The position numbers and the translations under genes are program-made. This document shows, piece after piece, positions 1 to 64,000 of a stretch of 64,000 bases of DNA (its first letter is position 1; every line of letters begins with the position of its first letter). This stretch comes from Longimicrobiales bacterium (GTDB lineage: Bacteria > Gemmatimonadota > Gemmatimonadetes > Longimicrobiales > Gaopeijiaceae), in assembly GCA_965249725.1 (NCBI GenBank), contig CBDFMQ010000002.1, positions 544,001 to 608,000 of the forward strand, in the 5' to 3' direction. Under the pieces are notes generated by a model, which saw only the letters and a program-made list of their open reading frames with translations, was not told where the DNA came from and did no database searches.

Positions 1-843
1 CAGGTCATCCAAGTCGGCGAAGTCCCCGAGAGCCGCAGAGGCCTCGAAATCCGTGTCGTCCGCATCCACCCGGATCACACGCCCGCCGAGGTCCGACTCG
101 TCGATTCCGGAGTAGCTCGAGTCCACCAAGCGGATGTCGCCCCGGACGTTGCCGCCGTCGCGCACCGTGATGGACCCGTCCACGACGACGACGTCGTTTT
201 CGATAATGCCGCGTACCGTCAGATCACCGTCCACGATGACGATGGTTCCCTCAATGGTCTCGCCCTCGCCGACCACGACGTCCTCTCCGATGTAGATGGA
301 GGAGGTGAGCACATCGATCGCTTCGAGGGCTTTCCCCAGTTCGCCCAGTATGTCCGTGCGGCTGAGGAGCGCTTTGAGGCTGAGCCCAAGGTCCGCCGAA
401 ATATCGACCGAGATGTCGGCTGCCGGATCCACTGCTGCCTGCGCCCTCAGAGCCTCCTCGAGGGACCGATCGAGCAGTTGGGCCGTCGCCAAGCCATCCC
501 CCGAAAGGGAGGCCGGCGGAGCCCATTCGCGTAGAGCCTCGCCCAGGGGCCCGTCCGAGAGGTTGACGATCTCTCCGAGGAGCTCACGCCAAGCGGTGTC
601 CAGGGCGTCGCCCCGTTCGAAGGTTCCCACGATGCCGTCGTCCATTACCACGACGCCATCGCGCAACGAGACCTCGAACACTCCATCGTCGGCGAACTCG
701 AGCACCAGACCCGCTTCACTCTGTGAAATGGCGAGCTGGTTGGACACGACCTCACGGGCCTGTCCGGTCAACGCGACCGGAACCAGCGCGAGGAAAAGGG
801 CAGACATCGACGCCCGGCGGAAACTAGATCGATACTGTCGCAT
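1..843 (-). CDS. Secreted/membrane protein with bactofilin-like (polymer-forming cytoskeletal) beta-helix repeats; truncated by the window edge
   Basis: ATG at 843 overlaps the anti-sigma 3' end. Frame is open to base 1: MRQYRSSFRRASMSALFLALVPVALTGQ (signal-like) ... IGEDVVVGEGETIEGTIVIVDGDLTVRGIIENDVVVVDGSITVRDGGNVRGDI. Absent from the ORF track because there is no stop in the window. Confidence 0.7.
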   Translation of the reverse strand, partial: MRQYRSSFRRASMSALFLALVPVALTGQAREVVSNQLAISQSEAGLVLEFADDGVFEVSLRDGVVVMDDGIVGTFERGDALDTAWRELLGEIVNLSDGPLGEALREWAPPASLSGDGLATAQLLDRSLEEALRAQAAVDPAADISVDISADLGLSLKALLSRTDILGELGKALEAIDVLTSSIYIGEDVVVGEGETIEGTIVIVDGDLTVRGIIENDVVVVDGSITVRDGGNVRGDIRLVDSSYSGIDESDLGGRVIRVDADDTDFEASAALGDFADLDDL

Positions 844-1819
844 ACTCACCATCCACCTTCTGGGTGGGGATCAGATTTCGGTATAGGACCCATCCGGACG
901 CACCAGTCGCGGCTGCTAGAGACATCGCAGCCAGGGCTGACAGCAAAGGCGCGGCGGCCAAGGCTTCAAGGGCCGAATAGGCGTAGAACATGATTGCACT
1001 CTCGAACAGCATGTCGGCCGCCAGGCCGCCGACGGCCGAAGCCGCACCGTTGACCTGCCACCAGACGAAGGAGGCCAGGTGCCCCGGAGTCACCGCCGGG
1101 TTCGAGAAGACGGTATAGACCAGCAGCACCACCACGGTGGCCGGCGTGACGGCCACACCGGAGATCACCGCCCAGGCCTTCTGGGTGCGTGGGAGCAGGC
1201 GTGAAGCCCAGTGTCCAGCCAAGGCCAACACTCGTGTGCGGCTCGAAACGGCCGCGGGCTCCCGTACGAGGCGTCCGATGCGGACCTGCGCCATGACCCT
1301 CTGCGCAAATCCGGCCGAAGGTGCCAACTCGGGGACGGACTCGATCCGCTCGACCAGTTCCCGCCAGGCACCCGCCTCGGCCCGACACGCACCACATCCG
1401 TCGAGATGCGTCTCTACCCGGGCCATATGAGGCTGGGCGAGGACGCCGTCTATATAGTCTTGCAGGCGCTCGGGACTGAGGTGCTCGGCTACCTTGGCGG
1501 TCCGCCGTCGCAGCCAGCCCCAGGCACGGGCCTTCGGGACTTCCGGCGCAGCCGCCAAGTCCCCAACCGGGCCCCTGACCGGCGCCGCGGTTTCGAGTTC
1601 TGCCAGCACGCGGCCGGCGAATCCCTCGGACGGTGCGAGTTCGGGCAACTCACTGAGCTCCGAATAAAGAAGCTGCCAGGCGTCCAACTCAGACTGGCAG
1701 CTCGCGCAGAACGTAGCATGCTCCTCGACGTGGACCCTCTCCTCCTTTGGGAGAGCGCCGTCGAGAAACGCCTGAATCCGCTCAGCGGTCAGGTGCATGC
1801 TTGCGTTCTTCTTCGCCAC
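824..1819 (-). CDS. Anti-sigma factor with two tandem zinc-binding (zf-HC2/ZAS) domains and C-terminal TM helices
   Basis: Motifs H..LDG..HATFCASC and H..IDG..HLDGCGAC; hydrophobic C-terminus; AGGAG upstream of GTG; directly downstream of the ECF sigma gene. Confidence 0.85.
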   Translation of the reverse strand: MAKKNASMHLTAERIQAFLDGALPKEERVHVEEHATFCASCQSELDAWQLLYSELSELPELAPSEGFAGRVLAELETAAPVRGPVGDLAAAPEVPKARAWGWLRRRTAKVAEHLSPERLQDYIDGVLAQPHMARVETHLDGCGACRAEAGAWRELVERIESVPELAPSAGFAQRVMAQVRIGRLVREPAAVSSRTRVLALAGHWASRLLPRTQKAWAVISGVAVTPATVVVLLVYTVFSNPAVTPGHLASFVWWQVNGAASAVGGLAADMLFESAIMFYAYSALEALAAAPLLSALAAMSLAAATGASGWVLYRNLIPTQKVDGEYATVSI

Positions 1820-1852
1820 GTCATCGACTCCTGTCGTTTTTCCACTCGACCC

Positions 1853-1879
1853 TACGGGGGGGTCCTCTCGAAAGTTTCA
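1853..1879 (-). promoter_or_regulatory. ECF (SigW-like) promoter TGAAAC-N17-CGTA upstream of the anti-sigma gene
   Basis: Minus strand reads TGAAAC tttcgagaggacccccc CGTA; both elements match B. subtilis SigW-type promoters. Confidence 0.6.
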
Positions 1880-1890
1880 TGAAAAACGCC

Positions 1891-2529
1891 TCATGACGCG
1901 AGGTGGGCCAAAAGGGTCTTCAGCTCACCACGGGCGCGGTGTAAGTAGGTCTTCAGCGTGCCCAGCGGGAGGTCCATGATTTCCGCGATTTCCTCGTACG
2001 CATAACCCTCTACGTGCCGGAGCAGGATCGCGGTTCGATATTCCGGCCGAAGCTCCCCGATGGCTTGCTCGATCTGGTGGCCGAGCTCGCGATGTTCGAC
2101 GTACTCGTGCGGGTCTTCGTCGGTCGACTCCACTACGAGGCTGGTCTGCTCCTCCTCCCGCGCGGTGCGGGCGTGCGGAGACCCGTGGATGGAGACGGTG
2201 TCCAGCTTGCGTTTCCTGAGATGATCGATCGTGTGGTTGTTGGCGATCTTGAAGATCCAGCTGCTGAACTTGTATCGCGGGTCGTACGAAGAGATGGCAT
2301 TGAACGCCCGGATGAACGCCTCCTGAGCCAGGTCCTCGGCCAAGGATCGGTCACGCACCATCCGGAAGATCAGCGCGAAGACCGGCCGCTCGTATCGCTT
2401 GAGCAGCTCGCCATAGGCGTCCTCACGCCCCTCGGCCGCGAGGGCCGCCAGATCCTTGTCGGTCGGGGGATCGGTTTGGGCGTCGGTTTGGGCGTCTGTT
2501 TGGACGTCGGTGTCGGCCGGTAGATCCAA
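1891..2529 (-). CDS. ECF RNA polymerase sigma factor (SigW/RpoE-like)
   Basis: Region 2 AEDLAQEAFIRAF..FSSWIFKIANN; region 4 YEEIAEIMDLPLGTLKTYLHRAR. TTG start is uncertain. Confidence 0.93.
   Translation of the reverse strand: MDLPADTDVQTDAQTDAQTDPPTDKDLAALAAEGREDAYGELLKRYERPVFALIFRMVRDRSLAEDLAQEAFIRAFNAISSYDPRYKFSSWIFKIANNHTIDHLRKRKLDTVSIHGSPHARTAREEEQTSLVVESTDEDPHEYVEHRELGHQIEQAIGELRPEYRTAILLRHVEGYAYEEIAEIMDLPLGTLKTYLHRARGELKTLLAHLAS
2471..2506. repeat. 12-nt tandem repeat x3 in the sigma N-terminus (TDAQ repeats)
   Basis: tcggtttgggcg tcggtttgggcg tctgtttggacg. Confidence 0.85.
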
Positions 2530-2595
2530 GGAGTGAGGCTCCGCATGGAGTGGGTCCGGCGGGACGGCAGCTCGCCGTGGAGTCCGCAGCCATGT

Positions 2596-2622
2596 TACGG
2601 TTGGGAAACTTCAGATCTTTCC
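2596..2622 (-). promoter_or_regulatory. Candidate autoregulatory ECF promoter GGAAAG-N17-CGTA upstream of the sigma gene
   Basis: Same -10 and spacing as the two TGAAAC-N17-CGTA sites, but the -35 is degenerate. Confidence 0.35.
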
Positions 2623-2703
2623 CGGGTACGCGGCTGACCACTCACCCCGACCGGTCTCTTCTGTTCAGCTGAATCAAGAAAACCTAATCAAAACGCCGAG
2701 TAC

Positions 2704-3432
2704 ATGGCGACAATCCCCGAAGCCAAGCCGTCTCGCGGGACGGATCGAGAAACCCAGGTACGGACGCTCTTTTCGGAGATCGCACCGCGCTACGATCTGT
2801 TGAACCATGTGCTCAGCCTCAACATCGATCGACGGTGGAGGAGGAAGGCTGTCGGGCTCCTGGGATGGAGGCGCAGGCCTGAGGGTCGCTTCCTCGATGC
2901 CTGTGCGGGGACCTTCGATCTGAGCCTCGAGTTGGCTCGTCAGTCGGGTTTCGGAGGCGCGGTCATAGCGACGGATTTCGCGCTGCCCATGCTGGTCGAG
3001 GGTCGTGACAAGCTCAGCGACTCGGTGACGCCGGTGTGCGGTGATTCCCTCCGGCTCCCGTTTCCGGACGACTCTTTCGATGGCGCTACGGTGGGGTTCG
3101 GCGTGCGCAATCTGTCGGACTTGCGGGCCGGGTTCAGGGACCTGGCCCGCGTTCTGCGTCCCGGGGCCCGCCTGGTCATCCTCGACTTCACCGACCCACC
3201 GAACCCGCTACTGCGTCGTCTCTACCACTTCTACTTCCACAGGGTGCTCCCGCTGGTGGGACGGGTGGTTTCGGGGCACCCCTGGGCCTACACCTACCTC
3301 CCCGAGTCCGTGAAGGAGTTCCCGGGACCGGAGGCCTTAGCGGAACTGCTCCGTGAGTCCGGTTTCAGGGACGTGGAGTGGACCTTCGTGACCGGCGGGA
3401 TCGCGGCGATTCACGTAGGCGTTAGCGCCTGA
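2704..3432 (+). CDS. ubiE: Demethylmenaquinone/ubiquinone methyltransferase (UbiE/MenG)
   Basis: FSEIAPRYDLLNHVLS, LDACAGTFD, FGVRN, YTYLPESV. Confidence 0.92.
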   Translation: MATIPEAKPSRGTDRETQVRTLFSEIAPRYDLLNHVLSLNIDRRWRRKAVGLLGWRRRPEGRFLDACAGTFDLSLELARQSGFGGAVIATDFALPMLVEGRDKLSDSVTPVCGDSLRLPFPDDSFDGATVGFGVRNLSDLRAGFRDLARVLRPGARLVILDFTDPPNPLLRRLYHFYFHRVLPLVGRVVSGHPWAYTYLPESVKEFPGPEALAELLRESGFRDVEWTFVTGGIAAIHVGVSA

Positions 3433-3457
3433 TAGGCGGCCGGAGGGCGGACTTCGG

Positions 3458-4969
3458 TCAGCGCGTGTCCGAACCACCGGGGAACGTCCCGTCCGCCTCC
3501 AACGTGCGTACGGTACCCAGCTCTTCGAGCCCCGAGTCGAACGCTTCCGGGTCACCCACGACCAAGATGACCATGTCGTCGATGGCCTCGGGCGACAGGT
3601 GCGTTTTGAACACGGTCTCTACGCCTAACGCTGTCACCCTCTGGATCCCGTCGACATAGAGCGAGAGCCAGTCCAGAGGCAGGTCTTGTGTGAGGTAGAG
3701 CATCTGGCGCGACACGATCTGACCCGGACGCTCAAAGCTGAACACGAACCCGTTCACGATGCGATCGATGGCGTCGGAGACTTCCGTCTCACGGGGAGGA
3801 TTGTTGGACATGTCGCCCAGCACGTCGAGGATGGAGCGGATGGCCGCGACCGTCGACTCGCTCTTGGTCTGGGTGATGGCACCCACGATCCCGTTCGAGC
3901 GCCTGGGGGCGGTCCAGACCGAGGCCGCGGAATACGCTAGGCCCTGCTCGGTGCGCACCCGTGTCACCAGCCGGCTGCCGAGACCCGCTCCGCCGAGGAT
4001 CGTGTTGCCGATTCTCGAAGAGAAATAGTCCGCTTCGTCCCCGAGTCGAACGGCGCTTGGCCGTCCGATCACGATCGTGCTCTGATCCAGAGGACGCGGG
4101 ACGAGGTAGACCCCGGGGGCGACCCGCTCGTCGGCGGCAGGAGGCTCCTGCAGGGGAGCAGGGCAGGGCCGCCATCCCGCGAGCAGTGCCTCGAGACGTG
4201 GGCGCGCGTCCTCCCAGGTGATGTCGCCGGCGACACCCAACGTGAGGTTCCCGACGCAGTACACCATGCCATGGACGGACCGGAGCACCTCTTCGGAGAG
4301 GTCCTCGGGCTCCAGATCTTCCGGACCCAGCTCCCATCCGATGGGGTGATCTCCGAAAAGCAAGCGGTTGAACTTCGTGATCGCGAGTCGACCGGGTGTA
4401 TCATCCTTACGGCGAAGGTCTTCGAGCTCTTGGCCCCTCCAGATTTCCACTCGGTCGGGGTCGAACCTCGGCTTCTTCAAGAGATCTCCCCAAGTGCCCA
4501 GGACGTCGTCGAGGTGACGAGTCAGGACATTCAGGGTGCTGAATGCCGTGTTGCCTCCGCCTCCAAAGGACGTCTGGGTCGCATAGAACTCGAGGATCTT
4601 GTCCACGGAATCGGGTGAAAGATCGGCGGTGCCCCCGGACCGGAGGAGGATCGGCACGGCCGTGGTCGCCCCGAGCCGATCGCGGGCGAAGTGGCGCGGC
4701 CCACCCTTGAAACGCGCGTATACAGACACGAGCGGCAACGTGTGGTCCTCGAGCACGAACACGTCGACGCCGGGCTCCAACCGGTAGCGATCCGGCGCCG
4801 GCGGCTTGAACTCCAGTTCCGGGAATACCAGCGCCTCCAACGCCGGCCGTTCCGGGTCGAGAGTTCTCAGCTCCGGTCCTGGACCGACTGCGCAGGCGAG
4901 GGTCCAACCGGCGACCGCGAGTCCCGACACGACCCACGCACCGCGGCCCCACGCACCGCGCCGGCTCAC
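3458..4969 (-). CDS. M16 family peptidase, non-catalytic subunit, probable lipoprotein
   Basis: Lipobox-like TLAC; EDHTLPLV; SRL..VRTEQGLAYS; no HxxEH motif; paired with the adjacent catalytic subunit. Confidence 0.85.
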   Translation of the reverse strand: MSRRGAWGRGAWVVSGLAVAGWTLACAVGPGPELRTLDPERPALEALVFPELEFKPPAPDRYRLEPGVDVFVLEDHTLPLVSVYARFKGGPRHFARDRLGATTAVPILLRSGGTADLSPDSVDKILEFYATQTSFGGGGNTAFSTLNVLTRHLDDVLGTWGDLLKKPRFDPDRVEIWRGQELEDLRRKDDTPGRLAITKFNRLLFGDHPIGWELGPEDLEPEDLSEEVLRSVHGMVYCVGNLTLGVAGDITWEDARPRLEALLAGWRPCPAPLQEPPAADERVAPGVYLVPRPLDQSTIVIGRPSAVRLGDEADYFSSRIGNTILGGAGLGSRLVTRVRTEQGLAYSAASVWTAPRRSNGIVGAITQTKSESTVAAIRSILDVLGDMSNNPPRETEVSDAIDRIVNGFVFSFERPGQIVSRQMLYLTQDLPLDWLSLYVDGIQRVTALGVETVFKTHLSPEAIDDMVILVVGDPEAFDSGLEELGTVRTLEADGTFPGGSDTR

Positions 4970-6483
4970 CTCGTTCTCCCCGAATCCGGCCGCGACAGGA
5001 AGGCCACGGTGCGGTTGTCGGACGAAAAATAGCGCTCTAAGACACGGCTGACGTCTTCGGGCCGAACGGCCGAAAGCCGCTCTCCTAATCGGAAGCCTGT
5101 CCGCCAGTCTCCGTAGATCGATTCGGATCCGGCAAGCTGGAACGCCAGTCCCAGGTGCGAAGTAAGCGTGCGGACTTGACCCGCCTCGAGCTGGTTTCGA
5201 ATCCGGCGGAGCGCTGCGTCCGAAGGTGGTGTCTGCCGTAGTGAGCGTAACTCGTCATAGACGGCCACCTCGATCTCGGCGGTCGAATGTGGGAAGAGGG
5301 CGGTCGCTTCCACGGTGAACAGCCGGGGGAATCGGACTCCGGGTCCGATGGTCGAGCTGATCACCGTGGCCAGCCGGTCCACCACCACCAACCGTTGGTG
5401 AAGGCGGGACGTCCCACCACCAGTGAGCAATGCCGAGAGCATGGCAAGAGCCGCCGCATCATCGTGCAGCTGCTCCGGTACATGCCATCCGATGCGTATT
5501 CGAGGCTCGGCATCGAAGCTGACCTCGATCCTGCGTTCCGTATCCTGCACGGGCTCGCGCGCCGTGACGGGCGGAGGCGGATCTCCGACGGGCAGATCCC
5601 CGAAGTACCGTTCGGTCAACTCGATCATCAGCCCCACATCCACATCACCGACGATGGCGATGACGGCGTTGTTCGGGCCGTAATAGTGCTCGTGATACTC
5701 TCGGACACGCCGTCGGTCGAGCCGCAGGATATCCGGCATCGAGCCGACCACGGGCCGTCCGTAGGGGTGCACCGTGTAGGCTTCGGCCAGGTGTGCCTCG
5801 TACAGCAAGCCGCTCGGCTGTGTGTCCACCCGTAGCCGCCGCTCTTCGGCCACCACGTTCCGTTCGGTGTAGAATTCGCGGAAGACCGGGTTCTTCATGC
5901 GTGCCGACTCGAGCAAGAACCACAGCTCGACCCGGTTCGCCGGCAGCTCGACGTAGTAGGTCGTCGACTCGTTGTCCGTGGTCGCATTCAGCCCTCGGGC
6001 GCCATTTCGCGCGAGGATCCGATCGATCTCGTTCGAGACCACATAGGCCGCCGCTTCGTCTTCTAGGAGGTCGATCTCGTCGCGGAGCTGCCCCATCGTG
6101 TCCTCCGGTGCCCCCGCCCCCTCCAGGGTCCGCAGCGAGTCTTGGATGGCATCCATCCGCGCGAACAGCGGCCGCTCCGCGTCGACGTCGTGGGTGCCGA
6201 ACGTCTCAGTGCCCTTGAAGAGAAGGTGCTCGAGGAGGTGTGCGATACCGGTTTCGCCGGGGGCTTCGTTCACCCCACCCAGACCGTATTGCACCACGAG
6301 TGAGGCGGTGGGGGCCCGGTATCGTGGCAGGACAAGCAGCCTGAGTCCGTTTGCCAGCTCGTGCTCGACGACCGGAAGATCGACCCCGGTAGCCAGCTGG
6401 GCGTCGGCATCGAGATGGCCGATCGCGACTGCCACGAGAACAGCGGCGAGGGCGGCGGACCCTCTGGTCGACACGACCCTCAT
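4966..6483 (-). CDS. M16 family zinc peptidase, catalytic subunit
   Basis: GIAHLLEHLLFKG (HxxEH), NATT, ERNVVAEERR, HPYGRPVVG. Start moved to ATG 6483, which overlaps the mutM stop (TGATG). Confidence 0.92.
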   Translation of the reverse strand: MRVVSTRGSAALAAVLVAVAIGHLDADAQLATGVDLPVVEHELANGLRLLVLPRYRAPTASLVVQYGLGGVNEAPGETGIAHLLEHLLFKGTETFGTHDVDAERPLFARMDAIQDSLRTLEGAGAPEDTMGQLRDEIDLLEDEAAAYVVSNEIDRILARNGARGLNATTDNESTTYYVELPANRVELWFLLESARMKNPVFREFYTERNVVAEERRLRVDTQPSGLLYEAHLAEAYTVHPYGRPVVGSMPDILRLDRRRVREYHEHYYGPNNAVIAIVGDVDVGLMIELTERYFGDLPVGDPPPPVTAREPVQDTERRIEVSFDAEPRIRIGWHVPEQLHDDAAALAMLSALLTGGGTSRLHQRLVVVDRLATVISSTIGPGVRFPRLFTVEATALFPHSTAEIEVAVYDELRSLRQTPPSDAALRRIRNQLEAGQVRTLTSHLGLAFQLAGSESIYGDWRTGFRLGERLSAVRPEDVSRVLERYFSSDNRTVAFLSRPDSGRTR

Positions 6484-7307
6484 CAGCTGCGCGTCTCCGG
6501 CTGGCAACGCGGGCAGTGGAAGGCGGAGCGATTACCGAAGACCAATCGACGAATCTCTGTTGAACAGCTGAGGCACGGCTCGCCCGCCCGTCCATACGCG
6601 CGCAGTGTCACCGCGTTGGCTCCGGGCGCACCCGAGGCGTCTCTGTAATCTCTCAGGGTCGTACCCCGATTCCGGATGGCTTGGCGAAGCACTCTACGGA
6701 TTGCCGCATGGAGGGCTTGGGCCTCCTCTTCCGTTACAGACTCGGCGGGCCGGCGCGGATGCACACCGGCCAGAAACAAGGCCTCATTTGCGTAGATGTT
6801 GCCTACACCCGCCACTCTGCGCTGGTCCAACAACCAAGAGCGGACGGGTGAGGACGACCGCGAGAGATCGGTGTGGAGTCGATCAGCCGTATAGCCGGCG
6901 GACAGAGGCTCGGGCCCCAGTGCGTCGGAACGCTGCGCCCAGCCGTCGACGGACAGCGCCTCCAACGCCCCGAATCGGCGCACGTCGTCGAAGACCAAGG
7001 CGGGTCCTTGATCCAAGGCGAAGCGGACTGCCGGATGGGTCGACCGAGCGTCGGGGCCCGCCAGGAGAAGGCGACCCGTCATGCCGAGGTTCACGATGAG
7101 CACACGATCGCCCGCGACGCCTAAGACGATGTTCTTGCCTCGGCGTGCGACGGACTCGACCGACCGACCTCTCAGCGTCGCGGAGAAGCTCCGTGGGGGT
7201 TGGCGCAGGACATCGGGTCGCAGGACTCGGACGCGCTGAATCGAGCGACCGACCAACGTCGGCCGGAGTCCACGGACGATGGTCTCGACCTCGGGAAGCT
7301 CCGGCAT
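6483..7307 (-). CDS. mutM: Formamidopyrimidine-DNA glycosylase
   Basis: N-terminal MPELPEVE, RRGK, LGMTG, GVGNIYANE, C-terminal zinc finger CLSC..CPRCQ. Confidence 0.97.
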   Translation of the reverse strand: MPELPEVETIVRGLRPTLVGRSIQRVRVLRPDVLRQPPRSFSATLRGRSVESVARRGKNIVLGVAGDRVLIVNLGMTGRLLLAGPDARSTHPAVRFALDQGPALVFDDVRRFGALEALSVDGWAQRSDALGPEPLSAGYTADRLHTDLSRSSSPVRSWLLDQRRVAGVGNIYANEALFLAGVHPRRPAESVTEEEAQALHAAIRRVLRQAIRNRGTTLRDYRDASGAPGANAVTLRAYGRAGEPCLSCSTEIRRLVFGNRSAFHCPRCQPETRS

Positions 7308-7340
7308 CGTAGATGTCCTTTTAGGGCGGGGAGCCGGAAA

Positions 7341-8633
7341 CTAGGGTCGTTCCCGCTCGGATCGCGCGAACTCCCGCCACCCGATATCGCTACGGAATTG
7401 CTTACCCTCGAAGTCGATGGCCGCGGCCGCCGCTCGGCTCTTGGCTGCCGCCTGGCTCAGGGTCGCTCCGAGACCGGTGGCGGCGATCACTCGTCCACCG
7501 GAGGTCTCGAGACCGTCCGGACCCATACGGGTGCCTGCGTGGAAGAGCAGCACGTCGGGGTCCGACGCCAGGCTGTCCGGGATATCGATGGGTCGGCCCT
7601 TCTCGTAGGGGCCCGGATACCCCTCCGCGGCGACCACGGTCGTGAGGGCCGCCCGATCACTCGACTCCAGGGTGGCACCACCCAGCCCCCCGCCCCTTGC
7701 GATCTCCAGCATGGGGTCCAACAGGGAAGACTCCAGCAAGGGCAGGACCACCTGGGTCTCGGGGTCACCGAAGCGGCAGTTGAACTCGACGACGCGAGGC
7801 CCTTGCTCAGTGAGCATGAGGCCGGCATAGAGCAGTCCCCGGAACTCGGAGTCGTCCTCAGCCATGGCCGCGAGGGTAGGGCGGATGACGCGATCGAGGG
7901 CCTCGGACAAGAGTTCAGGCGTCGACAGAGCCACCGGAGCATACGCTCCCATGCCTCCCGTGTTTGGTCCCGTATCCCCTTCGCCGACCCGCTTGTGGTC
8001 CTGCGATGGGAGCATCAAGAGGGCGTCCTGTCCGTCCGCCAGGGCGAAGACCGAGAGCTCTTCGCCGTACATGAACTCCTCGATCACGACCTCTCGCCCG
8101 GCCTCGCCGAAGACGCGGTCCGTCATCATGCGATCAAGGGTGTCGAGAGCGTCTTCAACGGTTTCGCAGACCACCGCACCCTTACCGGCGGCCAGTCCCG
8201 AAGCCTTCACGACCACGGGTGCGCCGCCGTCCTTCACGTAGTTTGCGGCCTCCTCCGGGTCGCTGAAGGCGGCAAATCCCGCCGTGGGCACACCGGCCCT
8301 CTGCATGAGTTCCTTGGCGTAGACCTTGCTCGACTCGATACGAGCCGCGGCCTTGGTGGGACCGAACACGGGCACTCCGTTTCGGGCCAGGCGGTCGGCG
8401 AGCCCCGCCGCCAAGGGCGCCTCGGGTCCGACGACCGTGAGGTCGATCTCTTGAGCCATGGCCCAGCCCGCCAGGGCCTCGACGTCGCCCGGGGCGATTT
8501 CGAGGGTCTCCACCGCACCGACCATGCCCCCGTTGGGCTGGGTCACGAAGATGGTGGCGTCCGGTGCGTCCCTCTGGAGCTTCCAGGCCAGGGTGTGTTC
8601 CCGACCTCCATTTCCAACGATGAGGATGCGCAT
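7341..8633 (-). CDS. purD: Phosphoribosylamine-glycine ligase
   Basis: GNGGREH, VVGPEAPL, GLAAGKG, GDTGPNTGGMGAY, EFNCRFGDPETQ. Confidence 0.97.
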   Translation of the reverse strand: MRILIVGNGGREHTLAWKLQRDAPDATIFVTQPNGGMVGAVETLEIAPGDVEALAGWAMAQEIDLTVVGPEAPLAAGLADRLARNGVPVFGPTKAAARIESSKVYAKELMQRAGVPTAGFAAFSDPEEAANYVKDGGAPVVVKASGLAAGKGAVVCETVEDALDTLDRMMTDRVFGEAGREVVIEEFMYGEELSVFALADGQDALLMLPSQDHKRVGEGDTGPNTGGMGAYAPVALSTPELLSEALDRVIRPTLAAMAEDDSEFRGLLYAGLMLTEQGPRVVEFNCRFGDPETQVVLPLLESSLLDPMLEIARGGGLGGATLESSDRAALTTVVAAEGYPGPYEKGRPIDIPDSLASDPDVLLFHAGTRMGPDGLETSGGRVIAATGLGATLSQAAAKSRAAAAAIDFEGKQFRSDIGWREFARSERERP

Positions 8634-8650
8634 GGCATCAGTCTAGCGCC

Positions 8651-8692
8651 AAAAAAAGAACGGGCAACCGGTCGCCCGATTGCCCGATTTCT
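8651..8692 (-). terminator. Rho-independent terminator after the M48 peptidase gene
   Basis: Minus strand: cgggcaatcg ggcgac cggttgcccg followed by ttcttttttt. Confidence 0.7.
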
Positions 8693-8727
8693 CAGGTCCT
8701 CGTAGGGACCCGAGACGTCGCCGGTCG

Positions 8728-9747
8728 TTAGCCTTTAGCTCCTCCCATGATGTCGTCCGCCATACGCTTTGCGGCTCCGGTCACCTGCCCGAAGAGATCC
8801 TTGGCGCCCTGCGCGTAGGCCTGCGCGGCCTCGCTCAAGTCCTGCTTGTAAGCCGGGTCGGGGTCGCCACGATGCTGGTACTCACCGCGGATGATGCGGT
8901 CGTACTCTCCCTCTTCGATCCACGAGCGGATTTCGGCGACGCGCAGCACATAGAAGGGATGGCTCTGTCCCATCAGGTTGAGAACCTTGAAAACCTGGTC
9001 GGCCATATCGCCCGACTCCCGGTACTCCTCGGCCTGGATGATGAACTCGTCCAGGTTCATCTCATCGTCGTCTCCGCCACCCGCCATCTTGAGCATGGTG
9101 TTCATGACCCCCTGCGGGTTCTGCACGGAGAGCAGACCCGCACGGTCACTGGAGAGCTCACTCTTCCGTGACCACTCCAGGAGCGCCACGAGTACAGCCC
9201 GGGCCGCCAGGCCCACGATCGGAAAGCCCATCCCGGCCAGCTGAATGAGGATCTGCGTCATCGTCCGGTAGAGGACGTGATCACTCATGATGTGGCCCAA
9301 CTCGTGACCCATCACGTACGACAATTGCTCGTCGTCCAGAAGCTTGACCGTGCCCGAGTTCAGGATGATGAACGGCTCGTCCATCCCGTACGCACCGGCG
9401 TTCACAATGGGCGTTTGGGAGACGAAGAGCGGATAGTCCTCGGGCGCATCCAGGGTCTGGAGAACGTCCTCGTACAGGCGCTTGACCCTGGGAAACTGAC
9501 GGTCCGAGACCCGGACCGAGTTCGCCAGGAACGCCAAGCGAATCGGCTTCTCGCCGAAGAACCCGAAGAGCTTCCGCAGCACGTCGTCGAAGACGGGGAT
9601 CTTCCGCAGGGCCGCCAGGGCCGCGCGGTCCGCAGGGTGCTCCCAGGCGCGGGGAGCGATGTCGGTCAGGATGCGACGCGCACGTGCATTCTCTCCGTCT
9701 CCGCCGTTCTCGCCGTTGCCGTTCTCTTGGTCGTTTTCACCAGCCAT
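8728..9747 (-). CDS. M48 (HtpX/Ste24-like) zinc metallopeptidase
   Basis: HELGH, WSRKSELSSDRAG, SHP. Confidence 0.9.
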   Translation of the reverse strand: MAGENDQENGNGENGGDGENARARRILTDIAPRAWEHPADRAALAALRKIPVFDDVLRKLFGFFGEKPIRLAFLANSVRVSDRQFPRVKRLYEDVLQTLDAPEDYPLFVSQTPIVNAGAYGMDEPFIILNSGTVKLLDDEQLSYVMGHELGHIMSDHVLYRTMTQILIQLAGMGFPIVGLAARAVLVALLEWSRKSELSSDRAGLLSVQNPQGVMNTMLKMAGGGDDDEMNLDEFIIQAEEYRESGDMADQVFKVLNLMGQSHPFYVLRVAEIRSWIEEGEYDRIIRGEYQHRGDPDPAYKQDLSEAAQAYAQGAKDLFGQVTGAAKRMADDIMGGAKG

Positions 9748-9809
9748 GGATCTCTATCTCCTTGTGTCCTCGCCGCTACGGCCGGAGGCCGCCGCGTTCT
9801 TATCGGCTG

Positions 9810-9836
9810 TACGCGGCTCCCCCGGGAGAAGTTTCA
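9810..9836 (-). promoter_or_regulatory. ECF (SigW-like) promoter TGAAAC-N17-CGTA upstream of the M48 peptidase
   Basis: Minus strand reads TGAAAC ttctcccgggggagccg CGTA; same elements and spacing as the site at 1853-1879. Confidence 0.6.
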
Positions 9837-10991
9837 GGCCAGGGCCTGGTCCAGGTCGTCGATCAGATCGCTGAGATCTTCGATGCCGACCGAGAGTCGC
9901 ACCAGCCCCTCCGTGACCCCCATGGCCTCTCGGAGGTCCTTGGGCACGGAGGCGTGAGTCTGAAGCGCCGGTATGCTGATCAAGGACTCCACACCGCCCA
10001 GACTCTCGGCAAGCTGGAACACTCGAGTGCCCGTGGCAAGGGCCCGTGCTTGGTCGGGATCGCCCAGGTCGAGCGCCACCATTCCCGTGAACCCCGACAT
10101 CTGTCGGTGAGCCAACTCGTGTTGTGGATGGGACTCGAGGCCGGGATAGATGACACGCCTCACGGCGGCATGTTCTTCGAGGTGGCGCGCCACCGCCAGA
10201 CCGTTTGCGTTGTGCCTTTCCATTCGGACATGGAGGGTCTTGGTCCCCCTCAAGCAGAGCCATGCATCCATGGGTCCGGGGACGGCTCCCGTGGATTTCC
10301 GCACGAAGTGAATGTCCTCGGCGAGTTCGTCGTCGTTGACCACGAGGATGCCACCGATGATGTCCGAGTGGCCGTTCAGGTACTTGGTGGAAGAGTGGAC
10401 CGTAACATCGGCTCCCGACTCGAGAGGCCGCTGATTGAAGGGCGACGCGAACGTGTTGTCCACCATGAGGAGCGCACCCCCTTCATGCGCGATCTCGGCC
10501 GCGGCGGTCAGGTCGCAGATGCGCATCAGCGGGTTGGTCGGCGTCTCGACATGGACGAGTTTGGTGTTCGGTCGCATGGCCTCCCGGATACGGCCGGGAT
10601 CACGCGTATCCACGAACGAGAACTCGAGCCCCAGCTTGTCGAGGACGCGCTTGAACATGCGAGTCACGCCCCCGTACGTGTTCTCCTCGCTGACGATGTG
10701 ATCCCCGGCGGAGAGGCGTTTCACGACCGACTCGATGGCGGAGAGCCCACTCGCGAAGGCGATCCCGTGCTTGCCCCCCTCGAGGGCGGCCACGTTCCGC
10801 TCCAGGGCTTCGCGAGTCGGGTTCTGCACACGCGCGTAGTCGTATCCCTTCTTGGGTTTGGCGACGTCGGGCTGGACGTAGGTGGAGGTCTGGAAGATCG
10901 GAGGCATGATGGCTCCGGTCTCGGGCTCCGGCTCTTGTCCGGCGTGGATGGCGAGCGTCCCGAATCGGGCTCCGTCCCACGATTTCGTCAT
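9834..10991 (-). CDS. Cystathionine gamma-lyase/synthase (Cys/Met PLP family)
   Basis: PPIFQTSTY, YAR..NPTR, ETPTNP, HSSTKYLNGHSD (PLP Lys), AESLGGVESL; GAGGAG RBS. Confidence 0.93.
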   Translation of the reverse strand: MTKSWDGARFGTLAIHAGQEPEPETGAIMPPIFQTSTYVQPDVAKPKKGYDYARVQNPTREALERNVAALEGGKHGIAFASGLSAIESVVKRLSAGDHIVSEENTYGGVTRMFKRVLDKLGLEFSFVDTRDPGRIREAMRPNTKLVHVETPTNPLMRICDLTAAAEIAHEGGALLMVDNTFASPFNQRPLESGADVTVHSSTKYLNGHSDIIGGILVVNDDELAEDIHFVRKSTGAVPGPMDAWLCLRGTKTLHVRMERHNANGLAVARHLEEHAAVRRVIYPGLESHPQHELAHRQMSGFTGMVALDLGDPDQARALATGTRVFQLAESLGGVESLISIPALQTHASVPKDLREAMGVTEGLVRLSVGIEDLSDLIDDLDQALA

Positions 10992-11228
10992 GCACTCCTC
11001 ACGATCGGTGATATCGGATGCACCTGCGCCAGGTCTTCCTTCACCGGAGTCGAGCTGGAGCCGGCGAAGGAGAACCCGTTGTCGGCCGAAATGTACCCGA
11101 CGCCACGTGTACAGTGCCAGCGCGCATCGTTGACGGTCTTCCAGTAAGTCTCGATAGTCTAACAGCGGTACTCACGGCCCGGTTGCCCGGGCATTTCTTC
11201 CCGATCTTCGCATCAACACCGGTGGCGT

Positions 11229-12617
11229 ATGCCCCTGACGATTCCAGATGGGCTGGTAGTGAGTGTGTCCGGATTCCGGGGCCGGGTCGGTGATCCGCTC
11301 ACCCCTGAACTCGTCTGCGCGCTCGCCGCTGCGTTCGGCGCTTTCCTGAAGAGCACGGGAAGCGGGAGCGAGGTCCTCATCGGGCGCGACACGCGGACCT
11401 CGGGAAGCATGCTGGCCGGTGCCGCGGCTTCGGGTCTGGTTTCGGTGGGTAGCGATGTAGTCGATCTGGGCATCGTCGCTACACCGACACTCATGCTTGA
11501 GGTGGGGAGGGGCGCCGCCACGGCCGGGGGGATCGAGGTGACCGCGAGTCACAATCCCGCCGAATGGAATGCGCTCAAGTTCGCGGCACCGGAGGGCACC
11601 TTCCTGGATGCGGAGACCATGGCCGCCTTCCTCGATTTCGCGTTGAAGGGCGAAGTTGCGCGGGCCCCCTGGGACCAGCTCGGGGAGGTGCGGGAGGACG
11701 GCGGCGCGACCGAGCGTCACCTCGGAGCCGTTCTGGCGTTGCCGTTGCTGGACGCAGCTGCCGTCAGCGCACGGAATCTCACGGTCGCCCTCGACTGCGT
11801 CCGCGGCGCGGGCGCGGCCCTCATGGTCCCCCTGCTCGAGGCTCTCGGTTGCCGGGTCGTCGCGATCAACACCGAGATGGATGGCCACTTTCCCAGGGAT
11901 CCGGAGCCTACGGCCGACAACCTCGGCGAGTTGTGTGACTTGGTGCGTTCCCAGCAGGCCGATCTCGGGTTGGCCGTGGACCCCGATGTAGATCGACTCT
12001 CCTTGGTGAACGAGATGGGGGAGGCGCTTGGGGAAGACCTGACGTTGGCGTTGTCCTCCGCTGCCGTCCTCCGTCGAACCCCCGGAACGGTGGTAACAAA
12101 CCTCTCGACCAGCCAGGCCGTGGAGGACGTCGCGAGCGCTCACGAGAGTACGGTGGTACGGGCGCCCGTGGGAGAGATCAACGTGGCCCGTCGCATGCAG
12201 GCCGAGGAGGCGGTGATCGGAGGCGAGGGCAACGGGGGTGTCATTCTCCCGGAACTCCACCACACCCGCGATGCAGCCGTGGCGGCGGCACTAATCCTGC
12301 AGAATCTGGTAGATGAAGGCTCATCTCTCTCTGAGGCTGCCGGTCGGTGGCCGTCGTACGACATCGTAAAGAAGAAGGTCAGCTTTCCCCGGGAGTCTCT
12401 TGCCGACGCCTATGGGGCGCTCGAGGAGGATCTCGGTGGCGACGGACTCGACCGGTCCGACGGTCTCCGGCTGAGTTGGTCGGGTCGCAAGGCGTGGCTT
12501 CATGTGAGGCCGTCGGGCACCGAGCCCGTGGTTCGGCTCATCGCCGAAGCCGCGGACCGGAGCGAGGCCGACGAGTTGGTAGCACGCGCAGCACGCATTC
12601 TCGAAGGAGTGATCTAA
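11229..12617 (+). CDS. glmM: Phosphoglucosamine mutase / alpha-phosphohexomutase
   Basis: TASHNP, DPDVDR, GEGNGG, RPSGTEP; directly upstream of glmS. Confidence 0.85.
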   Translation: MPLTIPDGLVVSVSGFRGRVGDPLTPELVCALAAAFGAFLKSTGSGSEVLIGRDTRTSGSMLAGAAASGLVSVGSDVVDLGIVATPTLMLEVGRGAATAGGIEVTASHNPAEWNALKFAAPEGTFLDAETMAAFLDFALKGEVARAPWDQLGEVREDGGATERHLGAVLALPLLDAAAVSARNLTVALDCVRGAGAALMVPLLEALGCRVVAINTEMDGHFPRDPEPTADNLGELCDLVRSQQADLGLAVDPDVDRLSLVNEMGEALGEDLTLALSSAAVLRRTPGTVVTNLSTSQAVEDVASAHESTVVRAPVGEINVARRMQAEEAVIGGEGNGGVILPELHHTRDAAVAAALILQNLVDEGSSLSEAAGRWPSYDIVKKKVSFPRESLADAYGALEEDLGGDGLDRSDGLRLSWSGRKAWLHVRPSGTEPVVRLIAEAADRSEADELVARAARILEGVI

Positions 12618-12649
12618 CAGTGACTCTCGGATTCCTGGACTAGCCCTAT

Positions 12650-14488
12650 ATGTGCGGAATCGTCGGATATGTGGGATCCAAGGAGGCCGGTCCGATCCTT
12701 GTCGAGGGCCTGCGTCGGCTGGAGTACCGCGGGTACGACTCGGCCGGGGTGGCGGTCATCGGAGAGGATGGATGCCTTCGGACGGTGAAGCAGGCCGGAA
12801 AGCTCAGGGAACTGGAGCGGTTTCTCGAGACTGAGATGCCCTCGGGCACCTGCGGAATCGCCCATACCCGTTGGGCTACCCACGGGGCCCCGAACCAACC
12901 GAACGCTCATCCCCACTGGAGTCGCGCCGGTGACATCGCGTTGGTCCACAACGGGATCTTCGAAAACGCCGGCCTGCTACGCAACAAGCTGACGGACCTG
13001 GGCTATGTGTTCGAGACGGAGACCGATACCGAGGCGGTCGTGCACCTGATCGACGAGGCGTTTCAGGAGAACGAAACGCTGGAGGGCGCGGTCGTTGCGG
13101 CGCTCCATCAGGTCGAGGGCGCCTACGGAATTGCGGTGGTCAGCAGTCGCGATCCGGGCAAGATCGTGGTCGCCCGAAACGGCAGCCCTCTCCTCGTGGG
13201 GGTCGGCAAGAACGGGGAGAACCTGGTCGGTTCCGACGCGTCCGCGGTGATCCAGCACACCAAGGACGTCATCTACCTGGACGAGGGCGACTGTGCCGTA
13301 CTGACCGCCGAGGAATATCGGGTCTTCCATCTGCAGCACGGTGACGTGAGCCGCTCCATCCACCAGGTGGACTGGGACCTAGAGGCTGCCGAGAAGGCCG
13401 GGTACGACCACTTCATGCTGAAGGAGATCTGCGAGCAGCCGACGAGCCTACGGGACGTCATGCGTGGTCGGCTCCTCGAAGAAGAGGGAGACGCGCGGCT
13501 CGGCGGTATCACGTTGACGGACGAGGATCTCTCACGGATCAAGCGCATCGTGATTACGGCGTGCGGTACCAGTTGGCACGCCGCCCTGATCGGCGAGTAC
13601 ATGCTCGAGGAGCTCGCGGGGATTCCGGTTGAGGTGGAGTACGCCTCCGAGTTCAGATACCGGAGTCCGGTCATCGAGCCGGGGACGCTGGTTCTGGCCA
13701 TCAGTCAGTCGGGTGAGACCGCCGACACGCTCGCCGCGCTACGGGAAGCGAGGGCGCGGGGTGCCCCTACCATGGGGATCGTGAACGTGGTCGGATCGAG
13801 TATCGCCCGTGAGACCGACTTCGGTTTGTACCTCCACGTCGGTCCGGAAATCGGAGTGGCTTCGACGAAGGCCTTCACCAGTCAGATCGTGGCCCTCGCG
13901 CTGTTCACCCTTTATCTGGGTCGTCGTCGGCAGCTCTCCAACGTTCAGGGGCGGGAGATCGTCGCTGCCCTGCAGGCGTTGCCCGAACAGGTGGCCGAGA
14001 CCCTGAAGCTGGACTCCGTGATCAGGAAGCTTGCCTCGGACGACGCTCACTCTCAGAACTTCCTGTATCTGGGCCGGGGGTACCAATTTCCGGTGGCTCT
14101 CGAGGGAGCACTCAAGCTCAAAGAGGTGAGCTACATCCACGCCGAGGGCTACCCGGCAGCCGAGATGAAGCACGGGCCCATCGCCCTCATCGACGAGAAC
14201 ATGCCCGTGGTCGTCCTGGCGCCCCGAGACGCGGTGTACGGCAAGGTGGTCTCGAACATCGAAGAGGTGAGCGCGCGCAACGGGCGGATCATCGCCGTCG
14301 TGAGCGACGAGGCTCCGGAGTTGGTCGCCAAGGTGGACCACATCATCCAGGTGCCGCAGACCATTCCGTGCCTGCTGCCCGTCCTCACGTCGATCCCTCT
14401 ACAGCTTCTCGCCTACCACGCGGCCATCCAACGCGGCTGTGACGTCGACCAGCCCCGCAACCTGGCCAAGTCCGTCACGGTGGAGTGA
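12650..14488 (+). CDS. glmS: Glutamine-fructose-6-phosphate transaminase
   Basis: MCGIVG, LEYRGYDSAG, HTRWATHG, SQSGETADT, PRNLAKSVTVE. Confidence 0.98.
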   Translation: MCGIVGYVGSKEAGPILVEGLRRLEYRGYDSAGVAVIGEDGCLRTVKQAGKLRELERFLETEMPSGTCGIAHTRWATHGAPNQPNAHPHWSRAGDIALVHNGIFENAGLLRNKLTDLGYVFETETDTEAVVHLIDEAFQENETLEGAVVAALHQVEGAYGIAVVSSRDPGKIVVARNGSPLLVGVGKNGENLVGSDASAVIQHTKDVIYLDEGDCAVLTAEEYRVFHLQHGDVSRSIHQVDWDLEAAEKAGYDHFMLKEICEQPTSLRDVMRGRLLEEEGDARLGGITLTDEDLSRIKRIVITACGTSWHAALIGEYMLEELAGIPVEVEYASEFRYRSPVIEPGTLVLAISQSGETADTLAALREARARGAPTMGIVNVVGSSIARETDFGLYLHVGPEIGVASTKAFTSQIVALALFTLYLGRRRQLSNVQGREIVAALQALPEQVAETLKLDSVIRKLASDDAHSQNFLYLGRGYQFPVALEGALKLKEVSYIHAEGYPAAEMKHGPIALIDENMPVVVLAPRDAVYGKVVSNIEEVSARNGRIIAVVSDEAPELVAKVDHIIQVPQTIPCLLPVLTSIPLQLLAYHAAIQRGCDVDQPRNLAKSVTVE

Positions 14489-14513
14489 GCCTTCGCACTG
14501 AAGTGGTGTTGCA

Positions 14514-14954
14514 ATGAGAGTGGTGTTGCAGCGCGTGAGCGAAGCCAGGGTGGTCGCGGACGGCCGCGTCGTCGGTGAAATCGGTATCGGACACCTGCTC
14601 CTGGTGGCGTTCACTCAGGGAGACGAGGTGGCCCAATCCGAGTGGATGGCGGACAAGATCGTGGGACTCCGCGTGTTCAACGACGACGACGGCAAAATGA
14701 ACCGCGACCTCGAGGACGTCGGTGGGGCCCTGCTCGTGGTGAGCCAATTCACGCTCTACGGCGACACCAAGAAGGGGCGGCGTCCGAGTTTCGTCCATGC
14801 GGCGCCGCCGGAGGTCGCGATTCCGCTGTACGAGGAGTTCGTCGAACTCCTCGAAGCCCGAATCCCGGGGCGTGTCGCCACCGGTGAGTTCGGCGCCATG
14901 ATGGAGATATCGCTCGTGAACGATGGACCCGTCACCCTGGTGCTCGAGAGATGA
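14514..14954 (+). CDS. dtd: D-aminoacyl-tRNA deacylase
   Basis: VLQRV, SQFTL, GRRPSF, NDGPVT. Confidence 0.97.
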   Translation: MRVVLQRVSEARVVADGRVVGEIGIGHLLLVAFTQGDEVAQSEWMADKIVGLRVFNDDDGKMNRDLEDVGGALLVVSQFTLYGDTKKGRRPSFVHAAPPEVAIPLYEEFVELLEARIPGRVATGEFGAMMEISLVNDGPVTLVLER

Positions 14955-15559
14955 GCGGTGCTCCGGCTCTGGTCCTGGCGTCGGCGTCTCCGAGGCGCAG
15001 GGAATACCTCGCCATGTTGGGCCTGAAGTTCGCGGTCGAGCCGACCCACATCCTGGAGGAGGTCCTCGCGGGGGAGACCCCGGAGGAGCACGTCGAGCGT
15101 CTGTCCCGGGAAAAGGCCAAGGCAGCAGCGTTGATCAGACCCGAGGCTGCCGTGCTCGGCGGAGATACCGTGGTCGTGCTAGACGGTGAGATCTTGGGCA
15201 AGCCCGCGGACCCCGCGGACGCTGAGAGGATGCTCTGCCGTCTCCAGGGTCACTCACACATTGTGGCGAGCGGCCTCGCGCTGGCCCTCCCGTCCGGAGA
15301 AATCCGTAGCGGCGTCGCGACGACCGAGGTCACGTTGCGCTCTTTTCGGCCCGAGATCGCCCGTGCCTACGTGGAGACCGGAGAGCCTCTCGACAAGGCC
15401 GGTGCGTACGGCATCCAAGGGCTCGGAGCCGCGCTGGTGAGCGGAATTCGCGGCGACTACTTTACGGTCGTTGGCCTTCCGATCCCCCTTCTCATGAGTC
15501 TCTTCGAGGAGTGCGGTTGGGAGTACTCCTTCGGTCCTCTCCACGCTGACGGCACATGA
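14951..15559 (+). CDS. maf: Maf family nucleotide pyrophosphatase
   Basis: LASASPRR, DTVV..GKP, DKAGAYGIQG, VVGLP. Confidence 0.95.
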   Translation: MSGAPALVLASASPRRREYLAMLGLKFAVEPTHILEEVLAGETPEEHVERLSREKAKAAALIRPEAAVLGGDTVVVLDGEILGKPADPADAERMLCRLQGHSHIVASGLALALPSGEIRSGVATTEVTLRSFRPEIARAYVETGEPLDKAGAYGIQGLGAALVSGIRGDYFTVVGLPIPLLMSLFEECGWEYSFGPLHADGT

Positions 15560-17052
15560 GCAAGACCGCTTCCATCCTTGCCATCGACCAGGGCACGACC
15601 GGCTCCACCTGCCTGGTTATTTCTCGCGACGGCCGGGTGCTCGGGCGGGCCTATTCGGAGTTCACGCAGCACTTTCCCAGGCCCGGATGGGTGGAGCACG
15701 ACGCCGAGGAGATCTGGGACGTCACCCGGGGTGTGGCGCGTGAAGCGCTCGCTTCGGCGACCGAAGCGGATGTTCAGGGCATCGGGATCACCAATCAGCG
15801 AGAAACGGTGGTCCTCTGGGATCGGGCGACCCTGGAACCGGTGAGCCGAGCCATCGTGTGGCAGGATCGCCGCACCTCCGATTTGTGTGCGACGCTCAAG
15901 GACGCAGGGCACGAGGAAGAGGTGAGGCGTCGCACAGGGCTGGTCATGGACCCCTATTTCTCCGGCACCAAGCTCACGTGGCTCTTCCGGGAACGTCCGG
16001 ACCTGCTGGCTCGCGCCGAGGCGGGGGAGCTGGCGGTCGGTACGATCGACACGTGGCTGATCACACGTCTAACCCGGGGAGCGGTGCACGCTACCGACCC
16101 CACCAACGCCTCGCGCACACTGCTGTACAATCTGACCGAGGCTTCGTGGGACCCGTGGCTACTCGATCTTCTGGGCGTGCCGGAGTCGCTGCTGCCTGAG
16201 GTACGACCGAGTAGCGGTGACTTCGGAGTCGGTGGCGGCGAGGCACTGGGAATCGAGGCGCCGATTTTGGGCGTGGCGGGCGACCAACAGGCGGCGCTGT
16301 TCGGGCAAGGCTGCTGGTCGGCGGGACTGGCCAAGAACACCTACGGAACGGGTGCTTTTCTGCTCATGCACACAGGAACGGACATCGTGCCGTCGTCTCA
16401 CGGGCTGCTGACGACGGCCGCCTGCGACTCCGAAGGCGGCCTCGCGTTCGCTCTTGAGGGCTCGGTGTTCATCGCGGGTGCCGCGCTCCAATGGCTCCGC
16501 GACGGCCTCGGGGTACTCGAGAACGCGGCCGAGTCGGGCCAGATGGCGTCCGGGCTGGCCGGCAACGACGGTGTGTATTTCGTACCGGCTTTCGTAGGAC
16601 TCGGTGCGCCGCACTGGGTACCGGATGCGCGAGGAGCGGTCTTCGGGCTCACCCGCGGGACGTCGAAGGAGCACTTGGTACGTGCGGCGCTCGAGGCGAT
16701 GGCGTATGGCACGGGCGAGCTGATCGGGGCCATGGAGGCTGATTCGTCTGTGGTCATGACCGAGCTCAGGGTCGACGGTGGAGCCGCGAACAACGACTGG
16801 CTCATGAACTTTCAGGCCGGTGTATTGGGGGTTCCGGTAAGGCGCCCGGCAACGGTGGAGACCACGGCTCTCGGTGCCGCCGGTCTGGCAGGGTTGGCCT
16901 CGGGGGTCTGGGCGACGGCGGACGAATTCCTCGCGGCTCAGGGCGAAGGGGAGGTTTTCAACCCGTCGTTGGATGCCTCGGAGAGGAGCTTGCTCCTCGA
17001 CGGTTGGGCGCGGGCGGTGCGCACGGTGAAGACATGGGCGGGCGATCGGTAG
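15556..17052 (+). CDS. glpK: Glycerol kinase
   Basis: IDQGTT, GITNQRET, VWQDRR, GDQQAALFGQ, KNTYGTG. Confidence 0.97.
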   Translation: MSKTASILAIDQGTTGSTCLVISRDGRVLGRAYSEFTQHFPRPGWVEHDAEEIWDVTRGVAREALASATEADVQGIGITNQRETVVLWDRATLEPVSRAIVWQDRRTSDLCATLKDAGHEEEVRRRTGLVMDPYFSGTKLTWLFRERPDLLARAEAGELAVGTIDTWLITRLTRGAVHATDPTNASRTLLYNLTEASWDPWLLDLLGVPESLLPEVRPSSGDFGVGGGEALGIEAPILGVAGDQQAALFGQGCWSAGLAKNTYGTGAFLLMHTGTDIVPSSHGLLTTAACDSEGGLAFALEGSVFIAGAALQWLRDGLGVLENAAESGQMASGLAGNDGVYFVPAFVGLGAPHWVPDARGAVFGLTRGTSKEHLVRAALEAMAYGTGELIGAMEADSSVVMTELRVDGGAANNDWLMNFQAGVLGVPVRRPATVETTALGAAGLAGLASGVWATADEFLAAQGEGEVFNPSLDASERSLLLDGWARAVRTVKTWAGDR

Positions 17053-17162
17053 CGCCACTCTGTAGGGGATGCCCCTAGGAAAACCGCACCTCTTTGTGGG
17101 GGATGGCCCGATTGGAGTGTGGGAAGGGCTCCGATATTAGGGTTTTGGGGGTCACAGGAGGT

Positions 17163-17190
17163 TTGCCGGCCCCTTCGGGGGCCCTATATT
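17163..17190 (+). promoter_or_regulatory. Candidate sigma70 promoter of the ccm operon
   Basis: TTGCCG-N16-TATATT, 46 nt before the ccmE start. Confidence 0.4.
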
Positions 17191-17236
17191 TGCCGGAGCC
17201 GCAGGTTGTCCGTCGACCCCATGAAGGGGGCCTCAG

Positions 17237-17665
17237 GTGAAAAAGAACCACAGATTCTTCGTTGGTCTCGCAGGTGTGGCCACCGTAGTCACATATCTCA
17301 TCTGGACGGGCGTGAGCCAAACGATGTTGTATTACCTCACGCCCAATGAGCTCCTCGCTCGGGTGAAGGACGACCCGACGTTCCACGAAGTGGGCGTGAA
17401 GGTGAGCGGCCGGATCGTGCCCGGCTCTTGGGAACGGTCCCGGGAGGGAACGCCGCATCGTTTCAGAGTCGCCGACTTGGAGGACGAGACCAGCAGCTTC
17501 CTCGTCGAATACGACGACATGCTGCCCGATACCTTCAACGATCACGAGAACGTCGACGCGGTCGTCGAGGGACGTTTCCGAGCAGACGGGGTCTTCGAGG
17601 CCACGCTCGTTCTGACCAAGTGCGGTAGCCGCTACGAGGCGACACCCGAGGAACTCGCAGGGTGA
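17237..17665 (+). CDS. ccmE: Heme chaperone CcmE, CxxxY variant
   Basis: N-terminal TM, YYLTP, LPDTF, VVEG, LTKCGSRY. Confidence 0.92.
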   Translation: MKKNHRFFVGLAGVATVVTYLIWTGVSQTMLYYLTPNELLARVKDDPTFHEVGVKVSGRIVPGSWERSREGTPHRFRVADLEDETSSFLVEYDDMLPDTFNDHENVDAVVEGRFRADGVFEATLVLTKCGSRYEATPEELAG

Positions 17666-19710
17666 TAATCCTCGGGGAGTTCGTTCTCTGGATGGCCTTG
17701 CCGGTCGGCCTCTGGGGAGCCATCCTCGGGTTCGTAGGGGGGCGCAAGCAACGCGGCGACCTGGTCCTCAGTGCAGAGCGCAGCGTCTACGCGGTCTTCC
17801 TCCTTCTGATCCTGGCTTCCGCCGGAATCATGACGGCCTTCCTGACCGACCGCTTCGAATACTGGTACGTCGCCAACTACTCCAACCGTGACCTGGACAC
17901 GTTCTTCAAGGTGTCGGGGCTTTGGGCGGGGCAACGGGGCTCGCTGGTGTTCTGGGCGGTGCTGCTCTCCATGTTCTCCGCCATCGCGGTCTTCACGAAC
18001 CGAGACAAGAACCGCGAGTTCATGCCTTATGTGGTGGGGGTCCTCCTAAGCATCTCGAGCTTCTTCCTCATCGTGTTGTTGTTCGGGGACGTGAACCCGT
18101 TCGAGCGTCTCGCGTTCACGCCAGCGGACGGTCGGGGGCTCAATCCCCAGCTTCAGAACTACTGGATGACCATCCATCCGCCCACGCTCTACCTGGGCTT
18201 TACGGCGTTTACGGTTCCGTTCGCGTTCGCCATCGCGGCTCTTCTGAGCGGGAAGCTCGATACGAGATGGATCGCCATCACCCGAGGATGGATCCTGCTC
18301 TCGTGGTTCTTCTTGGCCAACGGCATCATCTTCGGCATGCGCTGGGCGTATGAGGAGTTGGGGTGGGGCGGATACTGGTTCTGGGATCCCGTCGAGAACG
18401 CGTCGTTGCTCCCGTGGCTGACCGCGACGGCCTTCCTGCATTCGATTCAGATTCAAGAAAATCGGGGGATGCTGAAGATCTGGAACATGAGCCTCGTCAG
18501 CCTCACGTTCCTGCTCACGATCTTCGCGACGTTCCTGACCCGCTCGGGCCTCATCGAGTCGGTCCATACGTTCGCCGAGAACACGACGATCGCCCTGATC
18601 TTCCTGACGTTTCTCGGCGTGGTGACGGGCATTTGTGTCCTGTTGATCGCATGGCGTTATCCGCTTCTGAAGAGTGAGAACCAGATCCAGTCGTTCTTCT
18701 CTCGGGAAGCCGCGTTTCTGTTCAACAACCTGATCTTCTTGGGCGTCGCCTTCGCGGTCCTGTGGGGCACCCTCCTTCCTCTCATTTCCGAGGGCCTTAC
18801 TGGACAGGCCATCACGGTGGGTCCGCCGTTCTTCAATCGCGTCAACCTACCGATCGGCATCGCCCTGCTCGCCCTGACCGGGATCGGTCCGGTCATCGCC
18901 TGGCGGAAGGCGTCCCGCCGCAACCTGATCAAGAACTTCGTGTGGCCTATCGTGGTCGGGATCGCAGTCGTCGCCTGGCTGTACCTGCTGGGCGCCCGGC
19001 AGACGATGGCGCTGGTCACGTTCGGTGTGGCCGCGTTCGTTATGACCATCATCACGGTCGAATTCGTGAAGGGCACCCGAGCCCGGGCTCACATCGAAGG
19101 GGAGGGCATCCCCAAGGCCTTCGTTCATCTTGTCCTGCGGAATCGACGGCGTTGGGGAGGCTACACCGTCCATGCCGGAGTCGTGATGATTTTCACGGCG
19201 TTCGCCGGTGCGGCCTTCGACCGAGAGGTGACCCAGACCCTCGATCCGGGTGAGTCGGTGACCCTCGCATCTCCCCTGGGACACGAGTACACGTTGACCT
19301 ATCAGGGACTGTCGTCGCCTCGTGGCCAGAACATGCTGAGGCAGGCGGTGGCCCTCCTGACGGTCGAGCGGAACGGGATCCCGGTGGGGTCGCTCACGAC
19401 CGAGAAGCGTCTCTACGTCACTTGGGAGTCTCCGGTAACCGAAGTCGGTATTCGATCTACCGCCTTCGAGGATCTCTACGTGATCCTCGAGCAGGTGGAG
19501 GACCTTGGAGGGGCGTTCGAAAACGATGCCTCCTCACAGCGGGCAACCTTCGAAGTCCAGGTCAACATTCTGGTGGGTTGGATCTGGTATGGAGGTCTCA
19601 TCCTCACGCTGGGAAGCCTGATCGCGATGTGGCCGTCCAAAGCGTCGGTAATGCCCGCGCCGCGACGCTCGGTGAAGGCGCCGGCGCCGGCCGCAACGGT
19701 CGGGGTATAG
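17662..19710 (+). CDS. ccmF: Cytochrome c heme lyase CcmF
   Basis: GLNPQLQ, IHPP, WAYEELGWGGYWFWDPVENASLLPW, TRSG..SVH. Confidence 0.96.
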   Translation: MIILGEFVLWMALPVGLWGAILGFVGGRKQRGDLVLSAERSVYAVFLLLILASAGIMTAFLTDRFEYWYVANYSNRDLDTFFKVSGLWAGQRGSLVFWAVLLSMFSAIAVFTNRDKNREFMPYVVGVLLSISSFFLIVLLFGDVNPFERLAFTPADGRGLNPQLQNYWMTIHPPTLYLGFTAFTVPFAFAIAALLSGKLDTRWIAITRGWILLSWFFLANGIIFGMRWAYEELGWGGYWFWDPVENASLLPWLTATAFLHSIQIQENRGMLKIWNMSLVSLTFLLTIFATFLTRSGLIESVHTFAENTTIALIFLTFLGVVTGICVLLIAWRYPLLKSENQIQSFFSREAAFLFNNLIFLGVAFAVLWGTLLPLISEGLTGQAITVGPPFFNRVNLPIGIALLALTGIGPVIAWRKASRRNLIKNFVWPIVVGIAVVAWLYLLGARQTMALVTFGVAAFVMTIITVEFVKGTRARAHIEGEGIPKAFVHLVLRNRRRWGGYTVHAGVVMIFTAFAGAAFDREVTQTLDPGESVTLASPLGHEYTLTYQGLSSPRGQNMLRQAVALLTVERNGIPVGSLTTEKRLYVTWESPVTEVGIRSTAFEDLYVILEQVEDLGGAFENDASSQRATFEVQVNILVGWIWYGGLILTLGSLIAMWPSKASVMPAPRRSVKAPAPAATVGV

Positions 19711-19732
19711 TCGGTGGAGACGGAGTACTAGC

Positions 19733-20221
19733 GTGGGCCTCGTCCTCGGGGCGGCGCTGCTCACCATCGGCGTCATGCTCTTCCTCCTGATCCCCATCCT
19801 TCGCGGGGAATGGGCGTCGTTCCAGCGCGCTGATCACGAGCCCACTGAAGTCGATGCCCGAAAGCACGTGGCACTCAAGGGTCTCCGTGACGCCGAGTAC
19901 GACTTCAGGTCCGGGAAGTTGAACGAGGCCGACTACAGGCAGCTGAAGGCCGAGATGTCCCGGCAGGCTCTCGAGGCCATGGAGGATGCCAAGGCGGAGG
20001 CGGATCCAGGAGCCCTTTCCGAGACGGATCCGAACGTCGCATCCGAGACGGCGTCAGCCGTCGATTTCCTCGAGGAGGAAATCAATCGGGCGCGACGTGG
20101 TCTCGCGGATGGGCGAACATGCTCGGAGTGCGGGCATGTGAACGGGGAAGGGAGCCGGTTCTGTGCGGGTTGTGGCCGTCCGCTCGCAGCCGCCATGCCC
20201 CAGTCTCCCGCCGCGGGCTAG
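19733..20221 (+). CDS. Membrane-anchored CcmI-N-like protein with a C-terminal zinc ribbon
   Basis: TM helix, then LRDAEYDFRSGKLNEADY (CcmI-like), then CSEC..FCAGCG; lies inside the ccm operon. Confidence 0.65.
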   Translation: MGLVLGAALLTIGVMLFLLIPILRGEWASFQRADHEPTEVDARKHVALKGLRDAEYDFRSGKLNEADYRQLKAEMSRQALEAMEDAKAEADPGALSETDPNVASETASAVDFLEEEINRARRGLADGRTCSECGHVNGEGSRFCAGCGRPLAAAMPQSPAAG

Positions 20222-20225
20222 GGCT

Positions 20226-20939
20226 TTGAGCTTCGGCCTCGAGGCCGAGGGACTCGTCCGAACCTTCGGTGGCCTTCGAGCCGTCGACGGCGTCAGTTTC
20301 CGCCTCGCCCCGGGCGAACTCCTTACGGTCCTCGGGCCCAACGGGGCCGGCAAGACGACTCTGCTACGGATGCTCGCGGGCACACTTCGGCCCACGGCGG
20401 GGAATGTAAGGGTGTCCGGCGAACCGGCGGACATCGCCGAGCGGGAATGGCGGAGCCGGGTAGGCGTGGTGTCCCATCAGAGTCTGCTGTACGGCCAACT
20501 CTCGGCCGAGGAGAACCTGCGATTCTACGGACGTCTCTTCGGGCTCAAGGACCTTCGTGACCGAATTCACGAACGACTCGCCTCGGTCGGCTTGTCGGAC
20601 CGGGCCACCACGCCGGTGCGTGATCTCTCCAGAGGACTCAAACAGCGAGTCGCCTTGGCGAGGGCGCTTCTGCACGATCCCGAGGTCGTCCTGCTCGACG
20701 AGCCGTACGCGGGACTCGATGCCCACGCTGCCGCTGTACTCCGGGACCAGCTCGCCTCGCTGAAGAACGGCAGTCGCACGGTGGTGCTGGTCACCCACAA
20801 CCTGGGGCAGGGCTTGGAGATCGCCGACCGCATAGCCATTCAGTTCCGCGGTCGTTTCGTGGCGGTAGAGGATAGGGGCGGTTGGGACACCGAGGGGTTC
20901 GAGACCTTCTACCGCGCCACGGTCGAGGCGGCCGAGTGA
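20226..20939 (+). CDS. ccmA: Heme ABC exporter ATPase CcmA
   Basis: GPNGAGKT, LSRG, LLDEP; next to ccmB. Start reassigned to TTG 20226. Confidence 0.9.
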   Translation: MSFGLEAEGLVRTFGGLRAVDGVSFRLAPGELLTVLGPNGAGKTTLLRMLAGTLRPTAGNVRVSGEPADIAEREWRSRVGVVSHQSLLYGQLSAEENLRFYGRLFGLKDLRDRIHERLASVGLSDRATTPVRDLSRGLKQRVALARALLHDPEVVLLDEPYAGLDAHAAAVLRDQLASLKNGSRTVVLVTHNLGQGLEIADRIAIQFRGRFVAVEDRGGWDTEGFETFYRATVEAAE

Positions 20940-21616
20940 TGGACTATCTTCGCCTCGTCTGGACGATCGCCCGGAAGGACGTGATGGTCGAGCTTCGGAC
21001 CTACGAGAGGCTGGCCGCGATGGGGGCCTTCGCCGTGCTGATAGGCGTCCTCTTCAACTACGCCATCGACACCTCTCAGGTGCGACCGCAAGCCATCGCC
21101 GCGGGGCTGATATGGATGACGATCCTTTTCGGGGGGATGTTGGGCTTGGGGCGCACCTTCCAGCTCGAACAGGAGGACGGAGCACTGACGGGCCTTCTGC
21201 AGAGCCCGATTCCGTTGGATGCGCTCTACCTCGGAAAGGTCGTGGCTAACTTCATTCTCCTCGGGATCATCGTGGCGCTCGTGTTCGTCGTCTTTGGAGC
21301 CTTCTTCAACCTCAGGTTTCCCGGAAGCCCGGTGGCGCTGACCGCGATTGTTGCGTTCGGAGTCTTGGGCTTTGTGGCGCTTACCACACTCTTCAGCGCG
21401 GTGGCGACCAGAAGCACCATGGGCGAGAGCTTGCTTCCTGTGCTCGTTTTCCCCCTCGTGGTGCCGGTGGTCATCTACGGAGCCACGGCCACGGGGCGCT
21501 TGTTCGCGGGACGCCCCGTCGCTGAAGTGACCGGGAACATTCGGATGTTGGCCGCGTTTGCCCTCCTGTTCCTACTGGCGGGCGCAGTGTTGTTTCGTTT
21601 CGTGATCGAAGAATGA
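20939..21616 (+). CDS. ccmB: Heme exporter permease CcmB
   Basis: KDVMVELR, EQEDGAL, YLGK, LLPVLVFPLVVP; TGATG overlap with ccmA. Confidence 0.92.
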   Translation: MDYLRLVWTIARKDVMVELRTYERLAAMGAFAVLIGVLFNYAIDTSQVRPQAIAAGLIWMTILFGGMLGLGRTFQLEQEDGALTGLLQSPIPLDALYLGKVVANFILLGIIVALVFVVFGAFFNLRFPGSPVALTAIVAFGVLGFVALTTLFSAVATRSTMGESLLPVLVFPLVVPVVIYGATATGRLFAGRPVAEVTGNIRMLAAFALLFLLAGAVLFRFVIEE

Positions 21617-21632
21617 AGGGGTCGTATCGACG

Positions 21633-22343
21633 ATGAACCTCAAACGAATCCGCTGGGGTGTGATCGGACTCGGGACGCTCGGCATCGCGACGGTGTTGCT
21701 CTTGCACTGGATGGTGTTCTTCTGGGTGCCTACCGAGTCGTTCCAGGGTGTGGTCCAACGAATCTTCTACATCCATGTACCGTCGTGGTGGATCACCTTC
21801 CTGGCCTTCGGGATGGTGGCGCTCTACAGCGCCGTGTACCTGTGGCTCGGAGACGAACGGTTGGACATGGCGGCCGTGGCTGCGGCGGAGGGAGGGATGG
21901 TGTTCTGCACCATCGGCCTCCTGACCGGTCCCCTCTGGGGCCGTGTAGCTTGGGGCGCCTGGTGGACCTGGGAGCCCAGGCTCACCCTGGCTCTTCTGCT
22001 CTGGTTCATCTATCTGGGCTACTTTCTCGTACGCCGAAGCACGTCCAACCCCGAGCAAGGCAAGCGGTTGGCGGCTGTCGTGGGGATCGTCGGCGTGTTG
22101 GACATCCCCCTCATTCACATCAGCGTGAGCTGGCTGCGGTCCCTGCACCCGGAAGCCGTGGTCATGAGGCCGGACGGACCGAACCTGGACTCCTCCATGC
22201 TGTGGACCCTGATGGTCGGGCTGCTGGCCTACACCTTCCTTTTCTTCTCGCTCTTCCTGGCTCGGTATGCCGTGGAGCGCTACGAGCGTGAGCAATTCCT
22301 CAGAGAGGCGACCCCGGCGGCTGCCCACGGAGCGGACTCATGA
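21633..22343 (+). CDS. ccmC: Heme exporter/chaperone CcmC
   Basis: RIFYIHVP, WGRVAWGAWWTWEPRLT, RSLHP. Confidence 0.95.
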   Translation: MNLKRIRWGVIGLGTLGIATVLLLHWMVFFWVPTESFQGVVQRIFYIHVPSWWITFLAFGMVALYSAVYLWLGDERLDMAAVAAAEGGMVFCTIGLLTGPLWGRVAWGAWWTWEPRLTLALLLWFIYLGYFLVRRSTSNPEQGKRLAAVVGIVGVLDIPLIHISVSWLRSLHPEAVVMRPDGPNLDSSMLWTLMVGLLAYTFLFFSLFLARYAVERYEREQFLREATPAAAHGADS

Positions 22344-22582
22344 ACGACTTGATGCGGTATACCCGCGCGATCGCCGTACTCGGCGTCGCGCTCCTGGTGG
22401 TCCATGTGAGCCCCCTGTCGGCGATGGCTCAAGAGGCCGGTGCTCTCGGTCGGCAGACCTTGGGGCGGCCCTACTGGCACGTCTTTGCCGCCTATGCCAT
22501 CGCCTGGGTCGCGATCTTCGGTTGGGGCATCTCGATGGCACGTCGGCTACGTCGAGTCGAGGAGCGCTTCGGCGCAGAGTAG
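22340..22582 (+). CDS. ccmD: CcmD family small membrane protein with an N-terminal signal-like extension
   Basis: VFAAYAIAW..G....RRLRR pattern; ATGA overlap with ccmC. Confidence 0.7.
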   Translation: MNDLMRYTRAIAVLGVALLVVHVSPLSAMAQEAGALGRQTLGRPYWHVFAAYAIAWVAIFGWGISMARRLRRVEERFGAE

Positions 22583-22602
22583 CACCGAGGAGGAAAGCGC
22601 TA

Positions 22603-23961
22603 CTACCCCGCCAGCGTGGCGATCATGTCCCGGAACGCTATCCACGCCATGAAGGCGAGTACCGGCGGAATCAGGTAACGGATCACGAGCACGAGGGCGG
22701 GGAGGGAACGGGCGATGAGGGGGGATGCGCCCTCTGAGAGGTGGCGCACCGGTTCGGTCATTCGTCGTCCGAAGAACAGCGACATTCCCAACACGCCGAC
22801 CACGACGAAGAACTCACCGGCGACCTTGTCGAGTATCCCCAGGAGGTCGCCCGAGAGAGCGACGAATACACCGATGATCGCGGCGAGCGTTCCCGCCAGC
22901 AGCGCTGCCGTCCGCCGGGGGAGCTTGAATTCGTCGATTCCCGTGGCTACGACCACCTCGAGGAGTGAGACCGTCGAGGTGATCGACGCCACGGCCAGAG
23001 CGACAAAGAACGAGACTCCGACCACCCGCCCGATGATCCCCATTTCTCTGAAGGCGCCCGGCAACGAAATGAAGAGCGTGCCGATCGTGCTCTCCGTCAT
23101 CTCACCGGATAGACCGAGCGCGAAGATCACGGGAAACACCACGAGCCCGGCGATGAACGCGACCGCGAAATCGGACATCGAGACGATCAGCGCTTCTCGA
23201 CCCAGGTTCTCGGTTCCGGACAGATAAGAGCCATACGTCAGCATGATGCCCATGCCCACGCTCAGCGAGAAGAAGGCCTGGCTGGCAGCTCCTTGGATGA
23301 CCAGTGGGTCCAGGAGCGAGCTCACGGACGGCGTGAGATAGAACGCATACCCGGGCGCCGCTCCGTCGAGCGTCGCGGCCCATATCGCGAGCGCGATGAG
23401 AATGATGAACAGCACGGGCATCAGGAGAACGCTGGCTCGTGCGATGCCTTTCTTCACACCCAGCAGGACGATACCCGTCGTCACTCCCATGATGAGGATG
23501 TGGTAGAAGGCGGCGACCGATCCGGTCGCGACCTCCGCGTATCGAGCCCCGGGTGTTGCGGAGTAGCCTGCGACGAGCCCGTCGAGGGCATATCGGATGG
23601 TCCAGCCCGTGATGACCGACAGATAGGAGACGATCAACAGCGACGTGAGTACGAAGAGGTAGCCCAGCGGAACCCAGGTGGCCCCCCCCATCGCGCGCAA
23701 CGCACCTACCGACGAGAGTCGGGTCCGACGCCCCACGCCGAACTCCGCCATCATCATCGGGACCCCGATGAGGAGGGTCATCCCGAGATACAGCAGCACG
23801 AACGCAGCACCTCCGCCCTCGGCGGTTCGGTACGAAAATCGCCACATGTTGCCAGGCCCGACCGCACTTCCCACCGCTGCCATGATGAAGCCCGCTCGGC
23901 TGCCGAAGAGTTCTCTTTGGCGCGAGGCGCCCGGTGGGAGCGCGGCTCCCGGCTGCTCCAT
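22603..23961 (-). CDS. Sodium-dependent transporter (NSS/SNF family)
   Basis: GSAVGPGNMWRF, GGGAAF, QAFFSLSVGMG; multiple TM helices. Confidence 0.93.
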   Translation of the reverse strand: MEQPGAALPPGASRQRELFGSRAGFIMAAVGSAVGPGNMWRFSYRTAEGGGAAFVLLYLGMTLLIGVPMMMAEFGVGRRTRLSSVGALRAMGGATWVPLGYLFVLTSLLIVSYLSVITGWTIRYALDGLVAGYSATPGARYAEVATGSVAAFYHILIMGVTTGIVLLGVKKGIARASVLLMPVLFIILIALAIWAATLDGAAPGYAFYLTPSVSSLLDPLVIQGAASQAFFSLSVGMGIMLTYGSYLSGTENLGREALIVSMSDFAVAFIAGLVVFPVIFALGLSGEMTESTIGTLFISLPGAFREMGIIGRVVGVSFFVALAVASITSTVSLLEVVVATGIDEFKLPRRTAALLAGTLAAIIGVFVALSGDLLGILDKVAGEFFVVVGVLGMSLFFGRRMTEPVRHLSEGASPLIARSLPALVLVIRYLIPPVLAFMAWIAFRDMIATLAG

Positions 23962-23963
23962 GC

Positions 23964-24950
23964 TCAGTTCCAGCTCAGCCCGCGGAGCTTTTCGACGTCG
24001 AGGTTCCCGCCACTCAGGACCGCACAGACCTTGGTGGCCGGCGGAGCCTCGATCAGCCCCTGAAGCAATGCTCCCACGGGTGCGGCCGCCGCGCCCTCGG
24101 GCACGAGCTTAGCCCGAGCCATCACCCACAGAACCGCATCGAAGATCTGCTCGTCGGGCAGCGTTACGATCTCGTCGACGAAGCGGGATACTACCGAGCG
24201 CGTGTGCTCCCCGACGCGTTTGACCCGAAGCCCGTCGATGACACAGTCGACCTCCTCCAGAGTGACGCGATGGCCCGCCTCGACACTGAGCTTCATGGCT
24301 GGCGCGCCGGAGGACTCCACCCCGATGACCCGAACCGATGGATTGACGCTCTTGACCGCCATGGAGACTCCAGAAATCAGCCCACCGCCGCCGATGGGTA
24401 CGACGACGACTTCGACTTCGGGGAAGTCATCCATGATCTCGAGTCCCACCGTGCCCTGACCCGCGATCAGGTCGGGATCGTCAAACGGATGGATATAGGT
24501 GAGCCCGCGCTCCTCGAGCAATTCCAGCGCCTTCTCGTTCGCCTCGTCCCAGATCTGTCCGTGCAGCACGACCTCGGCGCCGTAGCCCTCGGTGGCGGCG
24601 ATCTTCGAGGGTGTGGCGTTCTCGGCCATCACGACGATCGCCTTCACGCCGTACTGCCGAGCGGCGATGGCGACTCCCTGCGAGTGGTTGCCTGCGGACG
24701 AACAGATGACCCCGCGGGCCCGCTCCTCGTCCGACAGGAGCGAGATTTTGTTCATGGGCCCGCGCACTTTGTAGGCCCCGCCTCTCTGGAACAGCTCGGC
24801 CTTGAGGCGAACGTCGAAGCCCGTCTCCTCGCTCAGGGAACGGGATGTGAGCATGGGTGTGTGGTACACATGAGGGGCGACGACCGCGCGGGCTCGCTCG
24901 AAATCTGCGCGGGTCAGTGTGAGTTCGTCGCTTGTGCCCGTTTCGCTCAT
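23964..24950 (-). CDS. Threonine/serine dehydratase (short form, no ACT domain)
   Basis: KAELFQRGGAYKVRG, SAGNH, HPFDD, GQGT, GGGGL, SGGN. Start reassigned to ATG 24950 (MSETG). Confidence 0.92.
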   Translation of the reverse strand: MSETGTSDELTLTRADFERARAVVAPHVYHTPMLTSRSLSEETGFDVRLKAELFQRGGAYKVRGPMNKISLLSDEERARGVICSSAGNHSQGVAIAARQYGVKAIVVMAENATPSKIAATEGYGAEVVLHGQIWDEANEKALELLEERGLTYIHPFDDPDLIAGQGTVGLEIMDDFPEVEVVVVPIGGGGLISGVSMAVKSVNPSVRVIGVESSGAPAMKLSVEAGHRVTLEEVDCVIDGLRVKRVGEHTRSVVSRFVDEIVTLPDEQIFDAVLWVMARAKLVPEGAAAAPVGALLQGLIEAPPATKVCAVLSGGNLDVEKLRGLSWN

Positions 24951-25145
24951 GGATCGTTCTCGCGCTGCTATGGGAGGGTGGGGAATCGAGGGAATGGAAC
25001 GTACGCGGCGACCCCTGTGGGGCAACCGTTTCGGACTGGTTGATCGGCGCTGTGGCACACATCTGGCAAGGTGAGTAGGGTGGGGGGTCGTTCGGATGCC
25101 CCCGATCCACGCGGGAGGCTGGACGACAGAAGGGAGGCCGCCGTC

Positions 25146-26537
25146 ATGAAGACCACGCTCGAGAGGACTCGCACAGCAGTGATTCGAACGATCGCCATCA
25201 TCCTCATGGTTCCACTGGCGGCGGTGGCTCAGTCCACCAAGGTGTCCGGTACGTTGAGGCACGGCTCGGGGCTACTGGATATTCCCGTTGCGTCGGTGCT
25301 CCCACACATGGCGCTCAGCGGTACGTACTCGGGGTTCTGGACCAGCAACGACGTCGAATTCGCAACCGATGAGGAAGGCCGCGTTACAGGGACGGAGCCC
25401 TTCGAGGGGGGTTGGAACGGCGACCTGGCGTTGGCGCTAGGGCTCTTCGACCTGCTCGAGGTGGGGGCGACGATCCAATCCCTCGAGGGAACGTCGGGGG
25501 GTGGGGCACTCTGGGGTGCGTTCGGACGCTTCACGTTCCTCAATCCCCAGGTTCACGGTTTGGGCCTGGCGGTGGGAGGACGTTACCTGAACAGCCCCGA
25601 CTTCGGAGACGGGGTCGACTACGCTCCGACTCGTCTGGGCCGGGCCGATCGAAGGGTACGTGACCGCGTTGGTAGCTCGGGCGTCGATACCGACTTCTCC
25701 TTTTATGCCGTGGCCGGCGCGGACCTTCCGGGACTCGGGGCCAGCTTTCTCCCCAAACACGATTTCACGCTGAGCGCCGGGTGGGGCAACGGACTCTTCA
25801 AGGAAGGAGACGGCCTCGACTGGCACGAGTTCTCGGACAGTGAGGGCTGGTTCGCCGGTGCCGCGTGGCACCTGCAGGTCGGTCAAAGCAAGATCTTCAC
25901 CCTGATGAGTGAGTACAACGGCTTCGACTGGAATATGGGAGGGGAGCTGGACCTGGACGGTGTCGTCGTCGGTGCCCACGTCCTCGGGGTCAACTACTCC
26001 ACCGACACCTCGGTATACCGCAGTTCGAAGCTGGGATTGAAGGTATCGATGGCGCTCTGCGGTGCCCGTCTCTGCAAGGCCACGCTCCGGGATCGCCCTG
26101 TGGGGGAGGTGGTCGTGCTGCCCGCCCCGCCGCCGGATACGGTCGTGGTTCGGCCGACGCTTCCGACGGGCGTGGCAAGCACGTTGTGCTTGGCGACCGG
26201 CGCGTCCGTCGAGGTGTTCACCACAAAGGGGGGCGCGACGCTGGTGGGCCCGAGGCGGGTACCGCTGGAGGAGTTGAGACCTGCGATCGACTTCGCCGGG
26301 ACCTATGCGGAGGGTCGTGACTGGTTCGAGGCCGAAGGGTCGATTCCGTTCGACGGGAGTGAGTTCGGCCCGTCACCGGCCCCGGTTCGGCTGAGTTGCG
26401 ATGCGATTCGAGAAGTGTCCGAACACATGGGCGTGCCGCTCTTCGTGATGCGCGATGTGAGCGAGCCCTTCGAGGTGCTGTACGTGCCGGTGCGTCCGGG
26501 TGTGTGGAAGGCATACGGGGTGCTCCGGCAGGAGTAG
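25146..26537 (+). CDS. Outer-membrane beta-barrel protein (YjbH-like N-terminus) with an unknown C-terminal domain
   Basis: GGGAGG RBS; signal peptide AVA-Q; GLLDIPVASVLP resembles the YjbH start; amphipathic beta strands; Pro-rich linker PAPPPDT. Confidence 0.55.
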   Translation: MKTTLERTRTAVIRTIAIILMVPLAAVAQSTKVSGTLRHGSGLLDIPVASVLPHMALSGTYSGFWTSNDVEFATDEEGRVTGTEPFEGGWNGDLALALGLFDLLEVGATIQSLEGTSGGGALWGAFGRFTFLNPQVHGLGLAVGGRYLNSPDFGDGVDYAPTRLGRADRRVRDRVGSSGVDTDFSFYAVAGADLPGLGASFLPKHDFTLSAGWGNGLFKEGDGLDWHEFSDSEGWFAGAAWHLQVGQSKIFTLMSEYNGFDWNMGGELDLDGVVVGAHVLGVNYSTDTSVYRSSKLGLKVSMALCGARLCKATLRDRPVGEVVVLPAPPPDTVVVRPTLPTGVASTLCLATGASVEVFTTKGGATLVGPRRVPLEELRPAIDFAGTYAEGRDWFEAEGSIPFDGSEFGPSPAPVRLSCDAIREVSEHMGVPLFVMRDVSEPFEVLYVPVRPGVWKAYGVLRQE

Positions 26538-26556
26538 GACCGGGCGGTAGGGAGCG

Positions 26557-27852
26557 CTACAGGTCGGCTACTGTGTCGACGTCTCTCAGGGTCCGTAGCG
26601 TGCACACGGCGAGGTCGAGCCCTTGGGCCACATGAAGGGTGCGGTCCAGCACCTCGGACGTGCTCCACGGGATGCCCTCGAACAATTCCGGGATGGGCCG
26701 CCGGAGGGCCAAGAGGTAGTACCCTCTGTCGGCTGCCGGGCCGATCACCAGGTCGGCGTCCGACAGGCGCTCGAACGCTTCTTCCACCAGTGCTGCGTCG
26801 AGGTCGGGCACGTCCGTGCCTACCACGCACGCCTGGCTCGCCATTTCCAGTCCGTCGCGCAGTGCGCAGAACATGCGACGTCCCAGGTCTCCGTCGGCCT
26901 GGGGCGAGAGTGTGACGTCGTCTCCCAGCCAGGACTGAACTTCGGAGGCGGCCGAGGGTGGGTCGTAACAAACCACCAATTCGTAGGCCGAGGAGCGAAG
27001 GCGCTCCATCGCACTCGAGGCCATGGACGAGTAGAGTGCGGCGGCCACCTCGGCCCCGATGCTCGACGCGAGCCTCGTCTTGACCTCGCCGGGTCGGGGG
27101 GCCTTTACGAACGCGAGCGCGAGCCGGCCGGCCGGCGCCGTTGCTCCCCGAGTGGGATAGGAGGCAACGAGCTGCTCCGGCGCCGCTCCGAGGAGGGCTC
27201 TCGCCATCACACCGATGTTCCGAAACCAGGCACGCCATTGACCCTCTTCCCGGAATCGCCGAGGGCTGGTCGGGAGGGTGGCCGGCAGGCGTTGCAGAGG
27301 TCCTCGGGCACGCAGTGTCCGGAGGATGGCCACGTCCTCCAGCAGGGGGACTTCCGGATAGCCGCCGACCGCCTCCAGGTCGGCTCTGCGGACCAGCAGC
27401 CCTTGGTCGCCGTAGGCCAGGCCTGTGATGCGCTCCCTGAGGAACTGCCCCAGCTCGATGAACCTCCAGAACCAGCCGCTACCGTCCAGAGAGAAGCGGA
27501 AGTATCCGGGCCTCGTCTCCGCTCTGTCCGCCAAGCGATGAGCCAGGCACTCTCTCGCGGGTGAGGGGAGCCGCGAGTCGGCGTGCAAAAACAGCAGCCA
27601 CGGGGTCGTGAGAACACGGTGCCCCGCGTTCAACTGATGGGCCCGTCCTCTCCGGGCCACGACGACGGTGGCGCCTGATGCGCGCGCCAGTTCCCGGGTG
27701 GCATCGGTCGATCCGCCGTCGCAGATCACGACGTCGTGCTCGACGGACAACTCCGCGAGGTCGGCGAGGAGGGAAGGGAGGTACTCGGCTTCGTTGAGGG
27801 TGGGGATCACCACCCCCAGGCGCCGCGACGCCTCGGCTCCCCCGTTCTTCAC
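26557..27852 (-). CDS. Fused glycosyltransferases: GT2 (TIGR04283-like) plus DUF2064 (TIGR04282-like)
   Basis: N-half VIPTLNE, DGGSTD, RAHQLNAG, LFLHAD, YGDQG, TSPRR; C-half KAPRPGEVKTRL, GDLGRRM, GTDVP, GPAADRGYYL, IPWST, DVDT. Confidence 0.88.
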   Translation of the reverse strand: MKNGGAEASRRLGVVIPTLNEAEYLPSLLADLAELSVEHDVVICDGGSTDATRELARASGATVVVARRGRAHQLNAGHRVLTTPWLLFLHADSRLPSPARECLAHRLADRAETRPGYFRFSLDGSGWFWRFIELGQFLRERITGLAYGDQGLLVRRADLEAVGGYPEVPLLEDVAILRTLRARGPLQRLPATLPTSPRRFREEGQWRAWFRNIGVMARALLGAAPEQLVASYPTRGATAPAGRLALAFVKAPRPGEVKTRLASSIGAEVAAALYSSMASSAMERLRSSAYELVVCYDPPSAASEVQSWLGDDVTLSPQADGDLGRRMFCALRDGLEMASQACVVGTDVPDLDAALVEEAFERLSDADLVIGPAADRGYYLLALRRPIPELFEGIPWSTSEVLDRTLHVAQGLDLAVCTLRTLRDVDTVADL

Positions 27853-27862
27853 GAGTGCTGTG

Positions 27863-29365
27863 TCAGCGAGGGACGTCGTTCAGAGTCCAGTCGTAGTCGA
27901 AAAACTCGACTACGGTGCCGTCGCCGATCCGGCCGGCCGCCCCCTGCTCCTCGAGGTAGGGGGCGAAGAACTCGAGAAGGCCTTCCTTGCCCCCAAAATC
28001 GTCACCGTACCAATCCAGGACCTTGTTCAGCCTCAAAACCGGGCGGTCTCCCGGTTCGATCACGAAGTGGGCCGGGTTGGACATGAACGCCCGAACGATC
28101 CCGTCCAATTGCTCGTCCAGTTCATCAGCCGTGAAGGCCCAGGATTGAAGCGGGGGACAGCTTATGGCTGCGCAGTTTACGGCGAAGTGGATCCTCGGAT
28201 CGCCCATCGGCCGGATGATCTCGTGTTCGATCTGGTCCTGGGAACGTGTTTGTCCGGCGACGGTGCAGTGTTCTCGTTCGAAAACGTCGGGAATCTGCCA
28301 GACGGAGTTCTCGGGCCGGTCCATGATGGCGTTCGTAGCGCGGCTCAAGAGACTCGTGTTCTTCTCGATCGGGTAGTGGTCCACGACCTGCTGGAGCATA
28401 CAGGCGTTGTACGCGTTGATCCAAAAGGCCAAACGGGCTGGGCGAGGTGCCGCTGCCAGGACGTCCGGGTCGGTGCTCGCCAGCTGCCCGAGGTACGTGT
28501 CGAGGCTCTGGCGATCGGCCTTGAGCACTGCATAGTCCACCAGCGGCGCCTGCAGGACGTGTTCGAGAACCTGGCTGAACGTCGAGTGGTCCGGGACGGC
28601 TTGGGTGGTTTGACCCGAAAGGCCGGCCGGCAGCAGCAGGATCGGCAGAAAGAGCGGAGACAGTCCCGGTATCTTCATGTTGAGCTTCTTCATTATCGTT
28701 GGCAGGAAGCTGAGGAACACCAGCAGAGCACCCGCAATCAGGACTCGGACGAGGGCCTCGCGGGAGGCCTCCTGTGAACCCTGGAGGAGGGCGTCGGCGA
28801 ACATGGTATACACGACGGTGCCCGGGAAGATGCCGACCAGGGTGGCCAGGGCGTACGTACGCCACCGAAGGGCGGTGAGACCGGATCCGAAGTTCAAGGC
28901 GTTGAACGGCACCAAGGGGACCAGGCGCAGGAGCAAGAGACCCTGGAATCCGTGCTCCTTGGTCGCCTCGTCCAGCTTCTGAAGCCTTCTTCCGCAGAGC
29001 CTCTCGATTCCGTCTCGTCCCAAGAACCGCGCGACGAGGAAAGCCAGGTTCGCGCCGATGTTAGCGGCGATGGTGTTGAACACCGTGCCCCAGAAGAAGC
29101 CGAACAGAGCGCCCCCGGCCAGCGTGAGGATCGTGCCGGGAATCGCTAAGGCGGTGGCACCTGCGTATAGAGAGATGAACAGCACGGGGGCCCACACGGA
29201 GCCTCGCAGCTCCCCGATCGCGCCGCTGATCCCATCCTGTGTAAGCAGGGAGCCGAGCGGCGTGTACCGAGCCAGCAGGAGCCCGCCCGAGATCAGCAGG
29301 GCGAAGAGGGCCAGCTTCACATAGGCTCGCCAGCCATCGTCGGGACGATCGTTCAAGTCAGCCAT
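27863..29365 (-). CDS. DedA/VTT (TVP38/TMEM64) membrane domain fused to a DUF547 domain
   Basis: PGTILTLAGGALFG, LRLVPLVPFN; then VDY, LAFWINAYN, IEH, DPRIHFAVNCAAISCP, WYGDDF, YDWTLN. Confidence 0.88.
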   Translation of the reverse strand: MADLNDRPDDGWRAYVKLALFALLISGGLLLARYTPLGSLLTQDGISGAIGELRGSVWAPVLFISLYAGATALAIPGTILTLAGGALFGFFWGTVFNTIAANIGANLAFLVARFLGRDGIERLCGRRLQKLDEATKEHGFQGLLLLRLVPLVPFNALNFGSGLTALRWRTYALATLVGIFPGTVVYTMFADALLQGSQEASREALVRVLIAGALLVFLSFLPTIMKKLNMKIPGLSPLFLPILLLPAGLSGQTTQAVPDHSTFSQVLEHVLQAPLVDYAVLKADRQSLDTYLGQLASTDPDVLAAAPRPARLAFWINAYNACMLQQVVDHYPIEKNTSLLSRATNAIMDRPENSVWQIPDVFEREHCTVAGQTRSQDQIEHEIIRPMGDPRIHFAVNCAAISCPPLQSWAFTADELDEQLDGIVRAFMSNPAHFVIEPGDRPVLRLNKVLDWYGDDFGGKEGLLEFFAPYLEEQGAAGRIGDGTVVEFFDYDWTLNDVPR

Positions 29366-30764
29366 GAGATCACCTTCTTCAGGACGCGGCCGCCCGGACT
29401 CTCGAGCCTGGTCCGCTGAAAGGCATTGGCGGCTCGCTTGACCCCCTCTGCCATCGTCGGATAGGGAAAGACGGTGTCCGCGACCTTCGACAGTGAAAGG
29501 CCATGGGTCATCGCCAGCACGATGGGCTGGAGTAGCTCTCCGGCCCCGTGTCCGAGGATCGTCGCACCGAGAATGTGCCCCCTGGAATCGGCGGAGATCT
29601 TCACGAACCCCAGGGTCTGCGCGTCTGTGATGGCCCGGTCAAGGTCATCGAATGGGTAGGTGTAGGTATGAGCGCCCCGCGCGGAGGCCTCGTCCTCACT
29701 CAGGCCTACATGGGCGACCTCCGGGTCGGTGTAGGTTACCCACGGAACGGACCGGTAGTCGACGTGCGAGTTCAGGGGGAGCAACGCATTCCGGAGCGCC
29801 TTCTTCGCCATGTAGTCCGCCACCTGCGTGAACTGTAGACCTCCCGTGACGTCACCGGCTGCCCAGACTCTTCGGTTCGACGTACGGAGGGTGGAGTCCA
29901 CCCGAACGGCCCTGCCGTCACGCTCGATGCCCGCGCGGTCGAGGTCGAGCTCTTCCGTGTTGGGCTGCCTCCCTGTTGCCACGAGAATCTCGTCCACGGC
30001 GAAGCGGCGACCGGCTTCCGTGAGGAGCACCTTTCTCGGGCCTTCGACTTCGACCCCTACCACGCGGGCGCCGAGTTCGATGTCGATGCCCTCTCGTCTC
30101 AGGATCCCGAGAAGGGTGTCGGCTACGTCCGCGTCTTCACTGGGGAGAATGCGGTCGAGCATCTCCAGTACCACCACCTCGGATCCCAACCGATTGAAGA
30201 CCTGTGAGAACTCGAGGCCGATCGGCCCCCCCCGAGGATGCCCACCCGTAGTGGATGGGTGTCGAGATCGAAGATGGTCTCGTGCGTCTGGTAGCCGGCT
30301 TCCTCGAGACCCGGAATAGGGGGGATGGCAGGCCTGGCTCCCGTCGCCACGATGATCCGCTTCGACTTGAGCGTTCCGACCCCCTCGACATCGAGTGTGT
30401 CGGGCCCGACAAATCGGGCTGTCCCGAACTGGACATCGACGCCCATGGTGCGGAAGCGCTCCGGATCGTCGTGGTGGGCGACCGTCGCTCGAGCCTCCCG
30501 CATGCGAGCCATGACGTTGCTGAACACGTCGGTGGGGGGAGCGCCACGGAGTCCCAGCGACTCCGCGTTACGCATCGCGTGGGCGAGTCGGGCCGAGGCG
30601 AGCAGCGCCTTCGAGGGCACGCACCCCGTCCACAGACAGTCGCCACCGAGCGCGGCCTGTTCCACGAGCGCAGGGCGCGCACCGAGGTAGGCGGCCTCGG
30701 CGGCACTCACGAGCCCAGCGGTCCCGCCACCCACGGCGATGAGATCATGTTCCTGTACGGTCAT
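29353..30764 (-). pseudogene. MerA/LpdA-like pyridine nucleotide-disulfide oxidoreductase, frameshifted in a G8 run
   Basis: GGGTAG and GGDCLWTGCVPSK lie in one frame; ATGR.PN, AAGDV and YPTMAE lie in another. One extra G at 30226-30233 restores ILGGGPIGLEF. Confidence 0.85.
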
Positions 30765-31019
30765 GCGCTACCCATGAAGCCGTGTAACCGGGTTCCACCG
30801 GCTCTGATCGGCTCGGTGCACCAAGCCGTCAGCGTAGGGTCCGGTTCCCAAGCTGACACCTTGGCGGCCTGCGCGCGAACGTCGCGCAGTGACATTCCCG
30901 GGCCCGCATCCGCGCTTTACTTTGCACCTGTCACGCTGCCGAATGTCAAAGGACTTTCGCTTTCTCTTCGGGTGTTGTAGAATAGCTGCCGACCCCACTG
31001 TTTTTTCCGCGAGGATGGA

Positions 31020-32129
31020 ATGTCGACTGTAGAAGTCACACATGAAGTGAGCGACAAGAAGAAGAAGGCACTCTCGACGGCCATCACCCAGATCGAGCGC
31101 TCCTACGGGAAGGGCTCCATCATGCTGATGGGTGCGGACGGTATGCGAGTGGAGATCGAGTCGATCCCCACGGGCGCGATCAACCTGGACGCCGCCATCG
31201 GCATCGGCGGCATCCCAAGAGGGCGAATCACCGAGATCTACGGTCCGGAGTCGAGCGGAAAGACGACGCTCTGCCTCCACGTCATCGCCAACGCGCAGGC
31301 AGCCGGAGGGATCGCCGCCTTCGTGGATGCCGAGCACGCCCTCGACGTGGGGTATTCCAAGAAGCTCGGCGTCGATGTGGACAACCTCCTCGTGTCCCAG
31401 CCCGATACGGGTGAACAGGCTCTCGAGATCGCCGAGGTGCTGATCCGCAGCAACGCGGTGGACGTGGTCGTAGTGGACTCCGTGGCTGCCCTTGTGCCGA
31501 GAGCCGAGATCGAAGGGGAGATGGGGGACACGCACGTCGGTTTGCAGGCTCGACTGATGAGTCAGGCGCTTCGCAAATTGACCGGCGCCGTGGCCCGCTC
31601 CCAAACCTCCGTGATCTTCACGAACCAGATTCGTGAGAAGATCGGTGTGATGTTCGGGAGTCCCGAAACTACGTCGGGAGGCCGAGCCCTCAAGTTCTAC
31701 GCGTCCCTTCGCATGGACATCCGGCGCATCGGCGCGATCAAGGATGGGACCGACATCGTGGGCAATCGGACCCGTGTGAAGGTCGTGAAGAACAAGTGTG
31801 CTCCGCCCTTCAAGCAGGCCGAATTCGACATCCTATACAACGTCGGTATCAGCCACGAGAGCCTGCTCGTGGACATTGGCGTTGAGGAGAACATCATCGA
31901 GAAATCCGGATCCTGGTACTCGTACGGGGATCTCAGGCTCGGGCAGGGCAAGGAGAATACGAGAGAGTTCCTCCTCGAGAACCCGGATGTACTGGCGGAG
32001 GTAGACGCCCGCGTCCGTGTAGCCTTGGGCATGGTAGACGTCCCAGAGGAGGCCGAGGATGCAGCAGCGTCCGATGACGCGTCGGAAGAGACGGCTCCCA
32101 AGGCGGCGGCCGTGAACGGCGAGGGTTGA
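31020..32129 (+). CDS. recA: Recombinase A
   Basis: [45 protein letters not shown]. Confidence 0.99.
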
Positions 32130-32157
32130 CGAGCCGGCGATTCTCTCGAACCATCGT

Positions 32158-32190
32158 GAAAAGCCCGGTCCTTCGACCGGGCTTTTTTCG
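32158..32190 (+). terminator. Rho-independent terminator after recA
   Basis: aaaagcccggtc cttc gaccgggc tttttt. Confidence 0.85.
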
Positions 32191-32236
32191 TTGAGCGCCG
32201 GCTCGATCTAGTCCGGTTTCAGGGCTCTACGCGTTG

Positions 32237-32265
32237 TTGGGTCGGGACTGTTAAGTCATTATAAT
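32237..32265 (+). promoter_or_regulatory. Sigma70 promoter of alaS
   Basis: TTGGGT-N17-TATAAT. Confidence 0.6.
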
Positions 32266-32318
32266 TGGCGCCCGTGGACCGCGACCCGCTGCACTGATTC
32301 AGCCAGCTTCTACTCATC

Positions 32319-34985
32319 ATGACCACAGCCGAAATCCGCTCGAGGTTCCTCGAGTTCTTCCGTGCCCGAGGGCACGAAATCCGGCCGAGCTCGCCGCTCG
32401 TCCCGGCCGACGACCCGACGTTGCTGTTCACCAACTCCGGCATGGTGCAATTCAAGGATGAGTTGCTGGGCGTCGTCGACGTTCCGATCAAGCGGGCGGT
32501 GACGTCTCAGAAATGCGTGAGAGCTGGCGGAAAACACAACGACCTCGAGGAGGTCGGAAAGACCACCCGGCATCACACGTTCTTCGAGATGTTAGGGAAT
32601 TTCTCGTTCGGGGACTACTTCAAGCGGGACGCCATCGCGTATGCCTGGGAGTTCTTGACCGAGGACCTCGGATTGGATCCGGACCGACTATACGTCTCGA
32701 TCCATGACTCCGACGACGAGGCCGACGACCTCTGGCAGGAGGTCACTCCGGTGCCCGCTGACCGGATCTTCCGGTTGGGCGACAAGGACAACTTCTGGCA
32801 GATGGCCGACACGGGTCCCTGTGGCCCGTGTTCGGAGCTGCACTACGATCTGCGGCCCGAGGGCAGCAGGGAAGCGGTGACCAAGGAGGAGTTCGAGGAC
32901 CTCTCGGATCAGGGGGTGTTCATCGAGCTCTGGAACCTGGTCTTCATGCAGTACAACAGGGACGAATCAGGGACGCTGAACCCTCTTCCCGCCCCATCGA
33001 TCGATACCGGAGCGGGCTTGGAGAGAATCGCCACGGTTCTTCAGGGCGTCGATTCCAACTACCACATCGACGCGTTCGCGCCCCTGCTGGAGGCCGTTGC
33101 GAGCGTCATCGGGCGCCCCTACGAGGCCGACGGGGACCAGGGAGTTTCCTACCGGGTGCTGGCGGATCACGCCCGCGCGGTGGCGTTCTTACTAGCCGAT
33201 GGCGTGTTTCCGTCGAGCGACGGCCGTGGATACGTGCTGCGCCGGATCCTTCGCCGTGCCGTACGCCACGCGTGGCTCTTGGGCCGTCGCGATCCGACCC
33301 TGGTCGCGGTGGTGGAGGCCGTGATCGACAGCATGTCCGATGTATACCCCCAACTCGAAGAGCAGCGCGATCATCTTCTCGGTACCACACGGTCCGAAGA
33401 GGAGCGCTTCCTGGCGACGATCGAGGGCGGCATGGATCGCTTCGATCAAGTGGCCCCTCGGGGAGCCGAGGCCGACGGCGGGCATGCGGTGGTGTCCGGC
33501 GCCGACGCGTTCAAACTCTACGACACGTTCGGCTTTCCCCTCGACTTGACCCAACTCATGGCCGAGGAACGGGGCTACACGGTGGACGTCGAGGCCTTCG
33601 AGACCGCCTTGGAGGAGCAGAGGCAGAGGAGCCGGGCGGATCGGGCCCAATCCGATAGCCGCCTCGCCGAGGGCGATCTTACGGAGGGTTGGCGAACCCT
33701 GTCGGAGGATGGACAGCGCTTCCTAGGCTACGACGAGTTGGATGTCGAAACCCAGGTTGTGGCCATCAGGACCACGGAGGACGGTGTAGCCCTTCAGTTG
33801 GCCGACAACCCGTTCTACGCCGAGGGCGGTGGTCAGGTATCCGACGTCGGCCGGGTGGATGGCGAGGGGTGGTCTCTGGAGGTGCGGGATGTCGCCCGTG
33901 TGGGAGATAGGGTGGCGGTCCTAGGCGAGCTGTCCCAGGGAGCTCTCGACGACGACAGCAAGGGCCCGTTGAAGGTCCGGGCCCAGGTCGGTGCGTCCTC
34001 TCGCCGGGACACTCAACGCAACCACACTGCCACTCATCTGCTCCATGCGGCCCTACGCGGCACGCTGGGCACGCACGTGGTCCAGCGCGGGTCTCTGGTC
34101 GCTCCCGACCGACTCCGGTTCGACTTCGCACACACGGCGCCCATGACGCAGGACGAGCGCGACCGGGTCGAGCGCATCGTGAACGACGGCGTGTGGACGG
34201 ATCACGACGTGACCACCGGCGATCGTCCCTACGAGGAGGCAGTGGCCGACGGGGCGATGGCACTGTTCGGTGAGAAGTACGCGGACGTCGTGCGGGTCGT
34301 CGAGATTCCAGGCGTCAGCATGGAATTGTGTGGCGGGACACACGTCCGTCACACCGGTGAGATCGGGCTCTTTAAGATCACGAGCGAGAGCGGTGTCGCG
34401 GCGGGTGTGAGGCGCATCGAGGCCGTGACGGGTCCCGGCGCCTTCGGTCACCTCGAAGAACGGGGTGAACGGCTTGACGAAGTTGCGGAGATTCTTGGGA
34501 GTCCGACCGGCAGCGTCGCGGCCAAGGCTCGGCAGCTGCTACAGGAGAAGCGGGAACTCGAGACGCTCCTAGACGAGCTCAGGAGCTCCGGCGGGGCGGG
34601 TGAGACGGTGGTCGTGGAGGAGGATGTTGCGGTCGACGGGTCGACCACGGCGTACAAGGCCGTACGACTCAGGGCGAGGAATGCCGACGACGTGAGGAAA
34701 TGGGGGGACGCATTCCTCACGGGAGCAGGGAGCGGTGTGGCGGTAGTGGCTGCCGAGCTGCCAGGGGACAAGTACACCCTATTCGCTTTCGCGACCGACG
34801 ACGTCATCGGCAAGGGCGTGCGGGCCGACGCCGTCGTCCGTGAGGTGGCCGTGGTCGTAGGGGGCAAGGGAGGCGGACGGCCGCACATGGCCCAGGCCGG
34901 AGTCGAAGACTCGGAGCGGATCGACGAGGCTCTCCGGATCGGCCGTGACGTAGTGGAGAAGCTTGGACGGGACTCCGGCGGTTGA
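32319..34985 (+). CDS. alaS: Alanine-tRNA ligase
   Basis: DPTLLFTNSGM, HHTFFEMLGNFSFGDYFK, IDTGAGLER, HTATHLL, ELCGGTH, GGKGGGR. Confidence 0.99.
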   Translation: MTTAEIRSRFLEFFRARGHEIRPSSPLVPADDPTLLFTNSGMVQFKDELLGVVDVPIKRAVTSQKCVRAGGKHNDLEEVGKTTRHHTFFEMLGNFSFGDYFKRDAIAYAWEFLTEDLGLDPDRLYVSIHDSDDEADDLWQEVTPVPADRIFRLGDKDNFWQMADTGPCGPCSELHYDLRPEGSREAVTKEEFEDLSDQGVFIELWNLVFMQYNRDESGTLNPLPAPSIDTGAGLERIATVLQGVDSNYHIDAFAPLLEAVASVIGRPYEADGDQGVSYRVLADHARAVAFLLADGVFPSSDGRGYVLRRILRRAVRHAWLLGRRDPTLVAVVEAVIDSMSDVYPQLEEQRDHLLGTTRSEEERFLATIEGGMDRFDQVAPRGAEADGGHAVVSGADAFKLYDTFGFPLDLTQLMAEERGYTVDVEAFETALEEQRQRSRADRAQSDSRLAEGDLTEGWRTLSEDGQRFLGYDELDVETQVVAIRTTEDGVALQLADNPFYAEGGGQVSDVGRVDGEGWSLEVRDVARVGDRVAVLGELSQGALDDDSKGPLKVRAQVGASSRRDTQRNHTATHLLHAALRGTLGTHVVQRGSLVAPDRLRFDFAHTAPMTQDERDRVERIVNDGVWTDHDVTTGDRPYEEAVADGAMALFGEKYADVVRVVEIPGVSMELCGGTHVRHTGEIGLFKITSESGVAAGVRRIEAVTGPGAFGHLEERGERLDEVAEILGSPTGSVAAKARQLLQEKRELETLLDELRSSGGAGETVVVEEDVAVDGSTTAYKAVRLRARNADDVRKWGDAFLTGAGSGVAVVAAELPGDKYTLFAFATDDVIGKGVRADAVVREVAVVVGGKGGGRPHMAQAGVEDSERIDEALRIGRDVVEKLGRDSGG

Positions 34986-35305
34986 TGCCCGATCCGGAGG
35001 CTTGGCTGGCCCGGCGGGAGCCCGCGCCGCCTCGAGAACTGGAACGCCGACTCGGTGTCGTCCTCCTAGAGGGGGAATCGGTCAGCGCGGCGTTGGGACA
35101 AGCCGCCATGGATCAGGTGAGTGAGGTCCTCGCTCGGCCTGGCCCGGAGCGCGAGGCGGCCTTTCATCTTCTGGCGGCGGATGCGTTGATCACCTATGCC
35201 TGCGAAGCCGCAGCCGACGAAGACGACGTGGAGGTGAGTCTCTCCGGCCTTCTCGGACGGCTCGGTCCAGACACAGCAAGCCTGCCGATTCCCAGGGGAT
35301 CGTGA
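34985..35305 (+). CDS. Small hypothetical protein coupled to alaS
   Basis: TGATG overlap with the alaS stop; helical AFHLLAADALITYACE motif; fills the gap before the next gene. Confidence 0.7.
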   Translation: MPDPEAWLARREPAPPRELERRLGVVLLEGESVSAALGQAAMDQVSEVLARPGPEREAAFHLLAADALITYACEAAADEDDVEVSLSGLLGRLGPDTASLPIPRGS

Positions 35306-35306
35306 G

Positions 35307-36125
35307 ATGGTTTCGCGCGAGGCGGTAAACACGACCGATTTCCACAGTCATCTCGTGCCGGGCGTGGACGACGGTGCACGCACCCTCGAGGAGTCGATGG
35401 AGGCGGTGGAGCGAATGGTGGGTGCGGGCATCGGTCGGATTTGCACCACGCCTCACCTGAACGCCAGCCTGACGCACGACGCGGTGAAGCTGGAGCGACA
35501 TCTCGAGCAGGTCGATGCCGCGTGGGACGAGGTCTCCGGCGCGGTGAGGCAGCGCTATCCCGCACTCGAGTTCCACCGAGGCTTCGAGGTCATGCTGGAC
35601 GTACCGGACCCGGACTTATCCGATCCGCGCCTCCGCTTGGCCGGCACCGCCTTCGTCCTGGTGGAGTGGCCTCGGCTGCAGATTCCTCCTCGGACCGAAC
35701 ACGTCATTCAGAGGATCTGCTCTGACGGATACCGACCGATCATTGCCCATCCGGAGCGATATCAGGGTATGGAGAACGATTTAGATCTCGCCGGTGCTTG
35801 GCGAATGGCCGGAGCGTACCTCCAGGTCAACCACGGCTCGTTCGCCGGACGTTATGGGCCTGAGGCCGGGGACGTAGCTCGCGCGTTGCTTTCCCGCGGA
35901 TGGGTGGACTACCTATCGAGTGACTTTCATGCCCGGCGTCATCTCGGCATCTACCTTAGAGATGCCTCGGCCTTCCTCCGGGAACACGGTGGTGCAGAAC
36001 AGCTCCAGTTGCTCACCTCGACCAACCCGGCGCGGGTGTTCCAGGACGAGGCACCGCTACCCGTAGCGGGGCTCAGGATCGAGCAACCGTTGTGGAGTCG
36101 CTTCAAGAGCATGTTCAAGGGGTGA
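35307..36125 (+). CDS. CpsB/CapC/YwqE-family PHP tyrosine phosphatase
   Basis: DFHSHLVPGVDDG, TPH, IIAHPERY, LQVN, SDFH. Confidence 0.9.
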   Translation: MVSREAVNTTDFHSHLVPGVDDGARTLEESMEAVERMVGAGIGRICTTPHLNASLTHDAVKLERHLEQVDAAWDEVSGAVRQRYPALEFHRGFEVMLDVPDPDLSDPRLRLAGTAFVLVEWPRLQIPPRTEHVIQRICSDGYRPIIAHPERYQGMENDLDLAGAWRMAGAYLQVNHGSFAGRYGPEAGDVARALLSRGWVDYLSSDFHARRHLGIYLRDASAFLREHGGAEQLQLLTSTNPARVFQDEAPLPVAGLRIEQPLWSRFKSMFKG

Positions 36126-36130
36126 GTCAC

Positions 36131-36715
36131 ATGTCGGACGAAACGCACGGATCAGGGGAGCTGCTCGAGCTCGCAGAGTTGGCCTATGTGTGCGCTCGCG
36201 AGTTGGCGGCAGAGATCGATGCGATGACATCCATGGTCGTAGAGACCCTGGCCGCCGACGGTGCGTTGTTCTTCTGCGGAAACGGCGGATCCGCCGCCGA
36301 CGCTCAGCATTTGGCGGCAGAGTATGTGATTCGGTTTCGCCGCGAACGGGGTCCGCTACGGGCCATGGCGCTGACGACCGACAGTTCGGTTCTCACTGCG
36401 GGTGGGAATGATCTCGGCTTCGAGGAAGTCTTCGCGCGGCAGGTGGAGGCCTTGGGGCGAACCGGAGACCTCCTCTTCGTTCACTCTACCAGCGGCGATT
36501 CTGAGAATCTGGTGCGGGCGGTGGCAGCGGCCCGCCGCGGAGGACTCAGGACGGTAGCGCTGCTCGCAAAGGGGGGAGGGCGCCTCAAGGAGGCTGTCGA
36601 CCTCGCAGTCATCGTACCCACCGACAGTACCGAGCGAGCCCAGGAACTCCACCTCGCGATTGGGCACGCGATCTGTGACCGGGTGGACCTGATCCTCGCC
36701 GGTGAAACCCGATGA
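36131..36715 (+). CDS. gmhA: Phosphoheptose isomerase (SIS domain)
   Basis: CGNGGSAADAQHLAAE, LTTD, ND, STSG, QELH. Confidence 0.92.
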   Translation: MSDETHGSGELLELAELAYVCARELAAEIDAMTSMVVETLAADGALFFCGNGGSAADAQHLAAEYVIRFRRERGPLRAMALTTDSSVLTAGGNDLGFEEVFARQVEALGRTGDLLFVHSTSGDSENLVRAVAAARRGGLRTVALLAKGGGRLKEAVDLAVIVPTDSTERAQELHLAIGHAICDRVDLILAGETR

Positions 36716-36764
36716 TCAGCCAGACGCGCCGGCCATCGACAACGTATACGCGGAGGGGATCCAC

Positions 36765-37526
36765 GTGTCACTCATCGATCTAACGGGGCGGACCGCCGTA
36801 GTAACAGGCGGTTCCCGTGGAGTTGGCGGCGCCACGGCTCGCCTGCTGGCCAAGGCGGGTGTCGATGTCGGTATCGCCTTTCGCTCGCGTGAAGAGGACG
36901 CTCGGGAAGTGGTGGACGAGCTTACCGGGCTGGGCGTGAAGGCCTGGGCGGAATCAGGGGACCTTTCCCGAGCGGAGGATGCGGCGCGGCTCTTCGAACG
37001 CGCCGACCGCGAGTTCGACGGCCTCGATTTCTTTGTCGGGAATGCCGGAATCTGGATCGCGGAGGACGTTGCGCTTGCCGACATGGACGAAGGTCAGTGG
37101 CGGAAGACTCTCGCGTGCAATCTCGATTCGATCTTCTATACCACCCGTGAAGCGGCTCAAAGGCTGAGGCCGGGCGGAGCCATCGTCTTGGTGAGTTCGA
37201 CCGCCGGGCAGCGAGGAGAGGCCTATCACGGAGACTATGCCGCCTCCAAGGGCCGCATGATCTCGCTCGTCAAGGGTCTCTGCGTCGAGATGGCCCCCAA
37301 GGGGGTCACGGTCAATGCGGTGGCGCCCGGTTGGATCGACACCGAGATGGTGCATCCTGTCATGGAGGCGGATGACCGAGCTGGGATCGAGAGCACCATC
37401 CCGCTGGGTCGGATCGCAACCGCCGAAGACATCGCCGGACCCATCGTCTTCTTATGCTCACCCTTGGCGCGCCACATCACCGGCGAGATTCTCAACGTCA
37501 ATGGGGGTGCGGTGTTGGTGGGATAG
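36765..37526 (+). CDS. Short-chain dehydrogenase/reductase (FabG-like)
   Basis: TGGSRGVG, NAG, YAASK, NAVAPG; GGAGG RBS before GTG 36765. Confidence 0.92.
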   Translation: MSLIDLTGRTAVVTGGSRGVGGATARLLAKAGVDVGIAFRSREEDAREVVDELTGLGVKAWAESGDLSRAEDAARLFERADREFDGLDFFVGNAGIWIAEDVALADMDEGQWRKTLACNLDSIFYTTREAAQRLRPGGAIVLVSSTAGQRGEAYHGDYAASKGRMISLVKGLCVEMAPKGVTVNAVAPGWIDTEMVHPVMEADDRAGIESTIPLGRIATAEDIAGPIVFLCSPLARHITGEILNVNGGAVLVG

Positions 37527-38878
37527 TGGACTTCTCCCCTACCGCTCCTGAGGCGGTCCTCTGGGTCGCCTCGACGTTGGAGGACGCCGGTTTCGAGACC
37601 TGGGTGGTGGGAGGCGCCATCCGTGATCTTCTCCTCGGGCATCCCGCCGGGGATTGGGACCTGGCGACCAGGGCGACACCCCAGGAGATCATGGCGACGT
37701 TCTCCCGCACCGTACCGATCGGGGTCGATCACGGTACGGTGGGAGTGCTCTCCAGCGCGGGGACGATGTACGAGGTCACGACCTTCCGGCGGGACATCGA
37801 GACGTCCGGTCGTCACGCCGTGGTGGAGTTCGCCGACAGCATCGAAGAGGACCTCGCGCGCCGGGACTTCACGGTCAACGCCATTGCGTGGCATCCGCTT
37901 CGCGGAGTGCTTCTGGATCCTGCAGACGGGGTCCAGGACCTTGAAGCCGGACTCCTCCGCACGGTGGGCGATCCGGCCCAACGGTTCGCCGAGGACTTTC
38001 TGCGCGTCTTGAGGGCTTTCCGCTTCTCGGGTCAGTTCGGGCTCTCCATCGAGGATGCCACGTGGCAGGCCTTATGCGATGCGGTTCCGCAGCTGCACGT
38101 GCTGTCCGCGGAAAGGGTGCTGGATGAGCTGCAGAAGGTGCTGTCGCAGGCCGATGAGCCCTCGATCGCCCTGGGGCTTTACGCCGAGTCGGGCGCCCTT
38201 GAGAAGCTGTACCCGGAGTTGGTCGAGGCTACGGTCGTCGGTGGGGCGTCGCTCGAGGACGCGCTCAGGGCGTGTGACCTTGTAGGCCGTAGCCGGTGGG
38301 TGGTGCGGCTCGTGACGCTCCTGTCACCGCTGGCATCAGGAGATGGGAGGGACACTCGTACGGTGCACTCTACGGTGGAGGGCCTCCTGGGCCGGCTCAG
38401 GTGCTCGAACGCAGACGCAAAGCGCGTGTCCCAGCTCGTCAGCAACAGAACGTTGGGGGTGCCGTCCAACGCACCAGCGGACATCCGGCGCTGGCTCCAT
38501 CGCACCAACCCGTTGCTCTTCCCGGATCTCGCCCGGATCTGGGTGGCCGAGGCGCGTGTGGGCATCGACCCGGGGGGTGACTCCGACGTCGAGCTTGCCA
38601 CGGCGGTCGCGGAGAGAATCGCCGAAAGGATGGCTGAGCGAATCGCCGAGATTCGAGCGGTCTTGCAGGCCAAGCCGCCGCTGTCTGTCGCGGATCTGGC
38701 GTTGAACGGTGAGCATCTCCAGGCCATGGGGCTCACTCCGGGTCCGTTCTTCGGCGAGGTGCTCCGGCGCTTACTGGATCACGTGCTGGAGTCCCCCGAG
38801 GCGAATACGCGCCCCGAGCTCGAAGCGCTCGTGCGTGAGATGGAGCATGCAGGACCGGCGATGGACCCCGATCGATGA
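37526..38878 (+). CDS. cca: Class II tRNA nucleotidyltransferase (CCA-adding)
   Basis: VGGAIRD, DWDLAT, EVTTFRRD..GRHA.VEF (full flexible loop), RRDFT, EDFLR; no HD domain seen. Confidence 0.88.
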   Translation: MDFSPTAPEAVLWVASTLEDAGFETWVVGGAIRDLLLGHPAGDWDLATRATPQEIMATFSRTVPIGVDHGTVGVLSSAGTMYEVTTFRRDIETSGRHAVVEFADSIEEDLARRDFTVNAIAWHPLRGVLLDPADGVQDLEAGLLRTVGDPAQRFAEDFLRVLRAFRFSGQFGLSIEDATWQALCDAVPQLHVLSAERVLDELQKVLSQADEPSIALGLYAESGALEKLYPELVEATVVGGASLEDALRACDLVGRSRWVVRLVTLLSPLASGDGRDTRTVHSTVEGLLGRLRCSNADAKRVSQLVSNRTLGVPSNAPADIRRWLHRTNPLLFPDLARIWVAEARVGIDPGGDSDVELATAVAERIAERMAERIAEIRAVLQAKPPLSVADLALNGEHLQAMGLTPGPFFGEVLRRLLDHVLESPEANTRPELEALVREMEHAGPAMDPDR

Positions 38879-40278
38879 GTGATCTCGACCTGTTTCCCCA
38901 GGGTGAGCCTTCCCGGGATTCGTCAGCCGACGGCGCCGAAACGACGGCGAGCCCGGATTCGCCTTTGGCAGCCCGCATGCGTCCGCGGACGCTGGATGAG
39001 TTCAGGGGCCAGGAGCACGTGCTGGGACCCGGTAAGGCCCTGCACTCCCAGATCGAGCAGGGTGACCCTGGGAGCATGATCCTGTGGGGTCCGCCCGGGA
39101 GCGGTAAAACGACTCTGGCTCGCTTGGTCGCTGACGGGACGGACGCCAAATTCGTGGCCTTCTCGGCCGTGACCGAGGGGGTGGCCCGGGTCCGTGAGGT
39201 GATCAAGGAGGCGAAGGAGCGGAGGAGGGCCACCAACCGCAGTACCATTCTCTTCTGCGACGAGATTCATCGGTTCAACAAAGCTCAGCAGGACGCGTTT
39301 CTGCCCCACGTGGAAAGCGGCACGATCGTACTGATCGGGGCCACGACCGAGAATCCGAGCTTCGAGATCGTGCGACCGCTGCTCTCTCGTGCTCCCGTGT
39401 TCGCTCTCAAGCCGCTCTCTCCCGAGGACGTTGCCGACATCATCCGTGCCGCCCTCGAGGATCAGGACCGAGGTCTGGGCCCGCTGGAGCTCGAGGTCGG
39501 TCAGGATGCAACAGACGCCATGGCACGCGCCGCCGATGGGGATGCCCGGAGGGGGCTCGGCATCCTGGAGACGGCAGCCAAACTCGCGGGGCCCCGAGGG
39601 GTAGTCGACCTGCCGACCGCCGAGGAGGCCGTACAGCACCGGTTCGCCGTGTACGACAAGTCGGGGGAGGAACACTTCAATCTCATCTCAGCGCTGCACA
39701 AGGCCGTGCGTGGAGGAAGCCCCGACGGCGCCCTCTACTGGCTGGCCCGCATGATCGAAGGCGGGGAGGACCCTCTCTACCTCGCGCGCCGGCTCGTCCG
39801 CATGGCGAGCGAAGACATCGGGCTGGCCGACCCCAAAGCTCTGGGCGTCGCCATTGCCGCCCGCGACGCATATCACTTCCTGGGCCCTCCCGAAGGAGAA
39901 CTCGCGCTGGCCGAGGCCGCGGTCTACCTGGCGTGCGCCCCGAAGTCCAATCGGACCTACATCGCCTGGAAGTCGGCGCGGAGGAGTGCTCAGGAGACTC
40001 CCTCCGCCCCGGTACCACTTCACATCCGGAACGCTCCGACCGACCTCATGAAGGAACTGGGGTACGGCGAGGGGTATCGGTACGACCCCGATGAACCGGA
40101 TGGCGTTGCTCCGCGGGAGTACCTTCCCGACGAGGTGGCCGGACAGAGCTTCTATTGGCCGGGATCGGCGGGCTTCGAGGAGAGTATCAAGGATCGGCTC
40201 GACCGCTGGAAGGCCCTCAAGGACGGGGCCGGCCGGCAGGATTCCGACACTCAGGAGTCATCATTCCCACCCAGTTGA
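38875..40278 (+). CDS. rarA: Replication-associated recombination protein A
   Basis: [49 protein letters not shown]. Confidence 0.96.
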
Positions 40279-41576
40279 TAGATAACCAGACACCGGTCGA
40301 TCGGACCGTCCTGGTGGGAGCTCCTCTCAAGACAGTCGACGAGCGTGTCGTGCTGGAGCATCTCGAGGAACTGACGCGGCTCACCGACACGGCAGGTGGG
40401 GAAGTGGTCGACGTGGTGCGGCAGTGGATCGACGCTCCCCATCCGCGTTTCTTCATCGGCCGGGGCAAGGTGGACGAGCTGCGTGACCGTGTGAAGGCGG
40501 AGTCCGCGGACCTCGTGATCTTCGACGAAGAGTTGACTCCGGCCCAAGGCAAGGCGCTCGAGGACCGAGTGGGAGTTCGGGTGATGGATCGTTCCGAACT
40601 CATCCTCGACATCTTCGCGACGCGCGCTCGCACCAGCGAGTCCAAGATGCAGGTCGAGCTGGCGCAGCTTCAGTACCTGCTTCCAAGACTGAAGCGGATG
40701 TGGACCCACCTCTCCCGAATTCGAGGTGGCGTGGGGCTGCGAGGGCCAGGTGAGACACAGCTCGAATCCGACCGGCGCCTGATCGGCCGCAGAATCGCGG
40801 ACCTGGGGAAGAAGCTGGAGGGTGTGGCGTGGGCGCGTGAGATTCAGCGCCGTTCCCGAGACGGCCATTTTCGGGTGGCGCTCGTGGGCTACACCAATGC
40901 GGGCAAGTCGTCGCTTCTCCGTGCGCTGTCCGGGTCGGAACTCTTCGTGGAGGACCGGCTCTTTGCGACCCTGGATTCGACGACCCGGTCGGTGTCTCTG
41001 GGGGATGGCTTCGACGTGTTGGTGACCGACACCGTCGGGTTCATCCGCAAGCTGCCTCATCACCTGGTCGCCTCTTTCCGATCGACGCTGGAAGAGGCTC
41101 GGGAGGCGAACCTTCTCCTGCACGTCATCGACGCCTCCCATCCAGACTGGGAGGAGCAGAAGGAGGTCGTCGAGGAGGTCCTGGAAGCGCTCGATCTGAC
41201 CGGCCGACCCCAAGTGTTGGCGTTCAACAAGGTCGATCGTCTTACGCATGGGGAAGAAGAGGCGCTGACGAAGAGGATGCGTGCGCTCGAGCCGACGCCT
41301 TCCGTGTTCGTGTCCGCTCTGGATACCGAGACGTTGGAGCGACTCGGGTCCGTGCTGAAGGCGCGCATCCGAGGTGGCTTGCAGCATCTGTTCGTGCGGG
41401 TTTCCGCCGGGGACGGCCAGACGTTGGCGCTGCTCCATCGGGAGGGAGAAGTGCTCGGTCAGTCGCACGACGGGACGACCCTAGAGCTCGAGATCAGGGT
41501 CGCTCCGGCGGTTTGGGGTCGACTCGCTCAGATCGAGGGGCTCGAACTGGTCCGGGAGCACCACTCCGCTCTATGA
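40275..41576 (+). CDS. hflX: GTPase HflX
   Basis: LILDIF, QVELAQL.Y.LPRL, RGPGETQLE, GYTNAGKS, LFATLD, DTVGFI, NKVD. Start uncertain; TTG overlapping the rarA stop chosen. Confidence 0.95.
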   Translation: MIDNQTPVDRTVLVGAPLKTVDERVVLEHLEELTRLTDTAGGEVVDVVRQWIDAPHPRFFIGRGKVDELRDRVKAESADLVIFDEELTPAQGKALEDRVGVRVMDRSELILDIFATRARTSESKMQVELAQLQYLLPRLKRMWTHLSRIRGGVGLRGPGETQLESDRRLIGRRIADLGKKLEGVAWAREIQRRSRDGHFRVALVGYTNAGKSSLLRALSGSELFVEDRLFATLDSTTRSVSLGDGFDVLVTDTVGFIRKLPHHLVASFRSTLEEAREANLLLHVIDASHPDWEEQKEVVEEVLEALDLTGRPQVLAFNKVDRLTHGEEEALTKRMRALEPTPSVFVSALDTETLERLGSVLKARIRGGLQHLFVRVSAGDGQTLALLHREGEVLGQSHDGTTLELEIRVAPAVWGRLAQIEGLELVREHHSAL

Positions 41577-42442
41577 CCGATAAGCTGATGATCGTGGGCC
41601 CCGGAAGGCTCGGACTCGCGCTCGGGTCCGCCCTGTGGCAGGCCGATGGAGTCGAGAGTCTCGTCTACCAGGGACGTCGGCCCGAGCCCCCGTCACACCC
41701 TCTGTTCACGCAGGGCGTGGCGCGGTATGTGTTCGGATTGGAGAGACCCGCTCCGGGCACGACGGGTGTCTTCCTAGCCGTGCCGGACGATCGAGTTCCC
41801 GAGCTGGCTCGGGCCCTCTCCGCACTAGGAGATGCACCGGAGCGTTGCGCGGCGTTTCATATGTCCGGTGCGCTGAGCACGGACGCGCTGAGCCCGCTGC
41901 ACGCCGTTGGATATCAGGTCGGCTCGTTCTATCCCCTCCAGACCGTGGCACATCCGGTAACCGGAGCCGATCGACTTCCCGGGTCCTCCGTCTCCGTCGC
42001 CGGGGAGCCCCAGGCATTGCAGGTCGCGCACCGACTTCTCGGGGTCTTGGGATGTAGGGCGATTTCAGTCTCCACGCGACTGCGTCCGACCCAGCATGCG
42101 GCGGCCGTCCTGGGATCGAATTATCTTGCTGTGGTGCTGGCGTCGGCCTTCCGGATGCTCGGCACTGCCGGGCTCTCCGGCGAAGAGTCCATGGAGGCCC
42201 TGCTCGCGCTGGCGCGCGGTACGCTCGACAACATCGAGGAGATGGGCCTGGAACGCGCTTTGGTGGGGCCTGTGACCCGGGGCGAAATCGAGACACTGAG
42301 CCTTCATCTGAGAAACGCCGATCCACGGTCGCGGGAATTGTACAAGGTACTCGGCCGGGAGCTGATCGAGCTTCTGGGACCCGGGAACCTCGACGAGGAG
42401 ACTATGCACTCGGTTTGGAAGCTGTTCGAGGTCGAACGATGA
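41573..42442 (+). CDS. Rossmann-like plus DUF2520 protein (PanG-like)
   Basis: [34 protein letters not shown]. Confidence 0.8.
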
Positions 42443-43182
42443 GGTTCTACGTCAACATCGACCACGTCGCCACGGTCCGTGAGGCCCGTGGCACGGATGA
42501 GCCCGATCCTGTCCGCGCCGCTGTGCTGGTGGAGTTGGCGGGTGCCCACGGGATCACGGTCCATCTGCGCGAGGATCGTCGCCACGTCAACGAGAGGGAC
42601 GTACGGCTCCTCATGGAAACCGTGCGGACCGGTGTGAACTTCGAGCTGGCGGCGGCAACGGACGTTCTCGCTATCGCGTGTGAGCTTCGGCCCATGCAGG
42701 CCACCCTGGTGCCGGAGAAGCGTGAGGAAGTCACCACGGAAGGTGGCCTGGCCTTGGGCGAGGCCGCCGTCCGTTCGTCCACCGGCGAGGCCCTGCAGCG
42801 GCTGAAGGCGGCCGGCATCCGCACGGCACTGTTCGTCGATCCCGACGAGGATGTGATCCGGGCGACCGCGGAGCTGGGGGCCGACGCCGTCGAGCTGCAC
42901 ACGGGTGAGTATGCCAACGCCTGGGCGACCCCGGAGGGTGATGTTCAACTCACACGGCTGGCCGACGCGGCGACACTAGCGGCGAGCCTCGGCTTGGCGG
43001 TCCACGCCGGACATGGGCTGACATATGAAAACGTCACGCCGGTGGCGGCGATCCCGCTGATCGAGGAGCTGAACATCGGGCATTCCATCGTCTCGCGTGC
43101 GGTGCTGGTCGGGATGGAGCGGGCCGTGCGCGAGATGGGCGAATTGATCGTGGCTGCCAGGGGTGGAGCGACCGGCGCTTGA
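42439..43182 (+). CDS. pdxJ: Pyridoxine 5'-phosphate synthase
   Basis: [48 protein letters not shown]. Confidence 0.97.
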
Positions 43183-44309
43183 GGCTGAACTGGAAGACCA
43201 TCGTCGGTGTCGGAATCAGTGCCTTCTTCATTTGGTGGGTGCTCCGCGGGGAGGATCTGGGGCAGATTCTCGAGCAGTTATCCCAAGCCAACATCTGGTA
43301 TTTTCTGGCCTCGATTCTGGTCGGTACAGCGGGCTACTTCATCCGCGCCCTACGCTGGAATATGCTGCTCCAGCCGGTCTGCCCCGACTCGAAGCTGCGA
43401 TCCCGATTTGCCGCCATCTGCATCGGTTTCGCAGTCAACAACGTCTTCCCGGCCCGGCTGGGCGAGCTTGCTCGACCGTTCGCGCTGAGTCGCTCCGAGA
43501 AGGTCACCGTGTCCGGGGCCTTTGGCAGTCTGGTCGTCGAACGCTTCCTGGACTCTCTGGTCTTGGTCACGCTGTTTCTGGTACCGATGGCGCTGCCGTC
43601 GTTTCCCGGCACGGACGACTTTCTGGCGGGCGCGGGCGGGACGATTCTCAAAGCCACCTTCGTGATGCTGGCGGTCTTCTTGGTCGGCCTGGTCGCACTC
43701 CTGATCTTCCCCGAGCCGCTCATACGTCTTGCGGAGAGAATCTGTGGACGTCTGCCCCACCCTCTGGGGGACAGGCTCGTGGGTGCGCTCGAGTCCTTTC
43801 TGCACGCCTTGAAGGTGCTGAGGCAGCCGAGGCTGCTTTCGGAGGCCATCCTGTGGAGCTACGGCTTCTGGATCTGGCACGGCTGGTCGTTCTGGCTCGG
43901 CATGAAGGCGTTCGGCATCGATCTTGGCTTCGACGCTGCGCTCTTCACGGCGGCCGTCGTGGGATTTGCCGTAGCGATACCTGCGTCTCCCGGGTTCTTC
44001 GGGACCTTCCAACTGGGGGCGGACCTCGCGCTGAACGGGGTCTATGGGGCGGCGGCCCCGGCTACCCTGGCGTTCGCCTTCGGCTACCATCTCGGCGGCT
44101 TCTTCCCGGTCACGATCATCGGCTTCTACTATGCGTGGCGCATGGGATTTTCGGTGGCGGAGATGCGAGGGAGCGAGGCCACGGTCCAGCGTGCGATGGA
44201 GTCCGAGGTGCCGTCAGCGCACGACGGCATTACCGATGACGATGGCGGACATGCCGACCGCGACACCGATCCCTCCGATGACGCACCCGGGACCTCGGAC
44301 CGTGGCTGA
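43179..44309 (+). CDS. Lysylphosphatidylglycerol synthase TM / flippase-like (UPF0104) protein
   Basis: [30 protein letters not shown]; multiple TM helices. Confidence 0.88.
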
Positions 44310-45189
44310 GTTGGACGCAGTGCAAGTGATGGCCCCGGCCAAGATCAATCTCTTCCTGCGAGTTCTGGCGCGGGAAGTCTCGGGGTATCATCAAATCGAG
44401 ACTCTCTTCGCCGCCATCGACTTCTGCGATGACCTGCGTGTTGAACGGGCCGAAGAGGGGATCTCACTCGAGGTGGTCGGCGCCGATGTCGGACCCGAAA
44501 AGCTGAACCTGGCCTATCGGGCAGCCGTCAGCTTCCTCGAGGCCGCCTCGTTGAGCGCCGGTGTCCGGATGCGATTGACCAAGAACGTCCCGGCCGAAGC
44601 GGGCCTCGGTGGTGGTTCTTCGGATGCGGGGGCCACGTTGCGGGCGCTGAACATGCTCTTCGGCAATCCCGTCTCAAAGCTCGCGCTGTTGCGGTGTGCG
44701 GCGGATCTCGGGTCGGATGTTCCTTTCTTCGCTTCCGGCGCCGGCAGGGCGTTGGCATGGGGTCGAGGGGAACAGCTCCTGCCCCTCCCAGCCGACCGCG
44801 AGGTGGCGGTGTTGCTCGCTCTCCCGTCGGTGAAGGTGTCCACCGCCGCCGCCTACGAGGAACTCGGTCCGGATGTGCGCGCCGCACCGTCGGCACACGA
44901 TCTCGCCGCGCTCGAACGGTCCGAGAGGCTCGCCGAGGTCTGCATGAACGACTTCGAACCCTCGGTCTTCTCTCGTCACCCGCAGCTCGGAGAGCTTAGG
45001 AAAGCGATCGACGGTACAGGGGCCCTGACGACACGGCTGTCGGGAAGCGGTGCGGCCCTCTTCGCACTCTTCGACGACCAGGCGTCTGCGGAATCGGGGA
45101 AGGAGTCTTTGTCGTCTTCCTGGTCCGATGTCAGATTCGTCGTCACACGGACCTTGGCGGCTCAACCGACCCCGACGACCACGGCCTAG
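44302..45189 (+). CDS. ispE: 4-diphosphocytidyl-2-C-methyl-D-erythritol kinase
   Basis: APAKINLFL, GYH, AGLGGGSSDA, LGSDVPFF, GRGE, NDFE, LSGSG. Confidence 0.96.
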   Translation: MAELDAVQVMAPAKINLFLRVLAREVSGYHQIETLFAAIDFCDDLRVERAEEGISLEVVGADVGPEKLNLAYRAAVSFLEAASLSAGVRMRLTKNVPAEAGLGGGSSDAGATLRALNMLFGNPVSKLALLRCAADLGSDVPFFASGAGRALAWGRGEQLLPLPADREVAVLLALPSVKVSTAAAYEELGPDVRAAPSAHDLAALERSERLAEVCMNDFEPSVFSRHPQLGELRKAIDGTGALTTRLSGSGAALFALFDDQASAESGKESLSSSWSDVRFVVTRTLAAQPTPTTTA

Positions 45190-45205
45190 GTGCTCGTGGC
45201 ACGGG

Positions 45206-45234
45206 TTGAACCCAGTGATGCCCTCGGGTAGGAT
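45206..45234 (+). promoter_or_regulatory. Sigma70 promoter of tRNA-Gln
   Basis: TTGAAC-N17-TAGGAT. Confidence 0.5.
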
Positions 45235-45282
45235 TGTGCACCGGCCATACGACCCTCTTGTCGAGCCGGATGAGTAGGTATG

Positions 45283-45353
45283 TGGCCCGTCGTCTAATGG
45301 CAGGACACCGGTCTTTGGCACCGGCGGTGATGGTTCGAATCCATCCGGGCCAA
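45283..45353 (+). tRNA. tRNA-Gln (anticodon TTG); CCA not encoded
   Basis: Acceptor stem TGGCCCG/CGGGCCA; anticodon arm CCGGT-CTTTGGC-ACCGG; T-arm GATGG-TTCGAAT-CCATC; usual position after ispE. Confidence 0.95.
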
Positions 45354-45361
45354 CTTGCGGC

Positions 45362-45399
45362 ACCCCTGTGATCGTGGGCCGTCACAGGGGTTTCTTCTT
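45362..45399 (+). terminator. Rho-independent terminator after the tRNA
   Basis: acccctgtga...tcacaggggt followed by ttcttctt. Confidence 0.75.
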
Positions 45400-45470
45400 G
45401 CCCGGCCAACGAGCCTGGGCAACCTTTGCTTCGAATCTTCGGAAGGACTCGATCCGTCACCGGTGCACAC

Positions 45471-47939
45471 ATGCTAGTGGACTTTGACCGTCTGCAAGAA
45501 GCTCTCGCGGGGCGCTACACGCTCGAGCGGGAGTTGGGTCAGGGTGGGATGGCCGTGGTGTATCTGGCTGTGGACCCGAAGCACAACCGTCAGGTCGCGC
45601 TCAAAGTGCTGCTTCCTGAGCTGGCGGCGACGGTTGGACCGAAACGGTTCTTGCGTGAGATCGAGATCGCCGCTGGGTTGAACCATCCTCACGTCCTTCC
45701 TCTCCATGACTCCGGAGAGGCGGACGGATTCCTCTACTACGTGATGCCCTACGTGGAGGGGGAGTCGCTCGGAGACCGCCTCGTCCGTGACGGCCCGTTG
45801 CCGCTGGATGAGGCCCTGCGCTATGCTCGCGACGTTGCGGAGGGACTCGATTATGCGCACAGCCGCGGCGTCGTACATCGAGACATCAAGCCGGCCAACA
45901 TTCTGCTTTCTGAGGGCCATGCCCTCATCGCGGATTTCGGGGTGGCAAGGGCCCTCAGTGATGCCAACGAGGACCGGATGACATCGACGGGGCTCACGGT
46001 GGGGTCGATCGCATACATGAGCCCCGAGCAGGCGGCGGGCGAACGGGACTTCGACGGTAGGAGCGATCTCTACTCTCTGGGATGTGTTCTTTATGAGATG
46101 CTCTGCGGCGAGCAGCCGTTCACGGGGGAAACATCCAGAGCGGTACTGCTGAGCCACCTGAACAAGTCGCCCGATTCGCTCGCGAGTAGGGGCGTCAACG
46201 TGCCCGCCCCGGTCGAAGACGCACTTCTGGGGCTCATGGCGAAGGACCCGCAAGATCGTTGGTCGGCAGGGAACGTGTTCGTCGATGCGCTTGCCGGCGG
46301 TCTAGTGGGCGGGGCCCCCGGATCTGGACTTAGCGGGTCGGGGCTCGGCTCCAGGCTGGCTGGATGGAACCGTCCACTCTCGTTCGGCGTTGCGGCAGCC
46401 GTCGTAGCGCTGCTCGCGATGTCGCTTCGCTCCTAGGCGCCCTGGACCCAACGTGGACCCGCTCTCGATCCCACGAGAATTGCCGTTCTCTACTTCGACG
46501 ATCTCAGCCTAGAGCAGGACCTGGCCTATCTGGCGGACGGGCTCACGGAGTCACTCATCAATGCGCTAGGGCAGATTCAGCCGCTCCAGGTGGTGTCCCG
46601 AAACGGCGTGAAGCCCTACCGAGACAACCCCATCCCCATCGACAGCCTCGCGCGGATTCTTGCAGTGGGGAGCCTGGTCGAGGGGAGTGTCGAACGCTCA
46701 GAGGGCCAACTGATCGCCACGGTCCAACTGGTCGATGGTACGACGCAAACGCAGTCGTTCAGTGAGAGGATCGTGCGGGGTGGGAACGACATCTTGGCGC
46801 TTCGTGACGACATCGTAAAAGAGGCGACACGTCTATTGGGACAACAGCTCGGCCGGGAGCTTCAACTCAGGGAGGTCCGTGAGGGCACCGCCAGCAGTGA
46901 GGCCTGGCAGGCTTTTCGGCGGGCGACACGACTGTTGGAGGATGCGGACACGCTGAGGTGGGGGTTGGGCGACAACGAGTCGGCCAGTCGTGTGTTGGGT
47001 CAGGCCGACTCGATCCTGGCGCTCGCCGAGTCGCTCGACTCCGATTGGATGGAGCCGGTGGTCGAGAGAGGGTGGGTGGCCTGGACGTTGGCGAGTTTTA
47101 CCGGGTCTCGAGCCCGTCGGGACGAGGCGACGATACGCCGCGGGATCTCGCATGCCGATCGGGTGCTCGACAGGAATCCGGATGACGCCACGGCCGTCGA
47201 ACTCCGTGGTGTCCTCAGGAACGAACTGAGTTGGCTGAACTCGATCGCGGCCGACTCGACGGCGGTAAGGGCGCTGCGCCAGGGAGCCGAGGCGGATCTC
47301 AGGGCGGCTGTCGCCGCGGATCCCTCGAGGGCCCGGGCCTGGGTAGCGCTCGCCGACCTGTTGCGCGTTGGCGGAGACTTCGGCGAGGCATCGCTCGTGG
47401 CTCAGCGGGCCGTGGATGCGGACCCGTTCCTGATCAATGCCGAGAAGGAGATCCTGGTCACTCTGGGCCAGGTGTGGCTCGACCTCGGGGACCTGGATCG
47501 TGCCGAATCTTGGACCGAAGCCGGCCGGCGCCGGTACCCGGCGGAACTGGCATTTCCCGCGACTGCGTTGGTCATCTTGTCCGGGTGGGACGGAGCTGAA
47601 CCCGACGTCGAGATGGCGTGGGACCTGTCGGCGACGCTTCGTGGGTGGCTCAACGGAGAACTGCTGGTCGCCGGAGTGCTGGCTCGGGCTGGTCTGGCGG
47701 ATAGCGCAAGGGCCGTCGTCGACCGCGTCCGTCCGCAAGTCGGCGACGACCCTTGGGCCCGCTATTATGAGGCCAACACCCGGATCCAGCTCGGGGAACC
47801 GGCGCGCGCGGTCGTCCTCCTCGACGAGTTCCTCGAGCTAATGCCTGACCGGAAGGCCTACATCGCGAACGACTGGTGGTGGAAGGCCTTGGCCGAAAAC
47901 GAGGATTTCAGAGCTCTCATTGCGACCGAGTCGCAGTGA
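45471..47939 (+). pseudogene. Hanks-type Ser/Thr kinase-TM-TolB-like-TPR protein interrupted by an in-frame TAG at 46434-46436
   Basis: GQGGM, VALK, HRDIKPAN, DFG and YMSPE are intact. The same frame continues after the TAG as APWTQRGPALDPTRIAVLYFDD..LADGLTESLINAL into the 46590..47939 ORF. Confidence 0.85.
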
Positions 47940-47948
47940 CTCCGCCAG

Positions 47949-48401
47949 CTACGGCTGGCTGTGATCCTGACCGCCTGAACCGATCTCTACTTCAGGGTCG
48001 AGGAACAGCGGTCGGCCTGGTCCCCGCCAGACCCGAATGTCGTACTTGTAGCGCACGCCGACCTCTGCGTCGCCGGCCACGACCGCACGGGCCCGGTGGT
48101 TCGCGTTTTGGTTGGGCCCCCTGTTGCTGTCGAGCCCTCGCTGTGATGCGCCGGCGCCGAACGGCCGTCCGGACTGGAATCGCACCTGGAACCGCTCGAT
48201 GCCCGACCCTGCCGCCAGTTGCCATTCGATGGGCTGTCCACGATTCACCACGATCACATCGGGACTCGCCGTGACGTTGTCACCGGAAACCCCGATGACC
48301 ACGACGGCGGCTTCCTGGATCAGGGGCTCGAGAGTCTCCACGGGCTGTGCGGCGACAAGACAGATCGCTAGCAGGGCGGGAACGCCGAACGTGACTTTCA
48401 T
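47949..48401 (-). CDS. Small secreted beta-sandwich (cupredoxin-like) protein
   Basis: GGAGG RBS; signal peptide; P..I.V.RG..I.W and YKYDI....LDPEVEI pattern. Confidence 0.7.
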   Translation of the reverse strand: MKVTFGVPALLAICLVAAQPVETLEPLIQEAAVVVIGVSGDNVTASPDVIVVNRGQPIEWQLAAGSGIERFQVRFQSGRPFGAGASQRGLDSNRGPNQNANHRARAVVAGDAEVGVRYKYDIRVWRGPGRPLFLDPEVEIGSGGQDHSQP

Positions 48402-48498
48402 TTACCACCTCCTGAAGGGGACATCGACCGGTTTGGTCGCGATGATCCGTGCACTTAGGTATGAAGAGTGGGCCCATCGAGCAATGCTTTCCTGGATC

Positions 48499-50388
48499 AT
48501 GAACCGGAATTTCCTCGGAATCACGCTGGCCTTGGCCGTTGGCATGACGCTTGGCCCGGGACGGATGGAGATCTCCGGGAGCACAGTGCCGGGGGTCCCC
48601 ATGTCCTGGGCCCAACGGGAACCCATTCGATCTCAAGCCCCCGATTCCTCAGATGTACTCGGCAGCGCCCGAAGCGCTCAGGCTCGATTCGAACGTCAGC
48701 GCCGGCGCTTGCTCCCCCTGGCCCTGGCCGCTAGCGGCGGGCCCTGCGAGGAACGGGTCGGGCGCTTCTGCATGTGGCACTCCGGAGAGGACGATTGGGC
48801 ACCCGTCCCCGACCCGCCGGAGTTGATGGCCTTGCGGAAGAGCCTACTCGACGAGTTAGCCGAGCTCACCGGCGAAATCCCGAGTGACGGGTGGATCCTC
48901 GGCCAAAGGATTTTCTATCTGGCTGAAGCGGGCCGGTGGTCGGAGGCTCAGGAATTGGCCGGGGCCTGCGAGGTCCAGGCCGGATGGTGGTGCGATGTGC
49001 TCCTGGGATTCGCCCAACATGGTGGGGGCGACTACCCAGGGGCTCTGGTCGCCTTCGAGCGGGGACTCTCCACGATGGATCCGGAACGGATCCAGGATTG
49101 GCGCAACCCGGAGTTTCTTCTGGACGGTCGGGCCCGCGACCTCTTGAACGAAGCCGACGACGAGGAGTGGGAGTCTCTTACTGCTTGGTTCTGGATGCTC
49201 GCGGACCCGCTGTACCTCATGGCCGGGAATGACCGGGAGACGGAGCACTATGCCCGCTGGACCTTCTCCGAGATGAGTGACCGAGCTCGCAACCCGCACG
49301 CGATGGCATGGGGACCCGATCTGGAGGAACTGACGGTACGGTATGGTTGGGAGAGGGGTTGGGAGAAGCGACCTCCCGCCGTCGGGTTGGGCCGTCGCGA
49401 TGGTGGCGCGATCGGGCACGTGCTTCCCGAGTCACGAGAGTTCGTGGCGCCCGGATTCGTGCTCGAGCGACCGTGGGAGACTGAGCCCGGCGAATGGGCG
49501 GCGGACGAGCACCCCCGGAGTTCTCACGTGGCGGCGTACGCGCCGGACCTGGTGGCGGGTGTCGGGCAGGTGGCGGTCCTCCACAGGGGGGACAGCGTGC
49601 TCGTCGCTGCCGCCACGCGGTTGCCCGAGCCCGCCGATTCCTCGACTGCAGGGTCGTTTCCGGGCGCGACCCGACCCGACCCGCCGGACGGCCCGTTCCC
49701 GTGGGCTCAGCCGGCGTTGCTCGACGAACCCGATCGCGTCGGGCTATTCCTGATCGATCGAGAGAGGACGGTCAGCGGGGTCCGCAGTGTGGGAGCAAGT
49801 GCGGATGTGCTGACACTGTCGGTGCCCGCCGGCGACTACCTCATGAGCCTCGAGGCCTGGTCGCCCTCCGACGGGCGTGGCTGGCGCATCCGTCACGGTA
49901 TCGTCACCGACACGATTGCGGAGGACCTGGCCACGCTGTCGGATCTGATCGTTCTCGATGCCACCGATCCACCCTGGCAGCGGCTCGACGCGGCGTTGCC
50001 GTACATGCGACCCTCGCTGGAATTGATCCCGGGCCAGCGGATCTCTGTGGGGTGGGAGATCTTTGGATTAGGGTGGCGCCCGGAGGTGATCGATTTCGAG
50101 TTGAGCCTCTCCGGCAGAGGGGAGGGGTTCTTTGGGAAGGTGGGGCGGTGGTTGGGGTTCGGCGCAGCCGACGAGCCCCTTCGGGTCGGTTGGAGGGAAC
50201 CCGGTCCCGGGGAGACGGGGCCTTGGTTCCGTTCCGTAAATATGGACATTCCCGAGCTCGAGGCAGGGGAGTATCTGCTCCGTTTGGAGCTATCGGTACC
50301 GGGTCGGGAACCGCTGGTCGGGACGCGGACCGTCGAGATCCTCGGAGCAGTCACGAAAGTCGCTCAACCACAAGACGTTCGGCGTTGA
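48499..50388 (+). CDS. Secreted hypothetical protein with a divergent GWxTD-like region
   Basis: Signal-like MNRNFLGITLALAVG; FW..ADPLYL..GNDR..EHYAR and ELTVRYGW; beta-rich C-terminus ending GEYLLRLEL. Start moved to ATG 48499. Confidence 0.65.
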   Translation: MNRNFLGITLALAVGMTLGPGRMEISGSTVPGVPMSWAQREPIRSQAPDSSDVLGSARSAQARFERQRRRLLPLALAASGGPCEERVGRFCMWHSGEDDWAPVPDPPELMALRKSLLDELAELTGEIPSDGWILGQRIFYLAEAGRWSEAQELAGACEVQAGWWCDVLLGFAQHGGGDYPGALVAFERGLSTMDPERIQDWRNPEFLLDGRARDLLNEADDEEWESLTAWFWMLADPLYLMAGNDRETEHYARWTFSEMSDRARNPHAMAWGPDLEELTVRYGWERGWEKRPPAVGLGRRDGGAIGHVLPESREFVAPGFVLERPWETEPGEWAADEHPRSSHVAAYAPDLVAGVGQVAVLHRGDSVLVAAATRLPEPADSSTAGSFPGATRPDPPDGPFPWAQPALLDEPDRVGLFLIDRERTVSGVRSVGASADVLTLSVPAGDYLMSLEAWSPSDGRGWRIRHGIVTDTIAEDLATLSDLIVLDATDPPWQRLDAALPYMRPSLELIPGQRISVGWEIFGLGWRPEVIDFELSLSGRGEGFFGKVGRWLGFGAADEPLRVGWREPGPGETGPWFRSVNMDIPELEAGEYLLRLELSVPGREPLVGTRTVEILGAVTKVAQPQDVRR

Positions 50389-50413
50389 CGACCCTTCCAG
50401 GAAGATCTAACTT
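50385..50413 (+). promoter_or_regulatory. Sigma70 promoter of prs-rplY-pth
   Basis: TTGACG-N17-TAACTT. Confidence 0.6.
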
Positions 50414-50455
50414 TTCAGGCTGTTGCCACCTGGTGCTACACTCGGTCTGAGGTCC

Positions 50456-51421
50456 ATGGACGACACATTTCGCAGAGGACCGCTCCTCGTGCTTTCGGGC
50501 AGGGCAAACCGCCCTCTTGGAGCCGAGATCGGAGACATCCTCGGGGAAGATCCCGAATCTGCCACCATTCGCGATTTTGCGGATGGTGAAATCTTCGTCC
50601 GTATAGATAAGAATGCTCGTGGGCGGGACGTCTTCATCATCCAGCCGACCGTCGCGCCTGCCGACAGCATCATGGAGCTGCTCTTGCTGATCGACGCCGC
50701 GACGCGAGCCTCGGCGGCCCGGGTGACAGCGGTGGTTCCGTATTTCGGGTACGGACGTCAGGACCGTAAAGACCAACCTCGTGTGGCGATCGGCGCCAAG
50801 TTGGTGGCCAATCTCATGGTCGCTGCGGGGGCGGACCGCCTGATCGGTATGGACTTCCATCAGCACCAGATCCAGGGCTTCTTCGACATTCCTGTGGACC
50901 ACCTTTACGCTGCGCCCGTTCTGACTCAGTACTTCCTGGACAAGGACCTGCCGGATCTGGTCGTGGTGGCGCCTGATGTCGGTTCAGCCAAGATGGCCAG
51001 AGGCTTCGCCAAACGACTGGGCGGCACCTTCGCCATCATCGACAAGCGGCGACCGGCGGCCAATGAGGCCGAGGTGCTCAACGTGGTCGGTGAGGTCGAG
51101 GGTAGAACCTGCTTGTTGGTCGACGACATGGTCGATACAGGCGGCACACTGGCCAACGCTGTGCAGGCACTCGTTGATCGAGGAGCCCGACAGGTGTATG
51201 CGGGTGCCACGCATGCCCTGCTTTCTGGCAGTGCGGTAGAAAAGCTCGCGGCGGCACCCCTCGAAGAATTCGTTGTGACCAACACCATCCATGTGCCGGA
51301 GGAGCGTCGCTTCGACGGGCTGAAGATACTCTCTGTGGCTAACCTCTTCGCGAGGGCCATCGAGTGCGTTCACGAGAACGAATCCGTGACCCAACTGTTC
51401 GAGTTGGCCAGCGAGACTTAG
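50456..51421 (+). CDS. prs: Ribose-phosphate pyrophosphokinase
   Basis: FADGE, PYFGYGRQDRK, QIQGFFD, VAPDVG, VDDMVDTGGT. Confidence 0.97.
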   Translation: MDDTFRRGPLLVLSGRANRPLGAEIGDILGEDPESATIRDFADGEIFVRIDKNARGRDVFIIQPTVAPADSIMELLLLIDAATRASAARVTAVVPYFGYGRQDRKDQPRVAIGAKLVANLMVAAGADRLIGMDFHQHQIQGFFDIPVDHLYAAPVLTQYFLDKDLPDLVVVAPDVGSAKMARGFAKRLGGTFAIIDKRRPAANEAEVLNVVGEVEGRTCLLVDDMVDTGGTLANAVQALVDRGARQVYAGATHALLSGSAVEKLAAAPLEEFVVTNTIHVPEERRFDGLKILSVANLFARAIECVHENESVTQLFELASET

Positions 51422-51473
51422 CCGAGATCAGTAGTGATCTCCGGCGGAACTACAACAAAGTGGAAGCAAGAAG

Positions 51474-52178
51474 ATGAGTGTTAAAACGGGACTTACGGCG
51501 AAGCGACGCAGTGTGACCGGCAAAGGTGCGGCTCGGAAGATCCGTGCACTGGGTCAGGTACCGGCCGTGATCTACGGCAAGGACCAGGAGCCTATTTCAC
51601 TGACTCTCGATGCCCGAGAAGCCAGCCAGCTCTTCCACTCCATCTCAGTGGATAACACCATCGTCAACGTTCAGGTCGACGACGATGCCGAGGAGTTGGA
51701 AACGCTCGTGCGTGAGATCCAAATGCATCCGTTCCGGCCGGACATCGTGCACGTCGATTTCTACTGCATCCAGAGGGGTGTGGCCATGGAAATCGACGTT
51801 CCGGTCAACTACTCGGGGACTCCCGAGGGTGCGAAGCAAGGTGGTGTTCTGGAAGTGATCCTGCACGAGCTTCGGGTGAAGTGCATTCCGTCCAAGTTCC
51901 CCGAGAGCTTTGAGGTCGACGTCTCCGGGCTGGACGTGGGCGACTCGATCCACGCCAGGGAGATCGAGGTCGACGAAGATGTCGAGCTCTTGACCGACCC
52001 CGTCCGGACACTATGCCTCGTCGCCATTCCGAAGGAAGAGGTTGTCGAGGAAGAGGAAGAGGATCTGGAGTTGGCCGAGGGCGAAGTGGCAGAAGGGGAA
52101 GAGGGAGAAGAGGGAGAAGAGGGTGCCCCCGCTGCCGAGGGCGATGCCCCGGATGGAGACGAGGACTCCGACGGCTGA
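51474..52178 (+). CDS. rplY: 50S ribosomal protein bL25 (Ctc type)
   Basis: GKGAARKIR, VPAVIYG, EIQMHP..HVDF; acidic tail. Confidence 0.95.
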   Translation: MSVKTGLTAKRRSVTGKGAARKIRALGQVPAVIYGKDQEPISLTLDAREASQLFHSISVDNTIVNVQVDDDAEELETLVREIQMHPFRPDIVHVDFYCIQRGVAMEIDVPVNYSGTPEGAKQGGVLEVILHELRVKCIPSKFPESFEVDVSGLDVGDSIHAREIEVDEDVELLTDPVRTLCLVAIPKEEVVEEEEEDLELAEGEVAEGEEGEEGEEGAPAAEGDAPDGDEDSDG

Positions 52179-52201
52179 TCTCGCTCCTCGGATCTCGGGT
52201 C

Positions 52202-52765
52202 GTGAAAGTGATCGTGGGGCTCGGGAACCCCGGGGCCGAATACGACGACACCCGTCACAATGTGGGCTGGTGGGTCGTGGACCGGCTGGCCTACGACTGG
52301 GGATTCGAGTCCTTCGAGAAGCAAGGCCGAAGTCTGCAGGTAGACGGAGTGGTGGGTGATATCGAGACCCGCTTGATGAAGCCTACCACGTATATGAACA
52401 AGAGCGGCGCCGCTCTGATCTCTCTCGCCACGATTCCCGATTTCGACGTGACAGAGGACCTGCTGGTGGTCTCGGACGACGCCGCACTGGATGTGGGTCG
52501 GGTCCGCTTGCGGCCTCGCGGAGGTTCGGGCGGGCACAACGGCCTGAAGTCGATCACGGGTGCCTTGGGCACCGAGGAATACGGACGGCTCCGCGTCGGA
52601 GTCGGGCAGGCCCCGGGGAATATGGACCTCTCCGACTGGGTGCTGTCCCCGATGGACGGAGATGATGAGGATGTGGTCGTGACTCTTCTTCCGGGGCTCA
52701 CAAAGGCCGTCGAGGCCTGGATGAGCGTGGGTATGGAAGAGGCAATGAACGAGTTCAACCAATGA
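52202..52765 (+). CDS. pth: Peptidyl-tRNA hydrolase
   Basis: IVGLGNPG..Y..TRHNVG, KPTTYMN.SG, GGHNGLKS, RLRVGVG. Confidence 0.97.
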   Translation: MKVIVGLGNPGAEYDDTRHNVGWWVVDRLAYDWGFESFEKQGRSLQVDGVVGDIETRLMKPTTYMNKSGAALISLATIPDFDVTEDLLVVSDDAALDVGRVRLRPRGGSGGHNGLKSITGALGTEEYGRLRVGVGQAPGNMDLSDWVLSPMDGDDEDVVVTLLPGLTKAVEAWMSVGMEEAMNEFNQ

Positions 52766-52818
52766 AGCACCAACAATGAAGCACCAACAGTGAAGCACCA
52801 ACAGTGAAGCACGAACCG
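52763..52818 (+). repeat. 14-nt tandem repeat x4 between pth and hppA
   Basis: tgaagcaccaacaa tgaagcaccaacag tgaagcaccaacag tgaagcacgaaccg. Confidence 0.95.
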
Positions 52819-52856
52819 ATGCTGTCGAAGACAATGTCCACCGCACGAGGAACCTG

Positions 52857-54974
52857 ATGAGCCAATTGGTGACGTTTGCAAGCTGGTCCTGGGCGCTCGG
52901 CCTGACGGCGTTGGTCGTAGCCGGGATCATCTACCGCTACATGAAGGGGCAGCCCGTGGGGAGCCAGGCGATGGACGACCTGGCCGACCAGATCTATCAG
53001 GGGGCCATGGCCTTTCTACGACGCGAGTACACGATGCTCGCCGTCTTCGTGGTGGTTGTTGCCGCGCTGTTGGCGTGGGCGGTCTCGGGCCAGACGGCGC
53101 TTGCCTACCTGGTGGGGGCGTTGTGTTCGGTGCTGGCGGGCTTCTTCGGGATGACGGCCGCGACGCGTGCGAACGTGCGCACGTCCGCCGCGGCCAACGA
53201 CGAGGGCCAAGGAAAGGCACTCAGAGTCGCATTCTTCGGCGGAGCCGTCATGGGACTCTCCGTGGCGGCACTGGGTTTGGCCGGAATCGGTGCCCTCTAT
53301 TGGGTCTTCGGCGCGCCTGCGATCGGCGCGGCTGAACATCTCCGCTTCGCCGAGATCATCTCCGGCTTCGCCATGGGAGCGAGTTCCATCGCACTCTTCG
53401 CCCGTGTGGGGGGTGGCATCTACACCAAGGCCGCCGATGTAGGGGCAGACCTGGTCGGCAAGGTGGAGGCCGGTATCCCCGAGGACGATCCACGTAACCC
53501 CGCGACTATCGCGGACAACGTGGGCGACAACGTCGGCGACGTGGCGGGCATGGGGGCGGACATCTTCGAGTCCTACGTCGGCTCGGTTATCGCCACGATC
53601 GCCATCGCCGCCAGTTCGGCTGCCTTGGCCGGCAACGTCGGGAACGCGGTCGCACTCCCGATCGTGACCATCATGGTCGGTCTGGTCGCTTCTCTGGTGG
53701 GCATCGGCATGATGAAGGCTCTCGAGCGCACGGACCCGGCCGCGGCTCTGCGCAACGTGACGTTCATCGCCGCCATACTGTTTATCGCCGCCATGTTCTT
53801 CATCGTGCGTGCGCTGGACTTCCAGATGGTGGAGGGTGCGCGGACCTATCCGGCTCTGGGCCCGTGGTTCGCCATCGTCGCCGGTACCGTGGTGGGTGTC
53901 GCGATCGGTCTCGTCACGGAGTACTACACGTCCTCTAGGCCCGTCCGGAAGATCGCCGAGGCCAGCAACACCGGTGCGGCCACCAACCTCATCACCGGGC
54001 TTGCGGTGGGAATGGAATCGACCGCAATCCCGATGCTCCTGATATGTGTCGCGATCTTCACGTCCCACTGGTCTGCCGGCCTCTACGGGATCGGTATCGC
54101 TGCGGTGGGCATGTTGGCCACGGTGGGCGTAACAATGTCCGTCGACGCGTACGGACCCATCGCCGACAACGCGGGGGGGATCAGCGAAATGAGCGGATTG
54201 GGACCGGAGACGCGCGCCATCACCGATTCGCTCGACGCTATCGGTAACACGACGGCCGCACAGGGTAAGGGCTTCGCCATCGGCTCCGCCGCGCTCACGG
54301 CGCTGGCGCTGTTCTCGGCGTATGCCTCGAAGGTCGGGCTGGCAGAGACGGGGATCAACCTCGTGGACCCGATCGTTGTGATCGGTCTCTTCATCGGTGG
54401 CATGCTCCCGTTCTTCATCGCTGCCCTGACCATGACGGCGGTCGGAAAAGCCGCCCAGGGTATGGTCGAGGAGGTCAGGCGACAGTTCCGCGAGAATCCG
54501 GGAATCATGGATGGGACGTCCAAGCCGGATTCGGCGCGGTGCGTGGCGATCTCGACCGACGCCGCGCTCCGTGAGATGATCCTCCCCGGCGTCGCGGCGA
54601 TCGTCTCGCCGGTGCTGGTCGGTTACTTCTTGGGTGTCGAAGCTCTCGGCGGGTTCTTGGCTGGGGCCACCGTCACGGGCGTGCTCATGGCCCTCTTCAT
54701 GGCCAACGCCGGAGGTGCCTGGGACAACGCCAAGAAGCTCATCGAGGGTGGGGCACACGGCGGAAAGGGCTCCGAGCCTCACAAGGCTGCCGTGGTCGGT
54801 GATACGGTCGGAGACCCGTTCAAGGATACATCGGGGCCCTCTCTGAACATCCTTATCAAGTTGATGAGTGTCGTCTCTCTGGTGCTCGCGCCGTGGTTCG
54901 TACGGGTGCACGAGATCGATGTGGATGGGCAGATCTCCGGACTCATCGGCTGGGTAGCCCGCCTCTTGGGGTAG
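52857..54974 (+). CDS. hppA: Membrane-bound K+-dependent pyrophosphatase, probably Na+-translocating
   Basis: [53 protein letters not shown]. Confidence 0.95.
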
Positions 54975-55029
54975 GGGTGCCGACCCTCGGTGGAGGAGGT
55001 CGGCCGCGATGCGGCCGACCTCGAGCGCC

Positions 55030-56232
55030 ATGACCAAGGATCCGAACTTCGAGAACGCCGTGGCGTTCGCTCAGGACCTCATCCGCATTCCCTCGCCCTC
55101 CGGGCAGGAAGCTGAGGTGGCCGAGCGCGTCAGGCGCGAGATGCAGGACCTCGGACTCGACGACATCCGTATCGACGAGGTGGGCAATGTCGTCGGAGTC
55201 GTTCGGGGAGATGGGACGGCCCCACCCGTTCTTCTCAACTGCCACACCGATGTCGTAGCCGAAGGAGATCACGCCGAGTGGGAGTATCCGCCCTTCGGGG
55301 GGGACATCGCAGGCGGCTGCCTCCACGGTCGGGGAGCCATGGACATCAAGGGGCCCCTGGCGCTTCAGACCTACGCCGCTGCCGCCCTGGCCGGGCGTGC
55401 CGCGGGGGACGTCATCGTCGCCCACACCGTCTTCGAGGAGCGCGGCGGCCTCGGTATGAAGCACCTTCTCGAATCGGGTAGTGTGGAGCCGGGTGTGGTC
55501 GTGATCGGGGAGTCGACCCACGGTGACGTCTGTATCGGACACCGAGGCCGTGGAGAGGTCGAGGTCGTACTGCAGGGCCTCGCGGGCCACGCCTCGGCTC
55601 CGGATCGAGCCCACAACGCTCTGGACATGGTGCCCGACGTTCTGGGAGCCGTCCAGGAGTTGGCAGGACACCAGCCGGAGGATCCGGTTCTCGGAGCCTC
55701 GAGCCTGGTGGCCACGGGAGTGGACGTCCTGCCGGAGAGCCGCAACGTCATTCCGGACCGTGTCACGGTCGTCTTGGACTGGCGCGTGCTGCCCGGCACC
55801 GACGCCGAGAGCATGATCTCACAGGTGCGTGAGGCGGTAGCTCGTCGGCTCGGCGCGCTCCCGAAGGGCTTTGAGGTGACCGTGTCGATGGCGCGTGAGC
55901 GACAGGCGGCCTACACCGGGGTGGCACACGAGCGGAGTCTCTTCACTCCGGGATTCCTCATGAATCCGCTGGACCCGGTTGTGGTGGCCGCCGCTGCTGC
56001 CGTTGGACGACGGGAAGCGCCGGATGAGCCAGCCGCCGTGCGTCCCTGGACGTTCGCGACCGATGGGGGATGGAGTCGCGGCATTTTCGGCATCCCCACG
56101 GTGGGCTTCGCGCCGGGGGAAGAACGCTTTGCCCACACGAATAGAGAGCGACTGGACGTGGAGGAGGCGGAGTGGGCCTTCGCCCGATATCCCGACCTCA
56201 TTCTCGCTCTCCAGGACGCGCTCTCCGAGTAG
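55030..56232 (+). CDS. M20/ArgE-DapE family metallohydrolase (YgeY-like)
   Basis: [34 protein letters not shown]. Confidence 0.9.
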
Positions 56233-56310
56233 CATCAGGGGTTGATTCCACGAGTCTCCGTGCGGGGGTGCAAGCGGGGGTACAAAACCCCCCGGCATGG
56301 CCTATATTTA

Positions 56311-56374
56311 CGGGCTCATCCCGCTCCGCCTCTGTGGCGGGGCCCGTGCACTTACGGACCGTGGGAGAAACACT
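56311..56374 (+). promoter_or_regulatory. S6:S18 ribosomal protein leader (autogenous operator)
   Basis: Hairpins gctccgcc/ggcggggc and ccgt/acgg, then GACCGTGGGAG (CC immediately 5' of the RBS stem) upstream of rpsF. Confidence 0.6.
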
Positions 56375-57028
56375 ATGCGGCTGTATGAGATCGTCTACAT
56401 CTTCGATGCGACCCTCGACGAAGATGCGATCAACAAGAAGTTAGAGAAGTTCCACCCCCTCGTGACCGGGAGCGACGGAGAGGTCATGTCCGTCGATCAT
56501 TGGGGTGTCCGCCAGATGGCCTACCCCGTGAAGAAGCAGAAGGCGGGGTACTACGTCGTCGCTCAGGTTCGCTCCACTCCCGATGGACTGCCGGAGTTCG
56601 ATCGGATCCTCAAACTCGATCCCGAACTGATGCGGCACCTCGTGGTGGTGAACGAAGGCGAGCCGACTACAGGAAGGTCGATCCTCGGGGAGCGCCCGGT
56701 CCAGGCCCGCGACGACGACGACGAGGATGATCGACCGGTGCCGGATGAAGCGGCGTCCGAAGAGGGAGATGAGGACACGGTCAGGCGGCAAGGACCTCCG
56801 GAGTTCTCAGGGGGCCGTGGACGTCGGCGTCGGATGGAGGGGCCGGTCATCGAGCTCCTCAACTATAAGGACGTCTCGACGCTGTCTCAGTTCATGACCG
56901 AGCAAGGCAAGATTCTGCCGAAACGAACGACTAAGGTCACGGCTCGCTTCCAACGGCAGCTCGGTACGGCCATCAAGCGAGCCCGCTACCTTGCGCTGAT
57001 TCCGTATTTGAGGGACCACGAGGTCTAG
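56375..57028 (+). CDS. rpsF-rpsR: Fused 30S ribosomal proteins bS6-bS18
   Basis: MRLYEIVYIFD..WGVRQMAYPVKK..GYY (S6), acidic linker, NYKDV..L.QFMTEQGKILPKRTT...QRQL..AIKRARYLALIPY (S18); one open frame, 217 aa. Confidence 0.92.
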   Translation: MRLYEIVYIFDATLDEDAINKKLEKFHPLVTGSDGEVMSVDHWGVRQMAYPVKKQKAGYYVVAQVRSTPDGLPEFDRILKLDPELMRHLVVVNEGEPTTGRSILGERPVQARDDDDEDDRPVPDEAASEEGDEDTVRRQGPPEFSGGRGRRRRMEGPVIELLNYKDVSTLSQFMTEQGKILPKRTTKVTARFQRQLGTAIKRARYLALIPYLRDHEV

Positions 57029-57048
57029 GCCTCCTCGGAGCGGATTTC

Positions 57049-57993
57049 TTGGATTCCACCACGCGGCCGGAGCGCACTTGGCTACGTGCCGCCGCGCTGA
57101 TGCTCATCACGCTGGGGCTCGCTGTCGTCAGCTCCGGCGTGTTGGTGGCCGTGCCGTTTCTGGTTCTCGCCGCCGTGCTCGGTGCTCGCAGGTTTCCGAC
57201 GGTAATGGCCGCGGTACTGGCGGTGGTGGTTACGCTGGGAGCTACGGCCCGCGGCGGCATCTGGTATCTGGAACGGGGATGGACAGTCATCCTGGCCGGT
57301 TTCTTCGTGGTTCTCACGATGCGGTCGCCGGGAAGCAGGTTCTTGCCGCGAGCCCTCGGGGCGGTGGTCGGTACCTTCGGGTTGGTGGCGCTCCTCATGG
57401 TGGTCCGACCGGGGTCGTGGGCCATGGTGGATTGGTTCGTCACCGAGGGGATTATGAGGAGCGTGAGCCTCGCCATGAATCTGGTGAGTGCCTGGGATCC
57501 CGACATGGTGATCCCGACCACCATGGTCAACACGGCGTTCGAAACCGCGGCCCTTCAGGGGCGGCTGTTTCCGGCACTGCTCGGCCTCTCGTCCGTCGCG
57601 GGACTCGGCGTGGCGTGGTGGGGGTATGTTCGACTCGCCACGGAGAGTGATCAGGGACTGGGTCCACTCAAGGACTTTCGGTTCAACGACCACTTTGTGT
57701 GGCTGTTGGTCCTGGGCCTGACTCTGATCGTGTTGGGGCTGGGGGATGCATGGACACGGGCGGGCACGAACGCCGTCGTGTTCATGGGTGGGCTTTACGC
57801 AGTGCGAGGTGTCGCTGTGGTCTTGTTCTTTAATGGTGGCATTTCGCTATTAGGGTTTTTCGCGATGGCGCTCGGCATGTTGGTCTTTGCGCCTTTATTG
57901 ACGATGGGTGCCCTGGTCATCGGCGTCGGCGATACCTGGCTCGATCTGCGAGCCAAAGCCGAAGCGTTGTCCAGCGGCACCACAGACACGTAG
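57049..57993 (+). CDS. DUF2232/YybS-like membrane protein
   Basis: Multiple TM helices; FRFND.FVW; C-terminal G.GDTWLDLR; usual position between rpsR and rplI. Confidence 0.8.
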   Translation: MDSTTRPERTWLRAAALMLITLGLAVVSSGVLVAVPFLVLAAVLGARRFPTVMAAVLAVVVTLGATARGGIWYLERGWTVILAGFFVVLTMRSPGSRFLPRALGAVVGTFGLVALLMVVRPGSWAMVDWFVTEGIMRSVSLAMNLVSAWDPDMVIPTTMVNTAFETAALQGRLFPALLGLSSVAGLGVAWWGYVRLATESDQGLGPLKDFRFNDHFVWLLVLGLTLIVLGLGDAWTRAGTNAVVFMGGLYAVRGVAVVLFFNGGISLLGFFAMALGMLVFAPLLTMGALVIGVGDTWLDLRAKAEALSSGTTDT

Positions 57994-58006
57994 ACGGAGA
58001 CGGTCC

Positions 58007-58465
58007 ATGAAGCTCATTCTGAGGAAGACGGTTGAGACGCTCGGAGGTCAGGGCGACATCATCGACGTAAAGCCCGGTTACGCGCGTAACTACTTGATTC
58101 CCCAAGGCCTCGCCTATCAGGCGAGTGACGTCAACCTGAAGAGGTTGGAGGAAGAGCACGCGCGGGCCGAGGAGAAGGCCAAGCACGACTACCTCGAGGC
58201 ACGCCGACGGGCGGTGCAGCTCGACGGGAAGTCGCTCGTCTTCCACGTCAGGGCGGGGGAGGACGGCAAGCTGTTCGGGTCGGTCACGAACGCCGACGTC
58301 GCCGATCAGCTGAATCAGTTGGAGCTGGATTTCGAGGTGGATCGCCGCACGGTCATACTCGAGGAACCGCTGAAGACGCTCGGCGACTTCGGCGTGCCGG
58401 TTCGCCTGCACAGCCAGGTCGAGGTCGAGGTCCGGGTGCAAGTGGAGCGCGGCGAGGAAGAGTAG
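58007..58465 (+). CDS. rplI: 50S ribosomal protein bL9
   Basis: MKLIL..LG..GD..VKPGYARNYLIP, GKLFGSVT. Confidence 0.97.
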   Translation: MKLILRKTVETLGGQGDIIDVKPGYARNYLIPQGLAYQASDVNLKRLEEEHARAEEKAKHDYLEARRRAVQLDGKSLVFHVRAGEDGKLFGSVTNADVADQLNQLELDFEVDRRTVILEEPLKTLGDFGVPVRLHSQVEVEVRVQVERGEEE

Positions 58466-58484
58466 GCTGCTACTCGAGGGCGGC

Positions 58485-58853
58485 ATGGGAGAACAGGCGA
58501 GCACCGACGTGTCCGAAATCGGCCAAGACGTAGAGCGAGCTGCTGAGCTTGCCCTTGAGCTCAAGGCTGCCGACGTGGTCGTACTCGATCTGCGCGGTAT
58601 TTCGAGCGCGACCGACTACTTCCTGCTGGCCACCGGACAGTCCGACGTCCAGGTGAAGGCGATCGGTGATCACATCATCGGGGAACTCAAGAACCAGGGT
58701 GTCCGGCCCGCCCACGTGGAAGGGTTGGAGGGAGGGCGCTGGGTGCTCATCGACTACATTGACTTCGTGGTGCACGTGTTTCATCCCGGAGCTCGGGAGT
58801 TCTACCAGCTGGAGCTTCTTTGGGGAGACGCCCCCAGACACGAGTTCGAATGA
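58485..58853 (+). CDS. rsfS: Ribosome silencing factor
   Basis: KAADVVVLDL, DYFLLATG, WVLIDY.D.VVHVF, REFYQLELLWGD. Confidence 0.96.
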   Translation: MGEQASTDVSEIGQDVERAAELALELKAADVVVLDLRGISSATDYFLLATGQSDVQVKAIGDHIIGELKNQGVRPAHVEGLEGGRWVLIDYIDFVVHVFHPGAREFYQLELLWGDAPRHEFE

Positions 58854-58997
58854 CCTGCACCAATACCACATACAGGGGCCAAGCCTGTTTACAACACTGC
58901 CGGTCGTCGTGTAGCTTGTCATGTCAGCCCATACGGACTGCATCACGGACGTACGACGGAGGCCGTAATCCAATCCACATCAGGAGCGTAGGGCCCG

Positions 58998-60506
58998 TTG
59001 GATCAGGGCCACTCGCGACTATACCCGTTTGACCCCGGCTCCGGCGATCTGCCGGAGATCGCGGCACCCGGCGTACTTTTTTCCGGCGCCGGGGGAGGTG
59101 TCGTCACCCTCATTGTCGTCCCCGACGTCATCCAATCGTCCTGGAGTCCGGCCGCAGCAGTAGCCGTGGCTCGGGCTTGGTCCGATCAGGGCCACCGTGT
59201 CGTTCTGTTCGATTTGTCGCTGACGAACCCGGTGCTTCACGACGCGTTGGGGCTGCCGAACGCCGTTGGCATTGTCAACCTCGTCCTGCGGGGGGCCTCC
59301 ATACCCGCGGTTGCACAGCAGGCCGGGAGTGCTGGATTCCAGTTCGTGGCCGTGGGCACGCCGGTTGACGATCCCACTGAAGTCACACTGACCGAAGGAT
59401 GGTCGACGTTCGTCGACGAGGTGGGACATGCTCAGGCTACCGTCCTCTTCTATGTACCTGCAGACCTCCCCGGAGTGGATGCCCTGGTGGCCCGGAGCTC
59501 TGCCACCCTTCTCTTGGCGGGCGATCCCACTGAGGCAGAGTGGGTGGCACAATCCTTCGCTCTCGATGAAGTCTCGGGTCTCGTGGCGGAGCGGGGTGAG
59601 GCACCCTCCCCGGCGGCAGAGCCGCCCGATACGTCCGAGGCGGACAGCAACGAGCTCGCTTTTCTGGCCGCCACGCCCGGAGGTGATGGTGAGCGAGAGG
59701 CCGAGGCCACGGTCGTGCACGAGCCGGTAGAGAAGTTCGAGCCCGAAGCCCGGCGCGAAGCCCAGCGCGAGGCCCAGCCCGAGGCCCAGCCCGAGCCGGA
59801 CACACGGGTCGCGCCTGAACCCCTTGAGGAGCCTGAGCCGAGGGTCATCCCGTGGCGGCCCGCCGCTGTGGGGACCATGGTCGGGGTCGGAGCCCTGGTT
59901 CTGTGGAAGATGATGTTCGCCCCAGACGACGCGCTTTCGCCGCCGGTGCCGGTTGAGACGCCCCAGACGACGACAACGTCCGAGGCCTCGTCTGAGCCAT
60001 CGGAGCCGGACCCGCAGCAAGCGTATTCGTTGACGCTGGCTGCCTACGGGTCGGGCGATGCAGCCGGAAGACAGGCTCAGGGGCTGGCGCAGCGACGTCC
60101 GGATCTGCTCTTCATCGTGGCACCGGTGCGGGTGGCCGATCGCGTATACCATCGGGTCCTGGTCGGGCCTGCTGCGGATTCTCTAGGTGCAGAGCGTCTG
60201 CGTGCCTCCCTAGCAGAGACTCTGGGCGGCGATGGCGCGAGTTGGATCGTGCGACCGACTCCGCTCGCGTTCGACTTCGGCGAATTCGATTCGACCCAGG
60301 CGGCGGCGGAGCGCGTCGCCGAGATCGGCAGCGCCGGCATCGGAGCGTATTACTTCGAGGTCTCCCGTTCGGCTGCCCCGATGTTCCGGGTCTACGCAGG
60401 GGCCTACGAGAGTCCTGCAGAGGCCGAGGTCATGAGGGGGGCGTTGGACGCTGCATTGGGAGACGTTCCGACGCTGGGGCCAAGGATCGGGCGATATGCT
60501 CGCTGA
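58998..60506 (+). CDS. SPOR-domain membrane protein with a degenerate N-terminal MinD/BY-kinase-like domain
   Basis: GHRVVLFDLSLTNPVLH..G..N..GI; Glu/Pro linker; TM helix; Y.L.LAAY..YHRVLVGP and FRVYAGAY SPOR-like repeats. TTG start uncertain. Confidence 0.7.
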   Translation: MDQGHSRLYPFDPGSGDLPEIAAPGVLFSGAGGGVVTLIVVPDVIQSSWSPAAAVAVARAWSDQGHRVVLFDLSLTNPVLHDALGLPNAVGIVNLVLRGASIPAVAQQAGSAGFQFVAVGTPVDDPTEVTLTEGWSTFVDEVGHAQATVLFYVPADLPGVDALVARSSATLLLAGDPTEAEWVAQSFALDEVSGLVAERGEAPSPAAEPPDTSEADSNELAFLAATPGGDGEREAEATVVHEPVEKFEPEARREAQREAQPEAQPEPDTRVAPEPLEEPEPRVIPWRPAAVGTMVGVGALVLWKMMFAPDDALSPPVPVETPQTTTTSEASSEPSEPDPQQAYSLTLAAYGSGDAAGRQAQGLAQRRPDLLFIVAPVRVADRVYHRVLVGPAADSLGAERLRASLAETLGGDGASWIVRPTPLAFDFGEFDSTQAAAERVAEIGSAGIGAYYFEVSRSAAPMFRVYAGAYESPAEAEVMRGALDAALGDVPTLGPRIGRYAR

Positions 60507-60653
60507 GGGCCGGAATACGCCGGCTTCATGTGGACCTCATCTAGAGGGTGGGTTACCTTTGCGGCCGTCCAAGCGGGGAGTACGACGGCCCCGTGCTTCG
60601 GGCGCATCGTGCCCGTCGCGGCGCGGAGTTTTGACCATGCGAAGGGTGCACGG

Positions 60654-63113
60654 ATGAGTCCGGATATTCCAGACTGGGAGTCCATTGATCCGACCGGCGA
60701 GGCCCTCTCCGAACCTGTCGGAGCGGCCCTCGACTCTGCACACTCGGTTGCCGGGTGTGTGGTCGTCTTGGTCGCATCGGACATCGACCGACAGTGGGGG
60801 GCCAATACGAGCCTGCTCATCGCCCGCGAGTGGGCTTCAAAGGGCCGCAGCGTGCTGCTTGCGGACGCGTCCCTTGATGACCCGGTCCTCCACGAAATCG
60901 TCGACGGAGGCGGGAGTGAGGGACTGTCCGACGTCATGCTCTACGGAGCTTCGGTCAAGCAGGTAGCTCGCCCGGTGGAGGGCGGTATTCTCCTGTGCAC
61001 AGCGGGCACACCCGTCGGTGACACCGAGGAGGTGTTGGCCCACCCCAAGTGGGATATGGTGATTCAGGGCTTCCAGGAGGCCGGGGCTCTGCTGCTCTTG
61101 CACCTGTCCGCTGGCACTCCGGGAGCCGGGACCCTGCTCGACAGGGCTTCGAGAGTCATCCTTATTTCAGAATCGGACGGAGATACAGCCGCAATCGTCG
61201 GTGCCGCGTCGGACCGGCTCCTCACCGTGGTCGGTCCTGCCGTCGCAGAGGAGGTGGAGTCCCCGTCCGAGCCCGCCACCGTCGTCGAGGAGGTGGAGTC
61301 CACGGGCGAGGCTGCGACCGTGCTCGAGGAAATGGAGCCCGCGACCGAAGCGTTCGCCGTTGAGGATGACGGCGAGGAGGAGGCGACATCCGAACCGGAG
61401 CTCGAGTCCGCTCCGACGATGGAAGTTGAGCCGGAGCCCGCAGAGGTGCTCGAGGAGGAGCCGGAACCGGAGGTTGAGATGGTCTCTGAAAACGATGGCG
61501 AACTAGAACCCGACCTCGAGTCGGAGCCGAGTCCCGAGTCGGAATCGGAGCCAACGGACGGCGAGCTCTTCTCGATGGACGAGCTTCCCGAGTCCACCGG
61601 CAACGCGGCGGAGCAGGTCGACGAGTCCGGCGCCTTCAGTTTCGACTCAATGTCGGGTTCGCAGTACGACGCGGACGATGACACCCAAGCGGAGGCATCT
61701 ATGGATGAGCCGGCTGCCCCGGTCGAGCAGACCCCTTCGCCCGGTGGTGAGGCTGAGGAAGAGGCCGAGCCCTCCTCAGAGGCGGATGAGGCGACTCCGT
61801 CCGTTCCGGAGGAGGCTGCCCCGGCGACGACGGAGGCGGTGGAAGACTCGGGCATGGTAGAAGGCGTGACCCGATCCTCATTGGAGATGGATGAGGAGGC
61901 CGTGGCGGCGGCGGCGGAGGAGGCCCATCTCGATATGGACGGCTTCGAGACCGGCGCAGGCTTCGATCTTGAGGATGCCCCGCAAGATGACGATGGCGGG
62001 GTCGCGGAAGAGCCGGCGTGGGGAGGTGAGGCCGAGGACGAAGAGGCGGCCTCTGATGATTTCGGCTTCGGTGGCGGCGGTCTCGAGGTTGAGGCCAGCC
62101 CCTTCGCTGAAGAGGACGCACCGGTCGATGAACATGAGGGCGAGGGTGTGGATGTGGGTGAGGAAGCCGCCGGCCTTGCGGGTGCTGCCGGTGACGAGGC
62201 TTTCGGCGATCGCGGTCCCCCGCCGGCGGAGCCCGATGCGCTCGACGCCGGCGATGACGGACAGCCTGCCGATACGGATGGTGGCTCCATTGCCGTAGAT
62301 CCGGCCGCCGAGGCGATGGGTGGCGGCCCGGAGACCGCTTCCGCCGAGGACGAGGCCCCGGATGTAGAGATCGAGTTCGACGATGCGCCCCCGGCCAAGA
62401 TGTCGGGGTTGGAGGAGTTGGAGCGTAGGCGGAAGAGAGGCGCGAGAGTTCGGCAACTGCTCGTGGCAGCTGCTACGGCGCTCGTCGTCGGGGGTGGAGG
62501 CGTCGGCATCGCGTACTTCGGTTTCGTCAACATTCCCGGCATTACGCCGCCGGATCGTGTGCGGTCTGGGGTGCCCGCCCCGGTGGAGCTCCCCGGGCCG
62601 ACGCCGGTGACACCTGTGATCAGCCATGTGCTCGCGGTCGATGCGTGGCGGAGCCTGGAAACGGCTTTGAGCACCGTGGATGCTCTTCGGGAAAGGCTTC
62701 CCGAGTACCTGTTCTTCATCACGGTCACCGAGGTGGACGGGGGTGACCAATACGTGTTGCTCGCGGGCCCGGCGTTCAGTGCGGTGGAGGCCAATGCGCT
62801 GAAGGAGCCGCTGGCCGAGGTCCTTGACCGATTGGATCCGGCCACGTGGACAGTTCAAGAAGCGAGGTATTCCTTCTTCTTCGGGGAGTATTCGGATGCC
62901 GCCGACGCGGCGGGCAGAGTGCAGTCTCTGAACGCAACAGCGATTCCGGCTCACGCTCTCGAGGTCAGCTATCCGGATGAGACCACGGCGATGCGCGTGT
63001 ATGGCGGCGCCTTCGTGGACGAGTTTCAGGCGGCTGCGATGGGACGACTCCTCCGCTCCAACGACCTGGATGACGTACGTCTGACTGAACGAAGAGGTCG
63101 ACTGCCCGAATGA
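60654..63113 (+). CDS. Paralogous SPOR-domain membrane protein with a degenerate P-loop domain and very long acidic linker
   Basis: GRSVLLADASLDDPVLH..EGLSDV..LCTAGT; several hundred D/E-rich residues; RRKR plus TM helix; YVLLAGP and MRVYGGAF. Start moved to ATG 60654. Confidence 0.72.
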   Translation: MSPDIPDWESIDPTGEALSEPVGAALDSAHSVAGCVVVLVASDIDRQWGANTSLLIAREWASKGRSVLLADASLDDPVLHEIVDGGGSEGLSDVMLYGASVKQVARPVEGGILLCTAGTPVGDTEEVLAHPKWDMVIQGFQEAGALLLLHLSAGTPGAGTLLDRASRVILISESDGDTAAIVGAASDRLLTVVGPAVAEEVESPSEPATVVEEVESTGEAATVLEEMEPATEAFAVEDDGEEEATSEPELESAPTMEVEPEPAEVLEEEPEPEVEMVSENDGELEPDLESEPSPESESEPTDGELFSMDELPESTGNAAEQVDESGAFSFDSMSGSQYDADDDTQAEASMDEPAAPVEQTPSPGGEAEEEAEPSSEADEATPSVPEEAAPATTEAVEDSGMVEGVTRSSLEMDEEAVAAAAEEAHLDMDGFETGAGFDLEDAPQDDDGGVAEEPAWGGEAEDEEAASDDFGFGGGGLEVEASPFAEEDAPVDEHEGEGVDVGEEAAGLAGAAGDEAFGDRGPPPAEPDALDAGDDGQPADTDGGSIAVDPAAEAMGGGPETASAEDEAPDVEIEFDDAPPAKMSGLEELERRRKRGARVRQLLVAAATALVVGGGGVGIAYFGFVNIPGITPPDRVRSGVPAPVELPGPTPVTPVISHVLAVDAWRSLETALSTVDALRERLPEYLFFITVTEVDGGDQYVLLAGPAFSAVEANALKEPLAEVLDRLDPATWTVQEARYSFFFGEYSDAADAAGRVQSLNATAIPAHALEVSYPDETTAMRVYGGAFVDEFQAAAMGRLLRSNDLDDVRLTERRGRLPE

Positions 63114-64000
63114 AACTGAGATCCCTGCGCGTTCATGGGTTCAAGTCCTTTGCCGACTCCACCGTCATCGACTTCCACGAGGGCATTACGGCCATTGTCG
63201 GCCCCAACGGATGTGGGAAGTCCAACATCAGCGATGCGGTTCGCTGGGTACTAGGCGAGCAACGTCCTTCCGCGATCCGCGGGGGGAAGATGGAGGAGGC
63301 AATCTTCCAGGGTTCGCTGAATCGTCGCCCCGTGAATCGGGGTGCGGTCACCATGGTGGTGAGCAACGAGGACGGCCTTCTTCCGGTCGCGTACGACGAG
63401 GTTGAAATCGGCCGTACCGTATACCGCGATGGGGGAAGCGACTACTCGCTGAACCGGTCGACCTGCCGTCTTCGGGACGTCGTCGACCTCTGCAGGGACA
63501 CCGGACTCGGGGCGAACGCCTATTCGGTGATCGAAAACCGGATGATCGACGCGATTCTCTCCGATCGGGCCGAGGAGAGGCGGCAGCTCTTCGAAGAGGC
63601 CTCCGGGATCGGCAAGTACAAAGATCGCCGCAAGGCAGCACTGCGGCGATTGGAGCATGCCGAGAACGACCTAACGCGACTGGAGGACGTCATCGCGGAA
63701 GTCGAGACCAAAGTGCGCTCGTTGGCTAGGCAGAAGGGCAAAGCCGAGCGGTACAAGTCTCTTCGGGAGCGGCGGTTGTCCGTAGAGGTCGCGGTGGTTC
63801 GCAACGACCTGGCGGATCTCGGTACCCGCCTGAAGGAGTTGGACCAGATCCTGGAGGGAGATCGCAAGACGGGTCAGGGCATGGTCGCCGAGCTTCGGGC
63901 GGCCGAGGCGACGTACGAGACGCTACGGCTCGAGGAAGTGACGGCGGAACGCGGCAGGGGTGAGGCGGCAGCGGCCTTGGACCAGGTGAAGAGCCAGCTG
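63110..64000 (+). CDS. smc: Chromosome segregation protein SMC; truncated by the window edge
   Basis: MKLRSLRVHGFKSFAD..GITAIVGPNGCGKSNISDAVRWVLGEQ, then coiled coil; ATGA overlap with the upstream gene. Confidence 0.97.
   Translation, partial: MKLRSLRVHGFKSFADSTVIDFHEGITAIVGPNGCGKSNISDAVRWVLGEQRPSAIRGGKMEEAIFQGSLNRRPVNRGAVTMVVSNEDGLLPVAYDEVEIGRTVYRDGGSDYSLNRSTCRLRDVVDLCRDTGLGANAYSVIENRMIDAILSDRAEERRQLFEEASGIGKYKDRRKAALRRLEHAENDLTRLEDVIAEVETKVRSLARQKGKAERYKSLRERRLSVEVAVVRNDLADLGTRLKELDQILEGDRKTGQGMVAELRAAEATYETLRLEEVTAERGRGEAAAALDQVKSQL

Follow-up and report, generated by a model that had tools for sequence, protein, structure and literature searches.

The stretch of DNA analysed here (the window, 64,000 nucleotides of contig CBDFMQ010000002.1) belongs to a Longimicrobiales bacterium of the family Gaopeijiaceae, hereafter the host family. 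On its forward strand, a single open frame running from ATG 56375 to TAG 57028 (56375..57028) forms a fused rpsF-rpsR gene, which encodes a 217-aa protein (P0001) joining ribosomal proteins bS6 and bS18, normally two chains that pair up. To our knowledge, fusions of two core ribosomal proteins are unusual in bacteria. The bS6 domain (residues 1-94; 56375..56656) is followed by the S6 tail and an acidic tether of variable length (residues 95-140; 56657..56794), a conserved junction motif (residues 141-157; 56795..56845) and a bS18 core of the C-minus type (56849..57028). Pfam places S6 (PF01250) at residues 4-91 (E 1.2e-24) and S18 (PF01084) at residues 162-209 (E 3.8e-21), and the NCBIfam models TIGR00166 and TIGR00165 match residues 1-94 and 159-213, both above the curated cut-off, with an inter-domain stretch of about 64 residues (95-158). 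Cysteine is absent from the entire protein. AlphaFold models the fusion with pLDDT near 80-95 for both domains (91-96 recorded for the bS6 domain), a pTM of about 0.7 and a low-confidence linker. In Foldseek searches, the modelled S6 domain, which has the ferredoxin-like S6 fold, aligned with bS6 chains of known structure, with an rmsd of 1.3-2 Å for the top matches, and PDB 1G1X and 7K00 are among the matches. The open reading frame and both sets of domain models confirm the reading of a preliminary description of this DNA, i.e., a complete S6, a linker and a Cys-free S18 held in one 217-codon frame, and the fusion of bS6 and bS18 is real. Only one S6 match and one S18 match were found in the genome (95.8% complete), both of them within the fused frame. 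Neither ssb nor priB lies between the two parts, as had also been stated; since both are likewise absent from every unfused Gemmatimonadota locus read, their absence is older than the fusion.

Downstream on the same strand, and likely in the same operon, are a hydrophobic 314-aa ORF (57049..57993), which is also present in genome G007, and rplI, encoding bL9 (58007..58465; PF01281, PF03948 and TIGR00158). The hydrophobic ORF, for which no Pfam match was obtained at E<=1, stands at what we take to be the position usual for DUF2232/YybS. The ribosome silencing factor RsfS is encoded at 58485-58853, directly after rplI, and is followed by two tandem ORFs (58998-60506 and 60528-63113) with alike N-terminal regions and C-terminal repeats, long acidic low-complexity linkers and one hydrophobic segment, which by eye we presume to be MinD-like and SPOR-like. 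The upstream region (50423-56232) holds genes resembling, by eye, prs, rplY, pth and a membrane H+-pyrophosphatase, together with an M20 peptidase gene; H+-pyrophosphatase-like and M20 peptidase genes also precede the fusion in G007.

Because some S6-S18 hybrids in the databases are clearly chimeric (six of 41 were dropped, see below), the host fusion could have been regarded as an artefact of assembly or sequencing. The locus was therefore checked in four of 21 listed sequencing runs, representing four studies, with the best-matching run excluded as the possible source. In all four runs, one contig spans the whole linker up to 56863, beyond the start of the S18 core; these contigs carry a single substitution at 56470 (third codon position, Gly32), and the linker contains neither an indel nor a stop, in agreement with the intact frame described earlier. 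Besides, both Pfam domains occur in all 120 of the best protein matches. The agreement of the contigs of four studies, and the presence of the fusion throughout the family as described below, refute the artefact reading, which we regard as extremely improbable. The contigs of all four runs also show a 13-base tandem duplication at window position 56271, which the window lacks; it lies just upstream of the putative promoter, outside the gene and the leader, and represents a strain variant or a collapsed repeat.

The fusion was found throughout the host family. Thirty-four of the 36 host-family genomes searched gave one stop-free match across nearly the whole query, and of the other two, one is fused with a longer linker (G020) and one is divided over two contig ends with the junction intact (G032). 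In the phylum sample, all 24 host-family genomes were fused, with 14 single matches and 10 cases of two matches in one frame among the matches listed, and translation confirmed the fusion at all 10 of the latter loci. In the order sample, S18 fell within a frame of at least 221 aa in 50/50 host-family genomes. A total of 55 fused loci (50 + 5) were translated after L031 had been dropped as a duplicate of L003, six of the 50 being without a family code; all 55 one-frame loci read come from members of the host family or bear its junction. A set of relatives with separate rpsF and rpsR throughout would have spoken against the preliminary description, and the host-family relatives proved to be fused. 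In one locus, L038:2501-3219, a typical fused gene is interrupted at the junction by a frameshift of one base, and its S18 frame lacks a Met; this frameshift is probably an assembly error, given that L017, L036 and L037, the closest relatives, have the fusion.

Among the Gemmatimonadota loci read outside the host family, the two genes are separate. Matches were obtained in 96 of 100 sister-family genomes of the order sample; in all but five of these the frames were not long enough for a fusion, and translation showed the remaining five to be split. Possible fusions suspected in eight sister-family genomes (G057, G059, G253, G280, G268, G303, G271 and G288) likewise all proved to be split. In two sister families, the genes are separate at all 28 loci read, and S18 is of the zinc type and carries CxxC. 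Outside the order, the fusion was looked for in 13 of the 169 genomes of the phylum sample, and all 13 were split. In family f7 of another order, where long open frames had raised the suspicion of a fusion, 9/9 loci read were split, and most of them encode an S6 with a very long acidic tail. Six loci of this family (L071-L076), whose order is a different one within the class, encode an S6 of 183-254 aa in total with a very long Ala/Glu-rich acidic tail. The ATG of a C-plus S18 comes directly after the S6 stop and in frame with it, so that a single step separates these genes from fusion or readthrough. A 1249-aa frame in G007 was rejected as a larger fusion, being an overlapping GC-rich frame. 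Eight unpublished genomes, none of the host family (G037, G056, G114, G210, G232, G284, G296 and G346), enter these results as part of the sample tallies only.

A maximum likelihood tree was built from an alignment of 73 rows and 155 columns in which the S6 and S18 cores were concatenated and the linkers left out. The 18 fused host-family rows form one clade (support 100/99) among unfused Gemmatimonadota; as judged from these cores, the tree shows a single origin of the fusion within the order. Because the fused clade is nested in this way, the zinc-free S18 of the host family seems to have been derived in place and not imported. CxxC is found in none of the 50 fused loci, the S18 part being Cys-free in 49 and having a single Cys elsewhere in one, as opposed to 25 of 32 unfused Gemmatimonadota loci. 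Zinc ligands have also been lost without fusion in Gemmatimonadota, as indicated by the Cys-free S18 of L088 (G128) and the CxxD variant of the Gemmatimonas-like loci L040-L045.

In split sister-family loci, S18 starts -1 to +4 bases from the S6 stop in 11 of 12 cases, sometimes in frame. With this near-zero spacing, and with no ssb or priB in between, the loss of a stop or a small frame change would have been enough for the fusion. Based on these observations, we propose that rpsF and rpsR were already adjacent, 0-4 bases apart, in the ancestor of the host family, and that the S6 stop was lost or a small frame change occurred, which would have made the acidic tail of S6 continuous with the basic N-terminus of S18. 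The branch on which this happened would also have seen the loss of the CxxC zinc ligands, with a fixed Pro/aromatic/Gly/Arg motif taking their place, and the fixation of an extra stem in the leader.

The fused proteins of the 50 loci are 206-295 aa long, and the distance from the S6 end to the S18 motif NYKD is 60-148 residues, with a median of 71 (two of these values being mis-anchored by the pattern). The linker is acidic, with 23-43% Asp+Glu in 22 fused loci; in the host protein it is predicted to be disordered from about residue 109, with pLDDT <50 over residues 109-138 in the first AlphaFold model, and it would loop out as a flexible spacer. It ends in the junction motif (Pro-Pro-x-Phe, Gly and an Arg run), located where the zinc knuckle had been, which stands in for the ancestral S18 N-terminus and its CxxC. 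The models are inconsistent on the motif, with a pLDDT of about 60-70 in the first and <50 over residues 144-152 in the second (93 sequences).

The junction motif contains an ATG (56834, Met154), and the two genes could merely share a frame, with S18 also or mainly started internally, for instance at this codon, giving a long chain plus free S18. The codon is indeed ATG in 20 and GTG in 6 of the 50 fused loci, host included, i.e., a possible start in 26/50. However, the ATG is not conserved: 24/50 loci have a non-start codon there (CAC, GTC, ATC, GTT, GTA, ACG, TTA or CGC), and in 21/50 no ATG, GTG or TTG occurs 30 to 5 codons before NYKD, so that a separate S18 start is impossible in these. 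By distance from NYKD, residues 144-146 are equivalent to the ancestral S18 Met and residues 152-155 to the former CxxC; Met154 falls within the latter and is therefore not the ancestral start. ATG 56834 is not preceded by an SD-like sequence, and no stop separates the domains, hence S6 is always made with S18 attached. Independent initiation of S18, which the preliminary description had named as a reading that would overturn it, is thus highly improbable.

Instead of being kept as one chain, the product could be a polyprotein precursor, cut within the junction motif, behind the aromatic residue 144, so that a normal S6 and a normal S18 are set free. The motif is kept in 48 of the 50 fused loci beside a linker of variable length, which is far more conservation than would be needed in a passive tether. 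The aromatic residue of the motif stands where most split relatives have the ancestral S18 Met (17-19 residues before NYKD, i.e., fusion residues 144-146); a cut at 144 would yield a small-residue N-terminus followed by an Arg run, as in unfused S18. On the other hand, two members of the host family (L066 and L084) depart from the motif, and it is lacking in other fusions whose linkers are very short. Prp is the protease that cuts the L27 extension in Firmicutes, and a profile search for it (PF04327) found it in none of 41 genomes, host included, with the control positive in 3/14. Retention of rimI (31/36 host-family genomes) would fit such a cut but says little, since rimI has other substrates. 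RimK exceeded the cut-off in one of five genomes, a sister-family genome, which is uninformative. Cleavage is unlikely to be imposed by geometry, given that two of the other fusions (P0201 and P0220) join their Pfam domains by 7-10 residues. We therefore consider cleavage at the motif unlikely. The preliminary description had left it between a linker accommodated on the platform and a linker that is cleaved, and the variable length and predicted disorder of the linker, the 7-10-residue joins of other fusions and the lack of Prp favour accommodation.

The residues by which S6 and S18 meet each other and their RNA are kept in the fusion. According to Babina et al. 2015 (PMC4647458), the dimer interface comprises S6 R44, Y48, P49 and R85 and S18 Y23 and K24, S18 K60, R61 and R63 contact the conserved CC of the leader, and these residues matter for dimer formation and repression. 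Their counterparts in the fusion, with the E. coli numbering checked against the E. coli S6 and S18 protein sequences, are R46, Y50, P51, R87, Y164 and K165 for the interface and K201, R202 and R204 for the RNA contact. Seven of these (R46, Y50, R87, K165, K201, R202 and R204) are invariant in 93 sequences, and P51 and Y164 are at least 90% conserved. Given the single copy and the conserved residues, the fused protein is predicted to bind the 16S central domain in the 30S subunit. The earlier proposal that the S6:S18 dimer has been made covalent is supported by the family-wide fusion, which is the only copy of either gene, and by the retained interface. Overall, the fused protein is probably synthesised and maintained as a single chain that adopts the usual S6:S18 arrangement and binds to the 30S platform, and we predict that it represses its own translation through a CC-containing leader; the full-length protein in ribosomes, its escape from cleavage and its autoregulation are what we infer from these sequences.

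A leader of the S6:S18 type (56319..56367, forward strand) precedes the fused gene, as indicated by alignment, pair counts, fold and a model built from the leaders of the family. A -10-like hexamer at 56303..56308 on the same strand is a putative promoter element, with similar hexamers in the same place in many relatives by eye; the consensus promoter scan did not call it, and the promoter/terminator scan yielded nothing useful. The GACCGTGGGAG element reported just upstream of the fused ORF was located at 56357-56367, with hairpins upstream of it. From the alignment, helix P1 pairs 56319-22 with the SD strand (56363-66), P2 is a hairpin at 56323-43, P3 is a hairpin with a family-typical CCG/CGG stem at 56344-57, and an unpaired CC lies at 56359-60. 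The location before rpsF, the SD within a stem and the unpaired CC correspond to the layout set out in PMC4647458, where Matelska 2013 and Fu 2014 are cited for the S6:S18 leader, and the pairing of the SD by P1 and the unpaired CC are as in the Rfam consensus for E. coli. Across 26 aligned host-family leaders, the three helices have 97.7% of their cells paired, far above slid controls. Eight cells carry a compensatory change, a number reached in 0/500 shuffles; 8 of the 15 pairs are invariant and three change on both sides, which 72/500 shuffles also reach, so that the stems have thin support from covariation. The fold z is -2.3 for 56316-56372. Pair counts were taken from the leader alignment, the P1 registers of the regex parser being noisy and unused.

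A model built from host-family leaders finds one strong site in the window. It also detects the site preceding rpsF in each of the 21 further family loci, in L038 and, at E<=1, in 17/22 unfused Gemmatimonadota loci; it does not find the E. coli leader. Support from the Rfam S6:S18 leader model, to which the preliminary description had pointed, was not obtained: RF02893 (RpsF_leader, gathering threshold 37 bits) gave no match at E<=10 in 56150-57100, with an E. coli control scoring 110 bits. Since RF02893 also misses 5/5 unfused Gemmatimonadota loci, this is weak evidence against a leader in the host. P3 was parsed in 46/49 fused loci, and identified by eye in the other three, as opposed to 0/24 parsed unfused loci (8 unfused loci were unparsed). 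In a further set, the P3 pattern fired on 2/16 unfused loci, of which L114 was judged by eye to be a false match and L102 contains an inserted hairpin of another kind; the unfused L070 and L079 also have insertions at this place. Thus, extra stems at the P3 place are not unique to the host family, and it is the invariant P3 that, in these alignments, is typical of it. In the scheme we propose, the single-chain product would bind the CC-containing leader, which pairs up the Shine-Dalgarno sequence, and would repress its own operon.

The Arg-rich motif and the tether could alternatively form a new platform element that, like the bS21, bS18 and bS6 of Bacteroidia, sequesters the anti-SD tail, or that replaces bS21. 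The junction motif is basic and family-specific, and PMC9976891 describes an anti-SD pocket in Flavobacterium that is lined by S6 and S18. Against this, the anti-SD of the host is intact, and a clear SD peak occurs at -12 to -9: SD motifs lie 9-12 bases before the ATG of 512 of 1678 ORFs from a rough ORF caller, as compared with 219 in a control window. A global blindness to SD sequences is contradicted by this peak, and a subtler role in initiation may exist. A loss of bS21 or rimI along with the fusion was considered and rejected, with bS21 present in the host and in 33/36 host-family genomes and rimI retained as given above. Taken as a whole, this explanation is very unlikely.

Similar fusions appear, from protein sequences, to have arisen separately in other bacteria. 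Among the best 150 representatives of the protein search, at least 41 proteins contain both domains. Six belong to the host family and six were dropped as probable chimeras or internal deletions (P0148, P0182, P0189, P0209, P0217 and P0236, the last of which has CxxC), leaving 29. CxxC is found in 0 of these 29 (at least 29 exist), a count that is biased because the query is Cys-free and several lineages, e.g., the E. coli branch, are C-minus anyway. Both Pfam families matched in all nine of the other fusions scanned. Of ten that were looked up, four represent clusters of 3-5 members, one comes from a 2.9-Mb contig and the others are single records; these fusions are known from protein records alone and some may be artefacts. 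Placing all fusions in one clade was rejected (p-AU 4.75e-79), with at least 5 changes on a tree that has few unfused outgroups and some long branches, which points to separate origins. Three Cys-free fusions (P0130, P0139 and P0140) fall within a Gemmatimonadota-like clade, apart from the host family and without its motif; the two of them that were looked up are single records. In the ESM Atlas, three automatically named S6+S18 clusters are mostly Gemmatimonadota (65, 162 and 55 members), and one is mostly Pseudomonadota (88 members, score 0.85), the latter a lead only.

The recurrence of Cys-free fusions leads us to a tentative hypothesis, which we consider rather doubtful: the S6-S18 fusion could be a recurrent substitute for the S18 zinc ribbon, with the tether removing the need for zinc and, in the host family, the freed segment becoming an Arg-rich RNA-binding arm that co-evolved with the third leader stem. 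This would explain both the change from CxxC to Cys-free on the fusion branch and the lack of CxxC in the 29 other fusions. The fusion, the Cys loss and P3 share one branch and amount to one event, so they are not independent evidence.

A full-text literature search, with subscription papers mostly and supplements likewise outside its scope, found no paper on a natural S6-S18 fusion; the main text of PMC3353972 contains none of the terms 'fusion', 'fused' and 'S18' and is uninformative on the matter. The fusion itself is recurrent and already automatically annotated, as 'Ribosomal protein S18/Ribosomal protein S6 domain-containing protein' and 'Multifunctional fusion protein' in database clusters and as 'ribosomal protein S6/ribosomal protein S18' at JGI. 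What is distinctive in the host family is the junction motif that replaces the zinc knuckle together with the three-stem leader. The fusion shows that the S6:S18 pair can exist as one chain, a state that is fixed throughout a family and has been attained independently several times. It offers a natural single-chain reagent for studies of 30S platform assembly and of the S6:S18 leader, a means to test directly if a zinc ribbon of the ribosome can be replaced by a covalent tether, and a clean marker for one Longimicrobiales family. It is also an annotation trap, since several database records are named S6 only and S18 can therefore be scored as missing.

Compared with known systems, the host does not share the genome-wide SD loss that accompanies the Bacteroidia platform pocket, as described in PMC9976891, and uses SD sequences normally. 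The other natural S6-S18 fusions have the same domain order and, in 29/29, no CxxC, but their linkers range from about 7 to about 70 residues and lack the junction motif of the host family. Like the C-minus (zinc-free) bS18, the fused S18 has no zinc ligands, but being the sole S18 of the genome it is no additional, zinc-regulated paralog, and in the tree it derives from the C-plus S18 of the order; the CxxC plus distal Cys/His of the C-plus (zinc-ribbon) bS18 are absent from it. The leader resembles the rpsF leader (RF02893 and PMC4647458) in its place before rpsF, the pyrimidine strand pairing the SD, the inner hairpin and the unpaired CC 5' of the SD strand, and it differs in the extra invariant CCG/CGG stem, which would give a three-way junction, and in a predicted effector that is single-chain. 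As to the canonical bS6:bS18 pair (E. coli rpsF-priB-rpsR-rplI), the fusion keeps both folds, the interface and the RNA-contact residues, with rplI downstream. It differs in being one polypeptide instead of two separate products, with a tether of 60-148 residues, no free S6 C-terminus (and so no RimK-type tail), no free S18 N-terminus and an operon without ssb or priB, a state that is ancestral in Gemmatimonadota.
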